Assembly: GCA_029974275.1 (NCBI GenBank)
Contig: JARKSN010000022.1
Span: 1 to 27,328, forward strand
DNA from: Candidatus Hydrogenedentota bacterium
Lineage (GTDB): Bacteria; Hydrogenedentota; Hydrogenedentia; Hydrogenedentales; SLHB01
DNA: 27,328 nt
Direction of reading: 5' to 3'
Positions within the stretch are counted from its first letter, which is position 1, and the number at the start of each line of letters is the position of its first letter. The position numbers were made by a program, and so were the translations under genes. Positions 1-27,328 of this stretch are shown here, one piece after another. The notes under the pieces are model-generated. The model searched no databases. It saw nothing but the letters and a program-made list of their open reading frames with translations, and was not told where the DNA came from.

Positions 1-2110
1 CGGCGACGGCCACGTAGGCCAGGGCGGTGCGCGGGCGTTCTGCGTAACGCCCGGCGTACAGACTGCCGAGGCCCGACCACACGAGCATGCTCGACAGGAC
101 CACCGCAAACGAGGTCACGGAATCGTTCAACACCCAGCTCAGACGCTCGATGAGGGTCATCTCGATAAACAGGAAGCCGAGCCCGAGGCATGCGAAATAC
201 ACAACGCCGCGCAAGATCGTCGTGCGCGGCGCGGTGATGCGCCCAATGCGGACCAGCGGCAACGCAGAAACGATCGCCGCGAAAAACAGCGCCTGAATCA
301 GCACCCCGAGGTTGACAAGATAGCCGACCTCCTGTTGCGGAACCATGTCGAGCTTGGCGAGCACCGTCTTGAGGTGTTCGGGGCGCAACACGTAATGCGG
401 AAAGGGACGGTCGTTGGTGATGGGTGCGAAATTGAAAAAGGCTTTATCGACAAACGTGCGCGGTTGCGCAAAGAGCGTCAGGAGTTGATCGCGGATGCTG
501 TCGCGTGGCGTGCCGGTTTCAAGCGACTCGCCCGTGTCCTCGAACGTGAACGGCGGAAGGTCGTTCCACCCCTCGACCGTCGCAGGGTCGATGCCCGCGA
601 AGAAGGGCGTGTCGAACGAACGCTCGGAGCAATACGTGCGCATCGCGGCAATCTCATCCGCCGTGAAAGGCGCCTTCGCGATAAGGACGGAAACCTCCCA
701 TTCGCTACGATACACGAGGACGTGCGTCTGTGGTGCGTCGATGTTCAGTTCGGTCAGCGCCTGTTCGACGGTGCGCGCGACCTTGACGGCATAGCCGGGG
801 AAATCGCGGATCGGCGCGGGTACAGCAATGAGACCGTTCGGCGAGAGAACGCCGTAGTACTCCTTGATCGCCTCGACACTGAAGGCATAAGCATTCTCAC
901 GACCGGAATCGAAGTAGTCCGGCGATACCTCGACGAGGTCGAACGGTGTGCGCGTTCGCGAGAGATAGGTCTGCGGCCCCTGCAAAAGGAATTCGACTCG
1001 CGCGCCTTTCAGTTTGCCCGATGTCTCGAGCGCCGCGCCGCCGTCGAGCGCACGGCATATCTGTTCGTCACTATCGAGGGCGACGATGTCGCGACAGCCC
1101 AGTTCCGCCGCCTCGGCAATGCGGAATCCGCCGCTGGTCCCGACGAGCAACACGCGGCTGGGCTTGCGCAGGACATACGGCAAGCTCGTGAGCGCGCCGT
1201 TGACGTACATGAAATCGATCGTGGCTGCATCCTGCGGCAGCGAAGCGAGCCGATTACCATCCTTGTACAGGCCAAACGCGCGCGGCGGATCGGGCACGCC
1301 GAGCAAGCCCATGTTGTTCGTCATCGAGAGGTCGCGGCGCTCGGTGAAGTTGTCGAGGGTCAGGTAATAGCCCTTGGGCGACTTCGCTTCGCCGACGATG
1401 CGGTTGCCTTCCACGTTCAGGATGGGGTAGATCGCCTTGTATTCGAAGTATTTTGCTTGATTATTGAAGACGACCCACGCCTCGCACCCGATCAGCAGGG
1501 CCACGCTGACGACGGTCAGCGCAACGACTTTGCGGCGACCCAGCTCGCGCAGTCCGGCAAGCACCGCGAGCACCGGAAAAGGCAACACCGCGCACAGCAG
1601 ATAAAACGGGTGGACATAGAACATCGCGCCAAGGATGAGCATCGCGCCGATGCCCGCGCCGATGAGGTCTGCCGCATAGAGCTGCGCCATGCGGTTCTGG
1701 TACGCCGTGAAACAGAGGCCCATGTACAACCCGGAGAAAAAGTAGAACGGCAGCAGTGCGAGATAAAGCCCGCCGATGTGGAGCAGTTGTCCCTTCCACA
1801 ACACCGGGTTCTGCAGTTCGATCGGGTTGAATGGGCTGATCGTCGTGAGGTGATAGCCCGCCGTCGCGGTGAACAGAATCACCAACGGCAAGTACGCCAG
1901 CATCGATTGCGCATGCCGCAGGAACGACGCTCGGAACAGCGCCAGTACAACGCCGCTGAGGGCATATCCGAACATCGCGCTCGAGATCACCCAGTAACCA
2001 TATTCCGACCAACTCGCCACCGCAAAATAGCGCGTGAGCATCACTTCGAAAGCGATAGCGCATAGAGAGATCAGGAGAATCGGAAGCGTACGGGATCGTG
2101 CGGAACTCAT
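1..2110 (-). CDS. Membrane-bound spermidine-synthase-like / class I SAM-dependent methyltransferase (3' end outside window)
   Basis: Translated by hand on the minus strand from ATG at 2110 (SD-like AGAGAGG upstream): MSSARSRTLPILLISLCAIAFEVMLTRYFAVASWSEYGYWVISSAMFGYALSG..., 'LYAADLIGAGIG', soluble domain 'RVLLVGTSGGF...IVALD', 'ITNDRPF', then 'YFACLGLGFLFIEMTLIERL'. This is the typical TM-MTase-TM layout. The frame is open to the window edge, which is why the ORF track lacks it. Confidence 0.85.
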   Translation of the reverse strand, partial: MSSARSRTLPILLISLCAIAFEVMLTRYFAVASWSEYGYWVISSAMFGYALSGVVLALFRASFLRHAQSMLAYLPLVILFTATAGYHLTTISPFNPIELQNPVLWKGQLLHIGGLYLALLPFYFFSGLYMGLCFTAYQNRMAQLYAADLIGAGIGAMLILGAMFYVHPFYLLCAVLPFPVLAVLAGLRELGRRKVVALTVVSVALLIGCEAWVVFNNQAKYFEYKAIYPILNVEGNRIVGEAKSPKGYYLTLDNFTERRDLSMTNNMGLLGVPDPPRAFGLYKDGNRLASLPQDAATIDFMYVNGALTSLPYVLRKPSRVLLVGTSGGFRIAEAAELGCRDIVALDSDEQICRALDGGAALETSGKLKGARVEFLLQGPQTYLSRTRTPFDLVEVSPDYFDSGRENAYAFSVEAIKEYYGVLSPNGLIAVPAPIRDFPGYAVKVARTVEQALTELNIDAPQTHVLVYRSEWEVSVLIAKAPFTADEIAAMRTYCSERSFDTPFFAGIDPATVEGWNDLPPFTFEDTGESLETGTPRDSIRDQLLTLFAQPRTFVDKAFFNFAPITNDRPFPHYVLRPEHLKTVLAKLDMVPQQEVGYLVNLGVLIQALFFAAIVSALPLVRIGRITAPRTTILRGVVYFACLGLGFLFIEMTLIERLSWVLNDSVTSFAVVLSSMLVWSGLGSLYAGRYAERPRTALAYVAVA

Positions 2111-2384
2111 CGGGCCTCTCTGTATCGTCAGAATTGCGTATCTCAAGGGGACTGCACAACAAACTTCCAGCGACTCGCGAGACATCATTCTGCGCCGTCG
2201 CGAATTTTCCTCGGCGCGCGCCGGGCGATATAGTGCTCCTGCAAACGGCGCATCGTCAAGCACGACAAGCGATGAAAGGATTGCAACGCCGATTTGCGAA
2301 TATACGATCCGATTTGCGACTCTTTTCCTCCCGCGTGGTGCGGGACAGGTCAGGATTGCAAAACCAATCGCCGGAGGTGCTGGA

Positions 2385-3533
2385 ATGTATCGTAATTTGA
2401 CAAAAGCAGTGAAAGCCAAAACGGGCCGGTTCTCATCGTGGGACAAGAGCGGCCGCAATGCAGACGTGTGGTGGTGGGCGCCGGGAAAGAGCCGCGTGCT
2501 GGCGGACATCAAGGGGCCGGGGCGCATCACGCACATCTGGATGACCCAGTTCCACCATTACCGCGAATGCTTGTTGAAGATCACATGGGACAATGCCAAA
2601 GCCCCGAGCGTGCTCGTGCCGTTGGGAGACTTTTTCTGCCTGGGGCACGGCATTGTGAACTCGTTTGAAAGCGCGTTTTTCACTGCGTCAACGGCCCACA
2701 ACAACAAAGTGCTCCAGGGCTGCGCGTTGAACTGCTACATCCAGATGCCGTTCCGCGAGCGCGCCGTGATTGAATTGGTCAACGAGAGCGCGGAAGAGCA
2801 CGCGAATTATTTTTACGTCGATTACGAGACCTACGACGAACCCTTGCCGGATGATGAACTCTACTTCCACGCGGAATGGCGCCGCGAAAATCCCTTCGGC
2901 GGCTGGGGCGGCGAAGTCATGGCGAACGCGCCCGAGGCCGACATCGTCAACACGGAAAAACTGGCGTGGGACAATAACTACGTCATCCTCGACGCAAAGG
3001 GCAGCGGCCATTACATTGGATGCAACCTCAGCGTCACGAATTTCCAGGGATCGTGGTGGGGCGAAGGCGACGACATGATCTGGGTCGACGGCTACAAATG
3101 GCCGCCAGATTTGCACGGGACCGGTAGCGAAGACTATCTGAACCAGGCATGGGGCATGCAGCCAAACGCATACCTGCGCAACGGATCGTCCATCCACGAA
3201 CACAACACGAACGGCTACCAGACCAGCTACGTATTTCACCTGGAAAACCCGGTGCGCTTCAACAAGTCCATCAAGGTTACCATCGAGCACGGCCACGGCA
3301 ACCATCTTTGCAACGAAATGGCCAGCACGGCCTATTGGTACGCTGACAAGCCCTATCCGGCGGCGAAAGTCCCACCGGTTGCCAAACGCCTCGCCGTTTT
3401 GCGCGACGCCACAGGCAAATGGACCAACCCGAAGGCGGCGCAGATCACCTCACGCGTCATTTCCCCCAATAAGGAAATGCGCGAGATGAAAGCGAAGTGG
3501 AAGAAGGCGCATCCGAAGAGAAAGATGGCGTAA
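2385..3533 (+). CDS. DUF2961 / glycoside hydrolase family 172 protein
   Basis: Motifs GPGRITHIWMT, PSVLVPLGDFF, NCYIQMPF, WWGEGDD, HGTGSEDY, F-x-KSIKVTIEHG. SD GGAGG at 2373-2377 precedes ATG 2385. No signal peptide. Confidence 0.88.
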   Translation: MYRNLTKAVKAKTGRFSSWDKSGRNADVWWWAPGKSRVLADIKGPGRITHIWMTQFHHYRECLLKITWDNAKAPSVLVPLGDFFCLGHGIVNSFESAFFTASTAHNNKVLQGCALNCYIQMPFRERAVIELVNESAEEHANYFYVDYETYDEPLPDDELYFHAEWRRENPFGGWGGEVMANAPEADIVNTEKLAWDNNYVILDAKGSGHYIGCNLSVTNFQGSWWGEGDDMIWVDGYKWPPDLHGTGSEDYLNQAWGMQPNAYLRNGSSIHEHNTNGYQTSYVFHLENPVRFNKSIKVTIEHGHGNHLCNEMASTAYWYADKPYPAAKVPPVAKRLAVLRDATGKWTNPKAAQITSRVISPNKEMREMKAKWKKAHPKRKMA

Positions 3534-3552
3534 CGATCGCAGGAAAGAAACA

Positions 3553-3587
3553 ATGGGGGGAGACTCTTCGAAGAAGTCTCCCCCCAT
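3553..3587. terminator. 13-bp GC-rich hairpin between convergent GH172 and purE; probable bidirectional terminator related to the repeat family at 16956 and 27156
   Basis: ATGGGGGGAGACT (3553-3565) and AGTCTCCCCCCAT (3575-3587) form a perfect inverted repeat. The A-rich run on the left reads as a U-rich tail on the minus strand. Confidence 0.7.
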
Positions 3588-3600
3588 CAAGATACTCTTC

Positions 3601-4089
3601 TTACGGCAAGGTTTCGGCGAGAATCTTCTTCGCGCGCTCGGCGCGATAGGCTTCGATCTTTTTGAATAAATCCGGATGCGCGATTCCCAGGATGCTGACC
3701 GCCAACAAGGCGGCGTTTGTCGCGCCGGCCTTGCCGATGGCCAACGTCCCGACGGGAATTCCTGCCGGCATCTGGACTATCGATAACAGCGAGTCGAGCC
3801 CTTGCAGTTTGCTTTCGATGGGAACGCCCAATACGGGACGCGTCGTTTGCGCCGCAATCACGCCTGCCAGATGCGCCGCGCCGCCCGCGCCGGCAAGAAA
3901 CACTTCGCACCCGCGCTCTTGAACATCCGAGAGGTAATCGGCGAGTTCTCGCGGCGTGCGATGCGCAGACAAGACGCGGCACTCATGCGGCACGCCGAAC
4001 TCGGCAAGCGTATCCGACGCCGCACGCATGGTATCCCAATCCGATTTACTGCCCATGATGATGGCAACCCAAGGACCGGTCGTAGTCAT
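3601..4089 (-). CDS. purE: N5-carboxyaminoimidazole ribonucleotide mutase
   Basis: [69 protein letters not shown] upstream. Confidence 0.97.
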
Positions 4090-4145
4090 GATTCACCTCT
4101 CGGTTGGATGTTGGATGAAATACGATCAATCTATGGCGAAGAAGG

Positions 4146-4385
4146 TCAGGCGTCCTCGTGCGGCTGTTCGTGATCCGCCGCGAATTCTTCCAACGCGTCT
4201 TCTATCATTTTCCGGTGATCGCACTCGAACAACTCGCGATCGGCCTTTCTCCGGAAGAGCACGCGCCGCTCGTGGTGCTCGTGCGTGGCAACGGTTTTCA
4301 GGCGGCGATCGATGACTTTACGTCGATCTTTTTGCCATTCGCCATTCGCGTCTTTGTAGTATCCGGGCCTAATTTCGTCTTGCAC
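4146..4385 (-). CDS. Small Arg/Asp/His-rich hypothetical protein (~79 aa)
   Basis: GTG at 4385 with SD-like AGGGGG, downstream of a strong sigma-70 promoter and co-oriented with purE. Contains DRRKVIDRR and ERRVLFRRKADR. Confidence 0.65.
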   Translation of the reverse strand: MQDEIRPGYYKDANGEWQKDRRKVIDRRLKTVATHEHHERRVLFRRKADRELFECDHRKMIEDALEEFAADHEQPHEDA

Positions 4386-4448
4386 GGCTTTCCCCCTGCC
4401 TCGACGCAAACGCGCCGACTTCTTGCGTTTCCACCGTCCGTCGGCATG

Positions 4449-4477
4449 AGTATACGGGGCGAACCCGCGCTCGTCAA
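4449..4477 (-). promoter_or_regulatory. sigma-70 promoter for the small ORF and purE
   Basis: Minus strand TTGACG-N17-TATACT. Confidence 0.75.
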
Positions 4478-4571
4478 GAGATGCCCGGCGAACTTTTCCG
4501 GAAGGTTGGTGTCGAAGAAAGTGAGTCAGGAAATGACCGGTCGATGGCCGCTACATATGGAGGAACTCACG

Positions 4572-7019
4572 ATGCGAAAAAACGTATGCAAGGCGATAGC
4601 GGGAGTGCTATTAGCGCTGGGCTGGGCGAGTTTCGCTTTTGCAGCGCCGGTGACGGAAGTGGCGTTGCAAGCGGTCGACCAGGAAGGCAACCTGCTCGGC
4701 TATTGCCCCTTGAAGCACACGGACGTGAAAGTCGATATATCCGGATTTGTGGCGCGGGTCACGCTGACGCAGAAGTTTGAAGACCCCTTCCCGAACCCGA
4801 TTGAGGCGATCTATGTGTTCCCGATGTCCGAGCGAGGGGCCGTGGATTCGATGACCATGACCATTGGCGATCGGGTCATTCGCGGCGACATCAAGAAACG
4901 CGCCGAGGCGCGGCAGATCTACGAGGAAGCCAAGCGGCAGGGCAAAACGGCGAGCCTGCTTGATCAGGAACGCCCGAACATCTTTACGCAATCCGTGGCG
5001 AATATTCTGCCAGGCAGCGCCATTGACATCACCATCACGTATGTCGAGAGTCTCGAATACGAGGCGGGGGAGTATACGTTCGCATTTCCCATGGTTGTAG
5101 GCCCCCGCTACATCCCGGGTCAGCCGGTGGCGTCTGCGACGTCCGCCGACCATCGCCTTGTGCCTGGCCTGAAGCCCGGGCCGGACGCGACGGACCGCGT
5201 GCCTGATTCGGGGCGCATCATACCGCCTGTTACTCCGGAAGGCACGCGCGCGGGACACGATGTCTCGCTTGAAGTGCGCCTTGACGCGGGCGTATCGGTT
5301 CAGGATGTGATATCCGAATTGCACAAAGTCGATATTGAGCGACCGTCCGAGCGCCAGGCGGTTGTTCGCCTGCAACATCAGAACGAGATCCCGAACCGCG
5401 ATTTCATCCTGCGCTACAAAGTCGCCGGTGCGACACTTGAAGACGCGGTCCTGACGCACGCAGACAAACGCGGCGGTTTCTTCACGCTTATTATGCAGCC
5501 GCCGGCAAATCCCGCGCGCGAAAGTGTCGCCGCGAAGGAACTTTATTTTGTCATCGATTGCAGCGGTTCGATGAGCGGTTTCCCGATCGAGAAAGCCAAA
5601 GAGGTCATGCGGCGCTGTGTCGAAGGTCTCGGGCCAGCCGATACATTCAATCTCGTCTCGTTTGCCGGCGGGATGGGTTTCTGTTTCGATAAACCCGTGC
5701 TGAACAGCGTGGATCATCGCGCGAAGGCCCTTGAATACCTGCGTAATTTGCAGGGCGGCGGCGGGACCGAGATGTTGCCCGCGATTCATGCAGCGCTGGC
5801 CGATCAAAAAGGAGCCGACCGTCTGCGCGTGGCGTGTTTCATGACGGACGGGTTCATTGGCAACGACTTCGAGATTCTCGATGCGATCCAAAAGAATGCG
5901 GGCACGGCACGCGTGTTTGCGTTTGGGATTGGCAACTCGGTCAACCGTTTCCTCATCGAAGGCATGGGGCGGCTGGGGCGTGGCGCATCGGAAATCGTGT
6001 CGCTGGAATCCGACGCGGACAAGGCCGTGGCCCGGTATATCGATCGCGTAAAGGACCCGCTGTTGACCGATCTGTCGGTCGCGTTTGACGGCGTCAAGGT
6101 GTCGGACGTTCTCCCAGAACCCAGCGCCTTGCCTGACTTGTTCGCAGGGCGCCCTTTGGTGTTGAAAGGGCGCTATAACGGCAGCGGCGACGGCGCAATC
6201 GTCGTAAAAGGCAAAGCGGCAGGGCGGCCGTTCGAGCGGCGCATCCCTGTCTCGTTCAAAACCGACGAGCCCGCGAACGAGGCCTTGGCGTCGTTGTGGG
6301 CGCGTGAAAAGATCGAGCAACTCATAGCCAAGGATTACCTGGGGGCGCAGCGTGGCAAGCCTGACAAAGACGTCGAAGGCGCCGTGACGGACCTCGGGCT
6401 GACGTATCGCCTTGTGACACAGTACACCAGTTTTGTCGCCGTAGAACAATGCGTTGTCACCAAGGGCGGCAAGACCGTCACCGTCGAGGTCCCTGTCGAA
6501 ATGCCCGACGGCGTCAGCTACAGCGGCGTGTTCGGCGACGGGGGACAGGTCATGAGCCGAGGAGAAGTGAAATCCGGCGGCGGTCGCCTGTACCAGACAA
6601 CAGCCGGCAAGACAATGCCAGCAGCGGAGCCGCGCCTGTCAGTAAACGACGCAGCAGAGATTGCGGTAGCGTTGCCGGAGAAGCAGTCCGGCATTGACGT
6701 AGCGTCGCCGGCGAGCAGCGTGACCAAAAACGACGCGGCCCTGGCTAAACTTGATCCGGCCTTGGCGGCACTCGTGAAGGGAAATGCCGGCAATGCAAAT
6801 GGCCTGAAGATCGTTGACGGAATGGTTGAGGTGAAAATCGAACTCACGGCGCTCAACAATGAATATCTCGCCGCGATCAAGGCCCTCGGCATCGACATCA
6901 TCGCGCAGACCTACGCCAGCAATACCGTCTTGGCAAAGGCGCCCACCACACTCCTGAAAGCCATCGCGGAAAGGCCGTATGTCGTGAGGATTACATCCGC
7001 AACGTCTTCCCGTTCGTGA
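4572..7019 (+). CDS. Secreted VIT and vWA domain protein (inter-alpha-trypsin inhibitor-like)
   Basis: SD GGAGGA before ATG 4572; signal peptide ending in AFA-A; VIT domain (LKHTDVKVDISGFVARVTLTQKF...EAIYVFP...LLDQERPNIFTQSVANI); vWA MIDAS DCSGS...GGGTE...TDG; LWAREKI; LVTQYTSFVAVE. Confidence 0.92.
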   Translation: MRKNVCKAIAGVLLALGWASFAFAAPVTEVALQAVDQEGNLLGYCPLKHTDVKVDISGFVARVTLTQKFEDPFPNPIEAIYVFPMSERGAVDSMTMTIGDRVIRGDIKKRAEARQIYEEAKRQGKTASLLDQERPNIFTQSVANILPGSAIDITITYVESLEYEAGEYTFAFPMVVGPRYIPGQPVASATSADHRLVPGLKPGPDATDRVPDSGRIIPPVTPEGTRAGHDVSLEVRLDAGVSVQDVISELHKVDIERPSERQAVVRLQHQNEIPNRDFILRYKVAGATLEDAVLTHADKRGGFFTLIMQPPANPARESVAAKELYFVIDCSGSMSGFPIEKAKEVMRRCVEGLGPADTFNLVSFAGGMGFCFDKPVLNSVDHRAKALEYLRNLQGGGGTEMLPAIHAALADQKGADRLRVACFMTDGFIGNDFEILDAIQKNAGTARVFAFGIGNSVNRFLIEGMGRLGRGASEIVSLESDADKAVARYIDRVKDPLLTDLSVAFDGVKVSDVLPEPSALPDLFAGRPLVLKGRYNGSGDGAIVVKGKAAGRPFERRIPVSFKTDEPANEALASLWAREKIEQLIAKDYLGAQRGKPDKDVEGAVTDLGLTYRLVTQYTSFVAVEQCVVTKGGKTVTVEVPVEMPDGVSYSGVFGDGGQVMSRGEVKSGGGRLYQTTAGKTMPAAEPRLSVNDAAEIAVALPEKQSGIDVASPASSVTKNDAALAKLDPALAALVKGNAGNANGLKIVDGMVEVKIELTALNNEYLAAIKALGIDIIAQTYASNTVLAKAPTTLLKAIAERPYVVRITSATSSRS

Positions 7020-7038
7020 ACGCGTTTGCACGGAGGCG

Positions 7039-7410
7039 CTAGGGCTGATCCTCCACGATATCCGTTTTCCGGGCGCGTCGGCGACGGCGCGCCTTGTTTT
7101 TTCGTATCCGGTCTCGCTTAAGAGCTTCGGAGCTAGCAGATCCAAGTTGCTGGGATTCAAGCAATTCACAAAGACGACGGCGTGCGTAGAAGCGGTTGAG
7201 CGCCTGCGATCGCGCCCGTTGCATCTTCACTTCAAGGCCGCTGGGGCGATGCACAAGCCGGACGCACGTTGCGGTGCGGTTGACATGTTGGCCGCCGGGG
7301 CCTCCGGAAGTCACGAACGATTCGTCCATGTCCTGTTCCAGCAGCCCGCACGCCGCCATGCGGGCGAACAGCTCGGCCTCTTTTGCCGGCGTCACCCCAA
7401 ATCGCGACAT
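7039..7410 (-). CDS. Peptide chain release factor-like protein (RF-1 domain, ArfB/YaeJ-like ribosome rescue peptidyl-tRNA hydrolase)
   Basis: ESFVTSGGPGGQHVNRTATCVRLVHRPSGLEVKMQRARSQALNR with the GGQ motif and a basic C-terminal tail (RIRKNKARRRRRARK). ATG at 7410 overlaps the end of the Nif3 gene. Confidence 0.88.
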   Translation of the reverse strand: MSRFGVTPAKEAELFARMAACGLLEQDMDESFVTSGGPGGQHVNRTATCVRLVHRPSGLEVKMQRARSQALNRFYARRRLCELLESQQLGSASSEALKRDRIRKNKARRRRRARKTDIVEDQP

Positions 7411-8222
7411 GTTCCGCTCGAATCGACGGTGCGCACGGTCCATGTGCGCGGATGCTCGGCGTAGTAGCGGAAGGGCGTGGGAGAGAACGCCTCGGCAAGG
7501 TGATGGCAGAGGTTTTCCATACCCCACATTTCGGTGGTGCCGTGCTCGAGGGTGATGATCGCGACGCCCATTTCAGCCAAGCGCTCGCGCACAGCCCAGT
7601 AACAAGCGCCGTCGTAGCAGACGATCATCACATCCGCGCCGCTCTCGACCATTTCCTTGTCGGGACCAATACATCCCACGCCAAGCGCGGGGCGACTCAC
7701 TATCCTCTCCGGATCGCCGATAACCTGCACGCAGTCCTCGCCCAACGGCGCGATTTTGCGCGCAATGAAACAAGCGAATTCGCGCAACGACTGCGGCGCG
7801 ATCTCGTACATGCCGTGCAAATTCCAGACCGTTCCTTCTTTGATGCGTTTGGTCAGGCCCAACCCCGCCGCCCAGGAATCGCGGATGCCGATTCCGGGCC
7901 AATTGTCCCAACTATCATGCGCGCGCAATACAACAAGGCCGGAATCGTCCAGGAATTGCTGCTTGGCGACACCGGGCTCAATGACGCGCCAGTTTTTTTC
8001 CTCGGCGCTGTGTTCCCAAAAGATAGGCTCATGCACGATCAACAGATCACATCCCTCCGCGTGCGCCTTCTTCATCGTGTCGAGCGATCCAAACCACGCG
8101 ACGCCCGCTTGGCGCACCTCGCGCATCGGATCGCCGTTTTTGCAGCCATCAACCGTGTTTTCGCGATTCACCCATGGGCTATGTTCGAGAAGATATGCGT
8201 GTATATCGTGCGTCGTGGGCAT
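7392..8222 (-). CDS. Nif3-like dinuclear metal centre protein
   Basis: TVDGCKNGDP, DLLIVHEPIFW, VLRAHDSWD and LEHGTTE metal-binding motifs of the NIF3/DUF34 family; SD AGGAGA. Confidence 0.85.
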   Translation of the reverse strand: MPTTHDIHAYLLEHSPWVNRENTVDGCKNGDPMREVRQAGVAWFGSLDTMKKAHAEGCDLLIVHEPIFWEHSAEEKNWRVIEPGVAKQQFLDDSGLVVLRAHDSWDNWPGIGIRDSWAAGLGLTKRIKEGTVWNLHGMYEIAPQSLREFACFIARKIAPLGEDCVQVIGDPERIVSRPALGVGCIGPDKEMVESGADVMIVCYDGACYWAVRERLAEMGVAIITLEHGTTEMWGMENLCHHLAEAFSPTPFRYYAEHPRTWTVRTVDSSGTCRDLG

Positions 8223-8263
8223 GACGTTCTCCTAGTTGGCCTGCGTGCGGCGATTTCCCCATG

Positions 8264-8292
8264 ACCATATCGCATCCTCTCCTCCGGGGCAA
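8264..8292 (-). promoter_or_regulatory. Possible sigma-70 promoter for Nif3 and the ArfB-like gene
   Basis: Minus strand TTGCCC-N17-TATGGT, about 40 nt upstream of the start codon. Confidence 0.4.
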
Positions 8293-8365
8293 GTGCGGGC
8301 ATGTGGCAAGAGAAGGGACTGCTGGAACGGGGAAAAAGACAGGAATGGCGATAGAGTTCCACTCG

Positions 8366-8416
8366 AAAAGACGCACACAGAACACGCCTCCCCGGTCGGA
8401 AGGGCGCTCTGCATGC
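8366..8416 (-). terminator. Intrinsic terminator after the YjfB-like gene
   Basis: Minus strand GCATGCAGAGCGC...GTGTTCTGTGTGC long stem with G-U pairs, followed by GTCTTTT. Confidence 0.6.
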
Positions 8417-8442
8417 CTGGCGTCGTGAACGTGACTGTTGAA

Positions 8443-8643
8443 CTATGCGATCAGATTCAGATTTTCACCCACATTGGGATCGAGAGGAATCACGGAACTC
8501 CGGATCAACTCGATCGCCTGTGCGCCTAGATTCTTGACGGTGATCGGCTGTCCCGATCCCGCAGCACTGTTCTGGCGCATTTCCTGGGAAGTGACGGTTT
8601 GAATCTCGGCCCCGACACCGCTCACGGCAGCGATATTTGTCAT
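8443..8643 (-). CDS. YjfB-like putative motility microprotein (66 aa)
   Basis: Strong SD GAAAGGAGG before ATG 8643. The C-terminus 'AIELIRSSVIPLDPNVGENLNLIA' resembles the YjfB-family ending (L-I/L...P-x-x-G-x-N-I/L-D/N-x-x-A). A sigma-28 promoter lies upstream. Confidence 0.65.
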   Translation of the reverse strand: MTNIAAVSGVGAEIQTVTSQEMRQNSAAGSGQPITVKNLGAQAIELIRSSVIPLDPNVGENLNLIA

Positions 8644-8820
8644 CGGGCGCCTCCTTTCTTCTCGCGGTCGCACATCCCGCTCCTGGATATCTCCCTCTCG
8701 GGCAAGCTCCCATGTTATTGTGCGATAAGGGTTTGTCGCCGTCCCTAGCTTGGTGGCGGTGGCTACCCCACGGAGCCAGCCTATTTGGAAGCCCCTCCAT
8801 GGACTTCCATCACGTCCTAT

Positions 8821-8847
8821 ATATCGGACAGTCTGAGCAGAACTTTA
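8821..8847 (-). promoter_or_regulatory. sigma-28 (FliA/SigD) promoter
   Basis: Minus strand TAAA(GTT)-N15-TCCGATAT versus consensus TAAA-N15-GCCGATAA/T. Confidence 0.75.
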
Positions 8848-8930
8848 GGAGACTGACACAAAACAAGAATCATTTGGCGCCACCGCCTCCATCCTGTCGC
8901 CCTTTTGCCATCCAGTCATTAGTCGTGCGC

Positions 8931-8959
8931 TTGACGATGCCCCAACAGAGCGCTAGACT
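8931..8959 (+). promoter_or_regulatory. sigma-70 promoter for the SGNH-TPR / NUDIX operon
   Basis: TTGACG-N17-TAGACT. It overlaps the ORF-track TTG start at 8959, which argues for a later start codon. Confidence 0.7.
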
Positions 8960-9003
8960 TGCCCGGTCAAGGCGTTGCCCCAAATGGGAAAGGCGGATGC
9001 AAA

Positions 9004-12000
9004 GTGGCCGATACATCCAGAAAAAAACCGAGTTCCACGAAGCATTTCTCCCCTTCGGCCTGGGGCGGGGGAGGATCGCGCCTGGCTGTCTTCTGGGTCA
9101 TTGCCGTGGCAGGATTGCCGTTGCTCCTCCTTGCCTGTTTGGAACTCTCCCTCCGAGCGGCAGGATATGGCTATCCCACCCGTTATTTTCTTGAAAAAAA
9201 GATGGATTCGCCGCACGGCGTCCAGAGGTATGCAGTCGCCAACCCCGCATACCTGCTTCGTTTCTTCCCGCCGCAGGTCGCCCGTCCGACGTTTCCATCG
9301 GTCTTTCCCGTCGCAAAGCCCCCCAACACCGTCCGTTGTTTTGTATTGGGAGAGTCATCGGCAATGGGCGAACCCAACGCCGATGCCGGGTTCTGGCGTT
9401 TTTTGCAGACGATGCTTGAGGCGCAAGCGCCGGAAAGGCACGTTGAGTTTATCAATTGCGCCCCCCCCGCAATCAACACCCATGTTTTGGCGGCCATGGC
9501 GCGTGAGTGCATCCGGTATTCTCCCGACCTATTCCTCGTTCTCGCAGGCAATAACGAGGTCATGGGCCCATTCGGGCCGTCAAGCGCCTTGGGCGGCCAT
9601 GTGCCGAGCATTCCGCTCATCCGGGCCGGTCTGTTGTGCCGGACGTTTCGCTTAGGTCAGTTTTTGGACAAGACGATATCGTTCGTCACGCGCGCCAAAC
9701 CATTCCCTTCCCATGGTTCAGAGAATCCCTTCCTGGGGCGGGAAATCGCGGCGACGGACTCGCGACTAAAAACTGTCCGCGCCGCCTTTCGCCGAAACAT
9801 GGACGATATCCTATCCACGGCGACGGAAAACGGCGTGCGCGTAGTCGTTTGCACCGTCCCGGTGAATCTTCGCGACTGCCCACCCTTCGCATCCATGCCC
9901 CGCCAGGACATGGACGCAGCCCAGCGGGACGAATGGTCCAGCCGCTTCAAAGAAGGCATTGCATTGGAAAAGGCTTCGAAACCCGCCGAAGCGATGCAGG
10001 CCTATTACGAGGCGGCGGCGATCGATGATTCGCACGCAGAACTCCAGTTCCATTTGGGGCGCCTCCATCTGGCCGCGGGCGACGCCGAAGAGGCCTATCG
10101 CCGGTTTGCCACAGCGCGCGATCTGGATGCAGTCCGCCTGAGAGCGGACGCAGCGTTGAACGATATCGTGCGCGATTTGGCGAAAATCTATTCCTCTAAC
10201 CTAGTCGCGCTCGCCGACGTAGAGGAAGAATTGAGACGCACAAGTCCCGACGGCATTCCTGGAAGCGATCTTTTCTACGATCACATCCACATGACCCCCT
10301 CTGGCAGTTATCGCGTCGCTCAAGCGATATTGCCCGTGGCGTCCAAGGCTCTTTCCGGAATCCTGCCCGATGACGTCGCCGCCGAACCACTCACCGAGGA
10401 ACAATGCTGCACGCGCCTGGCGATTACCGGATGGCATCGTCTTCGCGACATGCAAGCGATGATGGCCGCGTTATCCACGCCTCCGTTCACGGCGCAATGG
10501 AACCACGCCGCACGACTCGGCTCCCTGAAACGCGAGACGTCGCGCCTGCTACGGAGCCGAACCCAAACCGATTTGCTGCGCGATCTGCGTCAGGTGGAAC
10601 AGTTCCTTGCCGAAAAATCGGATCGGATATCCCAATGGGGGCGTCTTCAGGAAATGTATTTCGAGCTTGGGGATTACGCGAAATCGCTGGAAAGCGTCGA
10701 AGCCGCCCTTGCAAGAAACCCCCTCGAAACGAACCTTCGGGCCGCGTATGGCGTTTCATTGACCAACGTCCGGCGTGCCGAAGACGCCCTGAGACAATAC
10801 CGTCTTGTTCTCGACGCCACGCCCTCGGAATTGATTTTCGTGCGTAGCGCGGTGGGGGGGATGTTGGCGCGGGGACTCTGGACGTTGGGACGTTTGGACG
10901 CGGCAGAAACCCAATTTCGAGAACTCTTGGAGCGCGATCCGCGCAATACGCCTCTTCTGGAGGATCTCGGATCCCTTTATGGAGCGCGGGGCGATTGGGA
11001 CCGGGCCATCGAATGTTTTGACAAGGCGATTGAAAACAGATGGGAGGCCCCGACAGCCTGCATGGCGCTTGACCGAACCCTGATCGCGCGGGGCGATCCC
11101 GTCGCCCGGATCGAGCATTGGCGGCGATGGATCGAACGTTTTCCTGATCGCGTTTCCTTGCATCGGCAGTGCGCCATTGCGCTCGACATGCAGTTCGACC
11201 TCAAAGGCGCGACCGAGCAATGGCGCAAAGCGATCGCCCTTGACCCCACCGACGCAGGGTCCGTAGTGGACCTGGCCAACGTGTTGCGACGCGGCGGCGA
11301 TACGGAGAATGCGGCGCGGGAATACCGACACGCGATCGAAATGGACCCGTATTTCACCGCTGCCCGCAATGGATTGGCGGGGCTGCTCAACGCGCAGGGC
11401 GATCTCGAAGGCGCACTTGACGTGTTTCGCGACCCAATACGAAACAATCCGAACGATAGAAAGGCATACGAAGAGTTGGATGCGTTTTTGACCTATCGGG
11501 GGGAAGCGGACTTGAGGCTTCGCGAGTGCCGTGCGCTTGTGCGGGATTATCCGGACGTCGCGCAGGCGCATTTTATCTTGGCGCGAGCATTGGACGCCGC
11601 CAGCCTGCTGGACAGCGCCCTTCCCGAGTACCGGCAAGCCCTGACGCTAGACCCGGATGATCCCGACAAGAAAACGGATATGGGGTGGGCTCTGCAGCGC
11701 AAAGGCTACAAGGAAGAGGCGGCGGCGCTGTACGCGGAAATCCTGGCGCAGAATCCCTACCATGCGGCCGCCTTGAACAATCGAGGATTGCTCGCGTTCG
11801 ATCAGGGAAAACTCGACGACGCCCTGCCGGATTTCCGTGCGGCGCTCCGGCTGACGCCTCAATTCGAAGTCGCCGCCGAAAACATCGACCGGGTCTACCT
11901 TCGCCGAAAGGATACAGAAGGCCGTTTGCGCGAATGGAGATCCCTTGTCGAGCGCATGCCCGACAAGCCGTTGCCTCGTCATCGTTTAGGGCTAGCGCTC

Positions 12001-12159
12001 CAAGATGCCGGCGATTGGGCTGGCGCTTCCGCCGCATTCCAAGCGGTCTTGAGCGGAACGCCGGATTTCACCCCCTCAAGAAACGCGTTGGAAAAATTGA
12101 TGCGGGAACGTGGATCCCAGGGTTTCGATCGTGGGCTCGACGGTGCGGGGGGGGCATGA
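9004..12159 (+). CDS. Membrane-anchored SGNH/GDSL hydrolase-like domain plus extensive TPR repeats
   Basis: N-terminal TM (LLLLACLELSLR); SGNH blocks FVLGESSAMG, LAGNNE, FYDHIH; many TPRs (e.g. HAAALNNRGLL...ALPDFRAALRLTP). Start placed at GTG 9004 because of the promoter position; the start is uncertain. Confidence 0.82.
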   Translation: MADTSRKKPSSTKHFSPSAWGGGGSRLAVFWVIAVAGLPLLLLACLELSLRAAGYGYPTRYFLEKKMDSPHGVQRYAVANPAYLLRFFPPQVARPTFPSVFPVAKPPNTVRCFVLGESSAMGEPNADAGFWRFLQTMLEAQAPERHVEFINCAPPAINTHVLAAMARECIRYSPDLFLVLAGNNEVMGPFGPSSALGGHVPSIPLIRAGLLCRTFRLGQFLDKTISFVTRAKPFPSHGSENPFLGREIAATDSRLKTVRAAFRRNMDDILSTATENGVRVVVCTVPVNLRDCPPFASMPRQDMDAAQRDEWSSRFKEGIALEKASKPAEAMQAYYEAAAIDDSHAELQFHLGRLHLAAGDAEEAYRRFATARDLDAVRLRADAALNDIVRDLAKIYSSNLVALADVEEELRRTSPDGIPGSDLFYDHIHMTPSGSYRVAQAILPVASKALSGILPDDVAAEPLTEEQCCTRLAITGWHRLRDMQAMMAALSTPPFTAQWNHAARLGSLKRETSRLLRSRTQTDLLRDLRQVEQFLAEKSDRISQWGRLQEMYFELGDYAKSLESVEAALARNPLETNLRAAYGVSLTNVRRAEDALRQYRLVLDATPSELIFVRSAVGGMLARGLWTLGRLDAAETQFRELLERDPRNTPLLEDLGSLYGARGDWDRAIECFDKAIENRWEAPTACMALDRTLIARGDPVARIEHWRRWIERFPDRVSLHRQCAIALDMQFDLKGATEQWRKAIALDPTDAGSVVDLANVLRRGGDTENAAREYRHAIEMDPYFTAARNGLAGLLNAQGDLEGALDVFRDPIRNNPNDRKAYEELDAFLTYRGEADLRLRECRALVRDYPDVAQAHFILARALDAASLLDSALPEYRQALTLDPDDPDKKTDMGWALQRKGYKEEAAALYAEILAQNPYHAAALNNRGLLAFDQGKLDDALPDFRAALRLTPQFEVAAENIDRVYLRRKDTEGRLREWRSLVERMPDKPLPRHRLGLALQDAGDWAGASAAFQAVLSGTPDFTPSRNALEKLMRERGSQGFDRGLDGAGGA

Positions 12160-12554
12160 CCGCAAAGCCTTTCGCGCTAAGCGTAAAAGCGAGAATCCGC
12201 AATGAGGAAGGCAAGGTGCTTTTGGTCCGCCGTTCGAGACGGGCAAAGGGCAATCCGGGAAAATGGGAACTCCCTGGCGGCAAAGTGGACCCCAACGAGG
12301 ATATCGGGCGCGCCCTGGAGCGTGAGGTCGCGGAAGAATTGGGGATCGTCATTGAACCAATCCGCGTTGCGGGAGCCGCGCAATCGGAATTGCCGGATCG
12401 GGTGGTGGCATACCTCGTGTTTGACGCGCATGCGATAAGCGGCATTATCCGCCTGAGCGACGAACACAGCGAGGCCGCCTGGATGTCGGCCACGGAAGCG
12501 GGAAAAGCCGATGTCGTGCCGTATTGCCGCCCGTTTGTGTCAGAAAGCGCGTAG
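12156..12554 (+). CDS. NUDIX hydrolase (MutT-like)
   Basis: Nudix box WELPGGKVDPNEDIGRALEREVAEELG, LSDEH; ATGA overlap with the upstream stop. Confidence 0.9.
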   Translation: MTAKPFALSVKARIRNEEGKVLLVRRSRRAKGNPGKWELPGGKVDPNEDIGRALEREVAEELGIVIEPIRVAGAAQSELPDRVVAYLVFDAHAISGIIRLSDEHSEAAWMSATEAGKADVVPYCRPFVSESA

Positions 12555-13271
12555 TCACCACACGCGCCAATCATCGCGTCGCGAAGGCGTATCGGCGCTC
12601 AAGGCGGTCTTCGTCTTGGGGGGGCGGCCCCGTTTTTTGGGCGCAAACGCCCGCCCCAATATCGCTTCAAGTTCGTGCACAAAAGCCGGATCGCCGCACG
12701 GTCGCCCCGTCCGGGTGCACCGCTCAATGCCGCGAACCAGCGAGGCATCCTCCGTCATCAGCCATTCCGCATGCGGCGGACCAATGGAAAACGGCAACGG
12801 CGCAAGCGGCAACGGCCCATTTTCTTCCGCCTTTCCGCACCGCCAGGCGGCGCTCGACCACGGATACGCCGGCGCATGCGTCACGAGTCCTTCGCGCACG
12901 GCAAGACGTTCCACGTACCGCACGGCTTCCGAAGCGTGCCGCGAGTCCAAAGGGCATGAGCAGAAACGCCCCTGCCAAACGCGCCCCGCCAAACCCGTTG
13001 TTGCATTGAAATGCCGGGCATGGGCGGCGTGGACGACGCGCAGGGCATACGCTATTGCATCAGGACGCGGCGGTACAAGCACGAAATGCACGCGAGACTT
13101 CAAAATGCAATACGCCAACGTCGCTATTCCCGCCTCGTGAAATGCGCGGGCGATCGCGGTTGTGTAAAAGAGGCAGTCGTCAGGGCTGCGGAATACGTCC
13201 CCGTTCCCGCACGCGCGTTGCATCACGTGATGGGGCTCCCCTGCCGCAACGATTCGAGCTATACGTGCCAT
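12555..13271 (-). CDS. REP-associated tyrosine transposase-like protein (Y1_Tnp/RAYT family) with degenerate catalytic motifs
   Basis: MARIARIVAAGEPHHVMQR, AYCI, GRVWQGRF, RYVE, YPWSSA, TGRPCGD..F, KKRGRPPK match the family. The HUH motif reads SRVH instead of NHVH, and the usual NPVRAG reads LAVREG. Confidence 0.85.
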   Translation of the reverse strand: MARIARIVAAGEPHHVMQRACGNGDVFRSPDDCLFYTTAIARAFHEAGIATLAYCILKSRVHFVLVPPRPDAIAYALRVVHAAHARHFNATTGLAGRVWQGRFCSCPLDSRHASEAVRYVERLAVREGLVTHAPAYPWSSAAWRCGKAEENGPLPLAPLPFSIGPPHAEWLMTEDASLVRGIERCTRTGRPCGDPAFVHELEAILGRAFAPKKRGRPPKTKTALSADTPSRRDDWRVW

Positions 13272-13277
13272 GGGAGC

Positions 13278-13306
13278 ATGGTACCCAGCCGAGAAGGGAT
13301 ACGCAA
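13278..13306 (-). promoter_or_regulatory. sigma-70 promoter positioned for a leaderless transcript of the RAYT-like gene
   Basis: Minus strand TTGCGT-N17-TACCAT, then 6 nt (GCTCCC), then ATG; no SD sequence. Confidence 0.55.
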
Positions 13307-13348
13307 TAGGAAGCCCACGAGCGTCGCCACAAAAAACCGCCGTGGGGC

Positions 13349-13714
13349 CTAGGTCTGTTCCGGGCTTGAAGGCAAATCAGGGGGGGCTTTCTTCGCACGA
13401 GCATTGGCATTGGGCGATTTCGCGCGTCGTTGAGCGTCGCGCAACGCCGCCCGAAATGATTCGTCCCCCAAGGTCTGTCGGAACAGTTCGCGCTGTGCCG
13501 CCGCATACTGAAGGCGAATGTAGCGGAAATCCAGGATCGCGGTGACGACGGAGACGAAAAACAATGCCGCGATCGCCGTGCAAAACAGGGTAAACGTGAC
13601 GATAGAGTTCCGGAAAAAGCCAAAGTAGGCCCCGCTTCCGACAAGGAGAATAGCTCCCGCCGTTGAAGCAAGGCCCACTTTCCGCCATGTTGACTGTGCG
13701 ATAACCGGTTCCAA
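13349..13714 (-). CDS. Hypothetical two-TM membrane protein
   Basis: Two hydrophobic segments then LDFRYIRLQYAAAQRELFRQTL. Follows the Gly-zipper gene. Start (TTG 13714) uncertain. Confidence 0.6.
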   Translation of the reverse strand: MEPVIAQSTWRKVGLASTAGAILLVGSGAYFGFFRNSIVTFTLFCTAIAALFFVSVVTAILDFRYIRLQYAAAQRELFRQTLGDESFRAALRDAQRRAKSPNANARAKKAPPDLPSSPEQT

Positions 13715-13754
13715 GGCGCCCTGGGTCTCGATGACGCGGCACCGCCGCGTCGCT

Positions 13755-14141
13755 TTATTGCTGCGGGTCCGCCACCCACACGCGTTCCATGTAGGTCTCG
13801 CCCGATTCCGACTTGACTTGCCGCGTTTCGTAATGACCTTTGACGACTCCCTCGCTAGGCTCCGAGGACACGGATCCCGGAGTCTGGGCTTTCTTTTTCC
13901 GGTTTTCGTCAACGGCATCGCCCACGAGTGCGCCGGCAAGCGCTCCCGTCGCGCCGCCAATCAACGCGCCCTTGCCGCCATCATGGCTTCCCGAGTTATT
14001 GCCGATGATCGCGCCCAATCCCGCACCGGTGGCGCCCCCGATCATGGCTCCCTGTTGCGTGGGGGTCATCTGACATCCCGTTGCGGCGATTGCGAAAACG
14101 GCGCCAAGCGTCAGGAAAGAAAGTATCGTTCGGGTGTTCAT
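13755..14141 (-). CDS. Glycine-zipper lipoprotein (YMGG-like)
   Basis: Lipobox ATGC; GAMIGGATGAGLGAIIG and GALIGGATGALAGALVG zipper; C-terminal GHYETRQV...ERVWV; SD GAAGGGA. Confidence 0.85.
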   Translation of the reverse strand: MNTRTILSFLTLGAVFAIAATGCQMTPTQQGAMIGGATGAGLGAIIGNNSGSHDGGKGALIGGATGALAGALVGDAVDENRKKKAQTPGSVSSEPSEGVVKGHYETRQVKSESGETYMERVWVADPQQ

Positions 14142-14306
14142 GATTCGGTTTCCCTTCTCTTGCAAGACTTGTAACCTAAACAGGTTACCACATCATCCTC
14201 CGAATGTCACTTTCTCCTCGGAGGAACTGCCTGCCTTTCGACTCCGCCGTATCAGACGCGGTTTCACGTCGATTATTCACTACGTAGCAGAAACACCGCA
14301 AATAGA

Positions 14307-14336
14307 TTGCTTCTTCCAGCGCAACGGGGGTATAGT
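14307..14336 (+). promoter_or_regulatory. Possible sigma-70 promoter for the MEMO1 gene (and tyrS)
   Basis: TTGCTT-N18-TATAGT, 34 nt upstream of GTG 14371. Confidence 0.45.
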
Positions 14337-14370
14337 CGCTGCAGAGCCTCCCGCTACAGGAGAAGCCAAG

Positions 14371-15600
14371 GTGTCTCCAAAATCATTGCCCGCGTTGAGA
14401 AACGTCGAGGTGGTTCCGTTTGAACACGAGGGTGAGCGCCTTGTGTGCATGACTGATCCCGAGGGGATCATCGACGGTCAGCTTGTCTTGAGCCAATTGG
14501 CGTTCTTTGTGGCCAGTCTGCTCGATGGCGAGAGTTCGGTGTCCGACATCCAGCGCACGGCAAAGGAATTGCTCGATGGCCACGTCATCAAAGAGCAAGA
14601 CATCCGCCGCGTGGTCCAATATCTGGACGAGAGCGGCTTTCTCGTAACGAAAAATTATCTGACCATCCGCCAAGCGGTTATCGACGCCTATGTATCGGCG
14701 GACGCTCGCCCGGCGCATCTGGCCGGCAAGACCTACCCCGATGCCGCCGAGGAACTGCGGGAATATTTCGACGCCCTGTTCGATGGACGATGGAAAACGG
14801 CGGGAAAGGACGCTGTTGCTGCGCCTCCCCTGCGTTGTCTTATCGTTCCGCACATTGATTACGAACGCGGCGCGGAGGCCTACGCGACGGCGTATCGACT
14901 GCTCAGGCAGACGCCTGCGCCGACCACGGTCTTGGTGTTTGGCGTGGCCCACATGGGCCCCCCGGTTCCGTTCACGCTCACGCGCAAACACTTCGAAACG
15001 CCGCTCGGGACGTTGAAGACCGATAGCGCTGCGGTCGAGCGTTTGGCGGCGGCGTGTTCATGGGATCCTTTCGAGTACGAACTCATCCATCGCACCGAGC
15101 ATTCCATCGAATTGCAAGCCGTGTTGCTGGCGCATTTACTAGGGCCGGATGTGAATCTGGTTCCCGTTCTCTGTGGGGATTTTGAAGGCGAGAACGAACG
15201 CGGACACGCGCCGATCGACGCGAAAGTCGATCGTTTCCTCGACGAATGCCGTAAACTCGTAGCCGAAAGCGAGGGCAGGACGCTCGTGATCGCTGGGGCC
15301 GACTTGGCCCACGTAGGCAGGCGCTTTGGCGACGATTTCGAGATCGACGAGGACGTCATCCGGTCCATTGAGAAACGTGACCGCGAAGATTTGGCCCATG
15401 TCACTTCCTTGGACCCGCAAGGCTTTTACCGGTCTGTGATGAAAGACGTCAACGCCCGACGCGTCTGCGGCCTCAACTGCATCTATTCGGCGCTGCACGC
15501 CGTCGCCGGCATCGCCTCCACATCGGAGCTTGCCTACTACGGGAGCGCCCCTGATCCCGCTGGCGGAATCGTTTCCTTCGCCGACGTTGTGCTACACTGA
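14371..15600 (+). CDS. amrB: MEMO1 family / AmmeMemoRadiSam system protein B with an N-terminal wHTH (RRE/PqqD-like) extension
   Basis: SD AGGAGA before GTG 14371; RPAHLAGKTYP, IVPHIDY, GVAH, FETPLG, HRTEHSIELQ, GADLAHVG, VCG. Confidence 0.88.
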   Translation: MSPKSLPALRNVEVVPFEHEGERLVCMTDPEGIIDGQLVLSQLAFFVASLLDGESSVSDIQRTAKELLDGHVIKEQDIRRVVQYLDESGFLVTKNYLTIRQAVIDAYVSADARPAHLAGKTYPDAAEELREYFDALFDGRWKTAGKDAVAAPPLRCLIVPHIDYERGAEAYATAYRLLRQTPAPTTVLVFGVAHMGPPVPFTLTRKHFETPLGTLKTDSAAVERLAAACSWDPFEYELIHRTEHSIELQAVLLAHLLGPDVNLVPVLCGDFEGENERGHAPIDAKVDRFLDECRKLVAESEGRTLVIAGADLAHVGRRFGDDFEIDEDVIRSIEKRDREDLAHVTSLDPQGFYRSVMKDVNARRVCGLNCIYSALHAVAGIASTSELAYYGSAPDPAGGIVSFADVVLH

Positions 15601-15677
15601 TCTCTTCCGTCTGTGGAACCCACTGGTCTCCCTGCGGGACAACTGCACCCTGGGAAATGGTTGGCTGGAGAACCGAC

Positions 15678-16952
15678 ATGACGCTTTTCGAGGAATTCCG
15701 CTGGCGCGGCATGCTGAATCAGTTCACGCACCCGGAGTTGGAACAATTGCTGGAGAAAGAACCGCTGACGTTGTATTGCGGCTTCGATCCCACCGCAGAC
15801 AGCTTGCACATCGGCAGCCTGCTGCCCATCATGGCCTTGATGCATTTCCAGCGGCGCGGCCACAAGCCGATTGCGTTGGTCGGCGGCGCGACGGGTCTGA
15901 TCGGCGACCCTAGTTTCAAAGCGGCCGAGCGTTCGCTGCTGACCAAGGAGCAGGTCCAGATAAATCTCGACGGCATCCGCGCGCAACTCGAACGCTTCCT
16001 GAGCTTCGACGGCGCGAACGCGGCGGTCATGGTCAACAACGGCGATTGGTTGTGCCAGTTTCCGCTCGTTGATTTCCTGCGCGATGTCGGCAAGCACTTC
16101 TCGGTGAACGTGATGCTCTCGCGCGAGAGCGTGAAGCAGCGCCTGCATGATCGCGATCAGGGCATCTCGTACACGGAATTCTCCTACTCGCTGTTGCAGG
16201 CCTACGATTTCCTGCACTTGCACGACGCCCACGGCTGCCGTCTCCAGATCGGCGGCAGCGATCAATGGGGCAACATCGTCGCGGGCATGGATCTCACGCG
16301 CCGCCTGCGCCAAAGCGAGACCTTCGGCATGACCTTCCCCTTGATCACCAAGTCGGACGGCAGCAAATTCGGCAAATCGGAATCGGGCAACATCTGGATC
16401 GACGCCGCACGCACGTCGCCGTACAAGTTCTACCAGTTCTGGATCAACCAAGCCGATAACGACACGTCGCGCCTGTTGCGTTACTTCACGTTCATGTCGC
16501 CCGAGGAAATCGAAGCGCTCGATCGCGAGCTGACCGAGGCGCCGGAAAAACGCACGGCGCAGCGCCGCCTCGCCGAAGAGGTGACGCGCATGGTGCACGG
16601 CGAAGACGCCCTGCAAAACGCCATCCGCGCGTCGCAGGCAATGTTCGGGGGCGAGTTGACGGGGCTCGACGACGCCACGTTGGAAGACGTCTTCAGCGAA
16701 GTGCCGTCGGCGGAATTTCCGCGCGCGACGCTCTCCGGCGATCGTCTCTTGCTCGACGTGTTGATCGAGGCGGGCGTGTTCAAGAGCAAGGGCGAAGCGC
16801 GACGGCTCGTGCAAAACGGCGGCCTTTACCTGAACAACCTACGCATCGACGCGGAAGATACGCGCCTCACCGAACAATCTCTCTGCTCGAATCGCATGGC
16901 CGTTGTGCGAACCGGAAAGAAAAATTATCATTTGCTGAAATTTGGAGAGTAG
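15678..16952 (+). CDS. tyrS: Tyrosine--tRNA ligase
   Basis: YCGFDPTADSLHIGS, GGATGLIGDPS, SYTEFSYSLLQAYDF, QIGGSDQWGNI, KFGKS, C-terminal S4 domain; SD GGAGA. Confidence 0.98.
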   Translation: MTLFEEFRWRGMLNQFTHPELEQLLEKEPLTLYCGFDPTADSLHIGSLLPIMALMHFQRRGHKPIALVGGATGLIGDPSFKAAERSLLTKEQVQINLDGIRAQLERFLSFDGANAAVMVNNGDWLCQFPLVDFLRDVGKHFSVNVMLSRESVKQRLHDRDQGISYTEFSYSLLQAYDFLHLHDAHGCRLQIGGSDQWGNIVAGMDLTRRLRQSETFGMTFPLITKSDGSKFGKSESGNIWIDAARTSPYKFYQFWINQADNDTSRLLRYFTFMSPEEIEALDRELTEAPEKRTAQRRLAEEVTRMVHGEDALQNAIRASQAMFGGELTGLDDATLEDVFSEVPSAEFPRATLSGDRLLLDVLIEAGVFKSKGEARRLVQNGGLYLNNLRIDAEDTRLTEQSLCSNRMAVVRTGKKNYHLLKFGE

Positions 16953-16955
16953 AGA

Positions 16956-17111
16956 CTGGGGAACCCTTTTTGAAAAAAGGGTTCCCCAGACCCTTCCCAA
17001 AAACTTTTCACGGTTTGTACCTGTGTCTGATCATCAAGGAAGCGCGAAGCCGGTAAAAGTTTATGGAAAGGGGTGTGGGGAAAACCTCTTTCCAAAGAGG
17101 TTTTTCCCGCA
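16956..17111. repeat. Composite palindromic element (REP/REPIN- or MITE-like), full copy
   Basis: Hairpin A CTGGGGAACCCTTTTT-GA-AAAAAGGGTTCCCCAG, arm B ACCCTTCCCAAAAACTTTT, spacer containing AGCGCGAAGC, arm B' AAAAGTTTATGGAAAGGGG, hairpin A' GTGGGGAAAACCTCTTT-CC-AAAGAGGTTTTTCCCGC. Confidence 0.85.
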
Positions 17112-17131
17112 TATCCTGGAGGACTTAACGC

Positions 17132-18109
17132 ATGTACATACAAGTCATCGGTTCTGGAAGTTGGGGTTTGGCGCTGACGCGACTCCTGGCGCTCAACGGA
17201 CACCGCGTGCGCCTGTGGTGTCGCAAGGAAGATCGCCCAGACGAATTGCGCGCGCTACGACACAGCCCTGTGTTTCTGCCAGAAGTATATCTTCCCGATT
17301 CCGTCGAAGTCGTCGATGACGTTGATCCAGAGGTCGAGATGGCCGTGCTGGCCGTGCCCTCGCACGCGATGCGGACTGTCGTCGAACGCTACCCGCTCTC
17401 GCCGAAAACCATTCGCGTCAGCGTTGCCAAAGGGATCGAAAACGATTCCCTCAAACGCATGAGCGAAGTCATTCAGGAAGTTTCCGGTCCCTGCACCGTC
17501 GTTTCCCTATCGGGGCCAAGCCACGCCGAAGAAGTCGGGCGCGACCTCCCCGCATCGATCGTGGCGGCTTCTCCGAACGGGGCGGCTTGCCGTATCGTGC
17601 AGGAGGCGTTCACCGCGCGCACCTTCCGCGTATACACGAGCCCGGATCAGGCGGGCGTCGAGCTCGGCGGCTCCGTCAAGAACGTCATTGCCATCGCGGC
17701 GGGCGTTTGCGACGGCTTTGGCTTGGGCGACAACGCCAAGGCGGCCCTCATCACGCGCGGCCTTGCCGAGATCGCCCGTCTTGGCGCGGCGATGGGCGCC
17801 GACCCGTTGACGTTTGCGGGACTGAGCGGCATGGGCGACCTTATCGTCACGTGCGCCAGCCGTCACAGTCGCAACCGCGCGGTCGGCGAGCAGATCGCTT
17901 CGGGCAAGACCCTCGAAGAGATTCAGGGCGCGACCCCGATGATCGCCGAGGGTGTTCGCACGACGCGATCGACCTACGCACTGGCCCAACGGTGCGGCAT
18001 CGAGATGCCGATCACCGCACAAGTCTATCGCATTTTGTTCGAGGGCCAGCCCGCGCGCGACGCCATCGGCGCCCTGATGATGCGGGAGCCCAAGCCCGAA
18101 CGTGGATAG
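17132..18109 (+). CDS. gpsA: NAD(P)H-dependent glycerol-3-phosphate dehydrogenase
   Basis: GSGSWG, AVPSH, VAKGIE, SGPSHAEEV, GGSVKNVIAIAAG, GDNAKAALITRGLAE, GLSGMGDLIVTC, SRNR; SD GGAGG. Confidence 0.97.
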   Translation: MYIQVIGSGSWGLALTRLLALNGHRVRLWCRKEDRPDELRALRHSPVFLPEVYLPDSVEVVDDVDPEVEMAVLAVPSHAMRTVVERYPLSPKTIRVSVAKGIENDSLKRMSEVIQEVSGPCTVVSLSGPSHAEEVGRDLPASIVAASPNGAACRIVQEAFTARTFRVYTSPDQAGVELGGSVKNVIAIAAGVCDGFGLGDNAKAALITRGLAEIARLGAAMGADPLTFAGLSGMGDLIVTCASRHSRNRAVGEQIASGKTLEEIQGATPMIAEGVRTTRSTYALAQRCGIEMPITAQVYRILFEGQPARDAIGALMMREPKPERG

Positions 18110-19400
18110 CGATGACGGCATAGCCTCGCCGACAGTGCAAGCCGCCCATAGCGGCGATCTGCCCCGCGCTTTTCAGTTGCGGAATCTGGGGTATGCCGGC
18201 GGAGATGCCGCGTTTTACGGCCTTGGGCTGAACATGATGGCCCCGACGCTGCCGTTCCTGTTCAAGCAAGCCGGCATCGATGCCAGTTGGCTGGGTTTCA
18301 TCTTTCTCGCTACGTTCATGGCTGCTTTCGGCGGCCCCATCGGCACGGTATGGGCGGAGCGGTTTACCCAGGGAAAGATGCCGTTCATCCTCCTGATCGG
18401 GGCATTGCACCGGCTTCCATATCTCCTGCTGCCCCTGAGCGTGCTGATTCTGTTCGACAAGCCCCATCTTCTGGTCACGGTCGTCATCATTGCATGGATG
18501 TCGGCCAGTTTCATCGCCGGGTTTGTCGCTCCTGTCTTTAATGTGGTGCTGACGGGAAGCTTTAGCGAGCGTTGGTGGGGGCGCATGATGGGGCTCCGGT
18601 ATTTTCTCGTTTCCATATCCGGTCTTTGTGCTGCGGGATGCATGTGGTGCGTCAATCACCTCGTCTCCTCCCCCAAGAACTATATTTTGATGGGAACCGC
18701 CGGGGTGTTTTTTCTATTCGTTTCGCTTGCGAGTTTCAGTCGATTTCGCGAGGTGAGGCATCATGTCGTTTCTGGAGACGCGAGGGCGGGAGTGGGGGCC
18801 GCGCTGCGGAGAATGAGAGCGATCCTGGTCGATGACCTCCGAATACGCTGGGTGGTGCTTGCGTATGCCATGCGATCCTTTGGTTTTTTGATGGGAGTCT
18901 ATTGGGTGGCGTTTTTCATTGAGCGCTGCCACCTGACCCAAACCCAAATGTGGATTCCCTTGCTCATGACGGCAGCCCCCGAGCCGTTCGCCCACATGAT
19001 TTCGGGGTGGGCCGTCGATCGCTTCGGCGTCAAACGCATACTTCTGTTCTCGTCGTTTCTTGTGTTCGTGAACAGCATTTTGCTGATCAACTGCCATTCC
19101 CTGATTGCCTTTGTCCTTCTGTTTCCCGCTGGGGTGCTGGGCGGTTCTCTGTGGAATATGGCATGGCCCATGTTGATGTTGAAACTCGCGCCTCGGTCCC
19201 GCCGGAGTGATTATTTCGCCACGTTGTCGTTGGCCACTGCGCCGTTCGGAATCGGGGCAACGCTAGCCGGTTTTTGGGTGCTGCGGCATTTTGGATATGT
19301 GGCCGTTTTTTGCTTGAGCTCCCTTGGAGGGCTGCTAGCAATGCTCCTGTATTTTTTCACGTTGCCTGACATTCGGGAAGCGCCACTCGATCGCGGATGA
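18102..19400 (+). CDS. MFS transporter
   Basis: About 12 hydrophobic segments; MFS loop motif GWAVDRFGVKR; GTG start overlapping the gpsA stop. Confidence 0.82.
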   Translation: MDSDDGIASPTVQAAHSGDLPRAFQLRNLGYAGGDAAFYGLGLNMMAPTLPFLFKQAGIDASWLGFIFLATFMAAFGGPIGTVWAERFTQGKMPFILLIGALHRLPYLLLPLSVLILFDKPHLLVTVVIIAWMSASFIAGFVAPVFNVVLTGSFSERWWGRMMGLRYFLVSISGLCAAGCMWCVNHLVSSPKNYILMGTAGVFFLFVSLASFSRFREVRHHVVSGDARAGVGAALRRMRAILVDDLRIRWVVLAYAMRSFGFLMGVYWVAFFIERCHLTQTQMWIPLLMTAAPEPFAHMISGWAVDRFGVKRILLFSSFLVFVNSILLINCHSLIAFVLLFPAGVLGGSLWNMAWPMLMLKLAPRSRRSDYFATLSLATAPFGIGATLAGFWVLRHFGYVAVFCLSSLGGLLAMLLYFFTLPDIREAPLDRG

Positions 19401-19510
19401 TCGTGCGCAAGAATTTCACACTTCCAAAACCAGGAAATCAGTATGCTGTATTGTATTTATTGATTTATTTCTATATCTAGAAGATTATATGGTTTTTACG
19501 ACAGATTATG

Positions 19511-19519
19511 TGATATACT
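19511..19519 (+). promoter_or_regulatory. Extended -10 element in an AT-rich intergenic region
   Basis: TGaTATACT upstream of the hybrid kinase; no clear -35 element. Confidence 0.4.
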
Positions 19520-19647
19520 TAAGGTGAGGAAGGCTTGAAGTGCTTGGAAAAGGTTTCTCTTTCGCGCAGCCAGCAAGGGAGAAGCCGCTCCTGTCTCGAG
19601 AAGTAATAGATTGCTTTCTTATTTTTGACGCTATTATTTTCTGATTT

Positions 19648-21666
19648 ATGAAAGGTCATGACTTACATAAAGGCATAGGCGATTGTAGTATGGACACATT
19701 TCACGGGGAAGCCCACGCCCTCAAATCAAGCGATGATGATGGAATTCTCAGAGTCTTCGATGCTTTTCAAGATGGGATCGTGTTGGTGCAGCAAGACATG
19801 ACCATCTTATTCGCCAATCGGGCCGTCGGAAAATGGGGATTCAATGCCGCATCGATGTGTGGGGGGGCTTGTGGCGAATTCGCGGTGGGGTGTCTCGCAT
19901 GCGGGGACGATTGCATTGTGCAGCAGGCGCTGGCGCAGGCGATCCCCGTCCGCCAGGAACGATCGTTTCACGATGCCGCGGGCAGGCTGCATGTGCTCGA
20001 GGTGTTTGCGGCGCCGATGATGGATGTGAAAGGACGGGTTGATGCTGTGCTCAAGTCGGTGCGCGACATCACCGAACAGCGCCAGGCGGAGCAAGCGCTG
20101 CTGGCCAGCGAGGAGAGGCATCGCGCGGTGCTGGAAGGCATCGAAGACGGATACTACGAGGTGGACCTGCGGGGACGTTTCGTTTTTTTCAATGAAGCGC
20201 TGAGCCGTATGCTTGGTTGTCTGCCGCTTGAGATGCTGGGCCATTCCTATAAGCAGTTTGCGCTGCCTGACAGCGTGCCTTCGATTCGAAATGCGTTTTT
20301 GCGCGTGCTGCGGAGCGGACGGCCCGAACGCGCCTTTGATTGCAGCGTGCGCCGCAAGGATGGTTCGGTAGGGCACATCAGCCTCTCGATTGCCTTGGTG
20401 CATGCCGAGAATGGGGACGCCAAGGGATTTCGAGGCATTGTTCGGGACATCACGGAATGCAAAATCAACGAGACAATTCAGCGCCGCATGGAAGCGCAGA
20501 TGGTTCATGCGCAGAAAATGGAAAGCCTCGGCATAATGGCCGGGGGAATAGCGCATGACTTCAACAACATTCTGATGGGCATTTTGGGGAACACGGATTT
20601 AGCGCTTTTGGAGGAGGACACTTCCGAGCCTGTCCGCGAATGCCTCAACGAAATACGCGGGGCGGCGTTTCGCGCTGCGCATCTCATCAGCCAGATGGTG
20701 GCGTACAGCGGACAAGGGCCGTATTTTGTCCAAGCCATCGACCTGTCCGCCTTCCTGGAGGAATCGGCGGGATTGGTGGAGACAGCGGCTCACGGCGTGT
20801 CCGTTGCGTTTCAACTTGCTTCGGACCTTCCGTCCATCGAGGCCGACGAGACCCAACTGCGGCAATTGCTCATCAACCTTGTCGCCAACGCGTCGGAATC
20901 CATGACGGAGGGGGGCGCGATTACGTTATCGACGGGGACCATGGCCGTGGATCGACGTTTCCTGGCTCATGTGTCCATGGAGCATGGGCTCCACGAGGGA
21001 ACCTGCGTCTTCCTTGAAGTGGCCGACACCGGCACGGGCATGGATGCGCCCACGCAAGCGCGCATGTTCGAGCCTTTCTTCACGACCAAATTCGCGGGGC
21101 GCGGGCTTGGACTGGCGGCGGTGCAAGGCATTGTGCGGATGCATCGCGGAGCGGTGCGCGTGCTGAGTTCGCCCGGGCAGGGAACAACGGTGCGCGTGTG
21201 TTTTCCGCTAGCTTCTTCTGCGGAAAAGGGGGAGCGCAAGCGCATTCCGGGATCGCTTTCCGATACCCTGCGGGGGGCGCAAGTGCTCGTGGTGGAGGAT
21301 GACGATGCGATCCGGAGCGTGACGCGCCGCACGTTGGAACGGGCGGGGTGTCGCGTCATCGTCGCGCGCAACGGGCGCGAGGCGGTGGATTTGTTCCGGC
21401 TCTGCGCGGCCAAGATTTCGGTGGTCATTTTGGATTTGATCATGCCGGAGATGACGGGCGAAGAGGCGTTGCGAATTATTCGTTCAATCCGTCCGGACGT
21501 GCCGGTGATCTTGTCGAGCGGATATAGCGAAGAGGACATGGAACAGCATTTTCGCGGGGTCGGCATCAGCGCCATTTTGCACAAGCCATACGGCGCTTCG
21601 GACGTGGTCAGCGCGGTGTGTCGAGCATTGGAAGCGCCGATGGAAACGCTTGAAAGAGAGGTCTGA
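19648..21666 (+). CDS. PAS-PAS hybrid sensor histidine kinase / response regulator (CckA-like architecture)
   Basis: Two PAS/PAC domains (VRDITE twice); H-box QKMESLGIMAGGIAHDFNN; NLVANA, VADTGTGM, FEPFFTTK, GRGLGL; receiver VVEDD...ILDLIMP...SGY...KPY. Alternative start ATG 19690. Confidence 0.95.
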   Translation: MKGHDLHKGIGDCSMDTFHGEAHALKSSDDDGILRVFDAFQDGIVLVQQDMTILFANRAVGKWGFNAASMCGGACGEFAVGCLACGDDCIVQQALAQAIPVRQERSFHDAAGRLHVLEVFAAPMMDVKGRVDAVLKSVRDITEQRQAEQALLASEERHRAVLEGIEDGYYEVDLRGRFVFFNEALSRMLGCLPLEMLGHSYKQFALPDSVPSIRNAFLRVLRSGRPERAFDCSVRRKDGSVGHISLSIALVHAENGDAKGFRGIVRDITECKINETIQRRMEAQMVHAQKMESLGIMAGGIAHDFNNILMGILGNTDLALLEEDTSEPVRECLNEIRGAAFRAAHLISQMVAYSGQGPYFVQAIDLSAFLEESAGLVETAAHGVSVAFQLASDLPSIEADETQLRQLLINLVANASESMTEGGAITLSTGTMAVDRRFLAHVSMEHGLHEGTCVFLEVADTGTGMDAPTQARMFEPFFTTKFAGRGLGLAAVQGIVRMHRGAVRVLSSPGQGTTVRVCFPLASSAEKGERKRIPGSLSDTLRGAQVLVVEDDDAIRSVTRRTLERAGCRVIVARNGREAVDLFRLCAAKISVVILDLIMPEMTGEEALRIIRSIRPDVPVILSSGYSEEDMEQHFRGVGISAILHKPYGASDVVSAVCRALEAPMETLEREV

Positions 21667-21710
21667 CCCGGAAGTCAAAACCGCCGGGTCAGACGAGCGC
21701 CGCAACGGCG

Positions 21711-22529
21711 TCAATTTTCGCTGGGCGCCGGAGCGTTCGAAGTGTTCTCGGATGCCGTTTCAGGAACGGTTGCCGGGGCAGACTCCGGGGAAACCGCAGG
21801 CGTCGCCTCGGGAGATGCATCTGCGGTCGTTGCGGGGGGCGCCTCGAAGAGATCAGGATGGGATTTGCGCAACCGGTCGAGCTCGCCTTGCGCGTATTGG
21901 GCCAATTGACTTCCGGGGAAAATGGAAAGCTGTTGTTGATAGGAAGCCACGGCGTCCTTGAGGTTCCCGAGTTGCTCCTGGAGACGCGCCATGTTTGCGG
22001 GCTGCCGCCGTCCCGTGAAGGAGGTTGGCCATTTCTCGAGGATTTCCTTGCAAAGCGCAAGGGCTCCGGCGTAATCCTGCTCCTGTTCGCGCACAGCAGC
22101 CAACCCGTCCATCGCCTCGGCCACGTATGCGGAGTTCGGAAACTCGGTTTTCACGCGCTCGAAGGCATCCTTGGCTTTGTCGTATTGGCCCGCGCGGAAC
22201 GCGGCTTCTCCGGCCATGCAGGCGATTTCGGCGCCCAAATCGCCCTTGCCTTTCGGAAGCGCTAGAAGTTCCTGAGATCTGGTGGCGGGGTCCTCGGTGG
22301 ACAACGCCCGGGCGTATTTGGATACGAGCTCTTTTTCCGCGTTGACGACGCCGGCTCGGTACAGGACGCCCACGATGAGAACGAGGAAGACAAAGGCGAC
22401 GATGCCGAGGTACAGCAACGGATTGTCGCGCATATGCCGCAACAACGCGGCCCAATCGCCGGCCTTTTCGGCCAGATCGTCGGTTTCTTCCATATAACGG
22501 CGTTGTTTTTTTCTTGTGTCGTCTGCCAT
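21711..22529 (-). CDS. YfgM-like single-TM TPR protein with Pro/Ala-rich tail
   Basis: SD GGAGGG before ATG 22529; cytoplasmic N-terminus, one TM, TPRs (GQYDKAKDAFERVKTEFPNS; YQQQLSIFPGS). Confidence 0.8.
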   Translation of the reverse strand: MADDTRKKQRRYMEETDDLAEKAGDWAALLRHMRDNPLLYLGIVAFVFLVLIVGVLYRAGVVNAEKELVSKYARALSTEDPATRSQELLALPKGKGDLGAEIACMAGEAAFRAGQYDKAKDAFERVKTEFPNSAYVAEAMDGLAAVREQEQDYAGALALCKEILEKWPTSFTGRRQPANMARLQEQLGNLKDAVASYQQQLSIFPGSQLAQYAQGELDRLRKSHPDLFEAPPATTADASPEATPAVSPESAPATVPETASENTSNAPAPSEN

Positions 22530-22608
22530 TGGACCCTCCATCTCCCGTGTGTGCGGCCCGACGCGCCGGGCGGCTGCGTTATCGTTCTGCCGGGGGCGCG
22601 TACGACCC

Positions 22609-23172
22609 CTACGGCGCATTGCTCCATTCGGTGATTTTCCAGTTCCCGTCGAGTTTCACCAAGCGCACCGTGACCTGGCCCTGGATGTTGATGGGCGGAT
22701 CCTCGTTGCTGTTTGCGGGTTCCGCCAATGTCCCGAAAGTTTCGACTGCCCTCGCCTCGATGCCCTCCACGACAATGCGCGGCGGAACGCGCGTTATTTG
22801 TATGGTGCGGTATCGCTTGAAAAGGTCCGCCAGGTGATCGCGCAGGGCCACGTAGTCACGTCCGTCGGCATCCCGATAGTCGCGCGATACGTGAGCCAGC
22901 ACTTGGTATATCCGTTGCCCCTCCATGCCGCGATGGACCTCGTTGAGGAGGGCGGATATCTGGGCATCGTCGCTGGGTTGCACGCCCGGAATCGCGAGGC
23001 CCGATCGGCCAACCGCCCCCGATAGACGCTTTGCCCATGGGGTCTGACAGGCGGTCAACATGAGAGCCGCCCCCAGGAGGATGACCGAAAGGCCTATGCC
23101 GGAAGGCAGTGCGATGCCAACGCGATAGCTCGCGGGGCAATTCGATCGGCGTATGCGTCCCCCCTGTTCCAT
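22609..23172 (-). CDS. Hypothetical lipoprotein, NTF2/SnoaL-like fold
   Basis: Lipobox LTAC; 'QISALLNEVHRGME...VSRDYRD...LVKLDGNWKITEW' pattern typical of NTF2-like domains. Start uncertain. Confidence 0.68.
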   Translation of the reverse strand: MEQGGRIRRSNCPASYRVGIALPSGIGLSVILLGAALMLTACQTPWAKRLSGAVGRSGLAIPGVQPSDDAQISALLNEVHRGMEGQRIYQVLAHVSRDYRDADGRDYVALRDHLADLFKRYRTIQITRVPPRIVVEGIEARAVETFGTLAEPANSNEDPPINIQGQVTVRLVKLDGNWKITEWSNAP

Positions 23173-23196
23173 GGCTGCGTTGCGTTCTTTTCCGGT

Positions 23197-23691
23197 TCAG
23201 CGATTGTCGGGCACGGAATGCAACACCAGGCGGCGTCCAAAAAGGACTCCCTGGTCCTTAATGGTCACGGTCAGCGTCCGTCCCGGCTTCGTGAACGTCA
23301 AATCCGCGCCCTTATCGGCCTGAACGATATTCTGAAATTTCCATTGGCCCGCGGGGGCTTGGTCGATATAGAATTGCGCGATCTCTCCGACCGAAGCCCG
23401 CGACTTGTACACCATGCGCCCCACTTGGACATTCGCGGTTTCGTATACGTAGCTCTCCTTGGGAACGTCTTTAACGCCCACGGGAAGAGGAACATCGGAA
23501 AAGCGCTGCTCGGAGGAAAGGGCCAAGCCGGATTCGGAGGTTGCGGAGGCCGGGGCGCCAACGGAAGGGCTTTGAGCGCCGGCATCCAGCGGATCGTCCA
23601 GCGGATTGTCCGATTTTTGCAGCCAAGGGATGCTCTGGCATCCCGCAAAGGCTAGCATACAAACCAACAGGCATGCCGTTCCTTGTTTCAT
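23197..23691 (-). CDS. Hypothetical lipoprotein
   Basis: SD AAAGGAGA before ATG 23691; lipobox FAGC; RFSDVPLP...FY...GQW...LTFTK. Confidence 0.78.
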   Translation of the reverse strand: MKQGTACLLVCMLAFAGCQSIPWLQKSDNPLDDPLDAGAQSPSVGAPASATSESGLALSSEQRFSDVPLPVGVKDVPKESYVYETANVQVGRMVYKSRASVGEIAQFYIDQAPAGQWKFQNIVQADKGADLTFTKPGRTLTVTIKDQGVLFGRRLVLHSVPDNR

Positions 23692-24011
23692 AGTATTCTC
23701 CTTTTCTGCCAACGCAGACACGACGCCGTTCGCGTTTTCGCTGCACGAGGCGGCGAGAAAGCCCGATCCGCCTGGGCAGGCCCGAAGACCCGCCATCGCC
23801 TTTCGGAGCGGAACTCCCCGCCAAAGCACGTGCGCCGACGCTTTCCTGGAACGGGGCGGAGTCTAGCACAAACGTCGGGCGCGACTCCACTTGCAGCGTT
23901 GCGAAATGGATGCGCGCGCGCGGCATGGAGCGCGGAGCCCGCGATCTCCGCTTTTGGGTTGTGTATACTGCGTGACTTATGCGTCGGGGCCTTCTTTTCA
24001 GGAGCAGCAAG

Positions 24012-26024
24012 ATGAGAATGCGACGGATGGCATGCGGGCGGATTGGGTTGTGTCTATCGGCCATAGGGTTCGGGTTCATGTTCCTGATTGCGGGCGGGGG
24101 CATTGCCGTCGCCGCGGATGCCGCAGCCCCCGCGTTGCCGCCGAATGCGATATGGCTGGATGAAATTCCGCTCAACCATTATGAGCAGGCCTTTCAGATC
24201 CCCACGCCGAGGAAATCGGTGTTCCAGAAGCCTTTGACCGTCGCGGGGACGGTGTATTCGCGCGGGATTGGCACGCACTCCCTTTTTGAATGGATGTTGG
24301 ACGTCAAGGGCGAGGCCGAGACCTTCGAAGCATGGATCGGCGTCGACGATGAAACCGACAAGCGCGGCAGCGTCGTCTTCGAAGCGTGGGCCGACCAAAA
24401 GTGTGTATATCGTTCGTCCGTTATGCGTTGCGGCGAACCAGCCAAGCGCATGACCGCCGACGTGCGCGGCGCCCAAAAGGTTCTGCTGGCATTGCGCATG
24501 GCCGGAGACGGCATGGGCTGGGACCACGGCGACTGGTGCGATGCGTACTTTGTGATGAAGCCCGGCTCGACCGTCAGACCCACGCCGGTCCCCATCGAGG
24601 TCGATGCTACTCCGATGCCCATCGCCACGATCGACAAGGCGGAACTCGGCATTTTCGGCCCACGCGTAGTTGGGGCGACGCCGGGCAAACCGTTCCTGTT
24701 CCGCATTCCGGCGTCGGGCAATGGCAAGCTGTCGTTCACGGCGAGCGGCTTGCCGCGGGGACTGAAGCTCGACCGGGCGAGGGGAATTATCTCCGGCGGC
24801 ATAGCCAAGCCTTCGGTCTCGGATGTGCTGCTGACCGTCAGGGACAAGGACGGAAAAGCCCAGCGCAATCTGCGAATCATCTCGGCGCGCAACGTCCTCG
24901 CGCAGACTCCGCCGATGGGATGGAACTCGTGGAACGCCTGGCTGAAGGAAATCGATGACGCGAAGATACGCGATGCGGCGGACGCGATGATTGCCAGCGG
25001 TCTCGCCGACAAGGGCTATCAGTACGTCAACATCGACGATGGCTGGGTGGGGAAGCGCGACGTGAATGACGTTATCGAGTCCAATGAGAGATTCCCCGAC
25101 ATGAAAGCGCTTACGGATCATATCCACGCAAGGGGGTTGAAAGCCGGCATCTACTCGTCGCCGGGGCCAAGGACCTGCTGCGGGTTCGAGGGCAGCTATC
25201 AGCACGAGGCCGCCGACGCCGCGCGGTACGCCGAGTGGGGTTTCGATTATCTCAAATATGATTGGTGCTCGTACTTCGACCTGGCCGGCCTGGATGCGCC
25301 ACTGGAGGAGCTCAAAGGGCCGTACCGCGCCATGGGCGAAGCGTTGCAGAAGTCGCCCCGCGATATCGTACTGAGCATGGGCCAAGGTGGCCAGGGGGCG
25401 CCTTGGCTCTGGGGGCACGAGTGCGGCGCGAGCCTCTGGCGCATCGAGACGGATATCTGGGACAAATGGACGGTGATTTTCGCCATAGGAATGACCGACC
25501 TCGCGATCAGTCAGTATGCACACCCCGGACACTGGAACGATCCCGATATGCTCGTGGTGGGGACGATGTGTTGGGGGACAAACAAACAACACCCGTCGGC
25601 CCTGCGTCCGAACGAACAGATCACCCATATCACGATGTGGAGCATGCTCGCCGCGCCGTTGTTGCTCGGCTGCGACCTGACAAAACTCGACGCGTTCACT
25701 TTCAATCTCGTCGCCAATCCCGAAGTCATCGACGTCGATCAAGACCCCCTCGGCAAGAGCGCTATGCGTCTTCAAGGGGACGGCACGACTGAAATATGGA
25801 CACGGCCTCTGTTCGACGGAACGAAAGCCGTTGCGTTGTTCAACCTCTCGCCATGGCAGCAGACGATTGTGCTTTCGCCTGAATTGCTCGCGGTCAAGAA
25901 AGGCACGCCCATGCGCGACCTCTGGCAACGCCGCGACAGCGATCCGATCAGCGGCGATACGCTTTTCGACGTCGCCCCACATGGCGCAGTGTTGCTCAAA
26001 CTGGGCGCCCCGAAGACACGTTGA
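24012..26024 (+). CDS. Secreted GH27 alpha-galactosidase with NPCBM/NEW2 and putative Ig domains
   Basis: SD AGGAG before ATG 24012; signal peptide; NPCBM (RGIGTHS...GVDDE...DHGDW); Ig-like (GLPRGLKLD..GIISG); GH27 TPPMGWNSWN, NIDDGW, YLKYDWC, WR...DI, WNDPDML, APLLLGCD, DQDPLG. Confidence 0.93.
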   Translation: MRMRRMACGRIGLCLSAIGFGFMFLIAGGGIAVAADAAAPALPPNAIWLDEIPLNHYEQAFQIPTPRKSVFQKPLTVAGTVYSRGIGTHSLFEWMLDVKGEAETFEAWIGVDDETDKRGSVVFEAWADQKCVYRSSVMRCGEPAKRMTADVRGAQKVLLALRMAGDGMGWDHGDWCDAYFVMKPGSTVRPTPVPIEVDATPMPIATIDKAELGIFGPRVVGATPGKPFLFRIPASGNGKLSFTASGLPRGLKLDRARGIISGGIAKPSVSDVLLTVRDKDGKAQRNLRIISARNVLAQTPPMGWNSWNAWLKEIDDAKIRDAADAMIASGLADKGYQYVNIDDGWVGKRDVNDVIESNERFPDMKALTDHIHARGLKAGIYSSPGPRTCCGFEGSYQHEAADAARYAEWGFDYLKYDWCSYFDLAGLDAPLEELKGPYRAMGEALQKSPRDIVLSMGQGGQGAPWLWGHECGASLWRIETDIWDKWTVIFAIGMTDLAISQYAHPGHWNDPDMLVVGTMCWGTNKQHPSALRPNEQITHITMWSMLAAPLLLGCDLTKLDAFTFNLVANPEVIDVDQDPLGKSAMRLQGDGTTEIWTRPLFDGTKAVALFNLSPWQQTIVLSPELLAVKKGTPMRDLWQRRDSDPISGDTLFDVAPHGAVLLKLGAPKTR

Positions 26025-26214
26025 CGGGCATCCGGATTGACAATCTGCCGATATCTCCGGCTGGAACGAAAGCCCCGCAAAACCGCGGATTTGCATACGG
26101 CGGCGCGTTGGCGCACTATGGGGGCGTTTGCCGTATGCATGACTTGCGTCGTATTATGTGCGTTACGTGACGTTCGGCGAAATGGGTAGTTGGATTGTTG
26201 GGAGAAATCGGATT

Positions 26215-27147
26215 ATGGGAATTCAGATGGAGCCGGGATCGGCCGTTTTCTTTGAGGGGCAGTACGTCCCCACCGAGCAGGCAAAGATTAGCATCATGAC
26301 CCACGCCTTCAATTACGGCACCGGATTGTTCGAGGGCATTCGCGGGTATTACACGAAAGACGAAGACAATATCCTCGTGTTCCGCCTCAAGGAACACGTC
26401 GACCGTCTCGTCCGCAACTGCAACGTCATGTGTATGGACATCCCGCAGTCGCGCGAGGAGATCGAGAACATTTGCATCGAGGTGATTCGCCGCAGCGGAT
26501 TCAAGGAAGGCGTCTACATCCGCCCCATCGTGTACAAAGACGAGCTCTCGCTCGGCCCGAAACTGAGCGGCGTGCATAGCAGCCTCTGTTGTTACGTCAT
26601 CAAGCTGGGCGACTACTGCGACATCTCGACCGGGCTCGACGTCGCGGTTACATCGTGGCGGCGTTTGTCGGACAACGCCATCCCCAGCCGCGTCAAGAGT
26701 ACCGGAAGCTACGTCAACTCAGCCCTTGCGTCGAGCGAGGCTAAGGACGCCGGCTTCGACGAGGCCATCTTCCTGCGCGAAGACGGCAGCGTCGCCGAAG
26801 GCAGCGCCATGAACCTCTTCATCGTCATGGACGGCAAACTCATCACCTCGCCGGTCACTGCGGATATCCTCGTCGGCATCACGCGCAACACGATCCTGGA
26901 ACTCGCCGCCAAGGAACTCGGCATCGAGGTCGTCGAGCGACCCATCGCCCGCACCGAGCTCTACGTCTGCGACGAAGTTTTCTTCACCGGCACCGGCGCA
27001 CAAGTCGCCCCGGTCCGCTCCGTCGACCGCCGCATCGTCGGCCAAGGCGAACCCGGCCCCATCGCCAAACAACTCCAGTCGCTCTACTTCGACGTCGTCC
27101 AAGGGAAAGTCGCCAAGTACCGGCACTGGTGTACACCGGTCTTTTGA
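26215..27147 (+). CDS. ilvE: Branched-chain amino acid aminotransferase
   Basis: HAFNYGTGLFEGIR, YIRP, K-x-x-GSYVNS, GFDEAI, EGSAMNLF, ILVGITR, DEVFFTGTGAQV; SD GGGAGA before ATG 26215. Confidence 0.96.
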   Translation: MGIQMEPGSAVFFEGQYVPTEQAKISIMTHAFNYGTGLFEGIRGYYTKDEDNILVFRLKEHVDRLVRNCNVMCMDIPQSREEIENICIEVIRRSGFKEGVYIRPIVYKDELSLGPKLSGVHSSLCCYVIKLGDYCDISTGLDVAVTSWRRLSDNAIPSRVKSTGSYVNSALASSEAKDAGFDEAIFLREDGSVAEGSAMNLFIVMDGKLITSPVTADILVGITRNTILELAAKELGIEVVERPIARTELYVCDEVFFTGTGAQVAPVRSVDRRIVGQGEPGPIAKQLQSLYFDVVQGKVAKYRHWCTPVF

Positions 27148-27155
27148 AAGAAAAA

Positions 27156-27260
27156 CTGGGGAAACCCTTCTTGAAAGAAGGGTTTCCCCAGACCCCTTCC
27201 CAAGAATGTTTCGGTGCGCTTCGCGCCTGAGGTGCGTAGCGCTGAAAGGTTTGGGAAGGG
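27156..27260. repeat. Composite palindromic element, second copy (lacks the right-hand hairpin)
   Basis: CTGGGGAAACCCTTCTT-GA-AAGAAGGGTTTCCCCAG, ACCCCTTCCCAA, inner GCGCTTCGCGCC-TGA-GGTGCGTAGCGC, then TTGGGAAGGG. Homologous to 16956-17073. Confidence 0.85.
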
Positions 27261-27328
27261 CAGGATCTCGTTTAAGAGCGTTTTTGCTCAAGCGACTGTC
27301 CCTCAATTATAAGATTTTGCTTGCTTTT

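Follow-up and report, generated by a model that had tools for sequence, protein, structure and literature searches.

The window, the whole 27,328-nt stretch of DNA that was analysed, comes from the 4.38-Mb genome of an uncultured wastewater bacterium (a Hydrogenedentota MAG) and carries a small transcription unit on its minus strand. The unit opens with a sigma-28 (FliA)-type promoter at 8821-8847, seen in the sequence as CTAAAGTT and then TCCGATAT, in which the -35 element TAAA (8847-8844) is separated by 15 nt from the -10 element TCCGATAT (8828-8821). With the start placed at about 8812 from promoter geometry, the 5′ untranslated leader measures about 169-172 nt (8644-8812). Near its 5′ end lies hairpin HP1 (8786-8809), with a 9-bp stem, the hexaloop AUGGAG and a closing C-G pair (CAUGGAGG, conforming to CANGGANG); further downstream, the weak hairpin HP2 (8672-8690, AUAUCC-AGGAGCG-GGAUGU) has GGA 8683 in its loop. 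The Shine-Dalgarno sequence AAGGAGG (8650-8656) holds GGA 8654-8652 and is followed 6 nt further on by the ATG of a 66-aa open reading frame (ORF; 8443-8643 with stop, coding 8643-8446, stop 8445-8443). A terminator-like 19-bp hairpin (8416-8373) followed by GUCUUUUCG closes the unit (8364-8416), as indicated by a fold z of -2.4 and a consensus scan; its U tract is short, and a T-to-A change occurs there in a strain variant of 97.8% identity. Promoter, leader of about 170 nt, Shine-Dalgarno sequence, ORF and terminator thus all lie where the original prediction had placed them, and its description of a stand-alone sigma-28 unit agrees with the absence of any flagellar family among the 20 window ORFs. 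An overlapping 111-aa ORF (8800-8465) was rejected, as it gave only a sub-threshold chance match and has no Shine-Dalgarno sequence. An Rfam search of 7800-9400 at E values up to 10 yielded one chance match outside the unit and none for the leader, of which no repeat or duplicate was found elsewhere in the genome.

By profile comparison, the 66-aa product is a divergent YjfB-family protein. Searched alone, the window ORF gave no match to PF14070 (gathering score 27 bits) at E values up to 10; among the 11 sequences in alignment A1, nine reach this model (best E 1.3e-9), the window ORF not being one of them. Alignment of the window ORF with 10 relatives by hhalign, however, extends across all 66 residues with a probability of 98.2% (E 3.7e-14), and Met1 coincides with the first residue of the YjfB family, which is invariant. 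The designation YjfB-like, which had been proposed together with an HMM check, is therefore upheld by profile comparison but not by the Pfam model itself. The protein resembles Bacillus subtilis YjfB (PF14070, 'putative motility protein') in its length of about 60-66 aa and in how its conserved positions are arranged, the C-terminal DPxVGxNL motif among them; it differs in falling below the Pfam model when taken alone and in its divergent central third. A 32-member family profile matched only designed TPR proteins among PDB sequences, with E values of 0.045 or worse, and the AlphaFold2 model computed from a 32-sequence alignment contains two helices at a mean pLDDT of 52.6, too poor for a fold search. 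Of 54 genomes in the taxonomic family, 42 have a YjfB-family match, as do all five genomes sampled from other families; 22 of 31 YjfB loci, plus five more, have a sigma-28 promoter at a constant distance. YjfB is described in PMC11607428 as an uncharacterised small protein tied to the sigma-28 module; our search of the literature for a link between YjfB and CsrA found none, the one paper that mentions both leaving them unconnected.

Leader and ORF are transcribed together. RNA contigs with 100% identity to the locus were recovered from four metatranscriptomes of four studies; they lie within 8422-8805 and join the leader to the ORF. A single contig of run X2 covers 8425-8805, so that the 5′ end is not near the ATG; a start close to the ATG is what the original prediction had named as fatal to its reading. 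Since assembled contigs do not show true RNA ends, the start site is inferred; still, contigs from three studies end at 8805, 8803 (X9) and 8795 (X10) and none reaches beyond, these three ends just inside the predicted start being a weak hint at initiation around 8812. At the other side the contigs end at 8422 or 8425, short of the predicted terminator hairpin. The contigs of the four runs leave 8000-8421 and 8806-9200 uncovered, an absence that is uninformative on the neighbouring genes.

The promoter motif exceeds chance and marks a recognizable regulon. Allowing at most one mismatch, TAAAGTT-N13/14-CCGATA occurs at 11 sites in the 4.38-Mb genome, which mostly precede late flagellar genes: six stand before FlgK (PF22638, 177 bits), FliD, two FlgM-like genes (24.8 and 24.5 bits at a cut-off of 25) and two of the three flagellins of the genome, others before two small RNAs (sRNAs) and the window 66-aa ORF. 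The locus thus combines the TAAA-N15-TCCGATAT spacing with a genomic fliA (TIGR02479, 247.8 bits; cut-off 189.6) and with a motif shared by canonical late genes; in the 97.8%-identical strain variant the promoter is identical. A search for csrA, fliW and fliA, suggested along with the original prediction, found all three, csrA (PF02599, 90.6 bits) adjoining fliW (PF02623, 112.4 bits) on contig C169.

The leader is unusual mainly through its G+A-rich composition. It contains eight GGA triplets, five of them ANGGA; shortly before the likely start there is one more GGA, the ninth (8817-8815). The counts of eight to nine GGA and five ANGGA given earlier are accordingly correct, but the GGA total matches composition, with 6.4 expected from dinucleotide shuffles (P 0.27); the excess of ANGGA over the 1.7 in shuffles is marginal (P 0.02). 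The minimum-energy fold leaves three GGAs unpaired, compared with 1.4 in shuffles (P 0.15), and at least one GGA falls into a hairpin loop in 44% of shuffles, or in 6.5% if a stem of at least 6 bp is demanded. Among equally long stretches across the genome, the leader belongs to the top 1.6% by GGA and to the top 0.08% by ANGGA. Four of the eight triplets (8808, 8710, 8694 and 8677) are predicted to be paired and three to four to be accessible, the exposed ones at 8798, 8744, 8683 and 8654 being spaced by 54, 61 and 29 nt. As a whole, the leader folds only slightly better than its shuffles (z -1.64). HP2 (-4.1 to -5.3 kcal/mol) is missing from the global minimum-energy fold, and its loop is not of the CANGGANG type. 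Of the two GGAs said to sit in hairpin loops, the one in HP1 is therefore well founded, whereas the hairpin around the other is weak, although GGA 8683 is predicted to be unpaired nonetheless (P 0.88-0.97 under three folding settings). The overlap of a GGA with the Shine-Dalgarno sequence is as described: GGA 8654 lies within AAGGAGG and is mostly unpaired in local folds, 29 nt downstream of GGA 8683.

HP1, UGGAAGUCC-AUGGAG-GGGCUUCCA (8809-8786), has a predicted energy of -12 kcal/mol and a loop GGA that is predicted to be unpaired with a probability of about 1. CANGGANG hexaloops are high-affinity CsrA sites in the account of PMC4894983. On a stem of at least 3 bp, this motif is expected about 0.01 times per 171 nt of the genome. 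In the set of 11 sigma-28-driven 5′ regions and sRNAs (1412 nt), CANGGANG was counted 13 times (0.54 expected) and its stemmed form 11 times (0.08 expected), HP1 having the longest stem of these 11; without the window unit, 12 (0.48 expected) and 10 (0.07 expected) remain. The stemmed motif is absent from four of the 11 transcripts (FlgK, FliD, one FlgM-like gene and T1) and so does not extend to every member of the regulon. In flagellin leaders, GCAAGGAUGC or GCAUGGAUGC occurs together with a Shine-Dalgarno site. In the window, 144 nt separate HP1 from the Shine-Dalgarno GGA, a distance beyond the reach of a single CsrA dimer.

The long leader is peculiar to this species. Among the 27 sigma-28-driven YjfB leaders it is the only one of its kind, exceeding any relative's by about 120 nt; the other 26 are 34-53 nt long with one to four GGAs each, and the many-site layout is therefore limited to this species. 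Protein-based scans of metagenome contigs and genome contigs for close relatives suited to a covariation test of the long leader found none. A search with the HP1 DNA pattern returned 27 stretches, of which only two, L072 and L076, which are mutually identical, represent the same locus, at 97.8% identity. Two of their 12 differences from the window fall in the leader (8785 and 8754), one lies about the start (8814), and none touches a GGA, HP1, HP2 or the Shine-Dalgarno sequence; a single variant with so few differences is too little for covariation. The conserved arrangement that had been sought in orthologous loci is thus confined, as a long multi-site leader, to a near-identical strain. The position of GGA 8683 is that of the single upstream GGA site in the 34-53-nt orthologous leaders. 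There, the interval 20-35 nt ahead of the Shine-Dalgarno sequence contains ANGGA more often than background: six of 11 dereplicated leaders have ANGGA upstream of it, against a background of 14% (binomial P 0.002). When all GGAs ahead of the Shine-Dalgarno sequence are counted, these leaders show no enrichment (10 against 8.0, P 0.25). The closest ortholog (L038) has a hairpin of the same kind as HP1, GGCGCUC-ACGGAG-GAGCGCC.

On the basis of these data, we propose that the unit is probably a monocistronic late (class III-type) flagellar mRNA under CsrA/FliW control, as are hag and flaA. FliA/sigma-28 would initiate transcription at about 8812, yielding an mRNA for the divergent 66-aa YjfB-family protein. 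Candidate CsrA sites are present in its leader and predicted to be exposed, namely the GGA in the CANGGANG hexaloop of HP1, GGA 8683 and the Shine-Dalgarno GGA. A CsrA dimer would bridge the upstream and the Shine-Dalgarno GGA and block the ribosome, until export of flagellin releases FliW, which then captures CsrA and lifts repression; the YjfB-like protein would then be made only after completion of the hook-basal body. The extra 120 nt with HP1 would be a species-specific addition, which may bring in another CsrA dimer or make the 5′ end more stable. The composition-level GGA count, the unenriched GGA total of the orthologous leaders, the distance of HP1, the weakness of HP2, the slight folding advantage of the whole leader over shuffles and the lack of the motif in four of the 11 transcripts are points against reading the leader as a CsrA target; against the proposal as a whole stand the start being placed by promoter geometry and the failure of the ORF to match the Pfam YjfB model by itself.

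The layout itself is that of hag and flaA, with GGA 8654 in the Shine-Dalgarno sequence and an exposed GGA upstream of it, albeit in a weak hairpin. Repression of hag proceeds via two CsrA sites, one of which covers the Shine-Dalgarno sequence, with FliW as the antagonist of CsrA, as set out in PMC7652899. With the B. subtilis hag leader (Hag-FliW-CsrA) described there, the window unit has in common a sigma-D/sigma-28 promoter, a GGA over the Shine-Dalgarno sequence with another upstream, and a csrA gene beside fliW; unlike hag, it codes for a YjfB-like protein, its leader reaches about 170 nt and includes, 144 nt away from the Shine-Dalgarno sequence, an additional 5′ hairpin with a hexaloop, and its CsrA sites are predicted. 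The Campylobacter jejuni flaA transcript is likewise a late flagellar mRNA, belongs to a FliW-type system and displays GGA in hexaloop hairpins of the CANGGANG kind (PMC4894983). Its hexaloops are two and adjacent, and it is very abundant, whereas the window leader has one canonical hexaloop. GGA motifs in the loops of a potentially CsrA-binding RNA also recall CsrB/CsrC and RsmX/Y/Z. These sponge RNAs are non-coding, expose many GGAs (13-22 according to PMC6546359) and are under BarA-UvrY-type control; the window sequence, in contrast, is an mRNA leader with three to four exposed GGAs behind a sigma-28 promoter.

The leader could also be explained without CsrA, its GGAs being a by-product of a purine-rich sequence with a strong Shine-Dalgarno site, HP1 protecting the RNA from 5′-end-dependent decay and the 120 nt being a neutral insertion. 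GGA and unpaired-GGA counts within the shuffle range, weak overall structure and retention of the long leader in one strain only would suit this explanation, as would the flagellin C81 leader, which likewise begins with a hairpin (GGAAG...CUUCC) whose loop has no GGA. It is nevertheless unlikely given that the HP1 loop is an exact CANGGANG on a 9-bp stem, for which the chance in 171 nt is about 1%, that stemmed motifs are strongly concentrated in the sigma-28 transcripts of this genome, and that the short orthologous leaders carry ANGGA before the Shine-Dalgarno sequence above background. That translation is instead controlled by a cis-regulatory RNA of another type, be it a riboswitch, a thermosensor or a switch sequestering the Shine-Dalgarno sequence, might be suspected from a leader long for a 66-codon gene and from one global fold in which CUUCC of the 5′ region pairs with the Shine-Dalgarno region. 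This pairing is lost when the fold begins at 8812, Rfam contains no family matching the leader at E values up to 10, conservation is limited to one near-identical strain with no demonstrable covariation, and relatives manage without a long leader; we consider such a function highly improbable.

According to the original prediction, the transcript may have a dual function, as the mRNA of a small protein and, through its GGA-rich leader, as a titrator of CsrA; it would then draw CsrA away from flagellin and other targets, in the manner of C. jejuni flaA. The four exposed GGAs at 8798, 8744, 8683 and 8654 could, at their spacings, hold two dimers, and within about 120 nt found in no relative the leader has gained a hexaloop site of high quality, well away from the Shine-Dalgarno sequence. 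The unit was, moreover, assembled from four metatranscriptomes, and a precedent exists in flaA mRNA, which is bound by CsrA as a target and also titrates it, again where a FliW-type system operates (PMC4894983). A sponge is nonetheless doubtful, because GGA density is explained by composition and the three to four accessible sites include a single one of the high-affinity hexaloop type. Apart from HP1, GGA-in-loop counts stay within shuffles, half of the GGAs are predicted to be paired, exposed GGAs do not exceed composition and the multi-site layout is not kept in orthologous loci. The genome also encodes, away from the window, two dedicated sRNAs that are sigma-28-driven, end in terminators and have two canonical GGA hexaloop hairpins each. 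These twin-hexaloop sRNAs fit the titrator role better than the window leader, and a profile built on them found no match on the window contig at E values up to 10. We therefore regard it as improbable that the leader with its 120-nt extension is an extra sigma-28-timed titrator beside the two sRNAs; most likely it is a further target of the flagellin-type circuit rather than a dedicated decoy RNA.

YjfB-family proteins are widespread, linked to sigma-28 and uncharacterised. If a YjfB-like gene has flagellin-style transcriptional and CsrA-type translational signals, this would place its product in the last step of flagellum assembly and offer a route to its function. Beyond this locus, the analysis defines a CsrA-type hairpin for the phylum, a C-G-closed A-N-GGA-N hexaloop marking much of its sigma-28 regulon. 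The by-product may outweigh the locus itself, in that genomes also having FliW contain a phylum-wide family of sigma-28-driven twin-hairpin sRNAs, which makes joint action of FliW and RNA antagonists on CsrA directly testable. For the sRNAs taken by themselves, we put the chances of a role as CsrA antagonists in Hydrogenedentota at about even. Were such RNA antagonists real, FliW and RNAs would antagonise CsrA simultaneously in this phylum, a combination that a 2020 review (PMC7652899) lists as undetermined in any bacterium. Twin-hexaloop sRNAs were detected in 78 of 135 genomes of the phylum.

The unit lies on the minus strand. Read from the sequence, it comprises a sigma-28 promoter, CTAAAGTT-CTGCTCAGACTG-TCCGATAT (8848-8821), a leader running from the promoter down to 8644, the Shine-Dalgarno sequence AAGGAGG (8656-8650) six bases before the ATG at 8643, and a 66-codon open reading frame (ORF) ending in a TAG stop at 8445-8443. 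Folding and a consensus scan place a 19-bp terminator hairpin at 8416-8373, followed by GUCUUUUCG. A gene for a TPR protein is divergent to the unit, from ~8959, and the next gene on the unit's own strand, of the NIF3 family, starts at 8222. Searches of the window's 20 larger ORFs gave no flagellar family; the unit thus stands alone, as the original prediction had it. Further along the same strand (7039-8222), the NIF3/DUF34 protein is accompanied by a small RF-1-domain (ArfB-like) protein; in the longest-ORF reading the two ORFs overlap by ~135 nt, so that one start is probably further in.

On contig C169 of the genome (4.38 Mb in 342 contigs, 60.6% G+C), the gene for FliW (112.4 bits) is followed directly by that for CsrA (90.6 bits). 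The genome also encodes a FliA/WhiG sigma factor (247.8 bits versus the NCBIfam cut-off of 189.6), and three flagellins as well as hook-associated proteins; both csrA and fliA, which the original prediction presupposed, are therefore present. Searching both strands of the whole genome for TAAAGTT-N13/14-CCGATA with at most one mismatch returned 11 sites. They precede FlgK (PF22638, 177 bits), FliD (118 and 72 bits), two FlgM-like proteins (24.8 and 24.5 bits, slightly below the cut-off of 25), two flagellin genes, the 66-aa ORF of the window, a Cys-rich 69-aa ORF and three terminator-ended RNAs without a convincing ORF. This gene set is what a late flagellar regulon would be expected to contain and, together with FliA, indicates that the sigma-28 reading is right and the promoter of the unit genuine.

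Five RNA runs were found to contain the stretch; the RNA evidence comes from contigs of four of these metatranscriptome runs, from four studies, all pieces being 100% identical to the window and lying within 8422-8805. One contig (8425-8805) joins nearly the whole leader to the whole ORF; others cover 8597-8803, 8585-8795, 8422-8576 and 8550-8702. The leader is transcribed together with the ORF, and the long contig argues against a start close to the ATG, while the exact start at ~8812 is a promoter prediction. Contigs of three studies stop at 8795-8805, with no loose ends and a few bases inside this start, but because contigs cannot show RNA ends, these stops give only a weak hint of a start near ~8812. 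On the 3′ side, contigs of two studies stop at 8422 or 8425, just ahead of the terminator hairpin, and the terminator is therefore without RNA confirmation. In a related strain, the short U tract has A in place of T at 8369, and positions 8396 and 8374 also differ. Read-through from the unit into the NIF3 gene is possible.

The leader had been described as rich in GGA and hairpins, and the counts of 8 GGA and 5 ANGGA were right. However, it is 61% purine, and its dinucleotide shuffles contain 6.4 GGA (P 0.27) and 1.7 ANGGA (P 0.02); 44% of them form at least one GGA-bearing hairpin loop, and 6.5% do so on a stem of at least 6 bp. The described character is therefore mostly composition; the observation itself was accurate, but the claim of GGA enrichment was overstated. 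The standout feature is the 5′-proximal hairpin HP1 (8786-8809; 9 bp, hexaloop AUGGAG, -12 kcal/mol), which forms in every setting when folding from 8812. The GGAs at 8798, 8744, 8683 and, in local folds, 8654 are predicted to be exposed, and those at 8808, 8710, 8694 and 8677 to lie in stems.

The HP1 loop, C-AUGGAG-G, fits CANGGANG, the high-affinity apical hexaloop type named in the accessible text of the flaA paper (PMC4894983). In 11 sigma-28-driven 5′ regions and RNAs chosen by promoter alone (1412 nt), this motif occurs 13 times versus 0.54 expected from its genome frequency, and 11 times with a flanking stem of at least 3 bp (0.08 expected); leaving out the window unit, the counts are 12 versus 0.48 and 10 versus 0.07. 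The motif is present, once or more, in seven of the 11 transcripts and absent from FlgK, FliD, one FlgM-like gene and T1, an RNA on contig C106. A stemmed copy is expected ~0.01 times per 171 nt, and the HP1 stem is the longest of all. The CsrA-type sites proposed for the leader were rightly recognized. The concentration of the motif in sigma-28 transcripts and the fliW-csrA pair support CsrA-type control by a hag-like mechanism, as set out in the accessible text of PMC7652899, as the best reading for the leader; the unit would then be a further case of a known kind of control. In the flagellin leaders of this genome, a hairpin site is combined with a Shine-Dalgarno site in the classical arrangement. 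One flagellin gene (C151 16555-16090, minus strand; L091) has its sigma-28 promoter ~425 nt before the ATG and a leader with 13 GGA and 4 CANGGANG; a 13-codon mini-ORF comes after the first of two hairpin and Shine-Dalgarno sets, the other standing immediately before the flagellin start. The Cys-rich ORF (C239 17812-17551, minus strand; L090), which has no Pfam match, lies 21 nt behind a sigma-28-like promoter, and its Shine-Dalgarno region, GGCCAAGGAGGGCU, is a stemmed CANGGANG.

Upstream of the YjfB gene, to whose family we assign the ORF below, a sigma-28 motif with at most one mismatch is present in 22 of 31 loci of the taxonomic family, with weaker versions in two more, and before one YjfB copy in each of five outside genomes. 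Among 27 sigma-28-driven YjfB leaders, that of the window (171 nt, 8 GGA) is the only long one; the other 26 measure 34-53 nt, contain 1-4 GGA and typically place A(N)GGA 20-35 nt before AAGGAGG. A GGA upstream of the Shine-Dalgarno sequence is found in 8 of 11 dereplicated short leaders, where such triplets are not enriched (10 versus 8.0 expected, P 0.25); ANGGA is found in 6 of the 11, compared with 14% when the corresponding regions of 1381 other ORFs are examined (P ~0.002). The 50 nt of the window leader nearest the ATG, comprising the weak hairpin HP2 (8672-8690), a spacer and the Shine-Dalgarno sequence, match the relatives' whole leader in layout. In L038, which BLAST ranks as the closest relative, the start is directly followed by a 7-bp hairpin with the loop ACGGAG, like HP1. 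The middle part of the leader thus has the look of an insertion specific to this species. It has no other copy in the genome and no Rfam match. The only related copy of the long leader comes from a strain of 97.8% identity; its 12 differences leave every motif intact but provide no covariation.

The original prediction went further and took the leader for a sponge that titrates CsrA. This reading is unsupported: the leader offers one canonical site and 3-4 exposed GGAs, and its multi-site layout is not conserved in the orthologous leaders. Above all, the same genome holds better candidates, namely sigma-28-driven twin-hairpin RNAs of ~160 nt with strong terminators at C106 20764-20924 (L093:1765-1926; plus strand) and C310 ~14508-14348 (minus strand). 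Both open with a pair of C-G-closed hexaloop (A-N-GGA-N) hairpins, GACA-N-GGA-N-GUC, separated by 10-14 nt; a profile of the family finds no match on the window contig.

Eleven members from eleven genomes (156-267 nt) were aligned. Every one has 2-4 CANGGANG, a conserved AUCCC-containing hairpin and a GGUCUUACC(C/U)UC box, and the terminator shows compensatory changes. The members share no ORF; the reading frame from an ATG in the second loop, for instance, runs for 28 codons in one genome but for 3 in another. Further relatives are found in L094-L103 and L105-L134. A search of 135 genomes of the phylum found the pattern G[AG]CAnGGAnG[UC]C-[AG]AGG-N2-14-GACAnGGAnGU in 78, at 1-3 matches per genome, and the reversed control pattern in none. 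Although the pattern allowed mixed forms, the 110 matches divide into 98 GAC...GUC and 12 GGC...GCC, and hence one stem pair covaries. A sigma-28 motif lies 16-20 nt upstream of all 35 modules from 30 loci of other families (31 exact, 4 with one mismatch). The RNA is present in 72 of the 104 genomes with csrA versus 6 of the 31 without, a contrast that stems mostly from one family lacking both and is thus not independent evidence. No Rfam family matches, and the accessible literature joining FliW, CsrA, sRNA, sponge and FliA describes no such RNA; a 2020 review (PMC7652899) names the joint action of FliW and sRNAs on CsrA, in any species, as a question still to be settled. In this phylum, which has FliW as well, the twin-hairpin RNA is a strong candidate CsrA antagonist. 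T1 (C106 20549-20716, plus strand, in L084; ~168 nt) is driven by a further sigma-28-like promoter immediately before the C106 sRNA; it has a similar terminator and 4 GGA, with neither CANGGANG nor a convincing ORF; the family profile does not detect it, and it may be a decayed paralogue.

The encoded protein had been called YjfB-like. Searched alone, the 66-aa ORF has no match in Pfam, but the comparison by profile bears the assignment out. A search of 61 related genomes returned weak relatives (33-43% identity) and a paralogue on C91. Among 11 aligned proteins, 9 match PF14070 YjfB_motility (best E 1.3e-9), and the ORF, over its full length, matches the profile built from the other ten with a probability of 98.2%. 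It is a divergent YjfB-family member, differing mostly in its central third. No solved structure was found for the family, and the AlphaFold model is poor (two helices, pLDDT 52.6); PMC11607428 links the small protein YjfB to the sigma-28 module and describes it as uncharacterised. By profile, 42 of the 54 genomes searched in the taxonomic family have a YjfB protein, often two. The second copy here (C91 23549-23737, minus strand; L026/L035) is 37% identical and is preceded by an A+T-rich region that contains a sigma-70-like TTGACG-N17-TATAAA but no sigma-28 motif. All five sampled genomes of five other families have two copies each, one sigma-28-driven and the other usually not.
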